Notes under the pieces: generated by a model
What the model saw: the letters and a program-made list of their open reading frames with translations, nothing else
What the model was told of the DNA's origin: nothing
Database searches by the model: none
Position numbers and translations under genes: made by a program
Part shown: positions 1 to 64,000 of the stretch, in pieces
How positions within the stretch are numbered: the stretch's first letter is position 1
How the letters are laid out: the number at the start of each line of letters is the position of its first letter
Virus record (IMG/VR): IMGVR_UViG_3300031578_000002
Location: 60,290 to 124,289 of that record
DNA: 64,000 nucleotides
Source: a virus
Direction: 5' to 3' (one strand)

Positions 1-966
1 AGCAGTTCTTTTTGCCGCATGTAGTATGTCAATGACTGAATATCCCCACATTTCGGTTGCAGTATATTTATCAGCAGTATTACCATATTTAACCGAAGTA
101 TTACCCCTTCGATATAATTTAATTTTCTCACTAAGCGTTGTAGGTACTTCATCTAAATTCATATTTAATATTTTTGCTCGGCCTAGAATAAATTCGAAGT
201 CAAACATTTCAGAGTTAAATCCAGATATAATTGCTGGTTGAATGTGATTAATCAAGTTAAAAAAATCTTGAATTAATCTAATTTCAGCATCATCATCATC
301 GAGCTTATCTACTTCCAAAATTAGTTCAAAATCACGATTATCCCTAACGCCAATTGCAAATACTCTGGCCATCTGATATCTTAAGCCAGTTGTTTCAATA
401 TCAAAGGTTAATTTATGCACATTTTTATATTCCTCAAATCCTTTATATAATCGTGATTGTGTTGAAATAAAAAATTGTTCCGTTGTCCTTACCGAATAAA
501 ATAAATCTCTATTTGGGTAAACAATTTTACCCTTATTATCCTTAACTACGTGACCATCACTATCATATAATCTATCGTATGGGTTAATACCACCATCCTT
601 GAGATAATTAAGAATATCATTAAATGATCTACTACTAGTTATTTTAAAACAATAGCCCTCAACAAGTCTTTTTTGATTACCGGTTTTTAATTTAGTTATT
701 GTAATTCCATATTTAATTCGCTTGCTATTAACATAATTTTCAGATACATCTTCGTATAATGTCTTACCTAATTTAGATAAGTCTTTCATATACATAAATG
801 GTTCGTATTTTACATCAATAATTTTTGACTTTTCATTTGGCTCATGTATAATACATTTAGCAATATTATTACGTAGATCGGTTTCCACATTAACGACATA
901 TTTTAAATCATTATTATAACCTTCAAGAAAACCCTTGATTTCACCTAAGACTAAATGTTTATCCAT
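1..966 (-). CDS. Family B DNA polymerase, N-terminal part with 3'-5' exonuclease domain (runs off window start)
   Basis: Absent from the ORF track; translated by hand from ATG at 966 (TAATG overlap with SNF2 stop): MDKHLVLGEIKGFLEG...KLTFDIETTGL...GFNSEMFDFEFI...DILHAAKRTA. ExoI (FDIET) and ExoII (GFN...FD) motifs are present. Confidence 0.8.
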   Translation of the reverse strand, partial: MDKHLVLGEIKGFLEGYNNDLKYVVNVETDLRNNIAKCIIHEPNEKSKIIDVKYEPFMYMKDLSKLGKTLYEDVSENYVNSKRIKYGITITKLKTGNQKRLVEGYCFKITSSRSFNDILNYLKDGGINPYDRLYDSDGHVVKDNKGKIVYPNRDLFYSVRTTEQFFISTQSRLYKGFEEYKNVHKLTFDIETTGLRYQMARVFAIGVRDNRDFELILEVDKLDDDDAEIRLIQDFFNLINHIQPAIISGFNSEMFDFEFILGRAKILNMNLDEVPTTLSEKIKLYRRGNTSVKYGNTADKYTATEMWGYSVIDILHAAKRTA

Positions 967-3900
967 TATTTTTTATGTTTATTTTTTATTATTTGAATTA
1001 AGTCATTAATGATACTTTGATTAATATCTGATTCATATTTTTCACCATCAATAACTTGTGAAATTTCTGCACGTTTTGATTCAATCAAATTAAAAATATA
1101 TTCGTCAATTGTGTCTTTATATATGAAAATGTACGCATTAACTGCATTCTTCTGTCCTATCCGGGCAAGCCTATCCGTGCACTGATCTAATGTACCGGGT
1201 GTCCAAGGTATTGTTAACATTCCGACTTTACTAGCAGCAGTTAATGTCAATCCTTCTTTTGTTGTCGATTCCGATCCTAAAAATATTTTAATTTTACCAT
1301 TCTCATCCTGAAAATCTTTAAGTACATTATTCCTTTCATCATCAGATTCATCACCAGTATGTAATGCAGAAATATTTGGGTATAGTTTATGCAATTCATA
1401 TAAACTATTTTTATAAAAATCGATTGCAACAAATTTTTCACCACTTTCTAATATTGAATCAATCAATTCACTGACATTATTAACTTTCAAATATGAAGTA
1501 TATTCTCTTAATTTACCCATTATTGCTAATGGATTATGTAGTTCTTTATTAACAAATTCATTAGCAACCCCTTCTTCAAGATCATAATATACCTCATATT
1601 CTCTAGGTGTCATTTCCAATACAATTCGCTGATATGTTTTTTCTGGCAAGTCCTTTAATACTTCACTTTTTTTCTTTCGATAAATATATGGTGCAATCTT
1701 ATTAAATAATTCATCAAATTTTGTCATAGTAAAATCAGTTTCCCAACCAAATCCATCTAAATTATAATTCATTCCACAATAATATTCGTAAAAATATTTT
1801 TGTGTGGAAAAATCAATTGGTGATATTTGATTTAAAACACTATATAATTCAGCAGCTTTTGAAGGTGCTGGTGTTCCTGACATAAATACTTTTGACATAT
1901 TCTTGTTCCTGAAGATGTCCTCCTTAAATAGTTTTTTAAAATTTTTGTAGGTATTTGATTTAGTAGATTTTAATCGATGACAATTACTAACTAATATATT
2001 ATTGGCAAAATAATTATGATTATCGGCAATTTCTAAATCATATACTTTTTTATTCGATTGACCACATCTTCCAAATTCTCGTCTATTTCCTGATTCCAAA
2101 ATCTCAATACTCTCCAACCAAACATATTCAATATCTCTGTTTTTCTTTTGTCTAAAAATTTCCATAATTTTCTTTTGTGTGAATTTCCATCCACTTCTAT
2201 AGCAATTTTTAATTGAGGTATTGCAATATCTACCGAATAATGAGTTGGTGGTGAAGGTACTATTATTCCCATTTCTTTTAATGGTTTCATTATTGGTGTT
2301 GAGAATTCCATTTCCATATATGTTATTCCAGATATTGCCGAAAAGAGTTTTAATTGCTGTTTTGTTAATTGACCATTCCCACCTCTCGATAGGAAAGTAC
2401 GACCCCTTGAAGAATTTTTCATTTTCAATAAAGTTTCTTCTGAATACATTGGATTTTTTAATTTCATTCTCATTGAAAGTGCATTTGCTAATTCTGGTCT
2501 TTCCTTGTATACAATTTTTAATGAATTCGATATTTTTACATATGTTTCTTTTGAATGTACCTTTTCTTTTATTTCCACTTGATTCATTCTCCATATTGCA
2601 GAACAACTTTTTGAACAAAATTTTCGTGATAATCTTTTTTTTGCTTGAAATTCTTTCCCACAAATTGGGCATGTTATATTCAATAGGGGTGATATGTTTC
2701 CATTCAATTCTTTCGTTATTGCTATTTTCTTCGCATTTTCTTTGGCGGTATATTTTGTCGAACAAGCTTTTGAACATAAAACATGCTCTTTTCTTTTTTT
2801 CTGAAATTCCTTCTGACAGTGTAAACATTTTACTATTGGCAATGATGGAATTTTTTTCAATTCCCATCTTTTTCTCATTGAGCATGTCGTTGAGCAAAAC
2901 ATTTTTTTTGTATTTTCTTTTGTTTGAAATTCTATTCCACAACATTGACATAATCTTACGATAATTTGTGGTTTTATTCTTCCCCCTTTTGATAAAATTT
3001 TCCCCATATTTAAAATCTTTAATTGGTATATATTCATTTTTTTCGATAGAAAAAAATTTATGTTCAGGTGTACATTCAATAATTTCACCATTTGATAATT
3101 TTACTCTAATTATAGTTTTATATCCATTATATAAATACCTATTAATTGATTTTGCTTCAATTTTTTTTAGACTATGATTATAGCTCAAAATTTTAACATT
3201 TAATTTATTTTCAACAATATCCCCGATTTTAATTTTACCAACATTAGTATCTATTAATGTATCATATGTAAAACATTCGTCACTGATAAGACAATCTATT
3301 TTACCTATATTTAATTTTTCGAATTTACTTTTTACTTTATTAAAATCGGATGAATTAAAATACTCATAATTGGTAATAATATATTTAGCGTCTTCGATAC
3401 TACATGTATTTTTCTTACCAATAATATGTGCTTTAGAATATGTGAATTTCTCGACTTCATTATAATAATTAAATTTTAATGAATTGGGGGTTATAACAAA
3501 AACCTTATTAAATGGATTCATTTCACAATATGCAATGGAGATTACAGTTTTACCAGTCCCCATATCGAGTGCCAATAACGCATTTCTAACCACATTTAAG
3601 AACATAACACTTACAATCTGATGTGGATAAAGTTTTATGTTTGGTTTTAAAAATTTATGTACTTGTTCCGAATATTCCTCATATGTTTCTTCAAGTTCTT
3701 GTTTATATTTAACCCAATGTTCTTTTTTTACATTTAATTCAGCAATAAATTTACGTTTTGCCTCTTCAGCAATTTCAAGTTTTTTTATTTGTTCAATAAA
3801 TATCTTACGGCTATCTTCATTACCAAAATCGAAATGAATTTTATTTGATCCTTTATATCTTTTTATTAATAAAAATAATGAAAGCGTTGAAATTTCCCAA

Positions 3901-4049
3901 ACCATCATGCCTGCATTCCATTTACGTGTGTCTTCAGGGAGTTCTTTTATTCTTTGAGTGATTTGATCATTTATTGGAAACCTAAGATAATACCAATGTC
4001 TTTTTGATATTCTTTCACAATGTACTACGAAAATATTATTGACTTGCAT
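966..4049 (-). CDS. SNF2/SWI2-family helicase containing an intein
   Basis: LYPHQ, ALDMGTGKT (Walker A), SDE|CH after intein removal, MSGTP, KEGLTL and QCTDRLARIGQ motifs. Confidence 0.92.
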   Translation of the reverse strand: MQVNNIFVVHCERISKRHWYYLRFPINDQITQRIKELPEDTRKWNAGMMVWEISTLSLFLLIKRYKGSNKIHFDFGNEDSRKIFIEQIKKLEIAEEAKRKFIAELNVKKEHWVKYKQELEETYEEYSEQVHKFLKPNIKLYPHQIVSVMFLNVVRNALLALDMGTGKTVISIAYCEMNPFNKVFVITPNSLKFNYYNEVEKFTYSKAHIIGKKNTCSIEDAKYIITNYEYFNSSDFNKVKSKFEKLNIGKIDCLISDECFTYDTLIDTNVGKIKIGDIVENKLNVKILSYNHSLKKIEAKSINRYLYNGYKTIIRVKLSNGEIIECTPEHKFFSIEKNEYIPIKDFKYGENFIKRGKNKTTNYRKIMSMLWNRISNKRKYKKNVLLNDMLNEKKMGIEKNSIIANSKMFTLSEGISEKKKRACFMFKSLFDKIYRQRKCEENSNNERIEWKHITPIEYNMPNLWERISSKKKIITKILFKKLFCNMENESSGNKRKGTFKRNICKNIEFIKNCIQGKTRISKCTFNENEIKKSNVFRRNFIENEKFFKGSYFPIERWEWSINKTAIKTLFGNIWNNIYGNGILNTNNETIKRNGNNSTFTTNSLFGRYCNTSIKNCYRSGWKFTQKKIMEIFRQKKNRDIEYVWLESIEILESGNRREFGRCGQSNKKVYDLEIADNHNYFANNILVSNCHRLKSTKSNTYKNFKKLFKEDIFRNKNMSKVFMSGTPAPSKAAELYSVLNQISPIDFSTQKYFYEYYCGMNYNLDGFGWETDFTMTKFDELFNKIAPYIYRKKKSEVLKDLPEKTYQRIVLEMTPREYEVYYDLEEGVANEFVNKELHNPLAIMGKLREYTSYLKVNNVSELIDSILESGEKFVAIDFYKNSLYELHKLYPNISALHTGDESDDERNNVLKDFQDENGKIKIFLGSESTTKEGLTLTAASKVGMLTIPWTPGTLDQCTDRLARIGQKNAVNAYIFIYKDTIDEYIFNLIESKRAEISQVIDGEKYESDINQSIINDLIQIIKNKHKK
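1983..3275 (-). mobile_element. Intein (431 aa) in the DExH motif of the SNF2 helicase
   Basis: Starts CFTYDTLIDT, block B ECTPEHKFF, block F VYDLEIADNHNYFAN, ends ILVSN followed by Cys+1. Removal restores SDECHRLK. Confidence 0.92.
2033..3007 (-). CDS. Zn-finger repeat / NUMOD3-like / DUF559 (Vsr-like) homing endonuclease nested in the +1 frame of the intein
   Basis: Three CxxC..EF..CSxxC repeats, SEETLLKM, and YSVDIAIPQLKIAIEVDGNSH...GWRVLRFWN (PD-(D/E)XK Vsr-like). Likely start MGKILSK at 3007; the ORF is open from 3091. Confidence 0.85.
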   Translation of the reverse strand: MGKILSKGGRIKPQIIVRLCQCCGIEFQTKENTKKMFCSTTCSMRKRWELKKIPSLPIVKCLHCQKEFQKKRKEHVLCSKACSTKYTAKENAKKIAITKELNGNISPLLNITCPICGKEFQAKKRLSRKFCSKSCSAIWRMNQVEIKEKVHSKETYVKISNSLKIVYKERPELANALSMRMKLKNPMYSEETLLKMKNSSRGRTFLSRGGNGQLTKQQLKLFSAISGITYMEMEFSTPIMKPLKEMGIIVPSPPTHYSVDIAIPQLKIAIEVDGNSHKRKLWKFLDKRKTEILNMFGWRVLRFWNQEIDENLEDVVNRIKKYMI

Positions 4050-4066
4050 ATTTACATGATATTATG

Positions 4067-4096
4067 CAAATATAATCAGAATAATTAGAATGTCAA
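4067..4096 (-). promoter_or_regulatory. Bacteroidota-type sigma70 promoter for the SNF2/polymerase operon
   Basis: Minus strand reads TTGACA...TATATTTG (TTG, 19 nt, TAnnTTTG), ending 17 nt before the ATG at 4049. Confidence 0.7.
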
Positions 4097-4106
4097 CGAA
4101 AATATT

Positions 4107-4520
4107 TTAAATAACTGTTGTTTTTGTTATTGTGTCGGTAATAACGATATTAATTTGACCATCAACAGGCAATTTTATTTGACCGCATTCATCACCTAAA
4201 AAGTCAATTGCAAACTCGCCTGAGTATCGACCTGATTTAGCTGTTTGTGTTGATTTAAATTTATATGTTAACGTATATTTTTCCTCATCAGGAAATAATT
4301 CTCTGTTGGTATTAATGACTAAACTTGCAGGTACGTTAGCAATACGATATCGCCCAGTTTCCGTATTTATCATTGAGAATGTAATTGCAACATTATCAAG
4401 CATATCATCGGTAATGTCATATTGCTGTCGAACTTGTTGAAGCAATGGATATTTTAATTCGGGTAAAGTACTGTCTTTTTTTATAAAGAAATTTTTTATA
4501 TTAAATGTTGAGTAATTCAT
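4107..4520 (-). CDS. Hypothetical virion protein, BppU-like Ig-fold adaptor
   Basis: ITFSMIN...LTYKF...SGRYSGEFAIDF pattern typical of BppU-N-like domains. Confidence 0.45.
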   Translation of the reverse strand: MNYSTFNIKNFFIKKDSTLPELKYPLLQQVRQQYDITDDMLDNVAITFSMINTETGRYRIANVPASLVINTNRELFPDEEKYTLTYKFKSTQTAKSGRYSGEFAIDFLGDECGQIKLPVDGQINIVITDTITKTTVI

Positions 4521-4545
4521 TTATTTGTTGTTAATTATTCTACTG

Positions 4546-4923
4546 TTATTGCCTGTCAATTTCTGACATTAATTTTTCTCTATTGCCGCCAATTAAATTG
4601 TTCCTTTTCTTTAGTGTTGCAGCAATTCCATCGCCAATTAAACCCAATTCTAGTGAATCTATTTCCTCAAAAGAATGTCCGGTAAAACCAGTGTAAAATT
4701 TAAATAATACATATGAACATAATATTGTCGTTAAATATCTGCGCCAATTATCATGAAACCAAAAGTGCCAACTCCATTTTTTTGGCGTGTTTGTACTATT
4801 CATATCACGACCACTTGTTTCTGTTAGTCCATATATTATATATCCAATAATAAAATACCACGCATATCCAAATAATTGATTTCCAGTGTAATCTCCAAAT
4901 ATTGTTTTTATTATTTCGTTCAT
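4546..4923 (-). CDS. Small membrane protein (holin-like)
   Basis: Two to three hydrophobic segments, charged C-terminus, GTATTTAT motif 16 nt upstream. Confidence 0.45.
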   Translation of the reverse strand: MNEIIKTIFGDYTGNQLFGYAWYFIIGYIIYGLTETSGRDMNSTNTPKKWSWHFWFHDNWRRYLTTILCSYVLFKFYTGFTGHSFEEIDSLELGLIGDGIAATLKKRNNLIGGNREKLMSEIDRQ

Positions 4924-4961
4924 ATTATTACTTTTTCTATAAATACAATTTAATTTTAATT

Positions 4962-5102
4962 CTAAGTATAAAATGGAAAATTCTTATCTTTTGTTCCCAT
5001 AACGCCATTTGATTGATAATGAATATCTACTAAAATGATAAATGGCTCATTAGTACTACCAGCTGGAGCACCACTTAATAAATCAATTGTGAATGTTGCC
5101 AT
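4962..5102 (-). CDS. Small hypothetical protein (46 aa, MATFTIDLLSG...)
   Basis: Hand-translated ORF below the track cut-off, preceded by the GTATTTAT late-type motif at 5120-5127. Confidence 0.4.
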   Translation of the reverse strand: MATFTIDLLSGAPAGSTNEPFIILVDIHYQSNGVMGTKDKNFPFYT

Positions 5103-5267
5103 CGGTCATCTCTTTAATAATAAATACTGAATATTTTTGAAATCAACTAAAGTTATTTTAAATTAAAAATGAAGCAAATTTACTTTATTTTTCAATACTT
5201 TTTACAACCATCTGTTAAATATATATGTAATTATGAATTAAACAGTAATTAATAATATGTAATTATA

Positions 5268-6545
5268 TTACCAATTTATAGTCGAAACTATTGGCGATAC
5301 TGCAATCACCTCTATTCCATTATTAACAATCATTTTGCCAATATTTGGAACTGCTTTTCTTAATATGTTTAATGAACCATTTAAATCTGCATTAATTAAC
5401 CCACCAGATTTTGATTTAAATAGTCCCCGTTTCACCCTACTACCACAATATATCTCATGCTTACATATTTCTTCATTATCAATAAAACTACATTTTGATG
5501 TGTAACTCTCTTCATTAACCATTACTGTAATTCCTTCTAATTTAGCTTTATACAATAGCATTTCAATAAACCTACTATGTGGTATATTAACGAAATTTTG
5601 ATTATTCCTTTTTCCAATATTTATATCTTGCTTCCACTCCCTATTATTACCAATTATTATGGTATTAATATTGTTGAATACTAAATGATTTATAATATAT
5701 CGGCTTGATTTGTGCAAATAATCATTTATCTTATTATTTCTTTTATTGGTTAAATTATTTATTCTTTTGCTTGTCTTTAATTGTATTTTTTCTCCCCTTT
5801 TATTAGTATAATGATTTAAATCGGATTTAAATTTACCCATTTTTTTATTGTAATACTGATTAATTGATTTCAACGGTTTACCGTTTATTATGATTGGTTT
5901 TATTACATTACTTCCGATACAAGCTAGATTATTTAATCCCAAATCTATTGAGCAATATCTATTATTGTTCTCTTTTAATTTATTTTCTTGTTTCTCATAA
6001 ACAACTTCAACCACATAATGATTACCTTTAGGTATTATTCTACATTGTTTTAACGTATTAATATTTACGTTAGTTTTAATTTTTATGTTTGTTTTAGATA
6101 GTTTAATTATATTATTTTTTATTTCTGTTTTAGATATGCTACCTAATTCATATATTACTGGATATCTGCCATTTTTATCTTTATATGATGGCAAACTAGG
6201 TTTACCCCTATATTTAGACTTATTTCTTGAGTAATCCTTAATTGTAGCAAAAAATGATTTCCAATTTTTATCTAATGACATTAGTGTTTGATTCGATACT
6301 TTTCTTGGTAATCGAACATAATCACAATCATTTGTATTAATCATTAATTTATTAATATCATAATAATTAAAATAATTAGCATGTTCAATTAAACCCAATT
6401 GTTTATCTCCGCTTGATTTAATAAATTCTTGTCTTACAATATAATTAGCCCTATTATATAAATTTTTTGATAAAAAACATAATTTATCCATTTCACAATA
6501 AAATGGATTTGATTTTTTAATAATATGTTTTTCAGTTAAAATCAT
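5268..6545 (-). CDS. tnpB: IS607-type TnpB RNA-guided nuclease (rearranged RuvC-II)
   Basis: SIDLGLNNLA (RuvC-I), IIIGNNREWKQ with Gly at the canonical Glu position, NEESYTSK, INADLNGSLNI (RuvC-III). Confidence 0.9.
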   Translation of the reverse strand: MILTEKHIIKKSNPFYCEMDKLCFLSKNLYNRANYIVRQEFIKSSGDKQLGLIEHANYFNYYDINKLMINTNDCDYVRLPRKVSNQTLMSLDKNWKSFFATIKDYSRNKSKYRGKPSLPSYKDKNGRYPVIYELGSISKTEIKNNIIKLSKTNIKIKTNVNINTLKQCRIIPKGNHYVVEVVYEKQENKLKENNNRYCSIDLGLNNLACIGSNVIKPIIINGKPLKSINQYYNKKMGKFKSDLNHYTNKRGEKIQLKTSKRINNLTNKRNNKINDYLHKSSRYIINHLVFNNINTIIIGNNREWKQDINIGKRNNQNFVNIPHSRFIEMLLYKAKLEGITVMVNEESYTSKCSFIDNEEICKHEIYCGSRVKRGLFKSKSGGLINADLNGSLNILRKAVPNIGKMIVNNGIEVIAVSPIVSTINW

Positions 6546-6547
6546 GG

Positions 6548-7126
6548 TTATGATTCAATAAATTTAATAATTTCTTCTTTATTTTTCTTTTTTCTTAAGC
6601 CATACATTCTAGCAGAAAATGAATAGAATATTGAAATCATATCGTTTAATAAATCTTGTTTATCAACATCAACATGATTTATAATAACAATTTTTTTACC
6701 TTTTAGACTTAAAAATAATGATATATAATTAAAACCAAATCTAGTTAATCTATCTTTATTTTCAATAATTATAATATCCCAATCATTTCTAATTAACAAT
6801 TTATTTAATTTAGGTCTATTATCATTCATACCCGAAGCAATTTCTTTAATTTCATCAATAACCACATAGCCATTATTGATTGCAAAATTTCTAATTCTGT
6901 TAAGTTGATAATCTAATTCTTTTTTTCTATCATTATTAGATACTCTTGCATAGAGTATAGCATTAGTTTGATTATTAACTTCAGGAAATAATGGAATTTT
7001 AACATGATTAGTTTCATCTAAAAAAGCGTTTTTTATTTTACCTGCATTGAATCTATTCCATGCCGTTTTATACGTAACTGAATTTTCTTTAGCATATTCA
7101 GATAATTTTTTATAAATTTGTTGCAT
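6548..7126 (-). CDS. tnpA: IS607 TnpA serine recombinase (MerR-like HTH + resolvase)
   Basis: KLSEYAKENSVTYKTAWNRF HTH; ILYARVSNN, EIASGMNDNRPKL, IENKDRLTRFGF. Confidence 0.93.
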   Translation of the reverse strand: MQQIYKKLSEYAKENSVTYKTAWNRFNAGKIKNAFLDETNHVKIPLFPEVNNQTNAILYARVSNNDRKKELDYQLNRIRNFAINNGYVVIDEIKEIASGMNDNRPKLNKLLIRNDWDIIIIENKDRLTRFGFNYISLFLSLKGKKIVIINHVDVDKQDLLNDMISIFYSFSARMYGLRKKKNKEEIIKFIES

Positions 7127-7325
7127 ATGACAATTACAATTAAAGTAATAAATACTATCAATATGGAAAAAGTTTCAATATAATGGAATAAATTTACATA
7201 ATATTTATAACTTGTAATTAACACCTTATTCAACATTTGTAATTAATTATAATTAATAGTGTTTTCCAACCATACTTCCAGCCATTTTTACGATTCCAGA
7301 TGATAATCTTATTATTGACATAATT

Positions 7326-8660
7326 TTAAGGAATTGGAAATTGTTTTATCGTTCCATCAAACTGCCCCCGCATTGGTGGTTCAAATACTTTGTTACCTAC
7401 TGCGTAGCCTGTGGGGTCGATTATTGAATCGCCTACTGCTAACAATGGTTCATCAAATAATCCTGCGAAGGTTCCTCCTATAATAGCCATTAAAGGAGTT
7501 GAATAATCGATGCTTTCAACTTTTATGGCTTGTGTTTGACCGTTAATTAGTAAAAATAGTGTCCCAGAAATTCTAATAAAGCAATAATATTTATATCCAG
7601 TAAGCGTCTGAGAGGCATACGTTTTGATTAAATTTGTTTCAAAATAGTCGTTTGTAGAATCCTTACCTATTTTTATATCCGTTCCAAATCGCAAAATAAC
7701 TGCATCAGCTGTTGGATTAGCCCAAAATCCTATAAAAAAATCAGATATTCCAAATGAGTAAGTATTTGTACTTTGCAATACCTGACCACCAGCAAATAGT
7801 AGCCCTGTTTTAGTCCATTTGGGTTTATTTGTTGAATATGTAAAAACATCAGTGCCTATACTACACTTAATACTTGTAATATTATCGTTCACATCAATAA
7901 TCACTCCGTCCAAAAATTTACTGCTTAAAAAGAACTCTTTTAAACCGTCTGCTTTGTAACGTTTAAAGTGTGTGAATTTTTCTTTATATAACTTTGGAAT
8001 GTCATTTTTTAAAATTCTGAAACTACTATCAATTGAATGAATTTGGAAGTTATCCATTATTGCCTCGCCGTAGCTGTTGAAGCCATCCCACCCAAAAATC
8101 TGTAAGTTATTTGTGATTCTTATTTTATTAGAATCAGTTGAAAAAATATAATACTGCACCACTCCATCTATGGCGGCAAAATAATTTGCACTATAAATAA
8201 TACCATCAACAGACGTATAAGGTAATTTTCCGAGCATGACTTTAATTGGCACATCAAGTCTATCAATAACTCCTGAACTAAATGAGAATATATGTGAAAA
8301 TGTACCCAAATTAAATTCAAGTGTGGTTCCATACCGTAACCCAAGATAACCATAAACCGTATCTCGAAAAAACATAAGATACCTGTTGCCGTAATCGATT
8401 GATTTAAACTCAATTTGGAATTGCAATATAAAAAACTCCAGCTGTTGATCGTATGCTCCGCTTGCCCAAACTAAAGGTTTTTCTCCGTCAAATCGGACCC
8501 CCTTACCATATTCAAACGTAGGCTGCTTATTAACGTCAGTCTGAACAAAAGCAATATTCTGAGCTTTGTCAGTTATTTGACTGACCTTATTTGTCGAATC
8601 TTTAAAGATTCTATTAGGTAGTTGCATGTCAATATCTATATGAAGTAGTATCTTGCTCAT
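7326..8660 (-). CDS. Putative receptor-binding/tail appendage protein with LamG-like beta-sandwich domains
   Basis: Two beta-rich repeats (FFIGFWANP, FLLINGQ, FAGLFDEP) ending in VFEPP, similar to the end of the upstream gene (VFTPP). Confidence 0.5.
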   Translation of the reverse strand: MSKILLHIDIDMQLPNRIFKDSTNKVSQITDKAQNIAFVQTDVNKQPTFEYGKGVRFDGEKPLVWASGAYDQQLEFFILQFQIEFKSIDYGNRYLMFFRDTVYGYLGLRYGTTLEFNLGTFSHIFSFSSGVIDRLDVPIKVMLGKLPYTSVDGIIYSANYFAAIDGVVQYYIFSTDSNKIRITNNLQIFGWDGFNSYGEAIMDNFQIHSIDSSFRILKNDIPKLYKEKFTHFKRYKADGLKEFFLSSKFLDGVIIDVNDNITSIKCSIGTDVFTYSTNKPKWTKTGLLFAGGQVLQSTNTYSFGISDFFIGFWANPTADAVILRFGTDIKIGKDSTNDYFETNLIKTYASQTLTGYKYYCFIRISGTLFLLINGQTQAIKVESIDYSTPLMAIIGGTFAGLFDEPLLAVGDSIIDPTGYAVGNKVFEPPMRGQFDGTIKQFPIP

Positions 8661-9418
8661 AATAATGTATTTGGATAAGTTGGAGGTGTGAAGACTTGTT
8701 CATTTAAACTCCATTTTAATGCACTTCCATCCCATCCTATTAATGTTGAGTTTTCATACCTAACTTTTAATTCATCAAAATTTCCAACTAAGCAGTCAGA
8801 AGTAAACCCTATAAGCATTCCAATATGACTTTTAAATGTTTGAGGATTAAATCCGATAACAGAAATTTCACTTTTAACGTAACAAATACGCCCATCAACA
8901 AAAGTAGTACAAACACCATTTTGAAAAGTTATTAAGTTATGTACCCATGTATTTGAGGGGGTTGGATAAAGTGTTGTACCTCTATCTACCCCTAATTGGG
9001 CTGACAGTAAAAATGTTGGTAAAATAGAATACCCATAAGCCCCATTTGCAGTTAAGACAAGAGTAAACGCATTACTACTGTCAGTTGGGTAGTTAGATAT
9101 ATCAAAAAGTCTTTGCGAAGAGGTAGCTGCGTCAAACTTTACCCAAAACTCCATTATAAAATTCTGAGAATAGTTAAATGGTACACCCTCTAATTGTTCT
9201 CCCCCAACATCGAAGCGCAAACCGTCACCGTTTTCACTTGGAGTACCTATTTTTTGCCTAAACACGTTTGAATTGTAACGGTTCTTAACCTTAGAAACAA
9301 GATTGCTCCCATCCTTAGTAACACCATAAGAACTGGATATATCAATAATAGGAGGTGTCTTTATTATCTCTCCAGATATATTTCTTATTATCTTATTATC
9401 TTGAAGGATTAGACTCAT
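8657..9418 (-). CDS. Concanavalin A-like lectin/glucanase (LamG) domain tail protein
   Basis: NFIMEFWVK...NTWVHNLITF...TFVDG...GNFDELKV pattern. Confidence 0.65.
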   Translation of the reverse strand: MSLILQDNKIIRNISGEIIKTPPIIDISSSYGVTKDGSNLVSKVKNRYNSNVFRQKIGTPSENGDGLRFDVGGEQLEGVPFNYSQNFIMEFWVKFDAATSSQRLFDISNYPTDSSNAFTLVLTANGAYGYSILPTFLLSAQLGVDRGTTLYPTPSNTWVHNLITFQNGVCTTFVDGRICYVKSEISVIGFNPQTFKSHIGMLIGFTSDCLVGNFDELKVRYENSTLIGWDGSALKWSLNEQVFTPPTYPNTLL

Positions 9419-9765
9419 ATTGACGGTGTTGTAGTAATTATCAACTTATCGGGGTCAAAACTAGGAAAACATTGTATAATATATTCTTTGATTCTTTGGT
9501 CAAAGAAATAAAATACATTTGAATCATTAGTTGGGTAATTGAATTTGAATTCATATTTATCTCCCTCAAACCCCTCAATTTTCAATGCATTAGTTGGAGA
9601 ATCGAGCATCTTTTCTGCGCTCATAAAGAACCCAATCTGTGCTCGAATCCTCACACTATCAACTTTATCGTTTGATATTTCAACGGTATGTGCTGAAATA
9701 ATGGTTTGTTCCAAAGGAACTCCTGCATTGGAGATTATTACTTGATTTTGATTAATTATTGCCAT
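9415..9765 (-). CDS. Small hypothetical protein downstream of tail fibre (possible fibre chaperone)
   Basis: Likely start MAIINQNQ at 9765; the longer ORF overlaps the fibre stop. Function inferred from position only. Confidence 0.4.
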   Translation of the reverse strand: MAIINQNQVIISNAGVPLEQTIISAHTVEISNDKVDSVRIRAQIGFFMSAEKMLDSPTNALKIEGFEGDKYEFKFNYPTNDSNVFYFFDQRIKEYIIQCFPSFDPDKLIITTTPSI

Positions 9766-9785
9766 TATAATATTTTTATAAATAT

Positions 9786-12700
9786 CTATATTATTTTTTC
9801 CATTGTAAAATATATTGAAACCACACCAGAACCCCATGAACTCGAACTCACGTACATATCAGTATCATTAACTGAACTAAAATAAACTCCATTCGTATTA
9901 ACTAGTACTGCTTTTACATCAGCACTTGCACCAACAGTTTGAGCATTTACAATATCAGTTCCACCGCTTGTACTGCTAATCGTAATATCACCAGCAGCAT
10001 TCCCTGATGTTTCAATGATTATGATCGTATCTATTTGGTATCCTGCTGGTAGATAAGTGCTTAATATTTTATCTGTGCTTATATTTGCTTCAACGCTTCG
10101 TAAAATATCTGTATATGGTACTGTTGGCTGTGGAACTGTTTTGCTGCCTGCTACATCATAACTCCATACATCGCCATCTGCAATTCCTGTTGGATCAACA
10201 TCTACTAATGAATTCAATCTTGGCGATATATCCGTAGATGTTGCTCCGGCATTATCAGCAGCAATTTCAGTACCAATTCCATTTGTTTTAAATGTAAGAT
10301 ATGTTTCTGGACTCAATGCAGTACCTGCGTTATTCTTTATTGTATGGCCACCACCAGTTGAGTTAATTGTAATTTTAGTGCTACCAGTTGTTATCGTAAT
10401 ATTTGTTCCTGCACTTAATGATTTGAATCTTAAATCAACACCGGACTTGCTTGCATATATTCCAACACCACTGCCTAAATTACTTGCAGTATTTATTTCA
10501 GCCTGTGTAATTGTGCTACAAAACGTTATGTCCGTTGTAGTACATGACATGGCAATGCCCGTTCCAGCCTTTAGTGATTTAAAAGGAAAATTAACCCCTG
10601 ATTTTGATGTGAATATACAATATCCTGTACCTAAGTTACTTGCGGTATTTGCTTCACCAGTACCACAAATCGTTATATCATTAGCAGTGTTTGTTATAAT
10701 AGTGCCAGTTCCAGCTAATAATGATTTAAATCTCAAATCAACCCCTGATTTGCTTGCATATACACCAGTACCACTTCCTAAATTACTTGCAGTATTTGCT
10801 TCAGCAGTACTATTAATTGTTATATCAGTTGTTGTACAAGTTATATTAATTGCTGTTCCTGCAAGTAATGATTTAAATGGTAAATTAATACCGGACTTAG
10901 AAGTAAATATTTGATAGCCACTACCTAAATTACTTGCTGTGTTCGCTTCACCAGTACTGCAAATTGTTATATCATTTGCTGTACATGACATGGCAATGCC
11001 CGTTCCTGCAAGTAATGATTTAAATGGGAAATTAACCCCAGATTTTGTAGTAAATATACAATAACCACTACCTAAATTACTTGCCGTATTTACTTCGCCC
11101 TGTGCTGCTGAATTACATATTGTTATGTCATTTGCAGTACAAGACATGGCAATACCTGTTCCAGCACATAGTGACTTAAATGGAAAATTAACTCCTGATT
11201 TTGTAGTAAATATACAATAACCACTACCTAAATTACTTGCCGTATTTACTTCGCCAGTTATCGGTGCAGTACCATAACTTAATTCTTTAGTACTTGTATC
11301 ATAAAAAACAATGTTGCTCTTACTAGCATTTGTTAAACCCGATATGTATGTTTTACCTCTTACGCATAATTTTTCATTATCAAATTCACCATATATTAAT
11401 GACTTTGCAGCTGAATTTGCTATATATAACCTGTTCGAGCCCGTCTCATTTAAACCAGCATTATATCCGATTGCAACATTACTATGTCCTAATTCATTAC
11501 TAGCTAATGCATTATGCCCAATACCAACATTATTATTACCTGTATACATATTACTTAATGTATCAGCACCGATTGCAACATTATAACAACCAATGTTATT
11601 ATTTAAAGCAAAACTTCCAAATGCAATATTATGATTACCTGAGCTATTAAACGCAAGCGATTGATCTCCAATTGAAATGTTATTTGTACCAGTAGTATTA
11701 CTATGTTGTGAATTACATCCAATACTAATATTATTACTACCACTGGTATTATTACTAAGTGTTGACATGCCGATGCCGATATTGTTACTACCAATTGCAC
11801 CTGATGCTGTTAATATATTGCAACCAATAGCAACGTTTCCTTGACTACTAATTGCATTATTCATAATTTTCGATCCAATTGCAACGGTACCATCAATAAT
11901 TGATGTTGCCAGAGATAAAACATCTTGTCCAATTGCTATTACATCATTTGCACACGTATTAGAACATAATGCGTTATTACCCATTGCAACAATTCCACAA
12001 CCATGTATTATACTAAGACCATCAACGAATGATGTAACGTTCGCTCCTGCATTTACACCATAAAAAGTATTTCCACTTAATGCTGTTGAGCTACCGGGTG
12101 TACCACACCCAATGACTGTCGATTGTTTGGTTAAATCCGACCAGCCAATATCACTTCCAGTAGTGCCACTAGGTGTTGTTCCATAACTTAACTCATTTGT
12201 TGATGAATCATAATATATAACATCAGTTTTTGTTGAGTTTGTTAAACCCGATATGTATGTTTTTCCTCTTACACAAAGCTTTTCATTGTCAAATTCACCA
12301 TAAATTAAAGATTTATTAGCTGAATTTGCTATATATAACTTGTTTGAGGTTGTTTCATTATAACCCGAACAACTACCGAGAATAACATTACTACTACCAG
12401 TTACATTTGAATATGCAGCATTTGTTCCAATAATAGTATTATTACTACCAGTTGTTATACCTTTTCCAGCACATACTCCATAAATTGTGTTTCCACTATA
12501 TGTGCTACCACTAATAATCGTTCCACATCCAACAACTGTTGAGGTATTACCAGTACTTGACCAACCAACACTTGTTGAGGTAGTTACACCAACTCTTTTT
12601 GTTGTTGAGTTCCAACATAAATAATTACCACCACCAGCTGGCGTACATAATATCGCCAAGTTCGGTATTGCAACATAGTTAGCAAATGTCGAACTTGCTA

Positions 12701-13163
12701 ATGTAATACTTGTACCACCAATAAGCGTTGTGTTAGTATTTCCACTACAAATTGTGTTATTATTTCCGCCGAATATACTAGCATTTACTGCGCATGAAAC
12801 GTTGTTATATCCAATCGTTGTAGCACAATCACAAATTGATTTACTACCATTACCTATTACAATGCTCTTATTTCCCATTGAGCATGAACTACTGCCAATT
12901 GCAATCGACGTTGACCCATTAGCATTTACTGATGTACCAATAGCTAATGAAGCATTTCCTGCGACATTATTACATCCAAGTAATAATGTATTTAATTGTA
13001 CCCCAGTTTTTAGTATAGTTGCACCAGATATTTGATAGCCAGAATTTGAGCTAATTGTTCCACCAGTGCCACAAACACAGTTATGTCCAGCCAAATATAA
13101 ATAGTCAGTACCGTTTTGATCGAATTGTTTACAATTTAGATTTGGTCTATTATCGTATCCCAT
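9786..13163 (-). CDS. Long tail fibre / beta-helical appendage protein
   Basis: Many N(V/I)AIG YadA-head-like repeats, two SLIYGEFDNEKLCVRG modules, six 49-52 aa tandem repeats; G/S/T/N rich. Confidence 0.75.
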   Translation of the reverse strand: MGYDNRPNLNCKQFDQNGTDYLYLAGHNCVCGTGGTISSNSGYQISGATILKTGVQLNTLLLGCNNVAGNASLAIGTSVNANGSTSIAIGSSSCSMGNKSIVIGNGSKSICDCATTIGYNNVSCAVNASIFGGNNNTICSGNTNTTLIGGTSITLASSTFANYVAIPNLAILCTPAGGGNYLCWNSTTKRVGVTTSTSVGWSSTGNTSTVVGCGTIISGSTYSGNTIYGVCAGKGITTGSNNTIIGTNAAYSNVTGSSNVILGSCSGYNETTSNKLYIANSANKSLIYGEFDNEKLCVRGKTYISGLTNSTKTDVIYYDSSTNELSYGTTPSGTTGSDIGWSDLTKQSTVIGCGTPGSSTALSGNTFYGVNAGANVTSFVDGLSIIHGCGIVAMGNNALCSNTCANDVIAIGQDVLSLATSIIDGTVAIGSKIMNNAISSQGNVAIGCNILTASGAIGSNNIGIGMSTLSNNTSGSNNISIGCNSQHSNTTGTNNISIGDQSLAFNSSGNHNIAFGSFALNNNIGCYNVAIGADTLSNMYTGNNNVGIGHNALASNELGHSNVAIGYNAGLNETGSNRLYIANSAAKSLIYGEFDNEKLCVRGKTYISGLTNASKSNIVFYDTSTKELSYGTAPITGEVNTASNLGSGYCIFTTKSGVNFPFKSLCAGTGIAMSCTANDITICNSAAQGEVNTASNLGSGYCIFTTKSGVNFPFKSLLAGTGIAMSCTANDITICSTGEANTASNLGSGYQIFTSKSGINLPFKSLLAGTAINITCTTTDITINSTAEANTASNLGSGTGVYASKSGVDLRFKSLLAGTGTIITNTANDITICGTGEANTASNLGTGYCIFTSKSGVNFPFKSLKAGTGIAMSCTTTDITFCSTITQAEINTASNLGSGVGIYASKSGVDLRFKSLSAGTNITITTGSTKITINSTGGGHTIKNNAGTALSPETYLTFKTNGIGTEIAADNAGATSTDISPRLNSLVDVDPTGIADGDVWSYDVAGSKTVPQPTVPYTDILRSVEANISTDKILSTYLPAGYQIDTIIIIETSGNAAGDITISSTSGGTDIVNAQTVGASADVKAVLVNTNGVYFSSVNDTDMYVSSSSWGSGVVSIYFTMEKII
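10360..11255 (-). repeat. Six tandem 49-52 aa repeats (xExNTASNLGSG...KSGV.x.FKSL.AGT) inside the fibre gene
   Basis: Visible in the translation. 59 bp are identical at 11041-11099 and 11197-11255. Confidence 0.9.
11320..11435. repeat. 116-bp perfect repeat, copy 1 (copy 2 at 15854-15969)
   Basis: Base-by-base identity with 15854-15969. A diverged third copy lies at about 12241-12365. Confidence 0.9.
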
Positions 13164-13216
13164 AATTTATTATTAATTAAATATAAATACTAAATTTATA
13201 GTAATGTTCAATAAAA

Positions 13217-13238
13217 AATCCATCGAATTCGATGGATT
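13217..13238 (-). terminator. Intrinsic terminator hairpin
   Basis: AATCCATCG-AATT-CGATGGATT followed by a T-run on the minus strand. Confidence 0.7.
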
Positions 13239-13287
13239 TAAATTAATGTGAATGAATATTGTTCAGGTATTAACTTTTAATTACCTT

Positions 13288-14193
13288 CTATTTCTGCTTA
13301 TTTACTGCATTAATAATTTCGTTAATATCAAATAAATTAACGGTATCATATGGGAATTGTTGTATTTGGCCTGAAATATCATCAACCAAATATGTGTACT
13401 TGTCAAAGTTATTAATAATATTAGCTTGTGGTGTAATATTAATATTATTATCATATCCGAAAACTTTCGGGGAATTCCCAATATAAAGAACAGTTGATTG
13501 TAATCCCAATGCTGCTGCAATATGAACCCCACTGGAATCAATTAATATCCTTTTTGTTGTTAATGGAAAAACTGCCATCAATTCACGCATCGGTAAATTA
13601 ACCATTTCAACACCCTGTAATGCTGGTTGTTCCGGTAATCTCATATGTAATATTCTATATGATTTACTATAATAGTTAACCAACTTCCCCGCAATCTCTA
13701 ACGGTATATCCCTATACCACGATTTTTTCGAATATTGACCTTGTGGGGAACCACCATGTGTTTGTAATAGCATTATTGGTCTACCATCCGGCTTTATCTT
13801 ATCCCTAGCAATCTCCAACTCTCTTGGGTTTAAATAAAGTTCTGGATTTATCCCATCATGTTTAATACTGAACATTCTACACCATGTTTCTGTTAAATGT
13901 TCTTTTCTTAAAATGTGATTAGTTTCGTTATATGGGTCATGTTTCATTATAATTGTATCATCTTTAATGAACTCCCTAAAATATTTGGTTTCACCATGTA
14001 GATAAAATCTAAAAATATTTGGGTTATTAAAATAAAATGCATCCCATGACCCAACAACTATTAATTTACGGTCTGGATATTGTTTTTTTATTGCACGTAT
14101 TACGGCTGTCGCCATTCCATTCTTACCTAACCCTCCTTCTATATGAAATATTATGTACTTGTCATTCTCATTAACTCTTGTATCTACTAACAT
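13288..14193 (-). CDS. GT-B glycosyltransferase, family 9 (heptosyltransferase)-like
   Basis: IEGGLGK at the N-terminus; ILIDSSGVHIAAALGLQSTVLY matches the GT9 DSGxxHxAAALG motif. Confidence 0.75.
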   Translation of the reverse strand: MLVDTRVNENDKYIIFHIEGGLGKNGMATAVIRAIKKQYPDRKLIVVGSWDAFYFNNPNIFRFYLHGETKYFREFIKDDTIIMKHDPYNETNHILRKEHLTETWCRMFSIKHDGINPELYLNPRELEIARDKIKPDGRPIMLLQTHGGSPQGQYSKKSWYRDIPLEIAGKLVNYYSKSYRILHMRLPEQPALQGVEMVNLPMRELMAVFPLTTKRILIDSSGVHIAAALGLQSTVLYIGNSPKVFGYDNNINITPQANIINNFDKYTYLVDDISGQIQQFPYDTVNLFDINEIINAVNKQK

Positions 14194-14206
14194 AAGTTTT
14201 TATTAA

Positions 14207-15358
14207 TTATATATTATTATTTTTATATTTCCAAATAAAACCACCACAGTTATTTGTACTTTCTACTATATGATATTTTATCTTATCACAAGATATATTA
14301 TTTTGTCGTGAAGCATCAATAATTGACTCATATTCAAAAATATACTCATTCTGAATACTGTATTTAATAACTGGAGTTTTTCGTTTATTAATTTTCTTCA
14401 CATACGGAACAATCAAATCAGGTAAATTATCTGAATAATAAAAAATAAATTTACCATATGGTATTGATTTTTGTATGCACGTAACAATGTGACCAGAATT
14501 AAGATTTAATTTTCGTGAAGCATCACTAATTGATTTAAATTCATTAATTAATTTTCCATCTAAATCAAATTGTTTAATTGCCTTAACCATACTCGAATAT
14601 TTATCATGTTTACCAATATTAGTAGGTATATTGTCTTTATAATACCAATAAAAATTATTAAATTGTTTACATCTACCTCTTAAACAACAATTAATTCCAG
14701 ATTGTAAAATATTAGTTTTTCTATAAGCATCCGCTTGACTTTCATATTCAGAAATAAATTTACCATCTAATGAATATTGAATTATTGGCGTTTTATGTTT
14801 TAATAATTTTTTAAATTCAAATATCTCAGCATTTTCTTTCGATGAAAATAAATATGTACCACGATATGCACTACCTCCCTTTTGGTCAATAATTCTAAAT
14901 ATTCCCTGTGGATTAATATTATAGCATTCTGAAAACGCTAAAACGGATTTATATTCTTTTAAGAATTCCCCATCTTCTGTGTATTGAAAAACTTTTCTTT
15001 TAAATGAAGAACCACCCTCTCCGCCATCAGTTAAATTAGTTAATCTAATTCCATCATCTCTATATTTCTTGATGTAATAAATCTCTAAAATTTCATGTTC
15101 ATATTTATTTATTATTTCATTGAATTTAATTTCACACTCATCAAGAACTTTCATTTCAATTTTTAAACCAAGTTTAAGTATTTTATTAATAACATTATCC
15201 TTAAATGTATTTTTCTCTCTTTTTTTACCACATATATTCAAATGCGAATTATATCTTCTTTTTAGATTTGAAGTAAAACCAATGTAAAATACACTATTAT
15301 TTCTTGGGTCAATCAATCCATAAATATATACTTTATTATCAATTTTTTTATATACCAT
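14207..15358 (-). CDS. Free-standing GIY-YIG homing endonuclease with four NUMOD1-like repeats
   Basis: YIYGLIDP...FYIGFT, LTNLTDGGEG, and repeated xxQYxLDGxFIxEYxSxxxA units. Confidence 0.88.
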   Translation of the reverse strand: MVYKKIDNKVYIYGLIDPRNNSVFYIGFTSNLKRRYNSHLNICGKKREKNTFKDNVINKILKLGLKIEMKVLDECEIKFNEIINKYEHEILEIYYIKKYRDDGIRLTNLTDGGEGGSSFKRKVFQYTEDGEFLKEYKSVLAFSECYNINPQGIFRIIDQKGGSAYRGTYLFSSKENAEIFEFKKLLKHKTPIIQYSLDGKFISEYESQADAYRKTNILQSGINCCLRGRCKQFNNFYWYYKDNIPTNIGKHDKYSSMVKAIKQFDLDGKLINEFKSISDASRKLNLNSGHIVTCIQKSIPYGKFIFYYSDNLPDLIVPYVKKINKRKTPVIKYSIQNEYIFEYESIIDASRQNNISCDKIKYHIVESTNNCGGFIWKYKNNNI

Positions 15359-15431
15359 ACACTCACTCTAAATTTAAAACAATAATACATTTTTATTTAT
15401 AATTTTTTATATTTTTTTATAAATACAAATA

Positions 15432-15461
15432 AAAACGGAAAAGATGTATTTTTTCCGTTTT
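15432..15461. terminator. Intrinsic terminator hairpin (bidirectional type)
   Basis: AAAACGGAAAA-N8-TTTTCCGTTTT. Confidence 0.65.
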
Positions 15462-15480
15462 AAATTAAATATTTTTACGA

Positions 15481-16623
15481 TTAGCTTATAAATGCTAAAC
15501 TAAACCATTGATCAAGTGCTTGATCATACATTAATTCCAGTGCACCATAATTTGTATTAATAACACCATTTCCAATCCCATCAATGCCGCTACTACCCCC
15601 AGTAATTGTTATATTGTTAGTTAATGCCAATCCAGATACGTCTTTAATCTTAAATGTTTGTCCATCTATTGGTGGTGACGGTAATGTAATTGTTGTACCA
15701 CTAACGGTATTATTAACTAATATTACATACGAACTACCTGTTGTTAATAATGTTGAACCAGTAATGATTGTTTTTGAATAAATATTGTTATTCGATGGTG
15801 CTATTGAATAGGTTAACTCATTGGTGTTATCGTCATAATATATGATATTGACTTTACTAGCATTTGTTAAACCCGATATGTATGTTTTACCTCTTACGCA
15901 TAATTTTTCATTATCAAATTCACCATATATTAATGACTTTGCAGCTGAATTTGCTATATATAACCTGTTTGAACTCGTCTCATTATAACCCGAACATGTA
16001 CCTAAAAATATATTCGATGAACCCGTTACATTATGAAAACCCGAATTAATACCTTGGGCAATATTACCTGAACCTGTAGTATTAAACATTAATGCAGCAC
16101 TACCATTAGCAACATTGTTTGAACCAGTCGTATTGCAATGCAATGCACATAAACCAATTCCAACATTATTAACTCCAATATTATTAATATTATTTCCCAC
16201 TTCTTGACCAATATATATTGAAGTCAGAGTTGTTCTAAGAATTGTTGTTCCACTAATCTGATAACCATTATCAGTACTTAAATAACCACTAGAAATTGTT
16301 AATGTATTTGTATTGGCATTAATTTCGGTATTACCTGTTAATGTACCACCTAAAACAACAGTAGAACCAGATATTGACAATCCATTTGCCGCAAATGCGG
16401 TGTTAACAAATTTTAATCTCAAATCTGTATCAGTAATACCATTATAATACCAATATTCATCATTACCAACATTTACTGTAAGTCCACTATATCTTAATGC
16501 TAATGGAATTACTGTATTAACATCTGATGTCGAAGAATATGGTTGATTTGAACTATTTAAATATTTTGTATCAACAGGTTTACCTGCATTAATTTTTATG
16601 TTATCATTTAGTATTATTGCCAT
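15481..16623 (-). CDS. Tail fibre-like structural protein
   Basis: Shares the AIG repeats and the SLIYGEFDNEKLC module with 9786-13163, and N- and C-terminal domains with 17670-20276. Confidence 0.65.
   Translation of the reverse strand: MAIILNDNIKINAGKPVDTKYLNSSNQPYSSTSDVNTVIPLALRYSGLTVNVGNDEYWYYNGITDTDLRLKFVNTAFAANGLSISGSTVVLGGTLTGNTEINANTNTLTISSGYLSTDNGYQISGTTILRTTLTSIYIGQEVGNNINNIGVNNVGIGLCALHCNTTGSNNVANGSAALMFNTTGSGNIAQGINSGFHNVTGSSNIFLGTCSGYNETSSNRLYIANSAAKSLIYGEFDNEKLCVRGKTYISGLTNASKVNIIYYDDNTNELTYSIAPSNNNIYSKTIITGSTLLTTGSSYVILVNNTVSGTTITLPSPPIDGQTFKIKDVSGLALTNNITITGGSSGIDGIGNGVINTNYGALELMYDQALDQWFSLAFIS
15854..15969. repeat. 116-bp perfect repeat, copy 2
   Basis: Identical to 11320-11435. 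Confidence 0.9.
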
Positions 16624-16653
16624 TATATACTTATTTTATTTTTCATTTTAATA

Positions 16654-17637
16654 TTAAGTCAACGACATTGATGATGTTAATGATGTTTGATAATTACTAA
16701 TATATACATTATAGCTTTGATTACTCCAACACGCTGAATCAGCTAATACAAGATCAGCTACTGGAAATAGATTACATGCCGGACTTACACCACCACCAAT
16801 TGATCCGTTATTTAATGCTGTTATGTACCAACAAGTTTTTGCCGATACACTAGCTGGTACTGCAAACCATAAATAATCATCATCTGTCGTATTAAAATTA
16901 ATACTGATTGAGCCTGAACTAGTTGCCAAAACTTTTGTTCCACCAGTTACCATTACGCCACTTGCGACTGGACGATTTTCACCAGCAGCACCCGGACATG
17001 TACATTTTCCCCAATAATATGGTAAATATGCTGTTACTGTATAATTACTTGAATTGAATTGTGTTGTGCAGCTATTTTTAGCACTACCCCTCCATGATTG
17101 TGTTTGTCCACATGAAATAAATGTTTTTGTTGTAATTGTTGCCGATTGTGGCGAACTGGTAGAACCACTTGAGCTTAATGTAAGTGCTGCGGTTATATCC
17201 AAAATACACATCGTATTTGCTTGAACATTAGCTCCATTAGTGAATGTCCAACTAAATGGCTTAGAGCCACTTATCTGACAACCAACTTCAACAGGTGTGC
17301 TAATATTAGTGCTAAAACTACTAAATGAAGGTAATTGATATGGTACTAAAATATCTTTTAATAAACAATTAGTTGTTTTACCGGTTAATACACTTCCAGC
17401 AATCAGTCCACCAACAGTTGTTGTAGAAGGACTTGATAGATTATATAATGCACTGCCACCCAATTCATCAACATATTGTTTATCAACGATCTGTGTATTC
17501 CCAGTAAATGTAGGATGTATGCAATAATATAAATTACCTGTTGTTGCAATAAATGTATCACCAGATAACGTTAATGCATCATTACCGCACTGATAAACAT
17601 GTTTATTTCCAATATTAATTTTATTTGTTAATGCCAT
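16654..17637 (-). CDS. Virion structural protein (paralogue of 20279-21391)
   Basis: S/T/G/C rich; shares CxLxxIL.P and PY(Y/F)WG...Y(L/I)W(F/L)A(V/I)PA motifs with 20279-21391. Confidence 0.55.
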   Translation of the reverse strand: MALTNKINIGNKHVYQCGNDALTLSGDTFIATTGNLYYCIHPTFTGNTQIVDKQYVDELGGSALYNLSSPSTTTVGGLIAGSVLTGKTTNCLLKDILVPYQLPSFSSFSTNISTPVEVGCQISGSKPFSWTFTNGANVQANTMCILDITAALTLSSSGSTSSPQSATITTKTFISCGQTQSWRGSAKNSCTTQFNSSNYTVTAYLPYYWGKCTCPGAAGENRPVASGVMVTGGTKVLATSSGSISINFNTTDDDYLWFAVPASVSAKTCWYITALNNGSIGGGVSPACNLFPVADLVLADSACWSNQSYNVYISNYQTSLTSSMSLT

Positions 17638-17669
17638 CTTATTTCATTAAACATTCTATTTTAAAATTA

Positions 17670-20276
17670 TTAGTTAACAAATGCAGTTGCACTCCAAAAA
17701 AGTCCGTTATATATAAATGTAATTGAACCATAATCGGTATTAATAAATGCACATCCATTAGATAAACCATTAATACAATTACCATTGCCATCAACAGTTA
17801 CTGGATACGTTAACGATCCACCTTGAATATCAGAAATTATTACCTTCTGTCCGGTTTGGACATTTGGCGATGGTAATAAATATATACATGCACAATCAAA
17901 TGCAGTATACCCAGTCACACCAATATATTCATCACTACATGTAAGATAAAAGGGATTTGAATCTGTAAATCTTACGCTAACATTATTTAGCCTTCTATCA
18001 ACATATTCTTTATCAACAATACTACGATTAGTATAGTATGCACTATTATCAGTAGAATATGTCATGCCTGAAACAGTAATAACACATATTTTACCACCAG
18101 AACCCGATAATGCTGAACTTCCAAATATAATATCTCCACCTTTCGTACATGTTGTTATGGTACTACTTGTTTTATTAAAGTTTAAATACGCACAACTTAA
18201 AGAATTTGTTGAGACAATACAAGTATTTGTATTAGTTAATGCTCCACCGAGACAAACTTGATGACCAGAGCAGCTAATACCATTTGTGCCACCAGTTACG
18301 TAAATCGTTTCAATGTTACCAATTCTAGTGTTGGTATTTCCGGTATATGTACTATATGTTGTTGTGTTTACTTTACTATTTAATGCCGTACTTAATGTAC
18401 CCGTATATGGATTAACATTAAAAGTATCTCCAGACCATGTAATTGAGTTACCTGCAAGCGATGATCCATCAACAGAAATTGTATTTAAACTAATATCAAT
18501 GCCCGTTCCTGAAAGATATGCATTAGGTAAATTAAATAATGTAAATGTAAGTGTATCACCGCTAACAATTGGATTTGGCGTTGTTACAGCCCATAGTGAA
18601 TTATACTGTGTTGCGCCACTTGTTACCGGAATTAAGTCACCGTTACTAATTTCGCCAGAAGGAATAAAATTATAGTCATCAGTACGACCCCAAGTACCAG
18701 TACTTGCACTATATATACCATTATAAACAGAATTAGTTTGATTCTTAACCAGAACTCTCATTCCCGCAGTTGTTTGAATACTATCAACAATCGTTAAACC
18801 GCTTAACGTAGTATTACCAGTTGTTGCAACAGCAACCGAATCACGTAATTTCAGCCCAACAGCAATACTATCTACATAATATTTTGTTGGTATCCAACAT
18901 GTATTGGTTGAATAATAATTTCCACCATAAAATAACCCCTCACTTAATGTTGTAGATAAATTAACAGTACCGCCTGTTGTTGATAACATAACACCCGTAC
19001 TATTTGCGCAAACAACGTTATTATTATTCGCAATGCTTGCACTTGTACTTGTTAATTTAGCATAACTATTACTAAATTGTGTTTGAGTACAATTAGTAGT
19101 ATAATAAATACGACTATTATTAAAGCTATCACAGGCGTTAAAATTATTAATATTTGCTAATGTAAGTCCATATAAACCCACACCATTTATTGTTGTTCCA
19201 GAAGTTAAATTACCACCAAGTGCAATTGTTGCACCATCACTAAGTATACGCACACCATTTATTGCAGCAGTAATTGTCCCTGTTCCACCACCACTTGTAC
19301 TTGAAAATATTGTAATGGAATCAGAATTTTGCACAATTGTTGTACCCCCACTACCGACAAGCGTTCTAAATTGTAATGTACTACCACTTTTTTGAGAGTA
19401 TACCTGATAACCACCACCAACATTTTGTCCATTTACAACAGCAGTTGTACCAGATAAGTAAATAAATGCTTCATCATATGATATATTAATATAATCTGGT
19501 GTTTTTGATTTAATCGTTCTATCATATATTAAATTGTTCAATGTTTTTGCATAAACTGGTCCACCAATTGCTAATGTCGATCCTGTTGATAAGCTTCCAT
19601 TAACTGAACTAACAGTTAATTTACCTTTTGACAATGGTGCAGACCATGAAGTATTCATGAATACCTCAGATGAATTAGTATAATATGTACAACCAATTTC
19701 AAATTGTCCTATTTGACTTTGAATGCAACCATCAATTAATATCCACCCAAGTAAATTTGAACTACCCACATATTCATTCCAAATAAACGATTTTGCTGGT
19801 GTTTCATTTTTCACATAACCTCTTTTTGCAATGCCATCGGTTGATGTACCTACATGAACTTTTCCATCAGTACCCCTATAGTAATTATTATAAATTGAAC
19901 AATAATTACCTTGATAATCTAAATAATTAGCACCTAAAGTACTAAAGGGTATGACACATAATTGTTGAACACCACTAACACCACTAAAAGCACCAATATT
20001 TGTACCGCCAGTTACATAATTGCCTTGTGGAATCAATGTATCATATTTTTTCTCAACTAAACACGTATCCAATACACCCGTCTTATACCAATGTTCTTTA
20101 CCGCCAATATTAACCGTTAATCCAGTATATCTTTCACTTGAGATGATTGTCGTATTAACCTCAGTACATGCAGAATATGGTAAATGACTACCGCAATAAA
20201 CTCTATTACTTAAATAACGTTTGTCAATTGGATTAGGTGCTGCAATTTTTATATTTTCATTATATTGTATTGTCAT
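17670..20276 (-). CDS. Tail fibre-like structural protein
   Basis: Fibre motifs (TKYYVD, RVLVKNQT...NGIY...W.R, KEYVD) and one unit related to the 49-aa repeat (NVGGGYQVYSQKSG..LQFRTL). Confidence 0.7.
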   Translation of the reverse strand: MTIQYNENIKIAAPNPIDKRYLSNRVYCGSHLPYSACTEVNTTIISSERYTGLTVNIGGKEHWYKTGVLDTCLVEKKYDTLIPQGNYVTGGTNIGAFSGVSGVQQLCVIPFSTLGANYLDYQGNYCSIYNNYYRGTDGKVHVGTSTDGIAKRGYVKNETPAKSFIWNEYVGSSNLLGWILIDGCIQSQIGQFEIGCTYYTNSSEVFMNTSWSAPLSKGKLTVSSVNGSLSTGSTLAIGGPVYAKTLNNLIYDRTIKSKTPDYINISYDEAFIYLSGTTAVVNGQNVGGGYQVYSQKSGSTLQFRTLVGSGGTTIVQNSDSITIFSSTSGGGTGTITAAINGVRILSDGATIALGGNLTSGTTINGVGLYGLTLANINNFNACDSFNNSRIYYTTNCTQTQFSNSYAKLTSTSASIANNNNVVCANSTGVMLSTTGGTVNLSTTLSEGLFYGGNYYSTNTCWIPTKYYVDSIAVGLKLRDSVAVATTGNTTLSGLTIVDSIQTTAGMRVLVKNQTNSVYNGIYSASTGTWGRTDDYNFIPSGEISNGDLIPVTSGATQYNSLWAVTTPNPIVSGDTLTFTLFNLPNAYLSGTGIDISLNTISVDGSSLAGNSITWSGDTFNVNPYTGTLSTALNSKVNTTTYSTYTGNTNTRIGNIETIYVTGGTNGISCSGHQVCLGGALTNTNTCIVSTNSLSCAYLNFNKTSSTITTCTKGGDIIFGSSALSGSGGKICVITVSGMTYSTDNSAYYTNRSIVDKEYVDRRLNNVSVRFTDSNPFYLTCSDEYIGVTGYTAFDCACIYLLPSPNVQTGQKVIISDIQGGSLTYPVTVDGNGNCINGLSNGCAFINTDYGSITFIYNGLFWSATAFVN

Positions 20277-20278
20277 AA

Positions 20279-21391
20279 TTAACTATTTTTAAACGTCATA
20301 CTATAATTTATACTTGTTGGGTAATTGCTAACATAAAAACAATAATTAACACTTGACCAACAACTACTTGGTGAATCAATTGCTGCCGTCGTTGCCGCAG
20401 AAAATAAGTCACCTGAAATTGTTCCAGTATTCGATGAAAAATTACCAGCAATCCATTTAGTTTTTGCAGTAGATGTTGCGGGAATTGCAAGCCAAATATA
20501 GTTTCCAGTTGTATTATAATTTGTAACAATTGTATCGCCAGTACTATGTCCAATACAAACATTACCAGCAGTACAAGCATTATTTATTAGTGCTTGACCG
20601 ATTGTTGGCGTGGTTCCAGTACTTCCCCAAAAATATGGATATACGCCTGTAATTGTAATTTGTTTTGAAGGTGATGTGGTTCCAGCAGCACAACATGTCA
20701 TTCCAATAATTGTTCCATCGCTTTTCTTCGGATAGTCACCTGTTAAATATGATACATTTCCATAAACAACATTATTTCCAATTTGAACTGCTCTTGATGC
20801 GAGAGCCACACTATTAGTTAAGCTAGATGATGATACATTACAAATAACACCACCAATATCGGTATAATTATATGTTGAAGGCAATCCTGTTCTCACCGAA
20901 GGTCCACCACAATAAGCGGGTACGACACTACCTTGACTATATGTTCCACATGCAGTAAATGCAATTTGACAACCCGCTTCAAATAATGTTCCTGATGGCG
21001 TTAATGATAACGTATTTGAATTTGCAACACATGTAGGCGCTAGTGTTGGTGCTAATATTAACTCAAGAACTCTTGATAAATCACAACCAGTAATTGATGT
21101 TAATGAGTTTAATCCACCAACAGTACATGTTGTTGGAGATGTACAATTATAAATTGTTGAGCTGCCTGATGCTGAAGATTGAGCTAATTCAATTTGATTT
21201 TTTGTTGAGGAATATGTTAATACATATCCATTAGTTTCACCTGTCACTATAATAGGTATGCTACCGCCATCACCAGTAAGTGATAATCCACTAACACTTG
21301 TAATTATGGTTTGTCCATCTAATGTCAATGTTGTTCCACTTAATTGTTGAAACTGAAGAGAATCTAAATTCGGACGTGCAAAAAATGTCAT
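20279..21391 (-). CDS. Virion structural protein (paralogue of 16654-17637)
   Basis: N-terminus RPNLDSLQFQQ resembles RPNLNCKQFDQ of the long fibre; C-terminus is shared with 16654-17637. Confidence 0.55.
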   Translation of the reverse strand: MTFFARPNLDSLQFQQLSGTTLTLDGQTIITSVSGLSLTGDGGSIPIIVTGETNGYVLTYSSTKNQIELAQSSASGSSTIYNCTSPTTCTVGGLNSLTSITGCDLSRVLELILAPTLAPTCVANSNTLSLTPSGTLFEAGCQIAFTACGTYSQGSVVPAYCGGPSVRTGLPSTYNYTDIGGVICNVSSSSLTNSVALASRAVQIGNNVVYGNVSYLTGDYPKKSDGTIIGMTCCAAGTTSPSKQITITGVYPYFWGSTGTTPTIGQALINNACTAGNVCIGHSTGDTIVTNYNTTGNYIWLAIPATSTAKTKWIAGNFSSNTGTISGDLFSAATTAAIDSPSSCWSSVNYCFYVSNYPTSINYSMTFKNS

Positions 21392-21491
21392 TTTATCATG
21401 TTTTTATATAATTATTAATTCTAAACTTTTGAAGTTTAGCTTTATCTATAATAAATACAAAAAATTCTAATTAAAAACGACATAACATAAA

Positions 21492-21521
21492 AAACCTCAT
21501 AAGAATTTTCTTATGAGGTTT
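21492..21521. terminator. Strong intrinsic terminator ending the non-coding RNA region
   Basis: AAACCTCATAAGA-ATTT-TCTTATGAGGTTT, a 13-bp perfect stem. Confidence 0.8.
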
Positions 21522-21551
21522 CTATTTAAAAAGTTATTATTAATTTAGTTC

Positions 21552-22060
21552 TTTTACTGCAATCACATTTTTTAAAAATCCTGTAATTGACTATTAATTT
21601 TCTATTTATCTTTGACCCAATTTCTTCCCTTATTATATAATTTCAACCATAAATACTATAAACATTTAAAAATAAAATTGAGCAAAGTTTGATATGTTCA
21701 ATGTCAAATCTTTGCCCAATCCATTTTGGAATTATATCTTCTTATATAAGAGAAGAAGTTCTTCCATAATTTCAGCTGTTCAATAACTTTTATCAGGAAT
21801 CTTGCTAACCATAACAATGTTATGCGCTTCACACACCATAAAAGAGCTGAGTATTTCTACTTATCCTAAGTGTGTACCTTTGAGTAACTACTCTTTTAGC
21901 CAAGTTATTTACTCTTTTTTCACAGCCAAAAATCTTTTTTGAAAAAGACTGTACTTCTACAGCCAAAACCATTCTTAATCATCAAATGTTAGACAGCACG
22001 CCTCATTTTTATGAAAAAACTGGTACTGACAGCTAAAAATAATAATGTGGGAATATTTTA
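21552..22060 (-). ncRNA. Putative structured non-coding RNA(s), unassigned family
   Basis: No ORF of 60 aa or more. Several hairpins pair better on the minus strand through G-U pairs (21678-21719 TTGGGCAAAG/CTTTGCTCAA; GCTGTA-GAAG-TACAGT; AGCTG/CAGTT). TTTT(G/A)GCTGT occurs three times. Confidence 0.5.
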
Positions 22061-22174
22061 AAAGTATTTTTTGTTTTTTATGCAAGTTCTACGGACTTGT
22101 GACTTAACCGCTTGTCTAATCATCCTCTAAGAGATAATTGTGGATTCGAACCACTGATTTACTGTAAACACTTT
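22061..22174 (-). tRNA. Circularly permuted tRNA-Tyr(GUA)-like gene
   Basis: Order on the minus strand: T arm GTGG-TTCGAAT-CCAC, acceptor 3' strand ATTATCT, linker CTTAGA, acceptor 5' strand GGATGAT, TA, D arm GAC-AAGCGGTTAA-GTC, anticodon arm CAAGT-CCGTAGA-ACTTG. The outer ends AAAGTGTT/AATACTTT pair. C33 is non-canonical. Confidence 0.6.
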
Positions 22175-22328
22175 ACGTTTTCCCTTTGTATTTTAAAGAA
22201 CTCTACCAAAAGACCAACCATTTGGTATATTATCGCTCTTTTTTATTTTTTTAACACATTTGAATTTGCCATATTATACTAAATTTTAATTTTAATATAA
22301 ATACCAAACAAATTCAAAAAAGCCCAAG

Positions 22329-22465
22329 TAGGGAGAACAGGACTCGAACCTGTAACTCATTGTTTTCAACACAATTGCTTTACCTTTTACTGAAAACACC
22401 ATTAGTTCTCCTTGTGTAAGGAGCATTGAGATAGTATTCTTTGTTTTTTATTTTGCTATCTCCCC
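22329..22465 (-). tRNA. tRNA-like gene (anticodon UGA, short variable loop) with a 60-70 nt insertion in the D arm
   Basis: GGGGAGA/TCTCCCT acceptor stem, TAGC...[insert]...GGTAAAGC, ATTGT-GTTGAAA-ACAAT anticodon arm, ACAGG-TTCGAGT-CCTGT T arm, A73, no encoded CCA. Confidence 0.65.
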
Positions 22466-22538
22466 ATATTAAATATGATAAAGAACTTTAGAAGAAATTT
22501 GTCAGTGTAGTTTTGTTTTTGAAAAACCATCAATTTAC

Positions 22539-23846
22539 TTGGGTAAGTGTAAAACCCATTCATCACGTAGTATGGGTGAGATGTAAGCGGCCACTATAAT
22601 AAAATGTAAATAAAATTTATACTTTCTTTAAACTTTTTGATTTTTCTTGGTATTTATATATGATGTTGAAAGCTTTTAAATATAGACTTAACCCGAATAA
22701 AGAACAAATTGTTCTTCTTAATAAGCATATTGGCGCAAGTAGGTTTCTATATAATTTAGCTTTGGAAACTAAACAAATTGCTTATGCCGGTAATAAACAT
22801 AACCTTTCTTGTTTTGAATTACATTCACAACTAAAAGAATTAAAAGAAGAATGTCCTTGGTTAAAAGAACTTAATTCACAATCTCTACAACAAGCTATAA
22901 CTAATCTAGATAAAGCATATACAACTTTTTTTAAAGGTCAAAATTCATTCCCAAAATTTAAAAAGAAATCTAATGGTGGTAGTTTTAATATACCACAAAG
23001 AGTTATAGTAGAAAATAATAAATTAATTATACCTAAATTTACAAAGAAAAATGGAATAGATATAATCTTACATAGACCAATTAAAGGTGAAATAAGACAA
23101 GCAACAATATCTAAAATACCTACCGGTAAATATTTTGTAAGTATTTTATGTGAAACTGGTGAACAAAATAAACCAAAACCTAAGATTAAAGAAGAAACAA
23201 CAATAGGAATTGATTTAGGGATTAAAGATTTTGTAATTACCTCTAATAGTGAAGTGTTTGACAATCCAAAATATTTAAGAAAGGCACAAGATAAATTAAA
23301 ATATATACAGAGTAAATATTCAAAAAATAAAGGAAAAAAAATAAAACAAAAATTAGCTAAGTTACATGAAAAAGTAACAAATAAAAGAAAAGATTATTTG
23401 CATAAAGTATCAACTAAATTAATTCGTGAGAACCAAACGATTTGTTTAGAAGATTTGAATGTATCAGGTATGATTAAAAATCATAAGTTAGCACAAAGCA
23501 TTAGTGATGTTGGTTGGTCTACATTTGTGACTATGTCAGAATACAAAGCTGAATGGTATGGAACAAATATACTTCGTATTGGTAGATTTGAACCTAGTAG
23601 TAAGACATGTTCATGTTGTGGTAACATTAACGAAGAACTAACATTAAAAGATCGTGAATGGACTTGTGTTAGGTGTAACACTAAACACGACAGAGATATA
23701 AATGCTGCTGTAAATATTAAAAATTTTAGTTTAAGAAATATCTTGTCAGGGACTGACAGGAAAAATCATGACGAACTGCCTACGTTAGTAGGAGTACTGA
23801 CTCATGAAGCCCAACCCATCAGCACTGCTGTGGGTGGGTAGTTCAC
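22539..23846 (+). mobile_element. IS200/IS605-family (IS1341-like) TnpB-only element 1
   Basis: Left-end hairpin ACCCA...TGGGT-GAGATGTAAGCG after TTTAC; right end GAAGCCCAACCCATC...GTGGGTGGGTAGTTCAC. Both ends align with element 2 (54743-56166). Confidence 0.85.
22660..23841 (+). CDS. tnpB: TnpB RNA-guided nuclease
   Basis: HTH KAFKYRL, GIDLGIKD, ICLEDLNV, CSCCG...CVRC zinc finger, HDRDINAA; the catalytic D-E-D triad is intact. Confidence 0.95.
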   Translation: MMLKAFKYRLNPNKEQIVLLNKHIGASRFLYNLALETKQIAYAGNKHNLSCFELHSQLKELKEECPWLKELNSQSLQQAITNLDKAYTTFFKGQNSFPKFKKKSNGGSFNIPQRVIVENNKLIIPKFTKKNGIDIILHRPIKGEIRQATISKIPTGKYFVSILCETGEQNKPKPKIKEETTIGIDLGIKDFVITSNSEVFDNPKYLRKAQDKLKYIQSKYSKNKGKKIKQKLAKLHEKVTNKRKDYLHKVSTKLIRENQTICLEDLNVSGMIKNHKLAQSISDVGWSTFVTMSEYKAEWYGTNILRIGRFEPSSKTCSCCGNINEELTLKDREWTCVRCNTKHDRDINAAVNIKNFSLRNILSGTDRKNHDELPTLVGVLTHEAQPISTAVGG

Positions 23847-23886
23847 TGAAATAACGAACAGTTTCCTTTTTATTTTTTCATTAATT

Positions 23887-23894
23887 TAAAGAAC
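23887..23894 (-). promoter_or_regulatory. boxA-like antitermination motif GTTCTTTA (further copies at 22479-22486 and 22194-22201)
   Basis: An identical octamer precedes each tRNA-like unit and resembles the rrn boxA (G(C/T)TCTTT). Confidence 0.5.
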
Positions 23895-23911
23895 GTTGTC
23901 CTAAGACGATA

Positions 23912-23942
23912 CAAACATAAAATTAATTATTTTAATTTGCAA
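23912..23942 (-). promoter_or_regulatory. Bacteroidota-type sigma70 promoter facing the tRNA-like/ncRNA array
   Basis: TTG, 20 nt, TATGTTTG on the minus strand; no minus-strand CDS follows it. Confidence 0.65.
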
Positions 23943-24024
23943 GCTTTTTATAAAAAAAATATAATTGTCTTGGGTATATAAATACGTAATGTTTTTACAA
24001 AATGTTATATTTTTAATAAAATAT

Positions 24025-27000
24025 TTATTCTTTTTTTATAACAGCTTGACCTTTACGTAGTTTCGTTAATATTTCTTGAACGTTTTTGTTTTTATTATCA
24101 ATTTCATCGGGATCAATTAGGTTTTGCTCAATAACTGATAATGGCAAATCCTCAATTATTTTAGGTTTTGGTATTATCAGTTTTTCTTCCTTAGCTTCTG
24201 AAATTATCTTAACATCATCTAGCTCGATTTCTACTGACTCGGCAATATTTTCAGTTTCTGTATTACCTGTCCATTCAAAAAGCGATGTATCAATATTTGA
24301 TGCTTCGATTTCATCGGTGTCATTAAATAGTTTTCCAGTTTCTAAGTCATCATTATCCTCACAAATTTCTATTAATTTGTTATCTTTAACCTCATTAATA
24401 ATTATTTCAGGTGATTGTTGTATGTTTGATTCAACATTCATATTTATTCTTAATAATTCATTGATCTTTTGTGGATTATTCATAACACCATCACCCACAT
24501 CATTATTATTTAATTCATCAATTAATATTCTTTCTCGATTAATAATTGCCTCATGAATATTTATTGTTGTGGACTTTTCAGCTAATTTATCAGCATTTTT
24601 TTCAAGATTTTCAATGTCCTTTTCATCATAATGTTTTAAATTTTTATATGTTTTAGTATATATGTATCTAGAGTCATTGATAATAATTTCCATAGTATCA
24701 TTATTAAAAATGCAGTCTTCAAATGTTTGACCATCCTTTGCAAATCTAGCTTTTAATATTCTAATGTTTGCAAAGTTTGCCTCTTGTTGTGCTGGTGTTT
24801 TAGCAACGCTCATGAAAAAGTGTGCTTTTTGTATTCTCTTAATACTACCACCTGACTGATGTGCTTCAACAAATTCAGCACCAAAGCCTGAACGGTTTGA
24901 TTGTATAGCCGACCAAGCTGGTATATTAAAATCTGATGATAATGCTTCAAATCCTTTAATTATTGCCAACTCAGCTTCATTTCTATCCGGGGACTTTTTA
25001 TGTGATTCTACACAATCAAGATAATCCAAAACAAGTAGATCGAACTTAAATCCATACTTTTTTTGATAATTGGTCATCCAATTTCGGATATCCATCATCG
25101 TAGTATTTTCTTGACTAAATCTTTTTATTATTAATCTACCTTTACCTTCAAGGGTTTTAACCTTTTCATGCACTACTTTAGTAACTCGCTCATTTTCATC
25201 TTCATCATTAAGCTTACTTAATGCTGACTTAGCCCATATTGTATAATGTTTACGTTTTATTTGGTCTTTAGTATCTTCAAAAATTATTTGTGCAACATTT
25301 TTTTCATCTTCATATGCAGTATTTGCGATAATTGTTAATGCCGTGGTATTATGTGTTAATACATAATCATCAATAACATATAAATGATCATCATTTTCAA
25401 CATATATACAAGTAGCCTCTTCTTCATGAGAATATTCAATATTTTTTATAAATTTATTGTATTCATATTTATTTCGAAATACAATTCTATCGAGTTTGGC
25501 AGGTAATGTACAGGGAATAATATCGTTATTTGGGAAACTTATTGTTAAACGATAATTATTTTTACCGGGAATTTTGATACCAATTTTATTAGTATAAAAT
25601 TTAATTTTTTCGGTTGTTCTACAGGTACCTCCTAATGATAAGACTAACTCTTTAACATTTTTTGATAGTTCTTTTGATACTGTTGTATATATAATTGCCC
25701 CATTTTTTCCAACACCACCATTCGAATCAATTAATCCTTGTAACAATTTTTCTCTATATTCAATAGAATTATATAAATAATTTTGTGGGATAAATTTTGT
25801 ACTCGAATTGGTTCCATATAACCCAAGCTCATTTTCTAATACGCTTCTTGAATTTAGTAAGGATAACCTATACAATTTTTTATAATTCTCTTTTCTGCCT
25901 TCATATTCATGGACAACAATTGATTGATCAATATTTTTTATTTTATCTACTATGAATCTGTCTGATGTTGTTATATACGGTTGATTTTTTCTCGTAATAC
26001 ATCCATCTCCCAATAAAACACCCATAATATATGGGTCAATTTTAACATCAACTTTATTAAATTGAATTGGCATTACGTTTGGTAATCTATAATTCAAACT
26101 GCCATTTAGATTGAAGTCTTTCATCATTTCTGATGTCGTTAATACTTGAAAAGTATGATCTGGAATGCTTAGCGTTTTACCATTTATTTTTGTTTTTCGA
26201 TTTCTTTGTTTAAATGAATTAACCGACCATAAATGTTCTGAATCACAAAACGATGTTGTTTGATCTGAAAAAATGATTTTATATATTTTTCTTATACCTT
26301 GTGGATATACCGCTAGTATTTTTTGTGGATTACCATCACTACCAAATATTGTGTCATTTACTTTTAACGTACCGTTTTCTACCCAACCATTTAATGTCAA
26401 TACTTTATGACTGTTAGGCAATGCTTTTCCTACACCACTTGGCGTTAATATTAATCCAATCTCTCCTTTACCTAAGCCACCACCAGTAAGTGAATCAATC
26501 ACGCCAATACCTGTTGGTATTGTTTCTCTGAATTCTTTTCTTAAAGCACGATCAATACCCTCAGTAACGTCCTCACAGTCATCCTCATCATCGCCAATAT
26601 GTGTTATTTTTTGAAATCTATCCTCGATTGCAACTACAGCGTATTTATTTTTAATTTCACCGGTTTTAACTTTATCAATAATACCCTCAGCTAATTTACG
26701 ATATTCTTGTTGTTTAATAAATCCTGTTGTTGATTTTTGAATTACATCGCCATCATAAAGCATTTGCTTATTTATTATTCTAGTATTCCATAACTCAATA
26801 CGCTTTAAAATACCAAATAACGATTCTTCTTCAACAACATTATTAGGTTTTTTATATCTATTTATTGCATGGTGAATACTTTGATTTTGAAGGTTAGGTA
26901 CTTTTTGAAATTCTTTATAATACTCTAAAATTATTAAAAATAATCGTTTTAAATTTGGATCATCGAAATATTCAATTGCTAGATCGGGTATGACCTTTTC

Positions 27001-27096
27001 AGCAAATTCTGGCTCAACCAATAATTGCCACATTAAATGTTCTTGAAATTCAATGCCTAAATATGCGGATAATGTATTCTCGGATGTGTTTACCAT
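24025..27096 (-). CDS. dnaB: Replicative DnaB/gp41-like helicase with intein and acidic C-terminal tail
   Basis: IPTGIGVIDSLTGGGLGKGE, PSGVGK|TT after splicing, LVLDYLD, WSAIQSNR, LKARFAKDG. Confidence 0.92.
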   Translation of the reverse strand: MVNTSENTLSAYLGIEFQEHLMWQLLVEPEFAEKVIPDLAIEYFDDPNLKRLFLIILEYYKEFQKVPNLQNQSIHHAINRYKKPNNVVEEESLFGILKRIELWNTRIINKQMLYDGDVIQKSTTGFIKQQEYRKLAEGIIDKVKTGEIKNKYAVVAIEDRFQKITHIGDDEDDCEDVTEGIDRALRKEFRETIPTGIGVIDSLTGGGLGKGEIGLILTPSGVGKALPNSHKVLTLNGWVENGTLKVNDTIFGSDGNPQKILAVYPQGIRKIYKIIFSDQTTSFCDSEHLWSVNSFKQRNRKTKINGKTLSIPDHTFQVLTTSEMMKDFNLNGSLNYRLPNVMPIQFNKVDVKIDPYIMGVLLGDGCITRKNQPYITTSDRFIVDKIKNIDQSIVVHEYEGRKENYKKLYRLSLLNSRSVLENELGLYGTNSSTKFIPQNYLYNSIEYREKLLQGLIDSNGGVGKNGAIIYTTVSKELSKNVKELVLSLGGTCRTTEKIKFYTNKIGIKIPGKNNYRLTISFPNNDIIPCTLPAKLDRIVFRNKYEYNKFIKNIEYSHEEEATCIYVENDDHLYVIDDYVLTHNTTALTIIANTAYEDEKNVAQIIFEDTKDQIKRKHYTIWAKSALSKLNDEDENERVTKVVHEKVKTLEGKGRLIIKRFSQENTTMMDIRNWMTNYQKKYGFKFDLLVLDYLDCVESHKKSPDRNEAELAIIKGFEALSSDFNIPAWSAIQSNRSGFGAEFVEAHQSGGSIKRIQKAHFFMSVAKTPAQQEANFANIRILKARFAKDGQTFEDCIFNNDTMEIIINDSRYIYTKTYKNLKHYDEKDIENLEKNADKLAEKSTTINIHEAIINRERILIDELNNNDVGDGVMNNPQKINELLRINMNVESNIQQSPEIIINEVKDNKLIEICEDNDDLETGKLFNDTDEIEASNIDTSLFEWTGNTETENIAESVEIELDDVKIISEAKEEKLIIPKPKIIEDLPLSVIEQNLIDPDEIDNKNKNVQEILTKLRKGQAVIKKE
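25348..26424 (-). mobile_element. Class 3 (Ala1, WCT) intein with LAGLIDADG endonuclease in the DnaB P-loop (359 aa)
   Basis: Starts ALPNSHKV; block B HLWSV (W), block F ATCIYV (C), block G VLTHN (T), Thr+1; LAGLIDADG motifs MGVLLGDG and LQGLIDSNG. Confidence 0.9.
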
Positions 27097-27117
27097 TAAA
27101 CTTTTTTGTATATGAAA

Positions 27118-27145
27118 GTCGCTGTAATTATTAATTTACAGCGAC
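27118..27145. terminator. Hairpin between the hypothetical gene and dnaB (terminator or processing site)
   Basis: GTCGCTGTAA-N8-TTACAGCGAC, a 10-bp perfect stem. Confidence 0.55.
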
Positions 27146-27160
27146 GTTTTTTGTATGTAG

Positions 27161-27799
27161 CTAATTAACTCTAATTCTTCTTAACATTTCTTCCCTTTTT
27201 GAGATGGAAAGTTCTCTTATTTGATTAATTGATAATCCTTTATAGTTTATGAGGTTATAATCATCCCACATATTTTTAATATCGCTTTTTTTGATTTTTT
27301 CGAAAATATTATCTGCTATATCAACAACAGCATCTGTTAATTCAATTGACCATCTTGCCACAGGATTAAATCCTTCAACATAAAACAATCGTTCAACAAT
27401 TGGGTTATTGTTAATGTAAAAACCAATTTTACATTCAACGCCACGTATTGTTTTATCATCAATTTGATTTGTGATTGGCTGTGGGCTATATTTCATACCT
27501 TGTCTAAGGTTAGATGGATATGAATTAATTATATTTAATTGATATTTATATAATTCATATTCAGTATTTAGTGAATTAGGTTTTGATGTATCTATTCTAC
27601 CAGTTTCAATATCTACGATATATTCCCGTTTTGACAACATCTTTTGCAATTTAGTTATCGCCCTTGGGAGAATATCCCGAATATCAATTGAATATCTCGT
27701 GAATGGATTAAATTGATTTGCATCAAAAATTTTTTCACATAATAATACGTTTTCTTGATGTAAAGAAAACTTAAATACATTATTGTCCTTTTCGTTCAT
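27161..27799 (-). CDS. Hypothetical protein in the replication operon
   Basis: 212-aa ORF with normal composition; a TATATTTG promoter element lies at 27829-27836. Confidence 0.75.
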   Translation of the reverse strand: MNEKDNNVFKFSLHQENVLLCEKIFDANQFNPFTRYSIDIRDILPRAITKLQKMLSKREYIVDIETGRIDTSKPNSLNTEYELYKYQLNIINSYPSNLRQGMKYSPQPITNQIDDKTIRGVECKIGFYINNNPIVERLFYVEGFNPVARWSIELTDAVVDIADNIFEKIKKSDIKNMWDDYNLINYKGLSINQIRELSISKREEMLRRIRVN

Positions 27800-27865
27800 T
27801 TTATTTATTATTAATAAATTATTTATTACAAATATAATTAGATTTAATCAAATTTGAAAGCATTT

Positions 27866-28918
27866 TTATACAATACCTTTATTATTTTTATAATATTCTG
27901 TAAGTAATTGCTTTTCATTCATAATTACAGTATAAAAAGGTTCGACATAGCTTGAGAAAGTACTGTTATATACAGATAAAAATTCATCTTCTATCATCAT
28001 TTTATATAAATTTTTACTTCCCCTATCTTCAGGTGATAATGGTATTTCTAATTGTTTTAATTCTTCAATTGCTTGTTCATTAAGTATTGGCTCTCTTAAA
28101 TTTACCAATTTAAAATTTGTTCTTAATCTATCGATATTATTTAAAAGATTTGTTAATGATTTTAATGGTTTCTTTTTTTCTAAAATTCTTTGTCTATTAA
28201 TTTCATCAGCTTTTATACATATCTCTTTAACAGTTAAATGCTTGAACTTTAATTCGGGAAAATATTTCAATAGTGTATCTTCCTTAATACCATCAATCCC
28301 TTTTACGTTGTCTGACACATCACCAGAAATAATTTTAATTGCTAATGCATTACTATAATGATGATTAAAATGCATGATATAATTTGTTTTATTTACTGGT
28401 TGATTAATGTTGGGGAATAAAATTGTTATATTTAAATCTAATAATTGAGCAAAATCACGGTCATTGGAATATAAGAAAATCTCTTCTTTGTTATTATGTT
28501 CAAGACAATATGCAGCGATTAAATCATCAGCTTCAATATCGTCAACCTCAATTTGTCTTAAAAATAATTCTTCAGCGTATGCCTGAATACGTTTCCTTTG
28601 TTTTAAAATTGATTCGTCCTTTTCTTTTTCCCTACGAATTTCAGCTGCGGTCATTTCAATTTTCTTGTGCCACTCTTTGCTTTTTCGATTTGCTTTATAT
28701 GCTAGATCAATTCGATGCCGATATATACCCGCACCTTCACCGTCCCAAACAAGAACTACTTTATTAATCATGTGTTGCTTAACCAACATGCGTGTTGTTG
28801 TTAAAAATTGATACAAACCACCAATATGACCGAATTTGGTGGTTTGTACCTCTTTTGCCCCATGAAATGAACGTTTTAATAAATTTGATCCATCAATTAA
28901 AAGTGTTCGTATTTTCAT
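27866..28918 (-). CDS. 5'-3' exonuclease (PolI N-terminal / T4 RNase H-like)
   Basis: LLIDGSN, VWDG, YKANR, EADDLIA, SNDRDFAQL, GDVSDNVKGIDGI. Confidence 0.92.
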   Translation of the reverse strand: MKIRTLLIDGSNLLKRSFHGAKEVQTTKFGHIGGLYQFLTTTRMLVKQHMINKVVLVWDGEGAGIYRHRIDLAYKANRKSKEWHKKIEMTAAEIRREKEKDESILKQRKRIQAYAEELFLRQIEVDDIEADDLIAAYCLEHNNKEEIFLYSNDRDFAQLLDLNITILFPNINQPVNKTNYIMHFNHHYSNALAIKIISGDVSDNVKGIDGIKEDTLLKYFPELKFKHLTVKEICIKADEINRQRILEKKKPLKSLTNLLNNIDRLRTNFKLVNLREPILNEQAIEELKQLEIPLSPEDRGSKNLYKMMIEDEFLSVYNSTFSSYVEPFYTVIMNEKQLLTEYYKNNKGIV

Positions 28919-29688
28919 TATTCAATTAATTTTAAATGTTGACGCAATTCAGTTATCCAATTATTATTACATGCGATTCTATATGCACAAGTGAAATTTT
29001 TTTTAAACTCATTAATACTAGTAAAATCATTTACATATTTAATTAAATTCTCTTTTGACCAAAATGATGATGGATACCTCTTTTTATAATTCAACATTGG
29101 ATATATTATGTCTTTCCAACCATTATCTCTAATTTTCAAATACAACGCATTGTTTCTTTTCATTAAATCCCCAACAGATTTGTATTCTAACACTATTAAT
29201 TTAACATATTCAAGATCATCATATCGATGTTTTTTTCCTGTCCATCCAATTGATCCGGTTTTTGCCCTATTTAATATTTTCCAACCATTATTTTTATATC
29301 TTACAACATATTCTTCCTCTAAGTTAATTGCTTGATCAACTTCCACATAATCAGTCAATTGCTTATATACAGGAATAATACCGGTATTATTAATAAACAT
29401 CGTTACCGTATCTCCTGATTTATTCATTCTTTTAATTTGTCTTTGCTCCATTGAATATGTTAAGCCAATATATACTGAATTGACTTCAGAAAATTCAAGT
29501 GCATAAATACATCGATGATGTGCATTATTTAATGGTTTCATATGAGAACAAATATTTTGCAGATATTTATGTCGCTTACTGGCTGAATATGCAGGATTAT
29601 CATATAATCTAAAATCACGTTTATTATTATATTTTAATGCAACTTCTTTACACGCATCAAATGTCCAATATCCTCTAGGTTTTCTCAT
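28918..29688 (-). CDS. Free-standing GIY-YIG homing endonuclease with W(T/S)xx repeats
   Basis: CIYALEF...VYIGLT, LNRAKTGSIG, repeats RGYWTFDAC and SFWSKEN; likely start MRKPRG at 29688. Confidence 0.8.
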   Translation of the reverse strand: MRKPRGYWTFDACKEVALKYNNKRDFRLYDNPAYSASKRHKYLQNICSHMKPLNNAHHRCIYALEFSEVNSVYIGLTYSMEQRQIKRMNKSGDTVTMFINNTGIIPVYKQLTDYVEVDQAINLEEEYVVRYKNNGWKILNRAKTGSIGWTGKKHRYDDLEYVKLIVLEYKSVGDLMKRNNALYLKIRDNGWKDIIYPMLNYKKRYPSSFWSKENLIKYVNDFTSINEFKKNFTCAYRIACNNNWITELRQHLKLIE

Positions 29689-29736
29689 AAAAAAATAAAA
29701 ATCTCCGACCATGTTAATAATCAGAGATTTTTTTTA

Positions 29737-30849
29737 TTATTCCGATTTATCAATTAAATCATAAAGTAATTTTCCATCATTTCCTTCAATTCTTTCACCT
29801 GTATCAATATCAGATACGTCCAAATTATCATTTCCAAATAAATTACGAAAATATAAGATGTTCTTCTTTTTATATTCCTCAATACCTTCTGATGTTATAA
29901 ATCCATGTGGTACAGAAATTATTGATCCTTCCATCGAAATTCCACCAAGTGGTCCATCTATCTGATTTTTTAGTACGTTAATCTTCACAGATACCCCATA
30001 AGAAATTTCACGTTTTTTCGATACTGCTGTAATTCTTTTAACCCCTTTAGTTAAAATTCCGCCAAAATAATATTGTAATCTTGGCACATATTCCCATGTG
30101 CGACCACCTTTCATTGTAATCGCATTGTTCATTGCATCACGTCCAATTTTTTGGACTGCAATTACAGTATTTGTATAAGGCTTATCAAGTTTTCTGCTAT
30201 TTGGGATTACATCGTTAAATAAATACATGAATTCTTTTTCATATGCCCCTGCATTCCAAAAATTACTATCATTTTCATTTTTTTCCGCAGCATTAATTGT
30301 TTTATTACAATTTAATGTACCAATTGAATCAATTGCAAATAATAAATCATATGGTAAGTTTCCATCATTTTGCTCACGTAAAAAATAACGAATACAATTT
30401 GCTAAATCTTCAATTGAGGCATAACTTCTGCTTTTATCTAAAGGCCTACCAAAATGTTCAAGTAAATATTCATTATCAATAAAAATATAATCACTTGTAA
30501 AATCAAAGCCCATTAGCCCCAATCTATATTTTCCTAAATTATTTTCTAAATCAATTATTATTGGAAGTAATCCCATTTTTTGTCCAGCAACAATACCTAA
30601 CGATACCGCAGTTGATTTCCCACTATTAGAGTAGCCACAACATGTTGAAACATACCCTTTAGGAAATCCGGGTAACCCCGTAACATTTTCCATTGCTTCA
30701 TCGATTTTTATCCATTCAAGTGGTTTGTCTGGTATATCAACCGATCCTGTTTTTTTCTTAAAATCTTCTAAAGAAAAATTCTTTTTAGGTGTAGGTTTTC
30801 TTGTATTTACTTGAATATTATCACTATTCAATATTTCTTTTTTTGCCAT
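29737..30849 (-). CDS. RecA/UvsX-like recombinase
   Basis: GYSNSGKST Walker A, IIDLEN, AIDSIG Walker B, KINVLKNQI; sits next to the SSB gene. Confidence 0.82.
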   Translation of the reverse strand: MAKKEILNSDNIQVNTRKPTPKKNFSLEDFKKKTGSVDIPDKPLEWIKIDEAMENVTGLPGFPKGYVSTCCGYSNSGKSTAVSLGIVAGQKMGLLPIIIDLENNLGKYRLGLMGFDFTSDYIFIDNEYLLEHFGRPLDKSRSYASIEDLANCIRYFLREQNDGNLPYDLLFAIDSIGTLNCNKTINAAEKNENDSNFWNAGAYEKEFMYLFNDVIPNSRKLDKPYTNTVIAVQKIGRDAMNNAITMKGGRTWEYVPRLQYYFGGILTKGVKRITAVSKKREISYGVSVKINVLKNQIDGPLGGISMEGSIISVPHGFITSEGIEEYKKKNILYFRNLFGNDNLDVSDIDTGERIEGNDGKLLYDLIDKSE

Positions 30850-30872
30850 AATTAAACTTATATAAAGTTAAT

Positions 30873-30898
30873 ATTAGGGGAATGTTTCATCCCCTAAT
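30873..30898. terminator. Intrinsic terminator hairpin after the SSB gene
   Basis: ATTAGGGGA-N8-TCCCCTAAT. Confidence 0.7.
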
Positions 30899-30922
30899 TA
30901 ATAATTAAATTTTCATGATTGT

Positions 30923-32134
30923 TTAAAAGGGAAGATCATCGTATTGATTGCTATCTTCGATACTTTGATTACTTTCTTCAGCACTAGCACTTGCCGTAAT
31001 TTCCTTACCAACATCTACTGCATCATCAGTGTATGTACCAACATTAGCCTCAGTAATATTACTGATCGTTACTCTTGGGTATTCTTCTTCATCTAAATCC
31101 GTTGCGTATTCAAAATTATCATCGTCAGAATCTAGATTGCGTGTACGAGTATTTGCTGCTTCTTCAAGATCAGGACGACCCGGAAATACCCAATGTTTAT
31201 TATTGGCATCAGTATCTTCCCAATATGGATTGGTACCGTTCACAACTGCTTTGAGAAATTCAAAAGGTGGCATTCCCGGAGCTTGTTTTGGCTTAAATAC
31301 ATCTCTCCAAATAACATCATCTTCAAGCCACTGCGTCATAACTTGGTCATCAGCACTTAATCGTGACTTTCCTCTAGCAGTAATTGCAGATATTGATTTA
31401 TATGTACGACCATTAAGCTCACTATCGGTCATAATAATGCTTAAATCAGTACCTGTTATTGGATCAGAAAAGTCCGCTTGTTGTGTTGACATATAATCTT
31501 CTAGAATTGGAAGTAATTTGTCAAGAGTTCCTTGGTTTTTATAGCTATGTTTAAATCTCCAGAACTTAACACCATCCTTTTCAAGACCTTTATCAATACC
31601 ACGAACAATGTAAAATTTCTTAGCTTCCCATTTAATTGCCTCTTTGTAAATTTCATCATTTTTTGCTTTAACCCGTAGTTGCATGTCATTCATATTTTCC
31701 TTTTTAATACCCTTTAATGATGGGTCTTGTTCAGAAATTTTTGATTTATACTTTGCACATAAAGGGCATGGTGCAGGAACCAAAATTGGATTATTATTTG
31801 AGTCAAACATTACTTTTCCTTCAGAATCAAGTTTAGGAACTTTAGGATCATTATGTGCGGGACAATAGATTATTGTTCCGTGCTTTTTCTTTCCACCTGC
31901 AGCATTTGTTGTTACAACATGGAAGAACGCTTCTTCAATATGTTTTTTACCGGCTTTGGGGGAGAGAATTCTAAAAATTTCTTTTGATTTTCTTGGAACA
32001 AAATACTTTGACAATAAGTCTTCTCGTTTGTTTCCTTTTGATTGTGATTGTTTTTTCTGATAGTCAGAAAACATTTTTTTTAATTCTAACAAATTACCGC
32101 CTTGGGCATTTGTTGTTGTGTTTTGATTTTCCAT
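30923..32134 (-). CDS. Single-stranded DNA-binding protein, T4 gp32-like
   Basis: FRILSP, CP...PCPLC, KFYIVRGIDKG...GVKFWRF, GTDL, acidic tail ending DDLPF. Confidence 0.85.
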   Translation of the reverse strand: MENQNTTTNAQGGNLLELKKMFSDYQKKQSQSKGNKREDLLSKYFVPRKSKEIFRILSPKAGKKHIEEAFFHVVTTNAAGGKKKHGTIIYCPAHNDPKVPKLDSEGKVMFDSNNNPILVPAPCPLCAKYKSKISEQDPSLKGIKKENMNDMQLRVKAKNDEIYKEAIKWEAKKFYIVRGIDKGLEKDGVKFWRFKHSYKNQGTLDKLLPILEDYMSTQQADFSDPITGTDLSIIMTDSELNGRTYKSISAITARGKSRLSADDQVMTQWLEDDVIWRDVFKPKQAPGMPPFEFLKAVVNGTNPYWEDTDANNKHWVFPGRPDLEEAANTRTRNLDSDDDNFEYATDLDEEEYPRVTISNITEANVGTYTDDAVDVGKEITASASAEESNQSIEDSNQYDDLPF

Positions 32135-32185
32135 TTCAATTTAATTTTTCAGTTACTATTATTTTTCAATTATTAAGTTACAGTA

Positions 32186-32216
32186 CAAATATATCTTCAA
32201 TTTAATATAAATACAA
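32186..32216 (-). promoter_or_regulatory. Bacteroidota-type promoter overlapping a GTATTTAT motif upstream of the SSB gene
   Basis: TTG, 20 nt, TATATTTG; GTATTTAT at 32207-32214. Confidence 0.65.
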
Positions 32217-32239
32217 GGATTTTTAAAAATAATTAGTTA

Positions 32240-33646
32240 TTATTTAACAATTTTGCTTGAAACTATCGTAAATGATAATGTTTGTTTATTTTCATAATAA
32301 TCACCATTTTTCATTCTAATTTGTAAATAATAATCTTGGGGTATTAGCCATGATGTATCGAGATTAAATTCATATCCGGTATTTGTTCTATTTATATTGG
32401 TGAACGGTATTACGTCAATCTCATATTTATTCCCAATTGTTGTAAATAATCTATATTCAATATCTAATGGTAAAAAATTATTTTGGTTTGGATATAATTC
32501 TTTTATAGTTAATTGAATTTTCCTCATATTTCCCGCAACAATTTTCTCTCTTTCATTTATTCCCCAAAAATAAAAACTGTAATTATCAAAATTTATAAGA
32601 TTTGACCTATCGAACGTATAATAATTTTTTTCTGATATTAAATAAAACTCACTTGAATAAGTAGTGTTCTTATTATTTATTGTTAAATTCCATTCATCTC
32701 TAAATAAAACTGCATCAGGATATGTTTGAGAATCAATGTTTAATATTATTTTATAAACACCTTTACTTACATTAATTATTGAGTCACCCGTTAATGCGCT
32801 AACTAATTTATCCTCATAATCAAATATCATGACATTATTAACTACAATATTTTGTGAAAACCCACCAATATTTACATAAAGATATAGCTCATTGTCTTTA
32901 TCAAGATAAAAATAATTTCTATCGTCAGTAATTGTATCATCAATTATTGTTTCAATGTATGGTTCATACCAAGTATTAGTATTTTTTGCATAAAATGCTA
33001 CGGCTTGTCTAAATTCAGTTAATAATGACTCATATTCATCAGAAAATTTAATACCCAGACCATACGAGGTTCCACTATAAACAGAAGTACCTGTATATCC
33101 AGTGTTAAATAATCTTTGATTGACATAATCAGTAATGTCAATACTAATGTCCTCATTACCTTTATCAAATCTTTGTGTTCCAATTATTTCAGTTGTTCCT
33201 GAATTATAAATGCCATCATCATGCCAACTAGTTATTGTTGTTGCAGAATACCAATTAGATGCCTGTTCTCTTATATTTGGATTTAATGTATAATCATATA
33301 TGAAATCATATCCACTCCCTTCATCCCAATCTTGATTAATATTAAATAAATCCAAATTAAAACTACTTGCTCTTTCAATTATTGACGAATACGAATTTTT
33401 TGTTAATGATTGTCGTGAAATGGTATTAGTTAAATGTAATACATGACTTACAATTCTATTTGAATTAATTATGTTATTTGATATTTTATTTTGTAAATTA
33501 GTTAAGTCAACATCAAAGATAAACCTACTTACTTGGGCATTAATTGTACCAAATGAAATTTCAGCCACGGGATTCTGCGAATTATTTGTAAGATTATTGG
33601 CTATAATCGAATTATTTTTACTGAAGTATGACCTAAATATTGACAT
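32240..33646 (-). CDS. Conserved hypothetical, probable virion structural protein
   Basis: Likely start MSIFRSYF at 33646, 14 nt after GTATTTAT; beta-rich with Ig-like C-terminal segments. Confidence 0.6.
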   Translation of the reverse strand: MSIFRSYFSKNNSIIANNLTNNSQNPVAEISFGTINAQVSRFIFDVDLTNLQNKISNNIINSNRIVSHVLHLTNTISRQSLTKNSYSSIIERASSFNLDLFNINQDWDEGSGYDFIYDYTLNPNIREQASNWYSATTITSWHDDGIYNSGTTEIIGTQRFDKGNEDISIDITDYVNQRLFNTGYTGTSVYSGTSYGLGIKFSDEYESLLTEFRQAVAFYAKNTNTWYEPYIETIIDDTITDDRNYFYLDKDNELYLYVNIGGFSQNIVVNNVMIFDYEDKLVSALTGDSIINVSKGVYKIILNIDSQTYPDAVLFRDEWNLTINNKNTTYSSEFYLISEKNYYTFDRSNLINFDNYSFYFWGINEREKIVAGNMRKIQLTIKELYPNQNNFLPLDIEYRLFTTIGNKYEIDVIPFTNINRTNTGYEFNLDTSWLIPQDYYLQIRMKNGDYYENKQTLSFTIVSSKIVK

Positions 33647-33721
33647 TTTTCTTTTTACTATAAATACAATATAAAAAAAAAGACTACACTTAGTAGTCCT
33701 TATTTTCAAATAAAATTTAAA

Positions 33722-35890
33722 TTATTTATTATCCCGATATTTTTTCCATAATCCAAAGAATTCATCTTTTTGATCTTCAGGTAAGTTATCAAAATCTTTA
33801 TTTTTATATTCCTGATATTTTTTATAATCTTGAGAATTTTCAGTATTTGGCGTGTTATTGGTGTCGCCGCCAACGGCAGATGTTGCACCCGCAGCACCCA
33901 CAATTGTCTCATCCAAATCATTATTTTCATCATCCAAATCTTCTTTATCCCAATAATCTCTTTCATCCGCAGCATAATCAAATTCTTCTCCGACATTTTT
34001 CGGTTGATAACCTAATAATATGTCTTCTAAATTTTTATCGCTTTCAGCATCTTTTGCAGCTTCTTCCTGTGCCGAGTCTTCCGGTGTATCCATAGCTGTA
34101 TAATATTCGGGATTTTCAGATAAATGATCTAACACGATTTCTATTGCGATTAACGGGTCAGTAGTATGCTCTCTCTCAACATCTAATCCCATTATTATTT
34201 GTTTTGGGTCAAAATTTAGTGGGGATTTTCCATCACCCTTTCCACCATGAAGAATTTCACCTTGTTCTTCTTTATCTTGTGCTAATTGTTTAATATCATC
34301 AGGTTCTGGCTCTAATGACATACCAACTTCTTCCTCATTTAATTTTGATAGATCATATTGTAATTCAATATAGTCAAGTCTTGGGTTCCATGACATGATG
34401 TATCCATCCTTTTCATATACCTTATCTTCTCTACCATGACCTAAAGTATTAGTTCCGTCATGTTCACCGGGATAATGCCATTGTTTTAAATATTCCAATG
34501 CAGCATCCGGTCCTTCTCTATCTAATCGCTCAAGTGGTTCATATGCCTCATCACCCTGCAAAAAAACAACGTTCTCATATTTATCATGGTCAGTTGATTC
34601 ACCAACGCTAATTTTAGTTTTTTTTGTTCTATGTTTTTTTGGTTTTGGGTATTTACTTCCTGTCGAAAACTCCTTACCAATTTCCATTTCCTTTGGGTAA
34701 TCGGTTTCGTTCATCATCTCTAAATCTTTATGATAAAGATCAATTGCACGTATTTTAACTAATTCAATTAATTTATTTTTAGGTATTTGATATAAATTAA
34801 TTCCTAATTCATTCATTAGTTCTTTTTGTGCTTTTATTATTAATTCTTTTTTGAATTCTGGTGATATTGTATTATAATAATTTTTTACAGTGTCTTTAGC
34901 ATTTACCGTAGAAATATCATTTTCAAGAAATGGTTCCGCTATCGATGGATAAACCCTTTTTCTTCCCATTGCCATGTGATTACCACTATTATTTATTTCA
35001 GTTGGGCTAGTGTTAACACCATTTAATCTTTTTATTTCATTTGAAATCTCATTATGTGTTGGTGAATAATTCGGATTTCTACTTGTTTTATTTCTAGCAA
35101 CTAAGTTATCATATGCTTGGCTAACTTGAGCTTCTTCTTCAGGAGTTAAATCATCAACAGGCTCATCAATATCGTTGTTATTATCATCAGCGTCGAAATC
35201 GATCTTTTCACCAGTATAATCGTGAGGTAAACTTAAAAAATCATCTTCTTCGGCATCGTCATCAATTTCTTCACTAACAAATTTATTTAATTCAGGTGAA
35301 CTTACTCTAAGCTTAGAATTTGTTGGCTTTTCATCTGCATATGCCTTATTTGTTTGCATATTTTCAGTACCTTTTCTATATGGTATTTTATCAATAAATT
35401 CAACAGCTTTTGCATATTTTTCATCAAGTTCACTACTGTTTTGATCAATATCTGCATAATTACTGATTGCATCTATTATTTCATTACCATGTTTTTCATT
35501 GAACTCTTTAACACTATTACCATTTTCAGGTAAGTCCATTCCACGACTATTTGTTGAATTAGTGTACTTAAATCTAATTAAACTTGCACTATCTACTGAA
35601 AGTATTCCTTCTTGATCACCCTCAGTAACATTAATTCTGAATACAAAAGTAATTTGATTGTTATTATTATCAACACCACTTATTTCAACAAGTGTCTCAT
35701 CATTTTTTGTTTGAGTATTACTACGATCAATTTTAAATGTCCCGTTAACTAATTCACTGAATGAATTTTCAATAACATTTAATGGCGTTGGGTTGTTACC
35801 TAAAATATCTTCATTTAAATGCATTTTATTGACACCCTGAAACATTTCAAGAAATCTTTCTTTACTACCAACTGGATTATATATTTTCAT
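33722..35890 (-). CDS. Large acidic protein, probable internal head protein, with a DUF5661-like motif
   Basis: Very D/E rich; FDPKQIIMGLDVEREHT...IAIEIVLDHL.E.PEYY; N-terminal GSKER motif. Confidence 0.55.
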   Translation of the reverse strand: MKIYNPVGSKERFLEMFQGVNKMHLNEDILGNNPTPLNVIENSFSELVNGTFKIDRSNTQTKNDETLVEISGVDNNNNQITFVFRINVTEGDQEGILSVDSASLIRFKYTNSTNSRGMDLPENGNSVKEFNEKHGNEIIDAISNYADIDQNSSELDEKYAKAVEFIDKIPYRKGTENMQTNKAYADEKPTNSKLRVSSPELNKFVSEEIDDDAEEDDFLSLPHDYTGEKIDFDADDNNNDIDEPVDDLTPEEEAQVSQAYDNLVARNKTSRNPNYSPTHNEISNEIKRLNGVNTSPTEINNSGNHMAMGRKRVYPSIAEPFLENDISTVNAKDTVKNYYNTISPEFKKELIIKAQKELMNELGINLYQIPKNKLIELVKIRAIDLYHKDLEMMNETDYPKEMEIGKEFSTGSKYPKPKKHRTKKTKISVGESTDHDKYENVVFLQGDEAYEPLERLDREGPDAALEYLKQWHYPGEHDGTNTLGHGREDKVYEKDGYIMSWNPRLDYIELQYDLSKLNEEEVGMSLEPEPDDIKQLAQDKEEQGEILHGGKGDGKSPLNFDPKQIIMGLDVEREHTTDPLIAIEIVLDHLSENPEYYTAMDTPEDSAQEEAAKDAESDKNLEDILLGYQPKNVGEEFDYAADERDYWDKEDLDDENNDLDETIVGAAGATSAVGGDTNNTPNTENSQDYKKYQEYKNKDFDNLPEDQKDEFFGLWKKYRDNK

Positions 35891-35902
35891 TTTTTATAAG
35901 TT

Positions 35903-36376
35903 TTATTCGAATATTATTGGATACTTTTTGCCAAATTCTCTCATAACAACACCAGCAAACGCATTTGCCTCATTTTCAATATCAGTGCCATCATTACCTG
36001 AATTTTGAGTTATTTGTCCTTTTATTGATTGATCCGTATGTTTTAACTCATGTGCTAATGTTCTTAATGTATCAGCCAGATTTCTATTTTTATCAACAAC
36101 TTTAATTTTTTTTGCTGTGGGGGCATTTACACCAAACGATTTCATGTTTTTAGCTTCATTTTCACCATAAGAAATTGTAATTTCTGGCATATTTTTATTT
36201 AATTTAAGTTTGTTGTCAACAAATTTTATAAATAACTTAATTATTTTTATTCTTTCACTTCTAGGAATGATGTTTTCATTTAACATATGTTTAGTCTCAC
36301 TTAACACGATATTATTAACTTTTTGAGTCATCTCAAATAAACGTTCTTTTGATCCATATGAATGAAATACTTTCAT
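35903..36376 (-). CDS. HExxH metallopeptidase-like protein
   Basis: RTLAHELKHTDQ...ENEANAFAG; likely start MKVFHSYGSKER at 36376. Confidence 0.65.
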   Translation of the reverse strand: MKVFHSYGSKERLFEMTQKVNNIVLSETKHMLNENIIPRSERIKIIKLFIKFVDNKLKLNKNMPEITISYGENEAKNMKSFGVNAPTAKKIKVVDKNRNLADTLRTLAHELKHTDQSIKGQITQNSGNDGTDIENEANAFAGVVMREFGKKYPIIFE

Positions 36377-36380
36377 AATC

Positions 36381-37094
36381 TTAGCTAATATCATTAAAAC
36401 TGTCCTGAATATCTATTTTTGATTTTTGTGGCAGTTCATCAAAATCAGCAACAAATGTACCGTCAGGAAGTTTTTTTATTCCCTTTTCCATTTCTTGATT
36501 ACGTTTTTCATTAAACCAATTTCCCGACCAAAAATCGTTCAAATTAAAATAATATGGATATGAGACATTTGTTTTATTCATTAGTTTTTCAGTATCTGTT
36601 GGTTCACGAACTTCTTCTACATCAGTATTAAGTGTACTTATTTTATTATTTAAGCCCTGAACAACAGTATTTAAACTTTCCAATTGATCATGAATACTTT
36701 TCATTGCCTCAATATTGTGTTTAATAATTTCATTTTGAATGTCATTTACTTGATTTTCAGGTTCTTGCTGTATGGATGAAGAATCTGCATCAACAGACAT
36801 TTCGGGTGCAGGTGGAACTTGTGTACTATCTTGATCATCACCTTGATCAAATTCAGGTGTTGGTGTTTCAGCCGGAATTGGTATATCATTTGATGGCGCA
36901 GGTGGAACACTTCCCTCTGGTTTTGGTGCGTCTTCTTGTTCTCCAGCTTCATTTGTTAGCTTAGGGAACTCATCAAATTCTTCATTTGCACCCACTAATG
37001 GACGATATTTAGCAGTTTCATTGATTTTATAATCAACACGATATTTAATCTTTCGAATTTCTTCAGAGAGACTAATTAAATTTTCTTTCTTCAT
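36381..37094 (-). CDS. Hypothetical acidic/proline-rich coiled-coil protein (possible head core/scaffold)
   Basis: P/E/D-rich linker followed by a heptad coiled coil. Confidence 0.5.
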   Translation of the reverse strand: MKKENLISLSEEIRKIKYRVDYKINETAKYRPLVGANEEFDEFPKLTNEAGEQEDAPKPEGSVPPAPSNDIPIPAETPTPEFDQGDDQDSTQVPPAPEMSVDADSSSIQQEPENQVNDIQNEIIKHNIEAMKSIHDQLESLNTVVQGLNNKISTLNTDVEEVREPTDTEKLMNKTNVSYPYYFNLNDFWSGNWFNEKRNQEMEKGIKKLPDGTFVADFDELPQKSKIDIQDSFNDIS

Positions 37095-37106
37095 TAAATT
37101 AATATA

Positions 37107-37292
37107 TTAATATTGTTCTCTAAGTAACATGCGTCCTTGATTATCAATGAACTTACGATCTATTCTTTCGATAAGACCCTGACGATCATTAATAATAACT
37201 GTCTTAAAATTTTTATCTTTCAATTCATTATCTTCCTGAACTTCAGACTTGTTAATAAAATTATTAAGTACTTTTTCTATTTTATCTTCCAT
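37107..37292 (-). CDS. Small hypothetical protein
   Basis: 61-aa ORF with GTATTTAT at 37313-37320 upstream. Confidence 0.6.
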   Translation of the reverse strand: MEDKIEKVLNNFINKSEVQEDNELKDKNFKTVIINDRQGLIERIDRKFIDNQGRMLLREQY

Positions 37293-37339
37293 AGTAAATA
37301 TATTTATTAAATATAAATACTACGTTATCTTCATTTTGA

Positions 37340-37966
37340 CTAAATAGAAACCAGATATCTTTTAAGATTTGTGAAATTTGGAAAGAGTTTATAATAAGAT
37401 TGATAATAACTTCCATCAATATCAGAAATTAAGGTTTTGGTTCGTTCTGCAATCTTTATTATAATATCGTCAATATCAAATTGGAAATATTGAAATAATG
37501 TTAAGCTTATCCCCCATATTTTATTATCATTTGAAATATAAATCATTTCATTTTTGAAATTATATGTGGATTTAATTTCTTTGGGGATTATATCTAAAAG
37601 GTCTTGAATGTCTTTTATTTGAAAAAATACTGGGTCTAGATTTATATACGTATATTTTGGTGCAAAATAAAAATCAGGTACGTGATTTATAAAACTATCA
37701 ACACCTTTAATGTGTGAAGGCTTGCTTTCCTCAAAGCTACACTCCCAATATAACTCATTTGTTATTATCTTCTTTTTTAATATGTCAGCATTTTGTATTA
37801 TTAAATTATTTGGATTACATTTTTTCATAAACGACCATCCCACATATAATGTCGGTAATGTCTTATCTAAATTATCATATTCAATAGGTTCACAAATATA
37901 ATTAACATAGTCAACACCATTGTGATTAACAAGTTCCTTTTCATAGATAACATTTGCAATTTTCAT
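37340..37966 (-). CDS. Hypothetical protein
   Basis: 208-aa ORF at the end of the glycosylation operon; no motif recognised. Confidence 0.7.
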   Translation of the reverse strand: MKIANVIYEKELVNHNGVDYVNYICEPIEYDNLDKTLPTLYVGWSFMKKCNPNNLIIQNADILKKKIITNELYWECSFEESKPSHIKGVDSFINHVPDFYFAPKYTYINLDPVFFQIKDIQDLLDIIPKEIKSTYNFKNEMIYISNDNKIWGISLTLFQYFQFDIDDIIIKIAERTKTLISDIDGSYYQSYYKLFPNFTNLKRYLVSI

Positions 37967-37976
37967 AATTTATTTT

Positions 37977-38990
37977 TTATAAATCTTTTAATATTTCATA
38001 TATATACTCAGCAGAATGTCCATCACCAAAAGGACAATCATAATTAATTTGATAATTATTCAAATGATTATTAAATGCAATTCTTAAATCTTTTGGTTTT
38101 TCAATCATCCACGTACTTTGATATTGTGCTTCGGGCCTTTCAGTAATTTTTCGGCAAGTTAAACATATTTTATTAAAAAAACTACATTCTTCTTGTAAAC
38201 CTCCGCTATCAGTAATTACTAACTTAGTTTTAATTAATAATTTTAATAATTCATCATGTGACATTGGTTCAACGACATTGACATTTGTTAATACATGCCT
38301 ATGTTTCTGTACATTTGGATTTGGGTGTAAGGGAATGATGAATTCTAGTTCAGGATGCTCAATTGCTAAGTTATTTATTTCGATAAACCACTCATTTATC
38401 CAATGATGGTTTTCACGTCTATGTATTGTTACTAAAACTTTATTGGTGTATTCACATTCGTCCTTATACATTAATAAGTTATCTAAAACAGTATTACCAA
38501 CAACAAACTTATCACCTAAAATTCTCTCATTCTCAAGATTTTGCTGATTTAATAATGTTGGACATAAGTGAATGTCAGTTATTTGTGAAACTAATCGTCT
38601 ATTTTGCTCTTCAGGATAAGGATTAGCATTATCATATGTTCGTAGTCCAGCCTCTAAATGAATTACCTTAATTCCGTGATGAAATGCGGATAATGCAACT
38701 GCCAATACAGATGTTGTATCACCTTGGACTAATACGTGTGAGGGCTGTACATCATGAGTAAGAATCCAAGAAAATGTTTCAGTCATTGTTGATTTAATTA
38801 TATCATTTAATCTATTATTATTGGTGTTTGGAATTTTTAATTTAAAATCAACTTTCACTTCATTTAACAAATCCTGATGTTGCCCAGTAAATAATAATTT
38901 ATATTCAAAATTATTATTATTAAACACATTTATTAATGGTAATATTTTAATAAATTCCGGTCTAGTACCAAACGCTATAAGTAAATTCAT
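37977..38990 (-). CDS. wecB: UDP-N-acetylglucosamine 2-epimerase (non-hydrolysing)
   Basis: FGTRPEFIK, VQGDTTS, HLEAGLRT, PEEQNR, HRREN, TDSGGLQEE, PFGDGHSA. Confidence 0.95.
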   Translation of the reverse strand: MNLLIAFGTRPEFIKILPLINVFNNNNFEYKLLFTGQHQDLLNEVKVDFKLKIPNTNNNRLNDIIKSTMTETFSWILTHDVQPSHVLVQGDTTSVLAVALSAFHHGIKVIHLEAGLRTYDNANPYPEEQNRRLVSQITDIHLCPTLLNQQNLENERILGDKFVVGNTVLDNLLMYKDECEYTNKVLVTIHRRENHHWINEWFIEINNLAIEHPELEFIIPLHPNPNVQKHRHVLTNVNVVEPMSHDELLKLLIKTKLVITDSGGLQEECSFFNKICLTCRKITERPEAQYQSTWMIEKPKDLRIAFNNHLNNYQINYDCPFGDGHSAEYIYEILKDL

Positions 38991-39742
38991 ATTATCCTCA
39001 TTTTAAATTCATTTGGTGCTTTTATTGCTTTAAACCAATCGGATGGGACTATTGGGTGTAAATTAGTTGTATTTTCATTCCAATTTAACCATTTAGTTTT
39101 ATACCAATTTTCTTTATTGAATTGATGTGCATGTCCCCATGTATTAATTTTAGACCAACATTCTTCATCTGTTAAAACATATGATGCATGACCACATATT
39201 GATGTTAATTGTTTGATTTTTGTACCTGATGGTCGCCTACACCTAACAAATCTATTATTATAATTTAAATTAATGCAAACTTCAGGATATCCACAAACAA
39301 TATTGCCGTCAGTCTTAATAATAATGTGTTCAAAATCTTTCCAATATGTTACCCAAGGAGTCGTATAATATTCAAAATTAGGATTTAATTCAATATCATT
39401 AATTAATTTTTTTAATTCATTAATATTATAAAATTCATCAGCATCAATAATTAATAAATAGTCCATTCCATCACGCTTGGCTGCATCAAGACACGCATTT
39501 CTTTGGTCTTCATCTAATTTCCAATCGCCGATAATCAATTCAATTTTATTATAATACTGTGATTGTTTTAATATATCTGGATTTGATTTATTTTTAAATA
39601 AATCTCTTGCTTGTGGATTATACGACCAAGGATACTCACTCCATGCCACATATATCTTATCAACGAACGGAGCAATCATATCAATGTTTTTTAAAATCCA
39701 TCTATCCTGATTAAAAAATAATAAATGTGTAGCTATTTTCAT
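38987..39742 (-). CDS. GT-A fold glycosyltransferase (GT2-like)
   Basis: QRNACL...DYLLIIDADEFY (DxD motif). Confidence 0.8.
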   Translation of the reverse strand: MKIATHLLFFNQDRWILKNIDMIAPFVDKIYVAWSEYPWSYNPQARDLFKNKSNPDILKQSQYYNKIELIIGDWKLDEDQRNACLDAAKRDGMDYLLIIDADEFYNINELKKLINDIELNPNFEYYTTPWVTYWKDFEHIIIKTDGNIVCGYPEVCINLNYNNRFVRCRRPSGTKIKQLTSICGHASYVLTDEECWSKINTWGHAHQFNKENWYKTKWLNWNENTTNLHPIVPSDWFKAIKAPNEFKMRII

Positions 39743-40680
39743 GTTAAAAAAACTTGTTTAAATTTGTTCATTACATTTTCAGGACTATAATTACGGTATG
39801 AATTCCAATCCTTACTATTATCGGGTCTAAAATAATTTAATATTTCTAACAAATCATCTTTATTAAAATATGTTATTGCTTTATTCCCTAACATTTGAAG
39901 ATGCGCTGATTCTCGCTGAGTACCACCAAATGTAATAACCGGTTTATTTCTTATTGAAAACTCAGCAACAGATAAACCAAATGTCTCACCCACTGTTCTA
40001 GCATGCAGCATTGCATTACATGTATTAATAAATTTTGTTTTATATATTAAATCTTGACTTCCATCTAAATAAATTACCCTTGGAGAATCAACAAATTTAT
40101 TAGTGTACATAAAAAGAAAATAAATATCTTTTCGAGAAGTAACTATTTCTTTAACAGCATTCTGAGCAAATAATATGTCAAATGTTTCCGCACCACCATG
40201 CCGCCCAAATACCATAACATCTTTTGGTATGTTAAGCTCTGTTCTTAAGTCATCATCAATATCTGGTAAGTTGACCATGTGAGGCACAAATGGTTGATTA
40301 TATTTTCTTCCTAGCCATTCTGAAACATAAGCATATACATTACCATGTGGTTGATAATTCTGAAACACTACGTGGTTGACAGATTTTCTATTTTTTGAAA
40401 TAATACCATCATTCATTCCAGCCTTAATTGCATAAAACACATCTACCTTATTTTCATCAAGTATTCTTTCAACATCATTAAAGTCTTTATAAAAAAAAAC
40501 TGGAAATCTTTTTTTAAAATTTTCAATGGCTGATGGATGTGAGTAATTCCATATTTCAGGGTGTTTTGTAATAATAATACTTTCATTACCCAACAATCCC
40601 TCATTATACCTAGCATAATCATATAGTGCTACTTCTGTTCCTCTTAACGATAATTGATTACTATGAAATGCTATTTTCAT
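39739..40680 (-). CDS. GT-B fold glycosyltransferase (GT4-like)
   Basis: RGTEVALYDYA, FGRHGG, MLHARTVGETFGLSVAEF (E-x7-E), KPVIT. Confidence 0.82.
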   Translation of the reverse strand: MKIAFHSNQLSLRGTEVALYDYARYNEGLLGNESIIITKHPEIWNYSHPSAIENFKKRFPVFFYKDFNDVERILDENKVDVFYAIKAGMNDGIISKNRKSVNHVVFQNYQPHGNVYAYVSEWLGRKYNQPFVPHMVNLPDIDDDLRTELNIPKDVMVFGRHGGAETFDILFAQNAVKEIVTSRKDIYFLFMYTNKFVDSPRVIYLDGSQDLIYKTKFINTCNAMLHARTVGETFGLSVAEFSIRNKPVITFGGTQRESAHLQMLGNKAITYFNKDDLLEILNYFRPDNSKDWNSYRNYSPENVMNKFKQVFLT

Positions 40681-40704
40681 TTAAGTATTTTATTTGTCAT
40701 AATA

Positions 40705-41328
40705 TTACAATTGTTTTGCAATTGAGCAACCACAATTACTATTAGAATCTTTAAAAGATTGAAAATTATTAAATTTATTCTTCATCTCATCCCATGCAAG
40801 CCAAACGCCACAATCAGGATGTGTTCTCATGTAATAATCATGTGCCCAAATAAAATAATTATTTATTACATTATTTTTTAATATTAATTCTATTTCTTTT
40901 TTTACATGTTCACGAGTATGATTGCCATCTTGAACATATAAATCAAAATCTAATGAAGATAATAGATAATGTAATGAATCATCAAGAACCCTTTCGAAAT
41001 TATTTGAATGTAATTTGTTATATTCTAATCTCTCAACTATATCAAGTAAAACTACTTCACCAAAACCATTTTTATCTATTGCCTGTAAAATATGGTTTGA
41101 GCTACGGCCTAAATAATTACCAATTTCTAAAATTCTCTTAGGTTTTATTATACGAATTAGAACATATATTGATTTACCTTCACTTTCCCAAACGCTTCCA
41201 CCGGGTTCTTCAGGATATCCCCCATATATTGCTTCATCATAATAATTCATAAACGTTTCTAAATCAACACCAGTTAATTTATTAAAACCATCGTAATACG
41301 ATTTTTGAAAGTCATCTCTTTTGTTCAT
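40705..41328 (-). CDS. Class I SAM-dependent methyltransferase (Methyltransf_24-like)
   Basis: KPKRILEIGNYLGRSS, YVQDGNHT, WAHDY; likely start MNKRDDF at 41328. Confidence 0.8.
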   Translation of the reverse strand: MNKRDDFQKSYYDGFNKLTGVDLETFMNYYDEAIYGGYPEEPGGSVWESEGKSIYVLIRIIKPKRILEIGNYLGRSSNHILQAIDKNGFGEVVLLDIVERLEYNKLHSNNFERVLDDSLHYLLSSLDFDLYVQDGNHTREHVKKEIELILKNNVINNYFIWAHDYYMRTHPDCGVWLAWDEMKNKFNNFQSFKDSNSNCGCSIAKQL

Positions 41329-41341
41329 ATATTTAAAAAAT

Positions 41342-41989
41342 TTAATCACTCCAACCTCTAATACCAGCATTTTTATGTAAAAACCCTAGATTTTCGGCAA
41401 GTATTTTATTATAGTTATTATTCGAATGTTCATAGATAATTTGTTTTATTTTAACATCATATTTATTTATTGTGTTATATAACCAAACTTCTGGTGATGG
41501 GGAGAATCTCATATCAACAGGTAATTCATTTTCGTTTGAAAATGTTCTTTGTGCTTCAAATAATTTCTTAGCAGCTATTTTGTTTATATAAAAACTTTCC
41601 ATCATGTAATAATTTTTACCGTAACAATGTGGTTGCCTACAAATAACATCAACATCATTATTAACTATTTGTTGAATATTATTTTTAACAACATCAATAT
41701 ATTTGGGGTTTATTTTAACGTCATCGTGAGAAAATATAACCACATTACTATCATCATTTAACGTTTCTTTTATAGATGTAATACATCCATTAACACATCC
41801 TACTTTATGCCCATTACCAACATATCTGATAAATTTTATTTTTAAATCATTAAAATAATTTAAATTAAATTTATCGTCATTATATGCTACAAATATATTA
41901 CTATCAGGAAAATAATTTAATTCACTTTCAATTGTTTCCCTTAATGTTATATGTCTATTCTGGACGTTATGTGCAAAAGATATCTTCAT
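41342..41989 (-). CDS. Putative GT-A glycosyltransferase
   Basis: GHKVGCVNG...VIFSHDDV pattern; lies within the sugar-modification cluster. Confidence 0.5.
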   Translation of the reverse strand: MKISFAHNVQNRHITLRETIESELNYFPDSNIFVAYNDDKFNLNYFNDLKIKFIRYVGNGHKVGCVNGCITSIKETLNDDSNVVIFSHDDVKINPKYIDVVKNNIQQIVNNDVDVICRQPHCYGKNYYMMESFYINKIAAKKLFEAQRTFSNENELPVDMRFSPSPEVWLYNTINKYDVKIKQIIYEHSNNNYNKILAENLGFLHKNAGIRGWSD

Positions 41990-42630
41990 TATTTAATTTT
42001 ATATATTTTATAATTTCCACCTAAATTCCATTGATTTAGACTTCCAGTATTTGATTCATACATTAATTCTACTTCGGGAAATAACATTTGAAATCTTTCA
42101 ACAAAATCATAATGATTATAATCATCAATGACAACATATGAACCAGAAACTAATCTATTCTTACCATGTAAAAACGCAATGCTTCTACCATTACCATGTG
42201 GGCCATCAACAACCATTAAATTAATAACATCTGGTAATTGTTCATCTAAAATATCATAAAACGTATTTCTTTGTCTTGTATGAACAGCTGTTATTTTATT
42301 AAAAAACATACTGTTATTATATTTTTTATACTGAAATTGAATGTCAAAATCACTATCATTACATTCAACTAATTTAGTTATATTTAACTTTAAATTAGGA
42401 TGTTGTATTTTACAAGCATATTCTATATTATCATCAAATGAGGTTATATTTAAATTATGTCCATTAATAACTAAGTCAACGAAGAATTCGGTGGAGATAC
42501 CAGAACCAAATTCAACAACATTTATTGGATTAATTTTCATTGATTCTATAATAGTTTTAATATTACTAAAACATTCTTTTGACAAACCCCAACCATCATT
42601 TTTATACTTATCTAAATCTACCATATACAA
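41989..42630 (-). CDS. Class I SAM-dependent methyltransferase
   Basis: VVEFGSGIST, LMVVDGP, GSYVVIDDY. Confidence 0.8.
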   Translation of the reverse strand: MYMVDLDKYKNDGWGLSKECFSNIKTIIESMKINPINVVEFGSGISTEFFVDLVINGHNLNITSFDDNIEYACKIQHPNLKLNITKLVECNDSDFDIQFQYKKYNNSMFFNKITAVHTRQRNTFYDILDEQLPDVINLMVVDGPHGNGRSIAFLHGKNRLVSGSYVVIDDYNHYDFVERFQMLFPEVELMYESNTGSLNQWNLGGNYKIYKIK

Positions 42631-43343
42631 ATCTTATTTAATGTTGATGCACCTAATTGATATCCTCTTGTTATTTTTAATTGTAAAAATTGATCTAAAA
42701 TTGAGCCGATATCTATATATGTGTTATTTTTACTATAATTAAACCATAATTCATATGTTAATATATTAGATAAAGGACCCGCAGCAAATAAAAATAACTC
42801 ATTTTCGACCTTATTGTTATTTATATAATTTCCAATTTTACTAATTAAATAATAATCATCTTTCCATGCATCAGTACCAACATACCAAACACTTTTAGGT
42901 TTAAATGGTAAATCATTTAATTTTGAATTTTTATTAATTACTAAATTTATATAATGATTAGATAATTCTGGTATTAATTCATTAATTGTTCTTTTATAAT
43001 TAGCATTTACGAATATATTTGCCCACGTAAGGTGTTCTTCGTTTTGACCAGACTTATCTTTCATGTATTCATATTTTTCTTGTCCAACACAACAGGGACA
43101 AGCAACACCAATATAATAATTATTATCTTTACTTACATATGATGTAATTAATTTATTTCTAATATCAACGTATTGAGGCATATTTGAATCATATCTAAAT
43201 TCACCATTACCTTTACTGCGTATGTCAATTGATTTGCCCTCTAATATCATTAATTCGCCATCACCCCAACGAGAAAGAGAGAAATGCTCACCTAATTTAA
43301 TTTTATTTAGAAACATATCAAAATCACCACCAAATGTTTTCAT
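42618..43343 (-). CDS. GT-D fold / DUF1792-like glycosyltransferase
   Basis: FSLSRWGDGE, LFAAGPLSN, YIDIGSILD. Confidence 0.7.
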   Translation of the reverse strand: MKTFGGDFDMFLNKIKLGEHFSLSRWGDGELMILEGKSIDIRSKGNGEFRYDSNMPQYVDIRNKLITSYVSKDNNYYIGVACPCCVGQEKYEYMKDKSGQNEEHLTWANIFVNANYKRTINELIPELSNHYINLVINKNSKLNDLPFKPKSVWYVGTDAWKDDYYLISKIGNYINNNKVENELFLFAAGPLSNILTYELWFNYSKNNTYIDIGSILDQFLQLKITRGYQLGASTLNKICIW

Positions 43344-43344
43344 A

Positions 43345-44088
43345 CTATTTAATATTGTTTACTGTCTTCCACCCATTATTAATACAATCAATACAAACCT
43401 TATTTCTAGTTTCAATGTGTGATCCTTTTAACCATGAAGCATTTTCATCACTACCAACCCTGATTCCAGTAGCATAATCTGAACTCCATGAATCTTTATT
43501 GTTTTCAGGGTGTGGTGGAACAAAAGTGTTAATATTTCCATATTTTTGGGCTAAATATGAAAACATAATATCTTCACCATTATCCCAAGTAACAGGTTTT
43601 TCATACCAAATATATTTTGACCATTCTTGTCTAAAAAACCATGCATGTCCAACTAAATCTACTCTAGCTGTGGTGCTTAAATGCTGACCATTCCAACCAA
43701 CCTTTTCAAACGGTGTATAACCCTTTCCTTTTAATAACACACCGCTACCGCCTAAAATACCATTGGTTTCAGGATTTTCAATTGTTTTGAGACAATTTTT
43801 AAACCAATCTTTATTCGGAATTGTATCATCATCAAATATTGCAATATATTTTGTTCTAAGTAGTAACGGAATTGTGAACCTTCCAAAAAATTTAGTATTC
43901 CAATTACATTCATATGTGTTAATTTTTTCATCCATAGGTAAAAATTGTTCAACATCACTTAAATTATACCAAATATGAATATTTTCGCTTAAAATACCTA
44001 CTGATTGATTTTTAATTGCCAAAATTTGTTGCTCAAGTATATGTGGTCTTTTATATACGTTTAAAATTACACTAATTTCATTGTTCAT
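43345..44088 (-). CDS. GT2-like glycosyltransferase
   Basis: ISVILNVYKRP, YIAIFDDDTIP, GEDIMFS; likely start MNNEIS at 44088. Confidence 0.82.
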   Translation of the reverse strand: MNNEISVILNVYKRPHILEQQILAIKNQSVGILSENIHIWYNLSDVEQFLPMDEKINTYECNWNTKFFGRFTIPLLLRTKYIAIFDDDTIPNKDWFKNCLKTIENPETNGILGGSGVLLKGKGYTPFEKVGWNGQHLSTTARVDLVGHAWFFRQEWSKYIWYEKPVTWDNGEDIMFSYLAQKYGNINTFVPPHPENNKDSWSSDYATGIRVGSDENASWLKGSHIETRNKVCIDCINNGWKTVNNIK

Positions 44089-44965
44089 AATTAATTTCTT
44101 TATTAATAAAGTTTTTTGTATAAACCCTTTTTGTTTTTCTAACTGTTGGGTGAAGTTTAGAATCATCATTTCCATCATGCCACACCAACGAATTTTCAAA
44201 CCGATAAATTTTAATTCCAAACTCAATCATTCTTTCTTTTATTCTCACCCATGTATATGATGATGTCTTAGGTGTAACACGTTCTTTAATATTATCTAAT
44301 TCATAATTAAATAGCTTTAAAAACTGTGTGTCTAATAACATGCCGCCATCAATAAATATTTCTTTCTCATTAAACCAAAATGATTCAATTGGAGCGTTCT
44401 TGTTAAAATTATAAAGATGAAAACTAAACGCCATGTAATTATTAGAAATCTCCTTAACTTCAAAAAATTTACTCAATAAATGATCTAAAAATTCATCACA
44501 CAAAATGAAATCATCATCTAATTGAACTATACCACACGATTTAAAATTACTTGCCAGATTCCACATTGAATTTATTGTCAACCAATAATTTATTTTACCA
44601 CCATTAATATCATTTTTTAAGTATATTATATCTGGAAACATAAACTCTAATTCCGAATATCTAATATCATTAGAGCCATCATTCATTAGTATTATTTTAA
44701 ATGAATATTTTGTTTTTTGAGAAAAAAATTGTTCTAATAATCTAAGTATTTTCTCATATCTATCAAAAGATGAAATACATATAATAACATCATAATCCGT
44801 TATCTCAGGTTTAATATATTTACCATAATCAATTACGTTATTAATTTTATTATCAACGACATTAGAACTACCTGCAACAACATTACCCATTCTTAATAAA
44901 GTTCTTTCATTATTACTTAATTTAACGTCTATTGCCTCTGTCTGTCTTGCTAATTTATTTCCCAT
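44078..44965 (-). CDS. GT2-like glycosyltransferase
   Basis: ICISSFDR, LMNDGS, VQLDDDF. Confidence 0.8.
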   Translation of the reverse strand: MGNKLARQTEAIDVKLSNNERTLLRMGNVVAGSSNVVDNKINNVIDYGKYIKPEITDYDVIICISSFDRYEKILRLLEQFFSQKTKYSFKIILMNDGSNDIRYSELEFMFPDIIYLKNDINGGKINYWLTINSMWNLASNFKSCGIVQLDDDFILCDEFLDHLLSKFFEVKEISNNYMAFSFHLYNFNKNAPIESFWFNEKEIFIDGGMLLDTQFLKLFNYELDNIKERVTPKTSSYTWVRIKERMIEFGIKIYRFENSLVWHDGNDDSKLHPTVRKTKRVYTKNFINKEINYEQ

Positions 44966-45017
44966 AGCAATTTTTTTTTTATTGTTTTTTTAATACTAAA
45001 TGGTCTTCTTATCATAT

Positions 45018-46631
45018 TTAATTTTGTTTTAATACTTCTAAATACAAGTCATGTATTTTTTTCGCTGAAATATTACTATGATATTTTTCAATATCATCTG
45101 GAACCTGCTGTAGTTCTTTATTTAAAATTTCTCCTTTATTGTTCACAGTATAAATCCATCCGGGTTTACCACATAAAAATCCTTCAATTGTTGTCCGACC
45201 TTTAAATATTCCAGCGGTATAATCACATTTTTTTATAAAATCCTCTACATTTGACTTAACACCAAAATATTTTACATGATTATTCATATTAGTAATATCT
45301 ATATTAAGAATATTTTCACCAATAATCCATAATTCTTGATTGTTATTTTGAGTAGTCCAAACTAAATCGGAAATAATTCGTTGTCTTAAATGATCAATTG
45401 TTCCTATAAATAACACTACTTCTTTTTTGTTTTTTATTTGTTTATAATTGACATTAAATCTTTTTGTATCAAAAGGATTATCAATAATAGTAATGTTACT
45501 ATCACTTATATTAAATGTTTTAATGTAATCTGTAATTGTCTCTCTAATTGAGATGTATTTTTTTATATTAGAATTTATTATTGGTTCTTCAAATACTGGA
45601 ATAACTTCACTTCTTATATGCATTACCGCCGGTGTATTTGGGTACATTTGTAATATTTGTTCGCCAATCGGTTTATGATTAATATGAATGATATCAAAAT
45701 CAATTTCATTTTTATAAAAAACTAATTGATTTTCATTGTTAATTCTATAATTAGGTGCACTTGCAATATGATATACTTTTACACCATTTTTTTGTGCTTT
45801 ACTAAGTAATGGTTCACCAACAACTGATGAGATTATCGTTACATCACACCCTAATTTAACTAATTCTCTAGATAATTCATAATTACTAACTTCGGAACCA
45901 GTATAATTTTTAAAAAACTGACAGCAAATTAAAACTTTAAGTTTATCTTCTGATATGTGTTTAATAGATAACTCATTTTTATATTGTTTAATAAATTGTT
46001 TTCGATTATTATCCCATTGATTATTAACTTCTCCAACAGATTTATGTAAAATTCTTATTGAAGTAGTTACACCTATATTACAACCATCTAGATAATTGGG
46101 TATACAAAAACTTAGATCATAAAAATGAAAACCTTTATAATTTTCATCAAATTTGTGAATTATTGTGTCGGGATTAAATGACATAAATACACCATCAATT
46201 AACACAACATCTTTAACATTATAGATTTCATTTGAGTATTCACTTATCCATGTATTATTACCATCGGTATGTCCCACAATACCACACATTTTACTTCTGT
46301 CTTCCCACCACATACCTGATTCTGGTAAATAGGTGCTGCCCGCTAAACCAACAATATCAAAATTAGTACAATTATATTTAGTTAATAATGATTTACCCCA
46401 ATTTTTGGTTTTAATAATAATGTCATTATGACACATAACAAAAATACTGTTTTTTTCATAATATTCTTTAATTCCTCTATTATATATCTCAGATAAACTA
46501 TATTGATTAAAATTCGGATAACAAACTACTTTATGTTTTACACCAATAGTATCGTGTATATGGTTAATAAATTCATTATTAGCTTCCTCACTTAACTGCG
46601 AGGAAAATATAACAATAATATTTGTTTTCAT
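45018..46631 (-). CDS. Two-domain glycosyltransferase (GT-A N-terminal + GT-B/GT4-like C-terminal)
   Basis: N-terminal YNRGI...MCHNDI...HFYDLSFC; C-terminal TGSEV...IDNPFD...GRTTIEGFLCGKP. Confidence 0.8.
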   Translation of the reverse strand: MKTNIIVIFSSQLSEEANNEFINHIHDTIGVKHKVVCYPNFNQYSLSEIYNRGIKEYYEKNSIFVMCHNDIIIKTKNWGKSLLTKYNCTNFDIVGLAGSTYLPESGMWWEDRSKMCGIVGHTDGNNTWISEYSNEIYNVKDVVLIDGVFMSFNPDTIIHKFDENYKGFHFYDLSFCIPNYLDGCNIGVTTSIRILHKSVGEVNNQWDNNRKQFIKQYKNELSIKHISEDKLKVLICCQFFKNYTGSEVSNYELSRELVKLGCDVTIISSVVGEPLLSKAQKNGVKVYHIASAPNYRINNENQLVFYKNEIDFDIIHINHKPIGEQILQMYPNTPAVMHIRSEVIPVFEEPIINSNIKKYISIRETITDYIKTFNISDSNITIIDNPFDTKRFNVNYKQIKNKKEVVLFIGTIDHLRQRIISDLVWTTQNNNQELWIIGENILNIDITNMNNHVKYFGVKSNVEDFIKKCDYTAGIFKGRTTIEGFLCGKPGWIYTVNNKGEILNKELQQVPDDIEKYHSNISAKKIHDLYLEVLKQN

Positions 46632-46645
46632 CTAAATATTTTCAA

Positions 46646-46676
46646 CAAATATATTAATTATATATAAGATTGTCAA
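46646..46676 (-). promoter_or_regulatory. Bacteroidota-type promoter for the glycosylation operon
   Basis: TTGACA...TATATTTG (TTG, 20 nt, TAnnTTTG), 15 nt before the ATG at 46631. Confidence 0.7.
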
Positions 46677-46680
46677 GTAA

Positions 46681-46992
46681 TTATTTAATATATTCAGTTA
46701 AATACATTTCGTAATATGACTTTGCTCTATCTAATGGGTATGGAATTCTTATTAACGTGCCATCGGGAATATCAAATTCTGTTAAAAAGCCACCATTAGC
46801 ATATATAATTAAAAAATCATAAAATGGATTTCCATAATATTTCTGAGATAAAATATCTAATCTACTTGTTTCACCATTCCAATATTCATATTTATCACTG
46901 GTACTTACTGGAATGTTAATAAATGGCATTAATTCAGTCGTTCCATCTGACTTTTTTAATATTGAATATCTATTATAATCTCTATACGGCAT
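46681..46992 (-). CDS. Baseplate wedge / LysM-like tail protein (gp53 / tail X-like)
   Basis: SRLDILSQKYYGNP...IIYAN...IPDGTLIRIPYPL; likely start MPYRDY at 46992. Confidence 0.75.
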   Translation of the reverse strand: MPYRDYNRYSILKKSDGTTELMPFINIPVSTSDKYEYWNGETSRLDILSQKYYGNPFYDFLIIYANGGFLTEFDIPDGTLIRIPYPLDRAKSYYEMYLTEYIK

Positions 46993-46996
46993 AATT

Positions 46997-49900
46997 TTAT
47001 ATTGTATTTTTCTTATCTGTAATATTAATATTTTCACGATATGTTGCATTATCAGTTGCTGCCTTAGATGGCTTTGCATATAATCCTTGACCACTATACG
47101 TTGAATTTGCATAATAATTATATGCAATCGCATTTTGAAGAGCATCAATTGGTCCAATTAATGATTGACCGCCAATTAACTTCATTTGTAATGTAACTTT
47201 TGCAATCATTGGTTGTACACCAAACCCCTCTGGGTTCATATCCCAAGGTGCCTCATTATAATCAATTGTAACGTTTTCAATAATAATTTTAGTATAAAAG
47301 AAATCTCCTACACGAAGAATACAAATTGGTTGTTTACCAAACACTGAATTTTTTGCACGAATTTCATTTGTTATTGGATCAATAATTGGATGATCTTTTG
47401 ATGCACCTTGTCTTGTACACTGTTGTAAGAACGTTAACCTTCTATGAAAATCTTCGGGTGTTTGTGTTTGTAATATAGGGTAATAATTGTGATTAATTAC
47501 TGCTTCATGGCCTTCCAATATTGCTTTGTCTCTTGGGTTAAACAACACGTCATTAATACCATTATCGAAATTAATTATTTGTGACTCTAATTCAACGATT
47601 CTTGTTTCTAAATCACTTTTTGTGTTAATTTGATCAATTGTCAGTTTTTGTTCTTTTGATGGTATGACTTTACTATTTCTTGCAATTTTAATTGATACAT
47701 ATCTTTCTTGTTTAACTTTTATATTATTTACTTTTGTTGGATCACCACCATCAATGCTACCACCAACACTACCCAAATTTATTGGCTGATTAAATAATGT
47801 ATCAGTTTTCATATCAGGAAACATTGCTTTTAATCTTGATGTAATTAATGTTTCAACAGCATTAATTCTTCTTTGAGTAAGTTCTTTATTATAACTATCA
47901 CCATTTAATATTGTTGAATGACCTTCAAGGGTAATTTGATAATAATCACGATTTAATTCATTTGAAAATGCCTTGATTAAATTATCATTTAATTTACAAT
48001 TACTATTAAATTGACCAGAGGTTCCTGTTGCCTGATACTGTGATATTGTTGATCCCAATAAACTGTAGGTATTATCAGTGTTTTTTATTAATCCATTAAT
48101 AAAATAAGCATTCATATTTAAACCATCACTATCACCCGCATTATTACCATTTGGTAAACCTTTAATTATTTCATAAATATAATTATTATACATGGTATCG
48201 ATAATTGTGTTTACTGTGGCATCATTATGTGGTGTGTCATTAGGAAAATATACTGTGACTTCATCAAAACTTAAATTTGTATCAGGTTCTTGATTAGACT
48301 CAATAGGTCCTTCAATTGCAGCTAATTTAGCTTTTAAATCTTCAAGTTGTTTTTGAATATTATCAATTGTTGCTTTTGTTGTTAATGGATTTCCACCAAA
48401 AGCAAAAAAGTCAGCAACGTTCTTTTTTGAATTGTTTTTATCTTTATCATTGTAAATATTTATTAGATGTTGAGGATGATCCATTAATAACGTAAAGTTT
48501 AATGTTGCACTTCTTTCAGAATTCATATAATTATACATTGGTTCATTCCTACCCAACATAACTGTTGATTCATATTTTGCAACAGAAGTTTCATTAATTT
48601 GTATATCATATGGGGGAAACCACATCATACGTCCATTGAATGGACCAACTTCTGTTACAGGTATTGGAGAATCATCATCAATAAATGCATTATTACCACT
48701 TTTTCTTGCTGTAATAGCTAAATTTTCAATACTAAACATTAAGTTTCTATTGTCAATACCACTTCCAACATTATTTAATGTTGGGTGAATTCTTGGTATA
48801 ACAGTTCTATAATTAACAGAATTTGGATTTCCACCATATCCTTTATTACCGACATATCTTATAGATTTATCAAATCTATCGTATTTATCAATAATTGAAT
48901 GTTGGCGATTGCCAATTTTATTATTAGTTTGACTTGCAATTGCATAATCACTATTATTTCCTTTCCATAATGGTGAACCATTAAATCCAACAATACTATC
49001 GTCATTAATAAATGCTTTTCTTGTTATATCAACAAATGCACCAGAACTTGCATTTAACAAATTTCTTGTATATTCTAATAAACCCCGTTGTATTTTATAT
49101 TCATATACAATATCAACGGATTGTGAATTGTCCAATATAGTATTATCATCATCGCCACGTAAATTAGATAATTGGCCTTTAACATTATCAGTAATTCCAT
49201 CTCTACCCCAAATTAACTGATTATCAATATTATTTCTATCTTCATTACTAATATAATCTTCGGGAACTCTATCGTGTTTTATGGTTTTATCAACATTTCC
49301 AAAATTATTTTTTACATAAGTAATATCAGGAGCATATTCATTAATTCCATTAGTATTACTATTTGCTAAACTAATATTCATTTCAGTATTAGCAATACCA
49401 TCAGAATCCCAGCTTGTTGATTGAATTAATAAATATGGATGTTGAATACTATTATAATAATTAAAAAAAACCACATTTCTACTATATATTGTCGTAATTT
49501 GATTTTGTAATTTTACATCAGCAAATTTAGAACCACTATATTTTACAATTGCAGTACTTGTTTCATCGCCACCAGCATCAACATATGATTTATATATGTT
49601 TCTGTTAATGTTCAAATAAAACTGTCCTAATTGTGCATTACCAGTATTTGCAATATAATTAGCATTAGATGTTCCACCACTAAATGTATCTGGTACAGAT
49701 ACTTGATTGAAATATAGTGCATTTTCAATTTTATCTAAAAAACTTGCATTTCTATCTTTTGTAATACTCCAATTAATTGGTGATGAAAATAATTTACCTT
49801 TACCAGTAATTGCACCTACAATGTCAATTGATGGTAAATATTGTTTTGCAATATGTGATGCAGAATTATAAAACATTTGTTTTCCTAACATCACCGTACC

Positions 49901-50179
49901 AATGTCAGTTAATGGTGTTGAATTACCAATTCTTGAGATTAAACTATTTTGAAGATTAACTGCATTATATTGAGGAATTACACTAAGAACACTGCCAATT
50001 CCTTTTGCAATTTTTCCTTTATCTTTAAGTGAAAGTTTATCAATATTTTCATATTCATTATCAAGATTATAAGGATTACGTGAAATTAAAAAATTTCTAA
50101 ATTCTTCAGATGTTTGAAAATTATTATTAATACCACTAATAATTTTATCTGTTGTTAATCTTGAATCACCATCAGCCAT
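46997..50179 (-). CDS. Large baseplate hub / tube-initiator-like protein with an internal OmpA-like domain
   Basis: WFPPYDIQINE...GRNEPMYNYMNSERSATLNFTL and CILRVGDFFYTKIIIENVTIDY...W..NP flank an OmpA_C-like insert. Confidence 0.65.
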   Translation of the reverse strand: MADGDSRLTTDKIISGINNNFQTSEEFRNFLISRNPYNLDNEYENIDKLSLKDKGKIAKGIGSVLSVIPQYNAVNLQNSLISRIGNSTPLTDIGTVMLGKQMFYNSASHIAKQYLPSIDIVGAITGKGKLFSSPINWSITKDRNASFLDKIENALYFNQVSVPDTFSGGTSNANYIANTGNAQLGQFYLNINRNIYKSYVDAGGDETSTAIVKYSGSKFADVKLQNQITTIYSRNVVFFNYYNSIQHPYLLIQSTSWDSDGIANTEMNISLANSNTNGINEYAPDITYVKNNFGNVDKTIKHDRVPEDYISNEDRNNIDNQLIWGRDGITDNVKGQLSNLRGDDDNTILDNSQSVDIVYEYKIQRGLLEYTRNLLNASSGAFVDITRKAFINDDSIVGFNGSPLWKGNNSDYAIASQTNNKIGNRQHSIIDKYDRFDKSIRYVGNKGYGGNPNSVNYRTVIPRIHPTLNNVGSGIDNRNLMFSIENLAITARKSGNNAFIDDDSPIPVTEVGPFNGRMMWFPPYDIQINETSVAKYESTVMLGRNEPMYNYMNSERSATLNFTLLMDHPQHLINIYNDKDKNNSKKNVADFFAFGGNPLTTKATIDNIQKQLEDLKAKLAAIEGPIESNQEPDTNLSFDEVTVYFPNDTPHNDATVNTIIDTMYNNYIYEIIKGLPNGNNAGDSDGLNMNAYFINGLIKNTDNTYSLLGSTISQYQATGTSGQFNSNCKLNDNLIKAFSNELNRDYYQITLEGHSTILNGDSYNKELTQRRINAVETLITSRLKAMFPDMKTDTLFNQPINLGSVGGSIDGGDPTKVNNIKVKQERYVSIKIARNSKVIPSKEQKLTIDQINTKSDLETRIVELESQIINFDNGINDVLFNPRDKAILEGHEAVINHNYYPILQTQTPEDFHRRLTFLQQCTRQGASKDHPIIDPITNEIRAKNSVFGKQPICILRVGDFFYTKIIIENVTIDYNEAPWDMNPEGFGVQPMIAKVTLQMKLIGGQSLIGPIDALQNAIAYNYYANSTYSGQGLYAKPSKAATDNATYRENINITDKKNTI

Positions 50180-50592
50180 TATAATATTTATTTTTAATAA
50201 ATACTTGTAAAAGAATTTTATTGTTTATATTTTTACATTGCGAAATTCTTACCTAAGCGCAGGTTTTTAAAATAAATATTTGTTTCAAACATTACTTGGA
50301 ATAATGTATTATGATTACATTAATATTTTATATATTTTTGAATTAGAATTAAAATTTCTGTTAAGAGATGAATATAACATCCCCTTTATGTCAATTTTTA
50401 ATTAAATTCGAAGAAGTTAATAACAAACTTGTAAATTTGTTCTTTGTTTATAAAAACGAAGAAAAAGTTTTTTGAACGGGTTTGAAAGAAAATTTAAATT
50501 GTTTGCTTGTTTTGATTAGTAAAAAATCTTGTCAAAGTTACAAAAAATTATTTTAATATCCTAATATTTATATTGATTTTAGGAAAAAAAAA

Positions 50593-53058
50593 TTATTTAC
50601 TACTTTTTCCTCCCTTAGCAAATTCATTTTTTTCAATTGCGATAACAGTATTATAAACTTTATGCATAAATTTATCACCGTCAAGATTTAATGTAATATC
50701 ATTTGATAATAATACTTTACCATTATTTGCAAATTCAACTTTTAATGGAGATTTTAATAAGTTTGATAATTCAGCTAACATACCACCACCCTTAATATTC
50801 ATTCCAGAAATTGATTTTACTGCATTTTCAACGGCAATAAAATCATCTTTGCTTCCAGACATCATTGTATTAATTTGCTTAAATGCATCACCAACTTTTT
50901 CTAAATCAGGTGCATGTTTTGCAATTCTATTTAATAATAATGAAAATGCTGCAACACCAACAACACCAGTTGTCATCCCCATCATTGCCAATGAAATAGC
51001 ACCAATTCCACCAGCTAGTGTAAACATTGATGGGCCAGCATCTTTTCCAGCGATAACTAATTTAGATAAACCTTCTGACATATATCCAATTCCTGCAGCT
51101 GCAATACCAATACCTGCACCAATACCTAGCGCAACAACCCCTAATGCCGCTAATCCAGCAGCACCAACAGTTGCTGTGGTTCCTAAAATTGCTAATGGTA
51201 TAACAAAAGCAGCAATAGCACCAGCTAATGATAAAATAACTTTAGGTAGTGCATTTAATCCTGTTTTATCTAGTTTTGACATAGAATCAGCAAGTTTGCT
51301 AATGCCTGTAGCTGCTAAAGCAATACCACCACCAATACCTAATGCAGCAGCACCGATTCCACCACCAGTAGCTAAATTCTTTATACCTTTAGCTTTTGTT
51401 AATTCAGCAGCCCCTTTACGTATTCCACCTTTTGGTGTGAATAAACTTCCACCAGATGTTGTACTTTTATTGTTTGATAAAAATTTACCAACACTACCTC
51501 TACCTCCAAGTAATTTTCCACTTTCAGCCCATTTATTGGCACCAGTAATAATTAAATTTGAGGTAATTCGCCATGCACCTGCTGCGGCAAGTAATATACC
51601 AGCAGCAGCAGCAATTCCTCCACCGCCCTTTCCAGCAAGTTTACTAAATTGGTCTGCTAGTCCACTAAGTGGTTTTAGTATAATATTTATACCTCTTAAT
51701 AATGGTAATAATGCAGATTTTAATGTTTCAATTGTTGCTTTAAATGTTTCGTCAAAAGTCATTGCATTTTTTGCTCGATCTTGTAATAAAACTTGTTCTT
51801 TAGCAAATGATTTTGCTTGTTTTTCAGTTAAGGTACTAATATCTGTCATAGTACCAGCAAGTTCGACTTGAAATCTTCCGGATTGTTTGTTAAAAATTGC
51901 TGCACCTTGAATAAGTTCCTTTTCTCTTCCAGTTAAGCCCGTACCTGCTAATTGTCGATTTATTTTTTCCATATCAGCACGTCTTTCAGCAATTTCAGTA
52001 ATACTTTCTTTTGACATACCTAATGATTTAGCAACAGCAGCTAATCTATCCCTATCAGCTGGACTTATAAATTTTTCAAAACTACCATCAGACATTTTTC
52101 TAAATGTTACAATACCTTTAGTCATATCTGATATTTTTTCAGTAAATTTGGCTGGGTCATTACGTGATAAAAATAACATTTGAAATGGATCAGTTTTTGC
52201 AAATTCACCACCCATTACCTGTAATTGTGCGGTTAAATCAATTGCACCTTCAAGTGTTCTAGAAACATCTGCAGCATTTAATGCATCACTAATATTAATT
52301 TTAAATTTTTCTGCATACATTGCCATTTGAGCAAAGCCCTTAACTCCTTGTTGAAAGGTATATGTATTTAATTTTTTAAAATTATCACTAACATTTTTTA
52401 ATACTTTAGTTGTATTAACACCCATTCTTTCTGAAGTGTCAACAACACCTTGAACATAATTCATTGTGGATTTCGCATCAAATCCCATTATTTCAAATTG
52501 TGCACCTAATTTTGTTGCTTGTTCAATACCTAATCCAGTACCTTTACCAATTGAGGTAATATCCTCAACCATTTGTGCAGACATTACACGTGCTCTACCA
52601 GTTTCATCAGCATAACCTTGCATTATTGATTGAGTATCAGCAAGACTTCCACCCATTCTTGTTACAAATCCGGCACTTTTCTCAAATGATCCTCTCATCA
52701 TTTCAGCTTTAGCACCACTCATTCCAAGACTAAGAATAGTACTTCTAATTATTTTATCTTGTTGTTGTAAATATCCCCAACCAATTTTAAATAAATCATT
52801 AGTACCTTTAATAAGTTTAATTGTATTTTCTCTGGACTTATTAGATTCTTTTATGACATTATTATACTTTTGTTCTTGCTCAACTAATATTTTTTGACGT
52901 TTTAAAAGTTCATCATAGGCAATTTTAGCATCTTCATTGCCACCATTACTTTCTTTCTGTAATTCAGAAAGTCTTTTGTAATTATCATTAATTTCAGCAG
53001 TAATAAGTTTTTGTTGAATTAATAAATCTGTTGATGATTTTAAATCGTCTTTTGCCAT
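50593..53058 (-). CDS. Tape measure protein
   Basis: Long helical A/K/Q-rich N-terminal part and G/A-rich hydrophobic C-terminal repeats; between chaperone and hub genes. Confidence 0.85.
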   Translation of the reverse strand: MAKDDLKSSTDLLIQQKLITAEINDNYKRLSELQKESNGGNEDAKIAYDELLKRQKILVEQEQKYNNVIKESNKSRENTIKLIKGTNDLFKIGWGYLQQQDKIIRSTILSLGMSGAKAEMMRGSFEKSAGFVTRMGGSLADTQSIMQGYADETGRARVMSAQMVEDITSIGKGTGLGIEQATKLGAQFEIMGFDAKSTMNYVQGVVDTSERMGVNTTKVLKNVSDNFKKLNTYTFQQGVKGFAQMAMYAEKFKINISDALNAADVSRTLEGAIDLTAQLQVMGGEFAKTDPFQMLFLSRNDPAKFTEKISDMTKGIVTFRKMSDGSFEKFISPADRDRLAAVAKSLGMSKESITEIAERRADMEKINRQLAGTGLTGREKELIQGAAIFNKQSGRFQVELAGTMTDISTLTEKQAKSFAKEQVLLQDRAKNAMTFDETFKATIETLKSALLPLLRGINIILKPLSGLADQFSKLAGKGGGGIAAAAGILLAAAGAWRITSNLIITGANKWAESGKLLGGRGSVGKFLSNNKSTTSGGSLFTPKGGIRKGAAELTKAKGIKNLATGGGIGAAALGIGGGIALAATGISKLADSMSKLDKTGLNALPKVILSLAGAIAAFVIPLAILGTTATVGAAGLAALGVVALGIGAGIGIAAAGIGYMSEGLSKLVIAGKDAGPSMFTLAGGIGAISLAMMGMTTGVVGVAAFSLLLNRIAKHAPDLEKVGDAFKQINTMMSGSKDDFIAVENAVKSISGMNIKGGGMLAELSNLLKSPLKVEFANNGKVLLSNDITLNLDGDKFMHKVYNTVIAIEKNEFAKGGKSSK

Positions 53059-53088
53059 AAAAATATATTATACTAATATAAATACAAA

Positions 53089-53115
53089 AGATCAAGATTT
53101 TTATTTTCTTGATCT
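53089..53115. terminator. Hairpin overlapping the end of the small chaperone ORF
   Basis: AGATCAAGA-N9-TCTTGATCT. Confidence 0.55.
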
Positions 53116-53280
53116 CATGTTATTTTTATTTCTTTCTCGTTCTTGTATTTTTTCTATTTCTTCATTTTCCTTTTCTAATAAGAACAAAAAATGTCGTCTA
53201 CGATATATTGGTAAATTTTCAATATATTCGGCTTGAAATTTAGCATGTTTTGTTAAAATGTAAATTTCTTCATCAATCAT
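53101..53280 (-). CDS. Small tail-assembly ORF (59 aa from ATG; the -1 frame is open from the upstream slippery site)
   Basis: Hand translation MIDEEIYILTKHAKFQAEYIENLPIYRRRHFLFLL...; below the track cut-off. Confidence 0.75.
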   Translation of the reverse strand: MIDEEIYILTKHAKFQAEYIENLPIYRRRHFLFLLEKENEEIEKIQERERNKNNMRSRK

Positions 53281-53297
53281 TTTTTTATATTCCCCCG

Positions 53298-54218
53298 CTA
53301 GGTGTTTGGGAAAAAAAAATCTAATCCAACACTTAAATCAGCATTAAATGTATATCCATCTTTAGCTGTAAAGGTATATTCCATATCAACATCAGGACCA
53401 ACAGCTAATATTTTTTTACGAATAGTAAATGCATCTAATGCAGGCATTGCATCAACAAATTTATCAATATATGTTCTATCGGTATTATCATTAATTGAAA
53501 TAATACCGGCTTTTAATCTCATTGTTGAATATTGACTATATTCTTCACCATAAGCCTCTTTAATTGACTCGGCCTTTTTAAATATCATATTATCTTCACC
53601 TGATGTAAGTAATTTAAATTTAACCATTTTTTTACGCATTGGTAACTCAACAAAAAAATGTCCATTTTGATCGGGAAATTCAGTAATTTCTTTATATCTT
53701 AGTTTAAGTAAATCAACTGTTGTTTTAAATGGAATATTTGTTCGTGGATCAGTAACTTGTACTGTATAATCTGAACCATAACTTGAACTACGTAAAAATA
53801 AAATAATTGCATTTCTATCACCAGAAAGTAAATCATCAGGATTAACACCTTTAGTCTTTATTTTACGTTTTAATAAAATATTTAACACTGTACCACTTTC
53901 AATTAGCGATGGTGTTGTTAATAAATCTTCATCTTTAGATGTCATATATTCAACATTAACCTCAGATAACCCGTTCGAGTAAAACAAACCTTTTGATGGT
54001 AACTTAACAATTTCATATGTAGTTATTAAATCAGGATCGGTTTCTTTTGACATTGTTTTTTCAAAATCATCTTGGTTAAATGATGTTGATTTTGAAGTAA
54101 AATTGGAGTTTAATTCTACTGGTGTATTAACTGATTCAGAAGTATTGTGAACATCTTTATATTTTTTTAACATTTCAGAAACAGATTCTTTTTGTGGTAT
54201 ATTTTCTTGTAAATTCAT
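53298..54218 (-). CDS. T4 gp26-like baseplate hub assembly / tail assembly chaperone
   Basis: VKLPSKGLFY, MTSKDEDLL, LLSGDRNAI..LR..SYG..Y, C-terminal GLDFFFP; directly upstream of the TMP. Confidence 0.75.
   Translation of the reverse strand: MNLQENIPQKESVSEMLKKYKDVHNTSESVNTPVELNSNFTSKSTSFNQDDFEKTMSKETDPDLITTYEIVKLPSKGLFYSNGLSEVNVEYMTSKDEDLLTTPSLIESGTVLNILLKRKIKTKGVNPDDLLSGDRNAIILFLRSSSYGSDYTVQVTDPRTNIPFKTTVDLLKLRYKEITEFPDQNGHFFVELPMRKKMVKFKLLTSGEDNMIFKKAESIKEAYGEEYSQYSTMRLKAGIISINDNTDRTYIDKFVDAMPALDAFTIRKKILAVGPDVDMEYTFTAKDGYTFNADLSVGLDFFFPNT
53310..53316 (-). other. Candidate -1 ribosomal frameshift heptamer T TTT TTC
   Basis: A run of nine T in frame, three codons before the TAG; the -1 frame continues 69 codons through the small ORF. 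Confidence 0.6.
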
Positions 54219-54364
54219 TTTATAAAAATTTATATTTTATTATTATTTTTAAATAAATACTCTAAAAAAAATTTTAGATTATTCAAGATAATTAATTAAT
54301 GTTCGTATTAGTATATAATTAAATGAATATAAATTACTGCTGTTAATTAAAGTAAAACTTGAAT

Positions 54365-54742
54365 ATGACTAAAAATAAATTTAAAGATGAGGCTGAATAT
54401 AATAACATGTTATCAGTAAATAGTAATTCACAAATTTTAAAAGTAAAAGAAGAAATAAATAGACTAATACCGAAAGACATTAAAATAATTGCTAAAAATG
54501 AAAGTCAAATAAAATTAATAAATTCAATAAAAAATAATGAGATAACAATATGTTCTGGATTAGCTGGTTCAGGTAAAACTTTTGTTGCTGTTGCATTTGC
54601 TTTAAATTTATTGACCAAATTAAATAATCGATATAAAAAAATTTATTTAGTTAAGTCAGTAACTGCGTTGAAGGGAGAAGAACTTGGATATTTAAAAGGG
54701 GATTTAAATGAAAAAATTGGTCCATTTATGTGGTCATTTTAT
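54365..54742 (+). pseudogene. phoH: PhoH-family ATPase, N-terminal half only, truncated by TnpB element 2
   Basis: KNESQ, CSGLAGSGKTFVA, GEELGYLKGDLNEKIGPF; the RGR and DEAQN half is not found after the element. Confidence 0.85.
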
Positions 54743-54798
54743 AAAACGGAGCGTAAATCCCACCCATCGTTTTTACGTGGGTGGGATGTAAGCGGTCA

Positions 54799-54888
54799 CT
54801 AACCTTGTAATAATATGTATTGACGAATGGTATCTGGACTTGCTTCACCAATTGAGCAAACGAAATAACCATCACTCCAAAGACGGAA
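54799..54888 (-). pseudogene. tnpA: C-terminal remnant of Y1 transposase TnpA
   Basis: Hand translation FRLWSDGYFVCSIGEASPDTIRQYILLQG*, the IS200 TnpA C-terminal helix with the catalytic Tyr; no HUH part present. Confidence 0.85.
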
Positions 54889-54961
54889 CACTTACAAAAT
54901 AATTTGTGTTTTTGTAAAAAAATATTGTGCTTTTACAAAAGTTTAGACTATTTAATAATAG

Positions 54962-56161
54962 ATGAAAGTAATTAATAAGACATATAGATTTAGGATTTCA
55001 CCTAATAAAGAGCAGGAAGTGTTACTAAATAAGCACTTTGGTTGTTCTCGCTTTGTCTATAATTACTTTTTAAATGAACGTAAAGAGCAATATCAACAAG
55101 ATAAGAAATCAGACAATTATTATGCACAAGCAAAAACTCTAACTGATTTAAAAAAGCAAGAAGATACTATTTGGTTAAAAGAGGTAAATAGTCAAACCCT
55201 TCAATTTGCTTTACGTTCTTTAGATACTGCTTACGTAAATTTCTTTAGAGGTAATGCACAATTTCCAAAATTTAAATCAAGAAAACACAAAAATACTTTC
55301 ACAATTCCCCAATTCGGAGTGTTAACCGATGACAAAATATCAATACCTAAATTTAAAGAAGGAATTAAAGTAAAATTACATAGAAAGGTTAATGGCAAAA
55401 TTGGTAAAATGAGTATTACCCGAACACCTACTGGTAAATATTATGTATCAATATTCACGGAACAACATATTGAAGAATTACTTAAAACAAATAAACAAGT
55501 TGGAATTGACCTTGGAATTAAAGATTTTGTAATTACATCTGATAATAAGAAATTTAAAAATAATAAATATACAAAGAAATATGCAAGAGAATTAAAGAAA
55601 GCACAACAGCATCTTTCTCGTAAAACAAAAGGTAGCAATTCGTTTGAAAAACAAAAACTCAAAGTTGCCTTAATTCACGAGAAAATTGCAAGTTGTAGAT
55701 TAGACGCTTTACATAAAGTTTCACATCAACTGGTTAATCAATATGACTTATTATCAGTTGAGGACTTGAATGTAAAAGGTATGATTAAAAACCACAAATT
55801 ATCCAAACATATTGCTGATGCAAGTTGGGGTACTTTTGTTACATTACTACAATACAAATGTAATTGGTATGGAAAAGAACTTGTAAAAGTAAATCGTTTC
55901 TATCCTTCAAGCAAGACTTGTAATGTTTGTGGATGGATAAATCAAGACTTAAATCTTTTGATTAGAGAGTGGACTTGTAATAATTGTGGTGAACATCACG
56001 ACAGAGATGTTAATGCAAGTATCAATATTCTAAAAGAAGGATTAAAAATATATCGTCAGGAACTGGCGATTACAAAGGTGGAGAGTAAATCAGACGTTAG
56101 TAATAACGCACGCTCAATGAAACCTGAAGCCCAACCCATCGCCTTTGGCGTGGGTGGGTAG
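54962..56161 (+). CDS. tnpB: TnpB RNA-guided nuclease
   Basis: KTYRFRISP, GIDLGIKD, LSVEDLNV, CNVCG...CNNC, HDRDVNAS; triad intact. Confidence 0.95.
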   Translation: MKVINKTYRFRISPNKEQEVLLNKHFGCSRFVYNYFLNERKEQYQQDKKSDNYYAQAKTLTDLKKQEDTIWLKEVNSQTLQFALRSLDTAYVNFFRGNAQFPKFKSRKHKNTFTIPQFGVLTDDKISIPKFKEGIKVKLHRKVNGKIGKMSITRTPTGKYYVSIFTEQHIEELLKTNKQVGIDLGIKDFVITSDNKKFKNNKYTKKYARELKKAQQHLSRKTKGSNSFEKQKLKVALIHEKIASCRLDALHKVSHQLVNQYDLLSVEDLNVKGMIKNHKLSKHIADASWGTFVTLLQYKCNWYGKELVKVNRFYPSSKTCNVCGWINQDLNLLIREWTCNNCGEHHDRDVNASINILKEGLKIYRQELAITKVESKSDVSNNARSMKPEAQPIAFGVGG

Positions 56162-56181
56162 TTCACTAACGGAGGCAACAA

Positions 56182-56463
56182 ATGGAAATTAAAATATTGG
56201 TTATATATGTCGGTGTTATGGGTATTAGAAGTGAAGATATTGACACGTTTGTTAATAAAGTCAGTAAAAAAATAATACCCGAAACCTTTCAGGGTGAAAT
56301 TATCATAATTCCAGTACAATCATTAGATACAAAAATTGAATGTATTAATCCAAAATATATAACCGAAAGTGAATTAATTAGAGAAAATACAGAATTAATA
56401 AAAGAATTACAAAATAATCTTAAATATCAAGCAGAATTATTAAAACAAAAAAAATATGAGTAA
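56182..56463 (+). CDS. Hypothetical protein
   Basis: 93-aa ORF with GGAGG upstream; overlaps the next gene. Confidence 0.7.
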   Translation: MEIKILVIYVGVMGIRSEDIDTFVNKVSKKIIPETFQGEIIIIPVQSLDTKIECINPKYITESELIRENTELIKELQNNLKYQAELLKQKKYE

Positions 56464-57202
56464 ATTACAAATAGGTATTGACATTAATGAAATTTTACGT
56501 GCAAGATGGCTTCAATTTGATAGATTTTATGTACAAGAATTTGGCGAAGAAGGTGCACCAAAAGATGAGCCATATGTTTACGATTATTTTAATAACTATC
56601 AATTTAATGATGTTATTGAAACAAACAAAGAACTGCGAGAACCGGAAGAAACTCCAGACGCAATCAACCCAATTGATTATCAAGTAGATAATAAAACTGG
56701 AGAAGCACCTGCGGATTTTTTATTGTTTAAAAAACCCGAAAAAACAATAATTACAGCAAAAGAAGTTTATAATCGTTTTATGTATGAAGATTATTTATTT
56801 GAAATTCATGGTGCGGCACCTGTAATGTATAAAAATATGGATTTACATGTAAATAATTTTTATTTAAAATATTCAGAAACAGCAAATTTTACATTATTTT
56901 CTGTTGAAAATAGATTTAGTATACCTCCAACACTTTTTTTCTTAAGTAAAATCTCAAGTAGATTTAAAAATATTTCATTTGTTGACAAACCATTAGAAAT
57001 GTGGAATAATATCGACGTATTAATTACAACCGATCCTGAAATATTAAAAATGGGTGCACCTTGGGGTAAAAAACTAATTAAACTTATTAGACCATATAAT
57101 AAAAATATTTCTGTTGGTCAGCTAGAAGTGTTACAAATTGCAGATTTAATAGATAATAAGTCATTTGAAAAAATAATTAAATATAAAAATATAAAAAAAT
57201 GA
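56456..57202 (+). CDS. HAD-superfamily 5'(3')-nucleotidase-like protein
   Basis: IGIDINEILR (motif I with DxN), KLIRPYN near the C-terminus. Confidence 0.65.
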   Translation: MSKLQIGIDINEILRARWLQFDRFYVQEFGEEGAPKDEPYVYDYFNNYQFNDVIETNKELREPEETPDAINPIDYQVDNKTGEAPADFLLFKKPEKTIITAKEVYNRFMYEDYLFEIHGAAPVMYKNMDLHVNNFYLKYSETANFTLFSVENRFSIPPTLFFLSKISSRFKNISFVDKPLEMWNNIDVLITTDPEILKMGAPWGKKLIKLIRPYNKNISVGQLEVLQIADLIDNKSFEKIIKYKNIKK

Positions 57203-58335
57203 GTGAAGAATTAAAAACTTCAGTACAAGATGCTGAAACAGAAAAAATTGAAAAGGTAAGACAATCATTAAATAATATAGTTAATAAAAAATCAAAATTT
57301 CTATTTTGTATTCCAGATTCTCCATCACCAACGGCTAGTGTATATGAAATGTATTTTCATGCAACAGTTGTAAAAAATATGGGATACGAAGTTATTATAA
57401 TGGTTGAAAGAGGTGATTATGTCGTACCAACATGGATTGAAAGTGAATTAACTAGTTATAAACATATTTCAATGTCTGATCCAAAATTAACTGTTGGACC
57501 TGAAGATATTATGGTAATACCTGAAGTATACTCAAACATTATGGAACAAACAAAAAATTTGCCATGTGTAAGAATAGGATTATTACAATCTGTTGATTAT
57601 ATGATGAATGCATTAATTCCGGGAACTGATTGGACATCTTTTGGTATTCATGACATAATTACTACTTCTGAAACACTTAAAGAATGGGTTGATTTATTTT
57701 ATAATAAAAAATTTAAAATAAATGTGTATAACATTGGTATTCCCGATTATTTTGAAAAATCAACAATACCACAAAAACCAATTATTTCTGTTGTTGGTAG
57801 AAATCAAAATGAAATTTCAAAATTTGTTAAGTTATTCTTTAATAAATATCCTCAATATAATTGGGTAACATTTGATCCTATGGTAACTAAAAGTAAACCA
57901 CCACAACCAATGCGTAGAGTAGACTTTGCAAAAAGATTACAAGGTAATTTCGCTGCGGTATGGGTTGATAGAATTTCAAGTTTTGGTACATTTCCATTAG
58001 AATGTATGAAATCTGGGGTAATTCCAATCTGTTTAAAACCAGATATTATGCCAGAATATATGATAAATAGAGATGAAAATAATATTCCTATTAGTGCAAT
58101 TGATGGTGCTGGGGTATGGACAAATAACTACTATGATTTACCGATATTAACTGGTGAAGTATTAATTAAATTTCTGGATGATAGTATTAATGAGGAGATA
58201 TACACAGAAATGAATAATGTTGTTTCCAAATACACACAAGAAATCAGCGAAAAACAATTAGTCGATATATATACAGAATATATTAATCAAAGAATCAGTC
58301 TGTTTGAGTCAGCACTTCAACCAATTGTTGAATAA
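57199..58335 (+). CDS. GT-B (GT4-like) glycosyltransferase
   Basis: DIMVIPE, WVDRISSFGTFPLECMKSG. Confidence 0.75.
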   Translation: MSEELKTSVQDAETEKIEKVRQSLNNIVNKKSKFLFCIPDSPSPTASVYEMYFHATVVKNMGYEVIIMVERGDYVVPTWIESELTSYKHISMSDPKLTVGPEDIMVIPEVYSNIMEQTKNLPCVRIGLLQSVDYMMNALIPGTDWTSFGIHDIITTSETLKEWVDLFYNKKFKINVYNIGIPDYFEKSTIPQKPIISVVGRNQNEISKFVKLFFNKYPQYNWVTFDPMVTKSKPPQPMRRVDFAKRLQGNFAAVWVDRISSFGTFPLECMKSGVIPICLKPDIMPEYMINRDENNIPISAIDGAGVWTNNYYDLPILTGEVLIKFLDDSINEEIYTEMNNVVSKYTQEISEKQLVDIYTEYINQRISLFESALQPIVE

Positions 58336-58365
58336 AAAATAATTTAAACTTAAATAAATAAAAAT

Positions 58366-59166
58366 ATGAATAATATAACAATAATAATTCCTATCCACGA
58401 ATTTAGTGAAAATATAAGTACTTATTTGGATAAGGCAATTGAGTCAATTGAGAAACAAGAAGGTGTTAATGAAAAGCCTAAGTTGATTGTGATTTCAGCT
58501 GCAGAATGTGGTGATACTGTTTTAGAATATTTAAAAAGTAAAGAAAATCTAGTATATACTCATGTAAAAAATGAAGAAAAAACTGATTATCAATCACAAG
58601 TAAATCTTGCTGTAGAATCAGTAACAACTGATTATTTTTCAGTCCTTGAGTTTGACGATGAGTTCGGCACAACATTTATTAAACAAGCAGAAAAATATAT
58701 ATCTGCATATCCAAGTATTGATATTTTTTTAAATTTAATTATTGAGGTTAATGAAAAAAATGAGGGAATTAAATTAACAAACGAAACTGTTTGGGCACAA
58801 CAATTCGTTGGTGAAAACGGTGAAATGGGTTATTTAAATGTTAACGCATTAAAACAGTATACTGATTTCAAACTTTCAGGGGCAATAATTAAAAAATCTG
58901 AATTTAAAAACATTGGTGGATATAAATCAAATATAAAATTAGCATTTATGTATGAATTTCTACTGAGGGCAATAAATAATGCTTGTAAAGTCTTTACAAT
59001 ACCTAAGATTAATTATAAACATTTGGCTGTTCGTGAGAATAGTTTATTTGATAATTATCAAAAAACAATGCCAGTCGCTGAAAGAAAATTTTGGTTTGAA
59101 ATCGCAACCAAAGAGTCTAATTTTATGAATGATAGAATTATTGATATGTCAAGACTTCAAAAATAA
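58366..59166 (+). CDS. GT2-like glycosyltransferase
   Basis: ITIIIPIH, VNLAV, FSVLEFDD, YEFLLRA. Confidence 0.8.
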   Translation: MNNITIIIPIHEFSENISTYLDKAIESIEKQEGVNEKPKLIVISAAECGDTVLEYLKSKENLVYTHVKNEEKTDYQSQVNLAVESVTTDYFSVLEFDDEFGTTFIKQAEKYISAYPSIDIFLNLIIEVNEKNEGIKLTNETVWAQQFVGENGEMGYLNVNALKQYTDFKLSGAIIKKSEFKNIGGYKSNIKLAFMYEFLLRAINNACKVFTIPKINYKHLAVRENSLFDNYQKTMPVAERKFWFEIATKESNFMNDRIIDMSRLQK

Positions 59167-59190
59167 CCATAAAATATTATATTATGATAA

Positions 59191-59943
59191 ATGAAGAAAA
59201 CAAGTACGGGTGCATATTATTTTGCTGAAAAGGAAGAACAGGCTGTTATTGATTATATTAATTCTGACTCAATTGATGAAAAAAATAGAATATATAATGA
59301 AATATTAATCATCCCGTTCAGAAAAATGATTGAAACTATCATTAGGGTATACCCAATACACATAGGTAATTATGAAACAAGTGAGGTTGAGTCAAATGCA
59401 CTTACACATCTTATTGAGCATATGGTTAAGTATAACCCAAATAAAATTACAAAATCTGGCGAAAAAACAAAAGCGTTTAGTTATTGTCAGACAATAATAA
59501 GAAATTATTATAAAGATCACAGTCGAAAAAGTAATCTTGAAAAGAAAATTAATTTATCGTTTGATGACTATGTTGACGAGGTTAATGAAAATTCCGAATA
59601 TACATATGAACTTGAACTTGAAAATCAACAACATCTAGAAAAATTAATTAATGATGTCGTTATTAAAATTGAAGATAAAATTAATAATGACGTTTTAATG
59701 AAAAAAAATGAAATAATTGTTGGTGATGCAATAGTGAATGTATTAAGAAATTGGCATGTATTATTCATGGAAGATACACCTGATGGAAAATATGATAAAA
59801 AGGTAACAAATAAATTTGCAAAAAATAAAATACTTTTTTATTTAAAGGAACAAACGGGATTATCAACAAAAGAAATTCGTATTGGTATTAAGCCTTTTAA
59901 GGAAATATATTTCATTGAAAAAATGGATTATTTTGATGATTAA
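59191..59943 (+). CDS. Phage late-transcription sigma factor, gp55-like
   Basis: YYF..KEEQAV..Y, and KYNP...KAFSYCQTIIRNY resembling sigma region 2 of T4 gp55 homologues. Confidence 0.6.
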   Translation: MKKTSTGAYYFAEKEEQAVIDYINSDSIDEKNRIYNEILIIPFRKMIETIIRVYPIHIGNYETSEVESNALTHLIEHMVKYNPNKITKSGEKTKAFSYCQTIIRNYYKDHSRKSNLEKKINLSFDDYVDEVNENSEYTYELELENQQHLEKLINDVVIKIEDKINNDVLMKKNEIIVGDAIVNVLRNWHVLFMEDTPDGKYDKKVTNKFAKNKILFYLKEQTGLSTKEIRIGIKPFKEIYFIEKMDYFDD

Positions 59944-59991
59944 TATTAATAGTATTAATTTTAAAACTATTTATATACAAAACCATATAAA

Positions 59992-60393
59992 ATGAGGCCA
60001 CAACGAAAAGAATTAAAATTTGATGAAAAGAGTGTAAATAACCTTTTACAGGAAATTTATAATGAATCTCATAACATAAAAGCAAAAATTACCAGACTTT
60101 TTACAAAATGGGAATTGAAAATTAAAGAGACTGGTGAAATTGCCGCAATTGGTGATCAAATTGTAAAATTAATTGCTGCTGAGGCAAAAAACCAAGATCA
60201 AAAAATAATGCTGTTAAAATATCTAAAAGAAGTCGTTTTTGATATAAAAAATGGTAATACAAATAATGATTCTGGTGGTAATACTCAAAAAAAAGACGAA
60301 AAGGAATCTGTGATAACATCAGATAGAAGAAACGAATTACTTAATTTTGTTGCAGAAGAAATCGAGAGAAAAGAAAAGGAAAGGAATAAATAA
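59992..60393 (+). CDS. Hypothetical helical protein
   Basis: 133-aa ORF with CTATTTAT upstream at 59967-59974. Confidence 0.7.
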   Translation: MRPQRKELKFDEKSVNNLLQEIYNESHNIKAKITRLFTKWELKIKETGEIAAIGDQIVKLIAAEAKNQDQKIMLLKYLKEVVFDIKNGNTNNDSGGNTQKKDEKESVITSDRRNELLNFVAEEIERKEKERNK

Positions 60394-61730
60394 TGAGTTT
60401 GGCAGATAATAAAAAAAGTGTTTTTACAAAAATTAAAGCATATAATTCAATTGCTGCCACAGGTAAAATGCCAAAGCAGACAAATTCCTATTCTTCAATT
60501 AATAATAGTAAAGAAGTAATTCCATTTTTATTGGACACATTAAAATGTGTTGCTGGAACAGAAGCATTAAAAATTTTATTAGGTAAAATGCTTACAAACA
60601 TGTTAAAAAATGTTGAGCCAAACTTAAAAACAGGTATAAAAAAACAATTTACTCAATCAAATTCTGATGATGAGTTATCAAATGATTTCGTAACAAATGG
60701 TGTGTCAATGTCAGTAAAAACAATTGATACAGCAGGAAAACTAAAAATATCACCAACATCAACAGAAACCGGGGGAAATTTAATATATGCATCACCAAAT
60801 GATAATAACTTTGATTATAAGGCCCATGATGCAATCAGACTTGAAGGAACAAATATCAATTGTAATAACATGTCAATTAAATACGACTCAGTTAATGACG
60901 GATTTAATATTAAACCAAATATAAATAATAATAACTTAAAAGTTGGTACATATTTTAATAACTACATCGATAAAACACAAATTATAAATACACAAGAAAT
61001 TGTGAGTAAAACAATGGATAAAATATTTGGAACACTTTCCAAAGATCAAGATAAAACCGAAGATGAAATTTATGATGAATTACAAATAGAAAAAATGTTA
61101 GAGCAAGTGATCAATGGCGATGACTCATTTGAGATATCACCTGATGTATTAGGTCAATTAAGACAACAAGCAACAGAAATTGCTAATGGTGCAACTAGTT
61201 ATGATTTAGGTTGTGGTATCATGCCAGTAACATTATCAATAGACACTTTAAATAATATTATGACATCAATTTCTGGATCAACAAATGCATTTGCTGTTGG
61301 AAACGCTATTGAAAGTGCACTTAATGATAGCATTGATGATACCGATGAAAATAAACAAACAATTAAAGATAATTTTCTTCAAAAGTTTATTAACATTTTA
61401 GTTATAAAAATATTACATGCAGTAACTACTGCACCACAAATACGAGTTCTCATGGCGATAATGGGTTCACTACAAAATCAGGGGGATATACTACTTAGTG
61501 ATGCTAAAGCTGACATGAAAAAATGGAAAATTTACATTAAATGCATGGCAAAAGATATCTTAAAAATGGTTGCAGAATTCATTTTTAATTTAGCTATTGG
61601 ATATTTAATAAAACTTTTAACACCAATAATAAAAAAAGTAGGTAAAGAACAAATTACACAATTTTCAAACATAATTAAAAGTTTTTCTGGTAGATTTGGA
61701 AAGTTAGCGGAAAAAACTGCAACGGGATAA
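60393..61730 (+). CDS. Hypothetical, probable virion protein
   Basis: 445-aa ORF translationally coupled to the previous gene; no motif recognised. Confidence 0.7.
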   Translation: MSLADNKKSVFTKIKAYNSIAATGKMPKQTNSYSSINNSKEVIPFLLDTLKCVAGTEALKILLGKMLTNMLKNVEPNLKTGIKKQFTQSNSDDELSNDFVTNGVSMSVKTIDTAGKLKISPTSTETGGNLIYASPNDNNFDYKAHDAIRLEGTNINCNNMSIKYDSVNDGFNIKPNINNNNLKVGTYFNNYIDKTQIINTQEIVSKTMDKIFGTLSKDQDKTEDEIYDELQIEKMLEQVINGDDSFEISPDVLGQLRQQATEIANGATSYDLGCGIMPVTLSIDTLNNIMTSISGSTNAFAVGNAIESALNDSIDDTDENKQTIKDNFLQKFINILVIKILHAVTTAPQIRVLMAIMGSLQNQGDILLSDAKADMKKWKIYIKCMAKDILKMVAEFIFNLAIGYLIKLLTPIIKKVGKEQITQFSNIIKSFSGRFGKLAEKTATG

Positions 61731-61743
61731 AATAAACATAAAT

Positions 61744-61914
61744 ATGATTGTAGATCAAAAATCAAATAAACAAATTGTAGGTGTTTACCTTATTGATAAT
61801 AATATTGATGGTGCTCAGCTTGCAACAACAACCAAACCCGGTATAATTAGAATTTTTCTAATAAGATTACTTTTGGGATGGAAGTGGATAAGTATTAAAG
61901 AATTAAAAAAGTAA
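61744..61914 (+). CDS. Small hypothetical protein (56 aa)
   Basis: Hand translation MIVDQKSNKQIVGVYLID...LLLGWKWISIKELKK*; fills the gap exactly, stop 1 nt before the next ATG. Confidence 0.65.
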   Translation: MIVDQKSNKQIVGVYLIDNNIDGAQLATTTKPGIIRIFLIRLLLGWKWISIKELKK

Positions 61915-61915
61915 A

Positions 61916-62323
61916 ATGGCAATTGATTTTAGTAATACTGACTCTATAATTGGTGGATTTAATAAAGTTTTAAATCTTTCGTCTGTTGGAAGTCCTCCAC
62001 CAATACCAACAGCACTTATTTTGACAGGTGTTCCACAACGATCTGGGTTATCACCTATCAAAATAGCAACAAAAATTATTTCTAGAAAGAGTGAGGCTGG
62101 ACTACCAATTGGTCCTCTACCTAATGGTAATACAAATCCTGATGAAATTATGGAAAGAATTAGAATTGAAGAAATAATAAAGGCATTACAAGAAGATGCA
62201 ATAATCAGCGTAGGAATTCCACCGGGAATAACATTATCAGCAGCAGGTGTTTCACCAGCAGGTCCAGTTTCAGTATTTGGGGCAACAATTTATGTTGCAA
62301 AAGGTTATGGAGTAATACAATAA
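61916..62323 (+). CDS. Hypothetical, probable baseplate-associated protein
   Basis: P/G-rich 135-aa ORF in the operon with the spike gene. Confidence 0.65.
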   Translation: MAIDFSNTDSIIGGFNKVLNLSSVGSPPPIPTALILTGVPQRSGLSPIKIATKIISRKSEAGLPIGPLPNGNTNPDEIMERIRIEEIIKALQEDAIISVGIPPGITLSAAGVSPAGPVSVFGATIYVAKGYGVIQ

Positions 62324-62532
62324 TGGAAAATCTAAAAGAAAAAACACCGACGGAATTATTAAAGATTGGTAATGATGTTAAAGCAATGCACGATAAATTA
62401 AAACTTGAAATAATTAACGATACAATAATTGTTGATGAATTATCTAAAAAAATTAATGATAAACTAATACAATTAAATAAATTAGAGGAAAATTATGTTC
62501 TAGTTGTTGAAGAGATTAATAATAGAGAATAA
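62323..62532 (+). CDS. Small coiled-coil hypothetical protein
   Basis: 69-aa ORF coupled by TAATG overlaps on both sides. Confidence 0.7.
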   Translation: MENLKEKTPTELLKIGNDVKAMHDKLKLEIINDTIIVDELSKKINDKLIQLNKLEENYVLVVEEINNRE

Positions 62533-63428
62533 TGAGAAAAGAAGGTAATCAAATATTACATACAAGTAATCCATATAAACAAAGTTCGGCATCTATCGTT
62601 CCTAATAGAACAATTTACTATGGAACTGTTGTTAATATTGATGATGGCATGGATGGTGCAAACCTTCAAGTAAGAATACCTGATTTAGATAATAGAATTA
62701 GTGATGATAATTTGCCTTGGTGTTATCCGTTAATGCCAAAATATTTTCATGTCTATCCTCAAGTTGGCGAAATTGTTAGAATATTTCTTGAAGACATTAA
62801 GTTTTCTGAAAGAAGTAGATTTTGGTTAGGGAGTGTTATATCACAGCCACATAAAATCGGATTTGATTCTAAATTAACAGCACTTTCAACAACTAATTAT
62901 GCTTTAGTCCAGCCAGAAAAGGCACCATCAACATATCCTAATGCACAAGGGGTTTTTCCTGAAAAATCTGATGTCGCAATTGTTGGTAAAGTAAATACCG
63001 ATATTATTCTTAGGTTAAATGAGGTACATATAAGAGCAGGTAAGCATGAAAACGATAATATTTTAAATTTAAACACAAAAAACCCCGCTGAAATTAGTAT
63101 GGTCTTTGAACCACAACCTAATTTAAATGGTGTTTATTATAGTAATACCATTATTATGAGTGACAAAATTGCGTTAATATCACACAATGGAAATCCGCAA
63201 TTTAAAGCAGCACGACAAACACCTAATGATAGAATACGCATATTTGACGAAGCGCACCCAATTGCACGTGCAGATGTTCTAATTGAAGCACTTAATGTAA
63301 TTAGAGATGCACTAATAAATCATATACATGGATATTCAGGGATTAATGCTGAAAAAACTGAAGTAATTACAAAACTCGAAAATTTAAAATTTGAACCAAT
63401 TTCACAAAAAAATGTTGTAACTAATTAA
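62532..63428 (+). CDS. Baseplate central spike, gp5/VgrG-like OB fold
   Basis: YYGTVVNIDD...QVRIP...LPWCYPL...PQVGEIVRI; C-terminal NHIHGY metal-binding tip motif. Confidence 0.8.
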   Translation: MRKEGNQILHTSNPYKQSSASIVPNRTIYYGTVVNIDDGMDGANLQVRIPDLDNRISDDNLPWCYPLMPKYFHVYPQVGEIVRIFLEDIKFSERSRFWLGSVISQPHKIGFDSKLTALSTTNYALVQPEKAPSTYPNAQGVFPEKSDVAIVGKVNTDIILRLNEVHIRAGKHENDNILNLNTKNPAEISMVFEPQPNLNGVYYSNTIIMSDKIALISHNGNPQFKAARQTPNDRIRIFDEAHPIARADVLIEALNVIRDALINHIHGYSGINAEKTEVITKLENLKFEPISQKNVVTN

Positions 63429-63444
63429 ATTAATTGTAGATTTG
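63415..63444 (+). promoter_or_regulatory. Bacteroidota-type promoter for the nuclease gene
   Basis: TTG, 19 nt, TAGATTTG. Confidence 0.5.
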
Positions 63445-63450
63445 TAATCT

Positions 63451-64000
63451 ATGAACGTACCTGTTGAGCTATTTACATCTTTTAATGAAATATCCTTTAT
63501 TGATGACATACATAAGTATTATATCAATAATAAAGAATTAATATCAGTTACAACATTAATTCATAAATATCAAGAAGAGTTTGATGTTGAATATTGGTCT
63601 GAATATAAAGGAAATGAATTAGGAATAAAACCTGAAATAATTAAAAGGGCTTGGACATTCATTAATAATAAAGGAACTATTAAAGGTTCTGCAATACATG
63701 ACTATGCAGAAAATTTATTTCAAAATAAAATATATAAATATCCTAAAGATTTAGTTTTAAATAAATTTGGATTTGATCCGGTTTGGAATGAATATGTTAT
63801 AACAAAAAATCATGTTGATAAGTTTTATAATGACGTTCAGGGAAAATTAATTCCAATCCGAACCGAAATGGTCGTTTATGATAAACAATCATTAATTGGT
63901 GGAATGTTGGATATTTTATTTTTTAATGTTAGATGGAACTGTTTTCAAATATACGATTGGAAAACTAATAAAAAATTTACTAAAGAATGTAAAGATAGAC
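63451..64000 (+). CDS. PD-(D/E)XK (Cas4/RecB-like) exonuclease, runs off window end
   Basis: Absent from the track; hand translation HKYY...LISVTTLI...KGSAIHDYAE...TE...GMLDIL...IYDWKT. Confidence 0.85.
   Translation, partial: MNVPVELFTSFNEISFIDDIHKYYINNKELISVTTLIHKYQEEFDVEYWSEYKGNELGIKPEIIKRAWTFINNKGTIKGSAIHDYAENLFQNKIYKYPKDLVLNKFGFDPVWNEYVITKNHVDKFYNDVQGKLIPIRTEMVVYDKQSLIGGMLDILFFNVRWNCFQIYDWKTNKKFTKECKDR

Follow-up and report, generated by a model that had tools for sequence, protein, structure and literature searches.

Inteins whose homing endonuclease (HEN) is encoded outside the splicing frame have been described in principle since the report on the cyanobacterial DnaX intein and its LAGLIDADG enzyme (Gorbalenya, 1998). 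For the cyanobacterial DnaX intein, overlapping ORFs, purifying selection on the endonuclease, a relaxed extein-frame overlap, coexisting mini-intein alleles and a sporadic distribution have been reported (Phillips, DeSimone & Gogarten, bioRxiv 10.64898/2026.09.14.751524); the intein described here resembles it in all of these respects, whereas the cyanobacterial element has a LAGLIDADG enzyme and a cellular host. In actinobacteriophages, non-canonical inteins whose HEN occupies a reading frame of its own occur in genes for polymerase, capsid, terminase and thymidylate synthase, and their endonucleases are antisense LAGLIDADG, antisense VSR-like or sense "frame 3" endonuclease-VII-like proteins (Gosselin, Arsenault & Gogarten, bioRxiv 10.1101/2025.01.02.630785). 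As in those inteins, the intein studied here is contiguous, its extein frame is open and its HEN lies off-frame between the splicing blocks; unlike them, it carries a sense-strand, +1-frame Vsr-like/DUF559 enzyme with zinc-ribbon modules, and inteins of its type reside mainly at Walker B sites of SNF2/DEAD helicases. Although the original prediction presented the case as novel, these three studies already contain the principle; the sense-strand +1 Vsr-like version appears to be unreported in the literature searched.

Two further phage systems and one nuclease are closely related. In fractured genes, split inteins flank a free-standing Vsr-like or GIY-YIG HEN, with 3′ overlaps of 6–69 bp (Dassa et al., 2009, PMC2677866). 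The present locus shares with them the Vsr-like/EDxHD superfamily, a phage host, replication-enzyme targets including helicase and terminase, and a HEN 3′-end that overlaps the C-intein coding region, here by 50 nt; in fractured genes, however, the host frame stops behind the N-intein and starts anew for the C-intein, and trans-splicing is required. I-Bth0305I, the prototype EDxHD homing endonuclease (Taylor et al., 2011, PMC3239194), has the same Vsr-like fold as the HEN of the present locus (Foldseek probability 1.0, TM 0.62–0.73) and a modular N-terminal DNA-binding region, but it is encoded in a group I intron, whereas the present HEN is embedded in an intein, is nearer to DUF559 (3HRL) by sequence and has three Cys4 modules. 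An out-of-frame HNH insertion in the methylase gene of phage ShiLan (Arsenault et al., 2025, PMC11855218) likewise hides an endonuclease in the alternative frame of an insert without host-frame stops; because no splicing domain accompanies it, this insert remains part of the host protein, whereas the overlap in the present locus is flanked by a complete Hint domain.

Architecture of the intein and the overlapping gene

The sequence analysed, hereafter the window, is a 64,000-nucleotide stretch from a soil jumbo phage. The features of the locus are collected in Table 1. The host gene is a single ORF, not split into two by a stop behind the N-intein and a separate C-intein start, and ribosomes starting at its ATG can read all 1027 codons without a stop. 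Its product matches SNF2-rel_dom (4e-16), Helicase_C (2e-9) and ResIII (5e-7) in Pfam and the DNA helicase family PHROG 62 (2e-77); the SNF2-rel_dom, Helicase_C and Intein_splicing matches are spread over residues 271–689.

Table 1. Coordinates of the features of the helicase–intein–endonuclease locus in the window.
Feature	Position	Strand	Remarks
SNF2-family helicase, host (extein) gene	966..4049	(-)	1027-codon/1027-aa ORF
Class-1-type Hint intein, 431 codons	1983..3275	(-)	Separates D-E from C-H-R in helicase motif II (Walker B)
N-terminal Hint lobe, intein residues 1–100, blocks A and B	2976..3275	(-)	AF2 pLDDT 81–93
Host-frame linker, intein residues 101–378 (~278 residues)	2142..2975	(-)	pLDDT 26–61; read through, stop-free
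C-terminal Hint lobe, intein residues 379–431	1983..2141	(-)	Strand V-W-L-E-S-I-E-I-L-E-S, blocks F and G; ends S-N before Cys+1
Cys+1 codon, first C-extein residue (C-H-R-L-K, motif II)	1980..1982	(-)	
Homing endonuclease gene, 324 codons + TAG	2033..3007	(-)	+1 frame; ATG at 3007, TAG 2035–2033
HEN DNA-binding region, three CxxC...(F/L)CSxxCS zinc-ribbon modules	2600..2950	(-)	Invariant Cys columns; predicted binding
HEN catalytic domain (predicted), Vsr-like/DUF559	2045..2245	(-)	Pfam PF04480 3.2e-15, 56.4 bits vs cut-off 20.6
Dual-functional stretch	2033..2141	(-)	HEN C-terminus (G-W-R-V-L-R-F-W-N-Q-E...) over first strands of C-terminal Hint lobe

The limits of the intein, its contiguity and its stop-free frame, as well as the position of the +1 ORF, agree with the original prediction. 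The intein matches Intein_splicing (7.6e-12); the codon of its Cys1 occupies 3275–3273 and that of its terminal Asn 1985–1983, directly followed by Cys+1. The T-x-x-H of block B is present as T-P-E-H, and C1, T69, H72 and N431 are invariant across 22 aligned intein homologues. The +1 residue, Cys here, is Cys or Ser among the relatives, and the corresponding site in intein-free helicase relatives reads D-E-C-H-R or D-E-S-H-H/R. The penultimate residue is Ser (S-N) in this intein and in the AT-rich clade to which it belongs, and His (H-N) in a GC-richer clade; a penultimate His is common in inteins but not obligatory. Since the Ser is conserved throughout the AT-rich clade, inteins ending in S-N are presumably competent for splicing.

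In the AF2 model of the host frame, confidence is confined to intein residues 1–100 and 382–431, the strands of the C-terminal lobe (382–392 and 409–430) reaching pLDDT 84–93. The modelled fold matches the Ssp/Npu DnaE and RecA mini-inteins with Foldseek probability 1.0, and the structures matched include 1ZD7, 4KL5 and 2IN0 (E 2e-7, rmsd 1.5–2.0 Å). The middle of the intein had been described as some 320 motif-less residues; it is indeed featureless, but it spans only about 278 residues, the final ~50 overlapped codons forming part of the C-terminal Hint fold.

The overlapping ORF is predicted with high confidence (mean pLDDT 90.8) as three zinc-ribbon modules, helical linkers and a Vsr-like/DUF559 nuclease. 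The zinc-finger and Vsr-like character assigned to it beforehand thus stands (DUF559, 3e-15); the NUMOD3 label does not, as no Pfam match was obtained at E<=0.1 and the helical S-x-E-T...K-I-S-like repeats bear only a visual resemblance. In profile comparisons the HEN matches 3HRL (1e-13) and I-Bth0305I (3R3P; 3e-4), and the top Foldseek matches are 3R3P, 3HRL and 1VSR (probability 1.0, target TM 0.53–0.77). Among 31 aligned sequences, D260, E271, D273, H277 and K289 are invariant and D286 almost invariant; the window HEN is intact and retains every invariant residue. The zinc-ribbon region gives weak matches to YacG and an FCS-type finger, and relatives carry PF06467. As family assignments, HNH_5 (E 0.016) and YacG (E 0.0012) were rejected as weak zinc-ribbon echoes, and the PHROG name "HNH endonuclease" for the finger region was rejected because the region has no HNH motif.

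The ATG of the HEN falls inside the host codons Y-G and is conserved in the window and in its homologues L001–L003, and an ATG precedes the first zinc finger in 50 of 57 loci. Its leader, like that of almost all genes of this phage, is A/T-rich and lacks a Shine–Dalgarno motif, which is found in only 3 of the 48 long ORFs of the window. The TAG lies within the host V-Y-D-L-E of block F. Over the last ~36 HEN codons, which form the dual-functional stretch, a confident fold and high conservation are found in both frames.

Stop avoidance and selection in the two frames

The original prediction held that an off-frame run of this length was unlikely by chance and that selection had purged stops from the host frame, and both claims are borne out by the codon statistics. 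When the HEN codons were permuted synonymously, a mean of 12.2 host-frame stops was obtained (minimum 4 in 3000 trials), and resampling with the codon usage of the window gave 29.9 (minimum 14); the observed number in 324 codons is 0, compared with the 12–30 thus expected. T-ending HEN codons are found before codons starting with AA, AG or GA in 0 of 107 cases, compared with 72 of 217 elsewhere (Fisher 3.1e-15); the host frame stays open because they are never tolerated at these positions. The longest off-frame open run is 351–355 codons here, compared with 100 for the runner-up among the 29 long ORFs of the window. Each of the 56 distinct embedded homologues likewise contains 0 host-frame stops (1.8–18 expected), whereas avoidance is absent from four free-standing HEN relatives, in which 13, 27, 39 and 33 stops were observed and 17, 29, 33 and 33 expected. 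One of these (L058) was considered as an "escaped" embedded HEN; this idea was dropped, the core having 5 stops vs 11.4 expected (p 0.004) and the whole ORF 13 vs 17.2 (p 0.08).

Selection in the two frames was compared over 12 disjoint sequence pairs, in which both classes of substitution were equally available. Changes that are silent for the HEN but alter the host-frame amino acid number 298 and the reverse class 26 (OR 11.7, p 4e-59), and the third codon position of the HEN is the most variable. The HEN ORF therefore encodes a real protein under purifying selection, as had been proposed, and the host-frame linker is free of amino-acid constraint, being only stop-free and a by-product of the HEN frame. 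The locus thus presents about 0.9 kb of same-strand dual coding that is both large and statistically clean, one frame specifying a real enzyme and the other merely staying open, presumably because the junk that it encodes is removed by protein splicing.

Recurrence, mobility and decay

The layout is shared by ~56 distinct IMG/VR loci, in each of which the HEN occupies the +1 frame, and its carriers are uncultured phages ranging from AT-rich to GC-rich. Among the matches of a HEN profile in IMG/VR, 62 of 64 lie in the same relative frame within ORFs of 328–2091 aa, some of them cut at contig ends, and most of the embedded ORFs tested carry Hint together with helicase, terminase or methylase domains. 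Where the insertion site could be mapped, it is nearly always the Walker-B "DE" motif of SNF2/DEAD helicases, terminases or a clamp loader; in L102, an intein of this type with a Vsr-like HEN resides in a phage clamp-loader (DnaX-like) gene. In most mapped loci, 8–56 nt separate the HEN stop from the intein end, and in 11 of 22 aligned inteins the HEN codons for the invariant K-W-K create a host-frame ATG ~56 codons before that end. In a nucleotide search of window positions 1–8000 against 50,697 GenBank phages, the intein was absent among the matches, which covered only a neighbouring TnpB/recombinase element, and none of the RNA runs searched contains the sequence.

The 26 closest extein relatives (56–88% identity) are all intein-free, and the window falls in a supported clade of 15 sequences, in which it is the sole intein-bearing member and the other 14 lack the intein. 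Because its closest helicase relatives have no intein, the intein was most likely gained horizontally. This distribution is inconsistent with vertical descent, in a tree whose sample is biased in that the intein-bearing and intein-free sets were drawn from different searches. The nearest intein relatives are only 64–73% identical in the N-terminal lobe, which places the donor lineage outside the sample. Decayed members of the family are L004, L067, L054, L066 and L098. L004 is a natural HEN-deletion allele, in which the HEN core is gone and the ATG has become ACG while the host frame survives together with the two Hint lobes. L098 (P0070) was considered as an in-frame N-Hint–HEN fusion and rejected: it is a single low-coverage 2-kb contig whose frames have been fused by an indel that disrupts both genes, and it is therefore not evidence for an in-frame form.

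Interpretation of the locus

Taken together, the locus very probably represents a mobile intein that interrupts an SNF2 helicase of a soil jumbo phage at the Walker-B (DExH) motif, the intein's HEN being overprinted as a separate gene in the +1 frame of the intein middle. Ribosomes in the helicase frame would translate the whole 1027-codon precursor, whose Hint ends would then splice in cis, the linker being discarded along with the intein; this activity is suggested by the selection that keeps the helicase frame open. The HEN would be translated from its own ATG, by internal initiation assumed to occur within the translated ORF, and its expression is probably low because host-frame ribosomes run over its start site. 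During co-infection, the enzyme may cut intein-free DE|(C/S)H alleles, so that repair would copy the intein in.

Several other readings must be weighed. It is improbable that this phage carries its HEN ORF as a silent relic and uses the host frame alone, the intein being in effect a large mini-intein heading for deletion: members of the family have decayed, as the five named above attest, but the window ORF is intact, has kept its conserved ATG and every invariant residue, and belongs to a family under strong purifying selection, and the intein-free state of its closest relatives argues for gain, not long residence. Still less likely is the synthesis of the HEN by programmed +1 ribosomal frameshifting, as a fusion of N-extein, N-Hint and HEN. 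The lack of a Shine–Dalgarno motif before the HEN ATG, and a +1 frame that in the window is open for 28 codons upstream of it, would fit such a fusion; however, nearly all genes of this phage lack the motif, the upstream +1 frame is closed in homologues (by a stop five codons before the ATG in L002 and by stops further upstream in L001), the ATG ahead of the first finger recurs in the great majority of loci, and no conserved slippery site was seen.

The nuclease family, the 3′ overlap geometry and the recurrent host-frame ATG at K-W-K recall a functional fractured gene, in which the N- and C-halves would be made separately and trans-spliced while the open host frame is incidental. This reading is hardly credible, as the codon statistics rule out an accidental open frame in each embedded member and stops abound in the free-standing relatives; selection for read-through indicates that the contiguous precursor matters. 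An assembly or sequencing frameshift that conceals a HEN truly in frame with the intein has next to no probability. No evidence in its favour was found; merged frames do occur in one low-coverage relative, L098. Such an artefact would need two compensating errors and would still leave the stop-free host frame unexplained, the layout is common to ~56 independent contigs, and frame-merging indels, which the original prediction had named as a possible artefact, were looked for and not found: contigs from an independent soil sample (X2) are identical to the window at 1931–2334, 2503–2795 and 2782–3362, with 0 differences and 0 indels.

With the overprinted mobile intein as the preferred reading, the term "intermediate" used for it beforehand holds as a position between in-frame inteins and fractured genes, but not as a demonstrated evolutionary step. 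A single HEN-synonymous change, from A or G to T in the third position before an AA, AG or GA codon, yields a host-frame stop, and the ATG at K-W-K is already present in half of the aligned inteins, so that one mutation could turn such a locus into a trans-spliced fractured gene. It is accordingly conceivable, if rather doubtful, that the overprinted layout is a standing design of a large clade of Walker-B-homing inteins and the direct precursor of natural split inteins, perhaps arising in GC-rich phages, where only 4–8 stops need be avoided, and later spreading to AT-rich genomes under continuing selection. The contiguous form, which shares its nuclease superfamily and its 3′ overlap with the fractured genes of Dassa et al., can now be set beside them, and natural sequences can thereby be used to test a model that connects free-standing endonucleases with split and canonical inteins.

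These inteins accommodate an unstructured insert of ~280 residues and, if they splice, may interest intein engineers. The layout also bears on annotation: gene callers settle on one of the two overlapping ORFs, the HEN is unannotated in the phage contigs examined here, and in two metagenome loci (L099 and L102) it is the host gene that has been missed or truncated.

Gene layout and its recurrence

The SNF2 helicase ORF of the window is interrupted at helicase motif II, at the D-E / C-H-R boundary, by an intein whose middle is overprinted in the +1 frame by a homing endonuclease (HEN) ORF. This arrangement, proposed in the original prediction, was confirmed on re-derivation, and all coordinates assigned to the intein and the HEN ORF proved correct. 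The Pfam Intein_splicing match covers residues 271-689 of the helicase ORF. The HEN contains three CxxC...(F/L)CSxxCS modules, and its C-terminus is a DUF559 domain (Pfam PF04480, 3.2e-15, 56 bits; cut-off 20.6).

Coordinates of the intein locus and a neighboring element in the window
Feature	Position	Strand	Details
SNF2 helicase ORF	966-4049	minus	1027 codons; ORF; Pfam SNF2-related, Helicase_C, ResIII
Intein	3275-1983	minus	Cys1 (codon 3275-3273) to Asn431 (1985-1983), then Cys+1
HEN ORF	3007-2033	minus	+1 register; 324 residues; ATG 3007 to TAG 2035-2033
IS607-type pair	5268-7126	minus	1.2 kb upstream of the helicase gene
Serine recombinase of the pair	6548-7126	minus
TnpB of the pair	5268-6545	minus

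An assembly indel merging the two frames would offer a trivial explanation, but the window stretches 1931-2334, 2503-2795 and 2782-3362 recur, free of differences and indels, in contigs of another soil sample from a different study. The HEN protein, searched against IMG/VR, retrieved three loci (L001-L003; 50-56% identity), in each of which the SNF2 frame is open through a homologous intein and the HEN lies at +1. A HEN profile search identified 64 loci. In 62 of them, the -1 frame relative to the HEN has no stop over the full HEN length and belongs to a host-frame ORF of 328-2091 aa, in some cases truncated by the contig end. The layout is no oddity of the window and belongs to a sizeable, largely unannotated family, which systematically misleads annotation. 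At L102 (2235-4484) and L099 (215-2725), gene callers took the HEN ORF, and the host gene, clamp-loader-like AAA+ and SNF2, respectively, was missed or truncated.

The source is a 140.8-kb IMG/VR virus record from soil, estimated by CheckV to be 46% complete; since relatives occur on contigs of 326-365 kb, the host phage is probably a jumbo phage. Among GenBank phages, nucleotide matches of window positions 1-8000 are confined to the IS607-type pair (Bacillus phage G, Lak phages, Staphylococcus phages). In two soil sample runs, a contig at ~6-18x higher depth matches only the conserved ends of the intein (window 1978-2054 and 2999-3034), which are separated by 821 letters, compared with 944 in the window; a more abundant relative carrying a related intein with a different middle seems to coexist in both samples.

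Coding constraint in the two frames

A host-frame stop arises where a HEN codon ending in T is directly followed by one that begins with AA, AG or GA. The HEN has 72 codons of the first kind and 107 of the second ("risk" codons), with zero adjacencies (Fisher 3.1e-15). Synonymous codon shuffling within the HEN ORF yielded a mean of 12.2 host-frame stops (minimum 4; 3000 trials), and codons re-drawn from the window's usage yielded 29.9 (minimum 14), bearing out the earlier claim that such a stop-free run is unlikely without selection. T occupies 22% of third positions in the HEN versus 43% in the window's long ORFs, and the A excess on the coding strand produces a local AT-skew trough at ~2250-3000. 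The third sense frame over the region contains 39 stops, and the next longest off-frame open run, among 29 long ORFs of the window, is 100 codons. Stop avoidance is seen separately in each of L001-L003 (p 2e-12 to 6e-14), and all 56 distinct embedded sequences (HEN inside an open host frame) have no host-frame stops versus 1.8-18 expected, whereas four free-standing natural controls (L058, L068, L101, L103) have 13, 27, 39 and 33 versus 17, 29, 33 and 33 expected.

Isolated single-base differences were counted in 12 disjoint pairs of embedded homologues. Changes synonymous in the HEN and nonsynonymous in the host frame numbered 298 (20% of possible stop-free changes), versus 26 of the converse type (20.5% of possible), an asymmetry with an odds ratio of 11.7 (p 4e-59). 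Variability peaks at the third codon position of the HEN (0.39-0.45 versus 0.23-0.30). At the amino-acid level, the HEN frame is 56-63% identical and the host frame 40-46%. The AlphaFold2 model of the HEN has a mean pLDDT of 90.8 and most closely resembles the folds of I-Bth0305I (3R3P), DUF559 (3HRL) and E. coli Vsr; its sequence profile retrieves 3HRL at 1e-13 and 3R3P at 3e-4. The DUF559 match and these folds uphold its assignment as a Vsr-like endonuclease, and the asymmetry and absence of stops support the original reading that selection keeps the host frame open so that the DNA codes twice.

In the host-frame model, intein residues 1-100 reach pLDDT 81-93 and strands 382-392 and 409-430 reach 84-93; these parts match the Ssp/Npu DnaE and RecA mini-inteins (prob 1.0, rmsd 1.5-2 Å). 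Confidence is limited to the intein ends (pLDDT 26-61 for residues 101-380), so the predicted featureless linker stands, at ~278 residues rather than roughly 320. The last ~36 HEN codons (2033-2141) are modeled as functional in both frames; the invariant HEN segment G-W-x-V-L-R-F-W-N-x-E doubles as the Hint (splicing-domain) strand V-x-x-E-S-I-E-I-L-E.

Intein splicing, HEN translation and HEN cleavage are predicted from sequence. The HEN ATG lies in host codons Y-G, is conserved in the window and L001-L003, and an ATG precedes the first zinc finger in 50 of 57 loci. No Shine-Dalgarno motif precedes the HEN ATG, and only 3 of the 48 long ORFs of the window have a similar motif; A/T-rich leaders resembling that of the HEN precede all 48, which suggests a host with Shine-Dalgarno-independent, Bacteroidota-like initiation. 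Frameshifting from the helicase frame, as another route to the HEN, is improbable; in L002 a stop closes the +1 frame five codons before the HEN ATG. Given this stop, the conserved ATG and the general A/T-rich leaders, the most economical model is that the HEN would be translated by independent internal initiation from its own ATG.

Relation to known inteins

Free-standing Vsr-like HENs between split-intein halves overlap, by 6-69 bp, the C-intein ORF that follows (Dassa et al., 2009; PMC2677866). The present family shares this 3′ geometry, with the HEN stop 8-56 nt inside the intein 3′ end in nearly all mapped loci, but its host frame is unbroken. Actinophage inteins carry antisense LAGLIDADG, antisense VSR-like and sense "frame 3" EndoVII-like HENs, and VSR-like HENs are stated to have been known, outside these cases, from split inteins alone (Gosselin, Arsenault and Gogarten, bioRxiv 10.1101/2025.01.02.630785); a dnaX intein has a "+2 ORF" LAGLIDADG HE, first noted by Gorbalenya 1998 (Phillips et al., bioRxiv 10.64898/2026.09.14.751524); and an out-of-frame HNH occurs in a methylase insertion without splicing domains (Arsenault et al., 2025; PMC11855218). 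The out-of-frame principle is therefore known. Neither a sense-strand +1 Vsr-like/DUF559 HEN nor its broad presence at Walker-B sites turned up in these papers or in the literature searched; the present form appears to be a new version of this recently described kind.

Insertion sites, mobility and decay

All mappable insertion sites are in or beside the Walker-B "DE" motif: D-E|[C/S]-[H/S/Q]-x-x-K in SNF2/DEAD helicases and helicase-methylase fusions, with offset variants D-E-x-H-R|C-K-D and D-E-S-H|S-V-K; D-E-A-[T/S]-R|C-K-E in terminase large subunits; and V-I-D-E|C-H-A-L in a clamp-loader gene. The HEN frame is +1 in all embedded loci, as expected if a single intein-HEN unit spread and only multiple-of-three indels were tolerated.

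The 26 closest IMG/VR relatives of the window's C-extein (56-88% identity) are all intein-free, their site reading D-E-S-H-H/R, D-E-C-H-R/K or D-E-C-Q-K. In a C-extein tree with a biased sample, intein-bearing and intein-free rows coming from different searches, the window falls in a supported clade (SH-aLRT 95) of 15 rows, 14 of them intein-free, and intein-bearing L005-L011 form a separate clade. The N-terminal Hint lobe of the window is 64-73% identical to those of the distant L005-L011 helicases. Horizontal gain of the window's intein is the simplest reading of these sequences; no donor was found among the sampled homologues.

L004 shares both the intein and its insertion site with the window, but it has lost the HEN core and has ACG in place of the HEN ATG; it keeps the host frame and both Hint lobes, the deletion stopping exactly at the start of the C-terminal Hint strand. 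L067 has a similar HEN remnant. At L098 (204-1921; a single 2-kb metagenome contig), an indel joins the host-frame linker to the C-terminal half of the HEN, breaking both helicase and HEN. These three alleles are decay products expected of a homing element. At L012 (1400-4384), the host ORF ends just past the HEN stop and no C-terminal Hint was found; it may be an L001/L008-type allele that was truncated or frameshifted.

In the A2 alignment, the AT-rich clade uniformly has Ser as the penultimate intein residue (V-S-N|C; window 1983-1988, minus strand), and the GC-richer clade has His (V-H-N|C/S). Besides the motif-II intein, the SNF2 homologues L001 (1987-6093), L002 (1990-5988), L005, L006 and L010 contain another intein in the P-loop (G-K-S/A|...), a canonical in-frame one of the LAGLIDADG type; L004 has an additional in-frame intein near the C-terminal R-I-G-Q motif.

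Follow-up and report, generated by a model that had tools for sequence, protein, structure and literature searches.

The described RNAs closest to those of the locus reported here are of several kinds. The stable RNAs C and D (species 1 and 2) of phage T4: these are small RNAs of the T4 tRNA cluster, which are co-transcribed with the phage tRNAs and freed by the tRNA-processing machinery. The GOLLD (RF01998) and ROOL (RF03087) RNAs: these measure ~580-800 nt, form multimers (PMC12286853) and are known as large phage-associated RNAs in or near tRNA arrays (PMC12286853, referring to Morgado 2020). The freshwater-1 RNA (RF02979): this is a further orphan RNA of phage tRNA arrays. The bacterial and phage Y RNAs (YrlA/YrlB and Yrn1/Yrn2; RF02553): these are small RNAs arranged upstream of the Ro60 gene, at most a few kb away and on its strand, which in bacteria carry the motif GNCGAAN0-1G in a terminal stem close to the 5' end (PMC4201824) and include tRNA-like and hairpin-type members in Salmonella, Mycobacterium and Deinococcus.

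The locus that we compare with these systems is positions 21552-22060 (the interval) of a 64,000-nt stretch of DNA, here called the window, from IMGVR_UViG_3300031578_000002, a 140.8-kb IMG/VR virus record with an estimated completeness of 46% (CheckV). The window has a G+C content of ~28%, and its minus strand carries nearly all genes around the interval. Read along this strand the order is: a helicase gene; tnpB, itself on the plus strand; two tRNA-like units; the interval; a strong terminator; and two large ORFs, in neither of which a Pfam domain was found. We read the interval as the distal end of a minus-strand operon for stable RNAs, which a jumbo phage carries 3' of its DnaB-like helicase gene; it very probably encodes at least two genuine, separately evolving minus-strand structured RNAs within this tRNA/tRNA-like operon. 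We termed these modules C and D; their neighbors are modules A, B and E. The features in and around the interval, in minus-strand order except for tnpB, are as follows:

27096-24025, minus strand: DnaB-like helicase gene with a LAGLIDADG intein, first in the order along this strand
22660-23841, plus strand: TnpB gene (OrfB_IS605, with Cas12f1-like TNB and HTH domains)
22068-22048, minus strand: 3' side of module B's outer closing helix, overlapping the right edge of the interval
22039-21942, minus strand: module C, an RNA of ~100 nt (nhmmer, pattern scan, covariation)
21927-21774, minus strand: module D, a multi-helix RNA of ~154 nt (alignment, pair statistics, RNAalifold, covariance model R1)
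21765-21737, minus strand: remnant of module E (compared with E of L020, L043, L032, L058, L005, L029 and L068)
21715-21668, minus strand: weak hairpin resembling a terminator, GCAAAGAUUUGA...UCAAACUUUGC, its U-run interrupted
21524-21667, no strand: AT-rich spacer of ~140 nt (the scar)
21523-21490, minus strand: strong intrinsic terminator, a 15-pair stem with a U-run (terminator scan)

Using the flanking proteins we fetched 67 related loci from viral contigs, many of which are 320-365 kb long. Across these loci, blastn and nhmmer detect minus-strand blocks of 75-85% nucleotide identity, as against helicases that are 47-81% identical, and from one phage to another each module varies independently of the rest in presence, copy number and spacing. 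Bona fide tRNAs, namely tRNA-Met(CAT) and one other, open the cluster in the relatives. The terminators in the cluster lie on the minus strand, where the scan found three sites versus 0.6 expected. Free-standing homing-endonuclease genes of the GIY-YIG and HNH/NUMOD types are observed between the RNA modules of relatives and beside one copy of module D; this suggests that endonuclease-driven exchange shuffles the RNA modules. Their positions are:

L049:8411-9091: homing-endonuclease gene
L059:8343-9014 and 9281-9949: homing-endonuclease genes
L029:13023-13589: homing-endonuclease gene
L109:1800-2315: homing-endonuclease gene

A sequence-only reading of the window had described the interval as ~500 nt of structured non-coding sequence. 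Of this, ~250 nt, comprising modules C and D, are indeed conserved structured RNA, whereas the idea of a single ~500-nt unit does not hold: in the left ~240 nt, which carry no conserved RNA, the remnant of a module is followed by a weak terminator and by spacer that is not conserved. As that reading stated, there is no ORF; the longest stop-to-stop frame in 21530-22065 has 51 codons under code 11 and none of the usual stop reassignments opens a long minus-strand frame there, which rules out a protein-coding interpretation. The same reading saw hairpins whose plus-strand mismatches turn into G-U pairs on the minus strand; folding, as this would predict, favors the latter, with -113.5 kcal/mol (z -2.9) for the minus strand against -82.9 (z -1.95) for the plus strand. 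The strong terminator with which it closed the region (at 21492) was recovered as a minus-strand hairpin of 15 pairs, at 21523-21490. The long-range complementarities AAAAGAG/CTCTTTT and ACACAC/GTGTGT that it listed turn out to be covarying helices, both inside module D. The repeat TTTT(G/A)GCTGT occurs, as it had noted, at 21922, 21959 and 22029; the 64 kb of the window contain no further copy, all three are minus-strand copies, and 0.38 would be expected by chance (2 of 100 shuffles reach three); in the relatives they fall at the 5' edge of C, in the C terminator stem and in helix P1 of D, without a shared role. A second repeat, TTTTTCAAAAA, lies at 21936 and 22516 as reported; its two copies do not exceed chance (1.29 expected), and the copy at 21936 is the conserved U-run/A-run tail of the C terminator in the relatives.

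Neither did we find a known RNA family here, in accord with the same reading. The 4227 covariance models of Rfam 15 give no match at the gathering threshold in the whole window, the interval included, and at E-values up to 10 the interval yields only chance-level matches, one to His_leader, which falls on the terminator, and one to mir-2059, which corresponds to the weak hairpin at 21715-21668. No tRNA cloverleaf is detected within 21552-22060 by ARAGORN or RF00005; ARAGORN recovers no tRNA gene in the window, and the sole RF00005 match obtained with E-values up to 10 scores 28.4 bits (threshold 29) and lies outside the interval, at 22337-22391. The region has no blastn match among 50,697 GenBank phage records. 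The interpretation as one or more unassigned phage non-coding RNAs thus stands for C and D, which are conserved in nucleotide sequence among phages with helicases of just 50-60% identity, display compensatory base changes and lack any Rfam 15 match; covariation across related phages, put forward as a check, is found in both.

The tnpB gene nearby could suggest that the interval is part of its element, whether as a transposon end or as an omega (guide) RNA. In IS200/IS605 elements, the guide RNAs of TnpB come from the 3' end of its gene. Here, the RNAs are on the opposite strand, at least 600 nt 5' of tnpB. Moreover, the modules are conserved in ~80 related loci, just one of which (L008) has a partial TnpB match; TnpB is matched in just one more locus, L090, which is unrelated, was picked up by the first pattern scan for D and has no D match. 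Coding sequence is also the sole part common to the two TnpB copies of the record. We regard an origin from the TnpB element as having almost no probability. As separate observations, the second TnpB gene, at 54962-56161, is diverged, with 66% nucleotide identity to the first over ~400 nt; and the first element (22539-23866, with flanks 23867-24024 and 22505-22538) is seemingly inserted in a further small module of the cluster, its minus-strand flanks reading ...GUUAUUUCA and GUAAAUUGAUGGUUUUUC... on either side. A second A-type RNA is represented at 23940-23880 by its promoter-like block and its 3' trailer, but its body is missing. A tRNA split by the element was also considered and rejected: joining the flanks over a grid of junctions gave no tRNA by ARAGORN.

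The two tRNA-like units preceding the interval are modules A and B. Module A (22325-22464, minus strand), which lies outside the interval, is a tRNA-like RNA with an inserted arm: its acceptor stem GGGGAGA/UCUCCCU covaries across the relatives, and ~57 nt separate the 5' strand of the acceptor from the D-arm. Relatives often have two paralogous copies of it, and in some of them CCA is encoded. Module B (22043-22190, minus strand; body ~22190-22069) is a circularly permuted tRNA-like RNA, with the order T-arm, acceptor 3' strand, (G)CCA, loop, acceptor 5' strand, D-arm with GG and anticodon-like hairpin. Where relatives have GCCA, after the acceptor 3' strand, a short CUUAGA linker is all that the window copy has. 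Most of the 'anticodon' loops are non-canonical, lacking U33. The outer closing helix of B, which occupies the position of the variable arm and reaches into the interval, pairs 5' AGGGAA...AAAGUGUU with AAUACUUU...UUCCC and covaries (e.g. agagaa/ttctct in L070). In most relatives a conserved GUUCUUUA(A) box is seen ~15-25 nt upstream of the first nucleotide of A and B (window positions 22479 and 22194, minus strand); a phage promoter element and a signal for processing are both possible roles for it. It was not found in C, D or E. A further motif, GUGUUU(U/A)CAGUAAA, beside a helix with an A-rich partner (AAAUAC), is common to A (~22391-22379), B (~22167-22155) and the E modules of relatives. 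The RNAs linked to Ro60 (see below) may share it as a site for binding a protein or for processing; C and D are without it.

Module C is located directly 3' of B, of B plus one extra hairpin, or of tRNA-Met, and was found in 28 related loci by nhmmer and in 63 viral loci by a scan with its core pattern. Its elements are:

22028-22023 with 21999-21994, minus strand: 5' hairpin, CAGUAC paired with GUGCUG, plus an inner U/A helix
21992-21982 and 21979-21965, minus strand: invariant core, CUAACAUUUGA...AUUAAGAAUGGUUUU
21964-21947, minus strand: terminator hairpin, followed by a U-run at 21946-21942 (terminator scan)

The core, in short form CCUAACAUUUGA...GGUUAAGAAUGGUUUUU, is identical in essentially every copy and consists of CCUAACAUUUGA followed by UGGUUAAGAAUGGUUUUU, with an optional hairpin between the two. 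In an alignment of 18 relatives the hairpin of C is 100% paired and all six of its pairs are changed on both sides, as are five of the six pairs of the terminator stem; the covariation score is reached by none of 500 shuffles, and slid controls are 41-54% paired. The 5' hairpin is replaced or absent in some copies in which the core is kept. Since the core helix CAUUU/GAAUG is invariant, the structure of the core is a prediction. The segment 21964-21947 has the hairpin and U-run of a minus-strand intrinsic terminator, and its stem covaries in the relatives. The copy in the window deviates at three of 45 conserved columns and is no outlier.

In ending with a covarying, GC-poor hairpin and a U-run after a U-rich stretch, C resembles Rho-independent terminators and the 3' ends of Hfq-type sRNAs. 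Ordinary terminators, however, do not have its 30-nt invariant upstream core or its conserved GAAG-type hairpin loop, and no target complementarity was identified for C. Such an invariant core suggests that a partner, itself conserved, binds it. C is most likely the 3'-terminal domain of a transcript carrying B (or tRNA-Met in some relatives), which would end at C's own intrinsic terminator, and the 30-nt core is probably the binding site of a conserved factor. Alternatively, C could act in cis as an attenuator of the riboswitch-like or protein-responsive kind, whose core senses a factor and sets read-through into D, E and the Ro60-like operon of the relatives. Consistent with this, the conserved core is immediately 5' of the covarying terminator hairpin, D begins ~15 nt past the terminator U-run with no space for a promoter, and C is always the last element ahead of the distal modules. 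However, we found no alternative anti-terminator pairing; no ligand or factor is known for C; its core lacks the covariation that would define an aptamer fold; and in L021 and L022 C is followed only by the promoter block of the next protein gene, leaving attenuation a doubtful explanation. In sum, C may be either a factor-binding 3' domain or an attenuator, the former being the likelier.

Distal to D, the comparison with relatives brings in a set of protein-coding genes. In ~70 of the relatives' loci the RNA cluster is directly followed by a gene for a Ro60-like protein and then by a gene with an ARPP-1 domain, for example at these positions:

L049:9706-12482: Ro60-like and ARPP-1 genes
L059:11050-13784: Ro60-like and ARPP-1 genes
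L029:11320-13014: Ro60-like and ARPP-1 genes

The first of these encodes a 555-aa protein that is 70-80% identical across the ~70 loci. It has no sequence match in Pfam or the PDB, and Pfam scans of its distant relatives give only weak hints of a vWA domain; its alignment keeps a DxSxS MIDAS motif. Its AlphaFold model (pLDDT 92.5) retrieves only Ro60/Rsr/TROVE chains among the top 12 PDB matches. By predicted fold, then, this protein is confirmed as Ro60-like, with a modeled TROVE ring and a vWA/MIDAS domain. Module E precedes this gene at a median distance of ~150 nt in 28 of 52 distinct loci.

In the window phage the Ro60-like and ARPP-1 genes are deleted from the end of the cluster. Neither gene was found in the 140.8-kb record, which is 46% complete by CheckV, so that the loss can be stated for this position but not for the phage as a whole. 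The scar takes the place of ~3 kb that hold the two genes in the relatives; it has no nhmmer or blastn match in the relatives, and tblastn detects no remnant of either gene in it. In the relatives, the site of the weak hairpin at 21715-21668 is occupied by a strong terminator, GGGCGGGG...CGCCCAUUUUUUUU, with which the RNA cluster closes. The strong terminator of the window, together with the promoter region of the next gene, forms a conserved block (F) that is found 3' of the ARPP-1 gene in 12 loci. Module E, too, is a dead remnant here: GGAAGAACUU directly abuts CUUCUC-UUAUAU-AAGAAG, and the ~90 internal nucleotides seen in the relatives are gone. On the plus strand of the scar, at 21612-21641, a near-consensus sigma-70-like promoter (TTGACC, 18 nt, TATAAT; 11/12) points antisense into the cluster and is probably a chance occurrence in AT-rich DNA. 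Decay of C and D in the wake of the Ro60 loss is not supported, neither window copy being an outlier; two of their deviations at conserved columns, taken together, are compensated.

This arrangement raises the possibility that the phage Ro60-like protein has C, D and E as partners of the Y-RNA type, which would tether or regulate it as YrlA and YrlB do for bacterial Rsr and whose function would depend on Ro60; taken for all of them, this is unlikely. As in the case of the bacterial Y RNAs (PMC4201824), the relatives' row of RNAs immediately precedes the Ro60-like gene, shares its strand and has both tRNA-like (A, B) and hairpin-type (E) members. Additionally, E in particular is close to the gene; all the fetched loci with C belong to the Ro60-bearing phage group; and E is broken in the one phage without the Ro60-like gene at this position. 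A functional link between E and Ro60 fits with the joint loss of the E interior and the Ro60-like gene. On the other hand, the motif GNCGAAN0-1G is not conserved in the alignments of C or D, both of which also lack a T-arm and a match to RF02553, and the Rfam YrlA model has no match in the interval. The window C and D look intact even though the Ro60-like gene is gone from the position, which argues that they do not need a Ro60-like gene encoded there. A same-strand Ro60/TROVE gene downstream of the cluster is seen in ~70 relatives and in neither the window record nor most D loci: at least 40 phage loci with D have no Ro60-like gene within the fetched flanks, and only three distinct Ro60-bearing relatives have D. 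A Y-RNA-like role with Ro60 is plausible, if still improbable, for C and E, and unlikely for D.

Module D proved to have the most elaborate structure. Its outer stem, from which the other helices can be placed, is:

21927-21922 with 21779-21774, minus strand: P1, GGCUGU paired with ACAGCU

An alignment (A5) of 32 distinct sequences supports seven helices, among which are a kissing-loop and a pseudoknot formed by a bulge. The stacking of P5 under P1 leaves this bulge, of 11 nt, from which a 4-bp pairing (X1-Y1) is made to an inner strand in the alternative forms GCGU/ACGC, GAGU/ACUC and GUGU/ACAC, the window having GAGU/ACUC. The loop of the P2 hairpin, GGAGAG, kisses CUCUC in the P3 loop (AAAAGAG/CUCUUUU in the window form), and P3 itself is ACACAC/GUGUGU, with double compensation in L111 and L081. 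Further hairpins are an optional GNRA-capped one and a variable P4. The junctions AAGGGUA, UAAUGG, GAAGC and AGAUUCCUGAUAAA are invariant; altogether ~60 columns, mostly in junctions, show conservation of 90% or more. Among the cells of 36 pairs, 94.2% are paired versus 76.9% in shuffled alignments; 24 of the 36 pairs are doubly changed, none of 500 shuffles reaches any of the measures, and slid partners are 29-52% paired. RNAalifold independently recovers P5, P2 and P3. The copy in the window, the only one that model R1 finds in its record (141.6 bits), deviates at four of 64 conserved columns and is not an outlier.

Could C and D with the remainder of the interval be a single large ornate RNA comparable to GOLLD or ROOL? 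The length of the interval, its structure and the tRNA-like genes beside it would be expected of such an RNA; yet the RF01998 and RF03087 models have no match even at E-values up to 10, an intrinsic terminator separates C from D, and the left ~240 nt are unconserved. Furthermore, C occurs without D in ~60 loci and D alone between tRNAs in ~40. We therefore consider a single ~500-nt RNA of this kind very improbable, in favor of C and D as separate RNAs.

Pattern scans place D in 44 viral loci, many of them outside the jumbo-phage group, and in only three distinct loci of the ~80 relatives, which makes it an accessory, exchangeable module. In phage loci it is typically found inside long tRNA arrays, of up to 27 tRNAs per locus, usually beginning 1-2 nt after one tRNA and ending 5-6 nt before the next: e.g. 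in L171, D spans 10995-11148 between a tRNA ending at 10993 and another starting at 11154, with the same spacing in L195, L198 and L199. It is further present in 10 genome contigs, nine of which are from Bacteroidota, including Chryseobacterium polytrichastri, Prevotella, Bacteroidaceae and Tannerellaceae; this presence is a hint that the host of the window phage is probably a member of the Bacteroidota. Model R1 recovers one D copy in each of five Bacteroidota seed genomes and, under stricter filters, none in 150 other genomes of the same order. D is accordingly sporadic in bacteria, and the idea of a housekeeping RNA of Bacteroidales was rejected. No recurrent protein-gene partner was found among its neighbors in phage and bacterial loci, where the following are seen once each: an HNH/NUMOD endonuclease, a 5'-3' exonuclease, DUF6717, AAA_15/AAA_21, a PglZ response regulator, HD, DUF2130 and a tRNA synthetase.

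Like GOLLD, ROOL and freshwater-1, D is a non-coding, multi-helix RNA with pseudoknots that resides in phage tRNA arrays. In contrast to them, it has no match to their models, possesses its own helices and invariant junctions, and, at 130-190 nt across its copies, is well short of the ~580-800 nt of ROOL and GOLLD. Typical copies of D from 16 other loci have no Rfam match at the gathering thresholds or at E-values up to 5, and the copy in L171 has no blastn match in the 50,697 GenBank phage records, which we assume include T4-like phages. In full-text literature, searches for the invariant motifs and for RNAs of tRNA arrays returned no description of C or D; either may be listed among the 10,006 unnamed virus RNA candidates of PMC10690425. 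D seems to be an RNA family that lacks an earlier description and that belongs with GOLLD, ROOL and freshwater-1, the orphan RNAs of phage tRNA arrays. Separately, we note a match to freshwater-1 (RF02979; 62.9 bits, cut by the end of the locus) at L202:1-58, in the same tRNA array as a copy of D; as the two share this array, phage tRNA arrays seem to collect several orphan RNA families.

The tight placement of D between tRNAs points to a mode of production. Where it lies between them, D would be freed as a discrete molecule by the tRNA-processing enzymes, an arrangement that, by analogy, would be that of the T4 stable RNAs. In the window, the C terminator stands between C and D, so that D there depends on read-through or on an unseen promoter; with only ~15 nt separating the terminator from D, read-through of the C terminator would be needed. 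Complex-fold RNAs with comparable covariation and invariant junctions are usually ribozymes, riboswitches or scaffolds of protein machines. The seven covarying helices, two tertiary pairings and ~60 near-invariant junction nucleotides of D argue for a precise three-dimensional fold, which is predicted to bind a protein or ligand or to catalyze a reaction. We tentatively propose, as one possibility, that D belongs to a new class of catalytic or ligand-binding RNA, or of self-assembling RNA akin to ROOL and GOLLD, which is carried in the tRNA arrays of Bacteroidota phages, freed by tRNA processing and used in tRNA-centered conflict with the host. D probably acts in trans through its precisely folded core; that it does so in such a conflict is itself suggested with low confidence.

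With respect to the Ro60-linked RNA locus of giant phages, module C and the E remnant extend the picture, and the window presents a natural variant, in which the Ro60-like gene, the ARPP-1 gene and E have been lost at this position while C and D are intact. Module D, for its part, is compact, well-defined and widespread, and it sits where phages keep their counter-measures to tRNA-directed defense. Because it is compact and its ends are set by the flanking tRNAs, it is easy to synthesize and test. If the proposed role is true, D could neutralize a tRNA-targeting defense or act on the tRNAs themselves.

What the first reader, a model, noticed from the sequence alone, without database searches (positions are those of the whole stretch)
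21552..23860. A conserved short RNA module (A-tract / helix / CAGTAAA) marks the breakpoints of interrupted and permuted tRNA-like genes
Seen on the minus strand: ATAAAAAACAAA(A/G)AATACT directly follows the 5' tRNA piece in both tRNA-like genes (18 of 19 identical). GTGTTT(A/T)CAGTAAA directly precedes the 3' piece in both (13 of 14 identical), and AATACT pairs with (A/G)GTGTT. A third copy (AATTACA...TGTGATT-GCAGTAAAA, 21552-21588) stands alone. A fourth (GTTATTTCA|GTAAA) is restored only when TnpB element 1 is removed. The module sits in the D arm in one gene and in the variable region in the other, so it does not depend on position. Known: in archaea and Cyanidioschyzon a bulge-helix-bulge plays this role for intron-containing and permuted tRNAs; this motif is not a BHB and is far too small for a group I or II intron. 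Inference: an unrecognised tRNA splicing/processing signal, small ribozyme or protein-binding tag in a bacterial virus. This is the best candidate for a new system in the window.
Basis: partly seen in the sequence, partly recalled or inferred. Interest (0 to 1): 0.9.

Follow-up and report, generated by a model that had tools for sequence, protein, structure and literature searches.

The report
Ro60-partner RNA handle on tRNA mimics
The repeated short motif is real: it is the shared stem ("handle") of a family of small phage RNAs, two of them tRNA look-alikes, that in related giant phages always lie just upstream of a Ro60-type RNA-binding protein, so it is most likely a protein-binding handle and not a new tRNA splicing signal.

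Summary
Three of the four copies are real; the stand-alone one (21552-21588) is at chance level. The module is larger than described: an outer helix (GGGAA/UUCCC type), an 8-10 bp inner helix, then U(U/A)CAGUAA on one strand and an A-rich AAAACAA tract on the other. In 17 homologues of the permuted gene and 12 of the interrupted gene, both helices and the tRNA arms are kept, with compensatory changes. In related ~350-kb phages the same module closes several RNAs per locus: tRNA-like domains joined at the D loop, the variable loop or the acceptor end, and also non-tRNA hairpins. In 12 of 12 testable relatives this RNA island lies 0.4-1.4 kb upstream, same strand, of a divergent Ro60-like gene. 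That is the signature of Y RNAs (YrlA tRNA mimics). The window's phage has lost that gene, lost several units, and carries a TnpB element in one handle. The same handle design stands beside Ro60-like genes in Salmonella phage Felix O1 and in a 462-kb megaphage; this scan had already noted it in Felix O1-type phages. Splicing is not supported: many acceptor stems are closed by 3-4 nt loops, the complete relative has ordinary tRNA-Tyr/Ser/Asn, and no splicing endonuclease was found. No binding or processing data exist.

The parts
22329..22465 (-). Gene 1. A tRNA-shaped RNA with a 7-bp acceptor stem, a T arm and an anticodon arm (loop GUUGAAA). Its D loop carries the handle as a closed stem-loop.
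   Evidence: and MFE fold (z -2.8). Alignment A3 of 12 homologues: 97.5% of cells paired against 41-53% in slid controls, and 8 pairs with compensatory change. Rfam tRNA 28.4 bits on 22337-22391.
22386..22450 (-). Handle inside gene 1, in order: A-tract UAAAAAACAAAG, helix AAUACUAU/AUGGUGUU, outer helix closed by a loop (CUCCUU-ACAC-AAGGAG), then UUCAGUAAA.
   Evidence: The hairpin covaries (CUCCUU/AAGGAG versus CUCUCU/AGAGAG in relatives).
22428..22434 (-). CUAUCUC, complementary to positions 4-10 of gene 1 (GAGAUAG). This alternative helix competes with both the acceptor stem and the handle helix.
   Evidence: Paired in 100% of 12 homologues, with 2 compensatory pairs in L148 (GAAGUAG/CUACUUC).
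22049..22184 (-). Gene 2. A circularly permuted tRNA mimic in this order: handle 5' strand, T arm, closed acceptor stem (GGAUGAU/AUUAUCU), D arm, anticodon-like arm (loop CCGUAGA), handle 3' strand.
   Evidence: Alignment A1 of 17 homologues: 98.4% of cells paired against 39-56% in slid controls, and 10 compensatory pairs. The MFE fold recovers all helices. Covariance model R1 scores 137 bits, the only hit in the window.
22158..22184 (-). Handle 5' strand of gene 2: GGGAA-AACGU-AAAGUGUUU-ACAGUAAA.
22049..22080 (-). Handle 3' strand of gene 2: UAAAAAACAAAA-AAUACUUU-UAAAAUA-UUCCC.
23846..23866 (-). 5' strand of a third handle-bearing unit (GGAAACUGUUCGUUAUUUCAG), cut off from its continuation by the TnpB element.
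   Evidence: It is orthologous to the 5' strand of the units that flank a normal-order tRNA-like domain in relatives, such as L191 and L200.
22491..22537 (-). Continuation of that unit (UAAAUUGAUGG...AAAAACAAAACUAC...AAUUUCUUC). It resembles the 3' part of the small-cargo units of relatives, so the unit looks like a deletion chimera.
22539..23846 (+). IS605-type TnpB element (ORF 22660-23841) inserted after TTTAC, which is inside the CAG|UAAA of the handle on the RNA strand.
   Evidence: Pfam OrfB_IS605, Cas12f1-like_TNB and HTH_OrfB_IS605. End sequences, and the same right end in a second element.
21552..21588 (-). Not part of the system: a chance-level hairpin plus CAGUAAA.
22194..22201 (-). 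GTTCTTTA, a promoter-like box about 10-20 nt upstream of the first G of gene 2. It also stands at 22479-22486 before gene 1 and at 23887-23894 before the disrupted unit.
   Evidence: Kept before the same units in relatives. The promoter function is inferred.
21750..21765 (-). GGAAGAACUUCUUCUC, a scar where relatives have a full unit (GAAGAACUUGUUGUGAAUACAGUAGA...cargo...ACAACUAAACUUCUUC). Only the outer helix strands are left.

Best explanation
The module is the conserved 'handle' of a family of phage Y-RNA-like non-coding RNAs. It is not removed from them.

Shown:
- Each RNA is closed by the same two-helix stem. The stem carries G(R)A(R)AAC at its outer 5' side, U(U/A)CAGUAA next to the cargo on the 5' strand, and an A-rich AAAACAA tract on the 3' strand.
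- The cargo varies. In gene 2 it is a whole cloverleaf with a closed acceptor stem, entered at the variable-arm position. That is why the gene looks circularly permuted, as YrlA does.
- In gene 1 the same stem is a closed hairpin that protrudes from the D loop of a tRNA-shaped RNA with ordinary ends.
- In relatives the handle also flanks normal-order tRNA-like domains and small non-tRNA hairpins.
- The RNA island lies directly upstream of a divergent Ro60-like gene in every testable relative.

Inferred:
- The handle is the binding site of that Ro60-like ring protein.
- The variable cargo, here tRNA mimics, tethers the protein to partners such as tRNA-binding enzymes or nucleases, as Y RNAs tether Ro60 to PNPase.
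- Homologues with a 7-bp acceptor stem followed by GCCA and an A-rich linker may be opened by RNase P, as M. smegmatis YrlA is.

In this window the system is an orphan in decay. The Ro60-like and ARPP-1 genes are absent, several units are deleted, and one handle is split by a TnpB element. Genes 1 and 2 still fold.
For: - Structure and covariation: gene 2 family; gene 1 family; independent MFE folds.
- The same module on many cargos within one locus. Model R1 gives weak end-to-end hits on those units, on the island strand only. Enrichment of the pattern.
- The neighbouring 546-aa protein is Ro60-like. ESM features point to TROVE clusters. In the AlphaFold model, the ten best PDB matches are all Ro60/Rsr over about 500 columns, E 8e-7 to 1.5e-4.
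- Gene 2 homologues lie 399-1364 nt upstream of that gene on the same strand in 12 of 12 loci with enough sequence.
- Published precedent: YrlA Y RNAs lie within 4 kb of Ro60 on the same strand. They have paired ends and T, acceptor-like and D arms. M. smegmatis YrlA is cut by RNase P and receives CCA (PMC4201824). Phage phiLo has Yrl1 and Yrl2 upstream of its Ro60 (PMC12135203).
- The same handle design in unrelated phages. Felix O1 has four units, CAGAAGACCNNN-UACAGCAA...NNNGGUCUGG, one with a permuted tRNA domain, just after ORF86 (DUF2828+DUF7788). Megaphage LR756500 has GGAGAACUAAUAAUUAUUACAGAAU-tRNA-like-...UCUCC 1.5 kb upstream of its Ro60-like gene.
- The mimics are redundant for decoding. 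The complete relative has ordinary tRNA-Tyr(GUA), Ser(UGA) and Asn(GUU) elsewhere.
Against: - No binding, transcript-end or processing data exist.
- The window's own contig has no Ro60-like gene, though it is only about 46% complete.
- Pfam TROVE does not match the relatives' protein. The model has only moderate confidence (pLDDT 64, TM 0.3-0.4).
- No Rfam Y RNA or YrlA model matches the RNAs.
- The YrlA motif GNCGAAN0-1G is only approximated (AACGAAAAG in most, CGUA in the window). The stem leaves the tRNA-like domain at another place than in YrlA.
- Gene 1 has free tRNA-type ends and a conserved U33-UGA-A37 loop in 9 of 12 homologues, which would also suit a real tRNA.
- The conserved alternative pairing of CUAUCUC with positions 4-10 is unexplained by this model.
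Confidence: 0.6

Rival explanations
1. The module is a tRNA processing signal, a functional analogue of the archaeal/red-algal bulge-helix-bulge. An endonuclease would cut both strands next to the cargo and a ligase would join the ends. That would splice gene 1 and circularise gene 2, which RNase P and a 3' nuclease would then open, yielding working tRNAs.
For: - Both genes become ARAGORN-callable tRNAs once the module is removed in silico.
- Seven of 17 gene 2 homologues encode discriminator G plus CCA and a short A-rich linker between the 3' and 5' acceptor strands.
- Gene 1 keeps a U33-UGA-A37 loop in 9 of 12 homologues.
- The complete relative encodes Rnl1-like and Rnl2-like RNA ligases.
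Against: - The same module closes non-tRNA hairpins.
- Nine of 17 gene 2 homologues close the acceptor stem with a 3-4 nt loop on an 8-9 bp stem, leaving no place for end processing.
- Anticodon-like loops of gene 2 vary freely and often lack U33.
- After 'splicing', the D stem of gene 1 would have only 2 standard pairs.
- ARAGORN accepts a wide range of junctions, so no defined splice site emerges.
- Neither the window's contig nor the complete relative encodes a tRNA-splicing endonuclease or RtcB.
- The relative already has canonical tRNAs with the same anticodons.
- Contigs from RNA libraries are colinear with the DNA over gene 2. This is weak evidence, since contigs may derive from DNA or from precursors.
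Confidence: 0.12
2. The RNAs work without any dedicated protein. The handle would be a structural clamp, a long extra arm that holds together and stabilises two-piece or expanded tRNAs. These could serve as decoys for host anticodon nucleases or other tRNA-directed defences.
For: - The window keeps genes 1 and 2 foldable although no Ro60-like gene is nearby.
- The anticodon-like loops resemble Tyr/Asn/Lys loops with position 33 altered.
- The handle holds the two halves of gene 2 together, as in two-piece tmRNA.
Against: - This does not explain why loop nucleotides (UACAGUAA, AAAACAA, GRAGAAC) are conserved across different cargos and across distant phages.
- It does not explain the 12 of 12 linkage to the Ro60-like gene.
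- The window's island shows deletions and a transposon insertion, which suits decay after loss of the partner.
Confidence: 0.12
3. The module is the footprint or a miniature derivative of an IS200/IS605 (TnpB) element that inserted at TTAC into tRNA genes.
For: On the + strand the module reads TTTAC|TG..., which is the target and TAM-type sequence of the resident TnpB element. That element sits exactly there in one copy.
Against: - The module has none of the element's end hairpins.
- It is kept at orthologous positions, with RNA-type compensatory changes, in many phages that have no TnpB there.
- The simpler reading is that the element uses a TTAC which happens to lie in the conserved CAGUAA.
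Confidence: 0.02
4. The module is a small self-cleaving ribozyme whose helices can be open or closed, as in permuted hammerhead or twister types.
For: It has a conserved internal-loop sequence between two variable helices, and it occurs in circularly permuted forms.
Against: No Rfam ribozyme family matches, even at E up to 10. No hammerhead, twister, pistol or hatchet core sequence is present. Nothing indicates cleavage.
Confidence: 0.03

Closest known systems
YrlA/YrlB Y RNAs bound by bacterial and phage Ro60 (Rsr): Salmonella, M. smegmatis, mycobacteriophages (Chen et al. 2014, PMC4201824); Yrl1/Yrl2 of Thermus phage phiLo (PMC12135203)
   Same: - Several small RNA genes lie in tandem just upstream of a Ro60-type gene on the same strand.
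- The 5' and 3' ends pair into a stem with conserved unpaired nucleotides.
- The cargo is a tRNA-like domain with a T arm, a closed acceptor-like stem and a D arm, so the gene looks permuted relative to tRNA.
- Some members have a 7-bp acceptor stem that could be opened by RNase P.
   Different: - No Rfam or sequence match.
- The handle motif is U(U/A)CAGUAA plus an A-tract, not GNCGAAN0-1G.
- The stem leaves the cloverleaf at the variable-arm position (gene 2) or the D loop (gene 1), not the anticodon-stem position.
- A separate anticodon-like arm is kept.
- There are up to 5-6 units per locus.
- The partner protein is so divergent that Pfam TROVE misses it, and in this window the protein gene is absent.
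Four handle-bearing RNAs next to the DUF2828/DUF7788 (Ro60-like) gene ORF86 of Salmonella phage Felix O1. Noted earlier in this scan; I know of no publication.
   Same: The design is the same: GAAGA(A/C)C, a covarying stem, UACAGYAA next to the cargo, and an A-rich tract before the 3' strand. One of the four units carries a permuted tRNA-like domain with a closed acceptor. I read this directly.
   Different: - The stem sequence differs (GACCNN/NNGGUC).
- The units lie downstream of the protein gene, inside the tRNA cluster.
- The protein family is different: DUF2828/DUF7788 match in Pfam, and there is no detectable similarity to the jumbo-phage protein.
- No unit has the handle inside a D loop.
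Intron-containing, split and circularly permuted tRNA genes processed at bulge-helix-bulge motifs (archaea, Cyanidioschyzon merolae)
   Same: The 3' half lies upstream of the 5' half with a short linker at the acceptor end. The interruptions sit in the D loop and the variable region. The flanking sequences pair with each other.
   Different: - There is no 3-nt bulge / 4-bp helix / 3-nt bulge geometry.
- No splicing endonuclease gene is present.
- The same flanks enclose non-tRNA cargos.
- Many acceptor stems are sealed by tiny loops.
- The setting is a bacterial virus.
Class I RNAs of dictyostelid amoebae (PMC7919456)
   Same: The plan is the same: a short stem joins the 5' and 3' ends, a conserved ~11-nt motif lies next to the 5' stem strand, and the rest is variable. 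I could not verify the letters in the text held.
   Different: They are eukaryotic, 42-65 nt long, have no tRNA-like cargo, and have no reported Ro60 link. The resemblance is a lead only.

Membership tests
YrlA-type Y RNA (Ro60 partner RNA) | Encoded within about 4 kb of a Ro60 orthologue, on the same strand | tested here: inconclusive
   Met in relatives: 12 of 12 loci with enough sequence, at 399-1364 nt. The Ro60-like call rests. Not met in the window: no Ro60-like gene in the 141-kb contig.
YrlA-type Y RNA (Ro60 partner RNA) | The 5' and 3' ends pair into a stem that holds the protein-binding site | tested here: met
   Helices 1-5/140-144 and 10-19/124-133 of A1 are 98-100% paired, with 3 compensatory pairs. 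Protein binding itself was not tested.
YrlA-type Y RNA (Ro60 partner RNA) | tRNA-like domain with a T arm, a closed acceptor-like stem and a D arm | tested here: met
   T loop UUCGAAU, D loop with GG, and the acceptor closed by a 3-9 nt loop.
YrlA-type Y RNA (Ro60 partner RNA) | GNCGAAN0-1G motif near the 5' end | tested here: not met
   The family has GGGAAAACGAAAAG; CGAA is present in 10 of 17, and the first G and the spacing do not fit. The window has CGUA.
YrlA-type Y RNA (Ro60 partner RNA) | Match to the curated covariance model (Rfam YrlA; also Y_RNA) | tested here: not met
   No such hit at E up to 10 in the window region, or at E up to 5 in a relative's island.
YrlA-type Y RNA (Ro60 partner RNA) | The main stem takes the place of the anticodon stem | tested here: not met
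   In gene 2 a separate 5-bp/7-nt anticodon-like arm follows the D arm, and the main stem sits between it and the T arm, in the variable-arm position. In gene 1 it sits in the D loop.
YrlA-type Y RNA (Ro60 partner RNA) | Bound by Ro60 in vivo or in vitro | not testable with these tools
   Needs pull-down or EMSA.
Functional tRNA | Contiguous cloverleaf recognised by tRNA finders | tested here: not met
   ARAGORN finds 0 genes in the window and the contig. Rfam tRNA gives only a partial match of 28.4 bits, below the cut-off of 29. Both genes are recognised only after in-silico rearrangement.
Functional tRNA | U33 and a stable anticodon; free acceptor end with CCA or a site for its addition | tested here: inconclusive
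   Gene 1: U33-UGA in 9 of 12, ends free. Gene 2: position 33 is C in the window and G, A or U elsewhere. The loops vary, and the acceptor is sealed in 9 of 17 and has GCCA in 7 of 17.
BHB-type tRNA intron / permuted tRNA gene | Bulge-helix-bulge (3-nt bulge, 4-bp helix, 3-nt bulge) at the exon-intron junctions | tested here: not met
   The junctions are a 9-12 nt A-rich strand opposite U(U/A)CAGUAA(A), next to an 8-10 bp helix.
BHB-type tRNA intron / permuted tRNA gene | Splicing endonuclease and ligase available | tested here: inconclusive
   PF01974 and RtcB are absent from G000 and the complete relative G001. Rnl1-like and Rnl2-like ligases are present in G001. Host enzymes are unknown.
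IS200/IS605 end or miniature element | Subterminal hairpins like those of the resident element; presence/absence polymorphism | tested here: not met
   There is no similarity to the element ends. The module is fixed at orthologous sites in all relatives.
Ro60/TROVE protein (the neighbour in relatives, not in the window) | HEAT-repeat ring plus vWA domain with a MIDAS motif; match to TROVE | tested here: inconclusive
   The model has a helical-repeat N-terminal part and an alpha/beta C-terminal part with a conserved DxSxS. The ten best PDB hits are all Ro60/Rsr, E 8e-7 to 1.5e-4, but TM is only 0.26-0.39. ESM features point to TROVE clusters. Pfam TROVE gives no match even at E 10.

The most novel reading that the evidence does not exclude
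The handle is a true, position-independent RNA cut-and-join signal of bacterial viruses. Cleavage next to UACAGUAA and the A-tract, followed by ligation by the phage's own Rnl1/Rnl2-type ligases, would turn interrupted (D-loop) and permuted (variable-loop) genes into working tRNAs. The neighbouring Ro60-like ring would act as the chaperone or platform for this reaction. It would be the first non-BHB, non-group-I tRNA splicing and permutation system in the bacterial world.
Probability: 0.07. Interest if true: 0.92.

Novelty: new variant of a known kind. Interest (0 to 1): 0.55.

Why it matters
Ro60-Y RNA particles are known from animals, a few bacteria and a few phages, but their RNA partners are hard to find by sequence. 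Here one short, recognisable handle marks several partner RNAs per locus in a large clade of ~350-kb environmental phages. The same design recurs beside Ro60-like genes in Felix O1 and in a megaphage.

- The handle gives a practical search key for an unannotated RNA family.
- The family shows that the tRNA-like cargo can be attached to the handle at three different points of the cloverleaf. That bears on how such mimics evolve from tRNA genes.
- It offers a tractable model for testing what phage Ro60 particles do, since Felix O1 is cultured.
- For annotation, it warns that 'split' or 'permuted' tRNA genes in phages may be Y-like mimics rather than spliced tRNAs.

Tried and rejected
- ARAGORN, with and without the intron option, on the whole contig found nothing.
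- Rfam at gathering and at permissive E-values gave only partial tRNA matches and noise. No Y RNA, YrlA, ribozyme, GOLLD/ROOL or tmRNA family matched.
- blastn of the region against GenBank phages found no match.
- Scan for the A-tract 18-mer in IMG/VR: 57 hits, of which only 6 (one relative) were real and the rest were coding or chance. Scan for CAGTAAAAGGTAAAGC: more than 116 hits, mostly coding.
- Pfam TROVE, RtcB and tRNA-intron endonuclease searches in the contig and in a complete relative were negative.
- phmmer of the 573-aa ORF against PDB sequences, and Pfam at E 10, gave nothing. The Ro60 call rests on fold and language-model evidence only.
- I tried to show that the 'third copy' is a relic of the lost ARPP-1 gene's 3' end. 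tblastn gave nothing significant, so I dropped the idea. The copy is simply chance-level.
- RNA evidence: for the window itself only 4% of words were found in RNA runs. For a relative, 18 metatranscriptome runs (mostly peat, 17 studies) hold 10-23% of the island's words. Contigs of 247-355 nt cover gene 2 and its neighbours colinearly. Contigs cannot show ends, strand or splicing, and DNA carry-over is not excluded. This shows presence in RNA libraries only.
- hhalign between the jumbo-phage Ro60-like family and Felix O1 ORF86 showed no similarity.
- The letters of the Dictyostelium Class I motif could not be verified in the text held.


Full report
**What is in the window**

The window is part of a 141-kb, 29% G+C IMG/VR virus contig that is rated about 46% complete. 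The finding lies in a 2.6-kb non-coding gap on the minus strand. The gap is bounded upstream by a DnaB-like helicase gene (24025-27096) and downstream by a 370-aa ORF (20279-21391).

Reading the minus strand confirms the two strong copies of the module:
- Gene 1 (22465-22329) is GGGGAGA-UA-GCAAAA, then an insert of about 65 nt, then AGGUAAAGC, an anticodon arm, a T arm and UCUCCCU-A.
- Gene 2 (22184-22049) has the T arm and the 3' acceptor strand first, and after them the 5' acceptor strand, a canonical D arm and an anticodon-like arm.

ARAGORN sees no tRNA in the whole contig. Rfam sees only the 3' part of gene 1, at 28.4 bits. After in-silico removal of the insert, or re-permutation, ARAGORN calls tRNA(UGA) and tRNA(GUA) at its default threshold. 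It does so for a wide range of junctions. The pieces are therefore truly tRNA-shaped, but no precise splice point is implied.

**Relatives and structure**

Pattern scans of IMG/VR brought in orthologues. There are 17 distinct gene 2 sequences (alignment A1) and 12 distinct gene 1 sequences (A3).

In gene 2 the RNA starts at GGGAA, just after a conserved GTTCTTTAAA...ACAAA box, and ends at UUCCC.
- GGGAA pairs with UUCCC.
- AAAAGUGUUU pairs with AAAUACUUUU.
- Between these lie the T arm, an acceptor stem that is closed, the D arm and a 5-bp/7-nt arm.
- On A1, 98.4% of cells pair, against 39-56% when partners are slid. Ten pairs show compensatory change, three of them in the inner helix of the module.

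In gene 1 the same elements appear in the other topology. The A-tract and the inner-helix strand come first, the outer helix is closed by a tetraloop (CUCCUU/AAGGAG, covarying with CUCUCU/AGAGAG), and then come the other inner-helix strand and UUCAGUAAA.
- 97.5% of cells pair, with eight compensatory pairs.
- MFE folding of the window's own two sequences recovers these structures.

One oddity remains. CUAUCUC in the gene 1 insert is complementary to positions 4-10 of the RNA in all 12 homologues, and it covaries in L148. This helix competes with the acceptor stem and is unexplained.

**The module is a cassette used on many cargos**

The flanks of the gene 2 orthologues show a conserved island of non-coding RNAs. 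Many of its units carry the same cassette:
- The 5' strand is G(R)A(R)AAC(U)G, then a helix strand, then U(U/A)ACAGUAA.
- The 3' strand is AAAACAA, then the complementary helix strand, then the complement of the outer helix.

The cargos differ:
- the D-loop type (gene 1, and a variant that starts GGGGAAGUAUGCG);
- the permuted type (gene 2);
- normal-order tRNA-like domains, with the cassette at the acceptor end;
- small hairpins with no tRNA features.

A covariance model of gene 2 (R1) finds full-length orthologues in every island. It finds diverged ones in L193, L195 and L197 at 59-71 bits. It also gives weak end-to-end hits on the other units, always on the island strand. A simple pattern for the 5' strand hits 2-5 times per island, against 13 times in 1.5 Mb of unrelated loci (the pattern was derived from these data).

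It is split by an IS605-type TnpB element that inserted after TTTAC, which is within CAG|UAAA on the RNA strand.

It has no outer helix, no A-tract and no orthologue. Moreover, 27-50% of all CAGTAAA sites in this AT-rich contig have a comparable upstream hairpin.

**The neighbour gene**

In relatives the island is followed by a 546-aa ORF and an ARPP-1-domain ORF. Pfam and PDB sequence searches give nothing for the 546-aa protein. Other evidence points to Ro60:
- A protein-language-model search places it among TROVE/vWA_Ro60 clusters.
- An AlphaFold model built on 23 homologues (pLDDT 64) has a helical-repeat N-terminal part and an alpha/beta C-terminal part with a conserved DxSxS.
- The ten best Foldseek matches of that model in the PDB are all Ro60/Rsr. 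They align over about 500 columns with E from 8e-7 to 1.5e-4, although TM is only 0.26-0.39.

I take it as a divergent Ro60 orthologue, with moderate confidence.

Gene 2 orthologues lie 399-1364 nt upstream of this gene on the same strand in 12 of 12 loci that reach far enough. The four loci without it end too early.

The window's contig has no such gene. Comparison with a relative shows what the window has lost:
- the Ro60-like and ARPP-1 genes;
- the island's tRNA-Met;
- the cargo of one unit;
- a whole downstream unit, of which only the scar GGAAGAAC|UUCUUC at 21750-21765 remains.

Other relatives (L067-L069, L073) have lost still more. The island looks like a dispensable accessory module, and in this window it is decaying.

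**Comparison with what is known**

Chen et al. 2014 (PMC4201824) defined YrlA Y RNAs by features that match gene 2:
- They are encoded within 4 kb of Ro60 on the same strand.
- Their ends are paired, with a conserved 5'-strand motif.
- They have a tRNA-like domain with T, acceptor-like, D and V arms.
- The M. smegmatis RNA, which has a 7-bp acceptor stem, is cut by RNase P and receives CCA.

Phage phiLo has two such RNAs upstream of its Ro60 (PMC12135203). Gene 2 has this architecture.

It also differs:
- The stem emerges at the variable-arm position, not the anticodon-stem position.
- A separate anticodon-like arm is present.
- The conserved motif is different.
- No Rfam model matches.

Seven of 17 homologues have a 7-bp acceptor stem followed by G-CCA and an A-rich linker. 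Nine seal an 8-9 bp stem with a 3-4 nt loop. Only some could therefore be opened in the M. smegmatis manner.

**Independent support from distant phages**

Earlier notes of this scan report a 'stem plus UACAGCAA' module on four RNAs next to a Ro60-like gene in Felix O1-type phages. I checked this myself.
- In Felix O1 (AF320576), TACAGCAA occurs four times within 0.7 kb. Each occurrence is preceded by CAGAAGACCNNN and followed, after the cargo, by NNNGGUCUGG, with covariation (GACCAA/UUGGUC against GACCGU/ACGGUC).
- The fourth unit carries a T arm, a sealed acceptor stem and a D arm.
- The units start about 0.3 kb after ORF86, which matches DUF2828 and DUF7788. In the Atlas search these families share a cluster with TROVE.
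- In megaphage LR756500, whose Ro60-like gene is 26% identical to the jumbo-phage one, a unit GGAGAACUAAUAAUUAUUACAGAAU-tRNA-like-...AAUAAUUGUUGAAUUAUCUCC lies 1.5 kb upstream on the same strand.

So the same handle design goes with Ro60-type genes in three very different phage groups.

**Weighing the rivals**

A splicing or permutation-processing signal is the most interesting alternative.
- In its favour: the pieces are tRNA-shaped, some linkers encode CCA, the gene 1 anticodon loop is conserved, and the complete relative has Rnl1-like and Rnl2-like ligases.
- Against it: there are non-tRNA cargos, sealed acceptor stems, and variable loops without U33. A spliced gene 1 would have a 2-bp D stem, and no defined junction emerges. 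No splicing endonuclease or RtcB is encoded.
- The complete relative already has ordinary tRNA-Tyr(GUA), Ser(UGA) and Asn(GUU) among 31 canonical tRNAs.
- Metatranscriptome contigs from peat cover a relative's gene 2 and its neighbours colinearly. Contigs cannot exclude processing or DNA carry-over.

A transposon footprint is excluded by the covariation and by the orthologous conservation. A ribozyme has no support.

**Verdict**

The thing is a new variant of the Ro60/Y-RNA theme. It is a handle-plus-cargo RNA family whose tRNA-mimic cargos are attached at three different points of the cloverleaf. In this window it survives as an orphan in decay, with a transposon in one handle. Nothing here has been shown biochemically: the link between the handle and the Ro60-like protein is inferred from gene neighbourhood in three phage groups.

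Noticed in passing
window 21965-22033 (-), with a terminator-like hairpin at 21942-21964: A further conserved non-coding element (GCUGUCAGUACCAG...GGCGUGCUGUCUAACAUUUGAUGAUUAAGAAUGG) follows gene 2. It is kept in relatives, and even in contigs that have lost genes 1 and 2 and the Ro60-like gene (L067/L068, right after tRNA-Met). It has no Rfam match.
   Followed up: partly
window 22539-23846 (+) and 54962-56161 (+): There are two TnpB (IS605-type) elements with the same right end (...GGGTGGGTAGTTCAC). The first sits after TTTAC inside the RNA handle, so the conserved CAGUAA of the handle supplies its TTAC-type target. The other two handles in the window share TTTAC plus the next 2-5 bases with that site.
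   Followed up: partly
window 24025-27096 (-): The DnaB-like helicase ORF (1023 aa) carries LAGLIDADG/homing-endonuclease domains at residues ~436-497. This suggests an intein or an inserted endonuclease.
   Followed up: no
L104 and L139 (contigs of 108 and 299 kb), gene 1 orthologue: Gene 1 is interrupted by a ~1.0-kb insertion within the handle, between GAUACUAU and ACUCACUGCUCUC. The insertion holds small ORFs on both strands and its nature is unknown.
   Followed up: partly
A1 columns 49-71 (gene 2 homologues in L021, L070, L194, L196, L198, L207, L211 against the rest): There are two subtypes of the acceptor hairpin. One has a 7-bp stem followed by G-CCA and an A-rich 4-5 nt linker, which could be opened by RNase P and has an encoded CCA. 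The other has an 8-9 bp stem sealed by AAU, AGU, UUU or UUCG. The window's copy has neither CCA nor a tight loop (CUUAGA).
   Followed up: partly
relatives, e.g. L070 4680-5777 (+): An ARPP-1-domain protein (PF20208, predicted to act on ribose or ADP-ribose moieties; PMC9503650) directly follows the Ro60-like gene in relatives. The Ro60-like/ARPP pairing is not among the ARPP gene neighbourhoods quoted in the passages of that paper I read, and the paper's main text mentions neither TROVE nor Ro60.
   Followed up: no
G001 (complete 349-kb relative) 238-268 kb; L222 10486-10563: The relative has 31 canonical tRNAs in one cluster, including a tRNA with anticodon CUA (an amber-reading tRNA, which ARAGORN labels 'Pyl'). 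An Rnl1-like RNA ligase gene lies inside the cluster (248.2-248.8 kb). This region is not on the window's contig.
   Followed up: no
L187 8150-9050 (relative's island): Eighteen metatranscriptome runs, mostly peat, from 17 studies hold 10-23% of the island's words. Contig depths reach ~70-100 over the RNA units, which suggests these RNAs are abundant in RNA libraries. No silent control stretch was laid.
   Followed up: partly
relatives' islands (e.g. L187, L196, L200: ...UCCCUGUUGUCCCUGUGGCAACACAAACUUCGGGG...): Further conserved small hairpin RNAs without the handle lie between the units: GUCCCUGUGGCAACAC, and AGCCUCUUGCGAAAGCAAUGUAAC. Their function is unknown, and they are absent from the window.
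   Followed up: no
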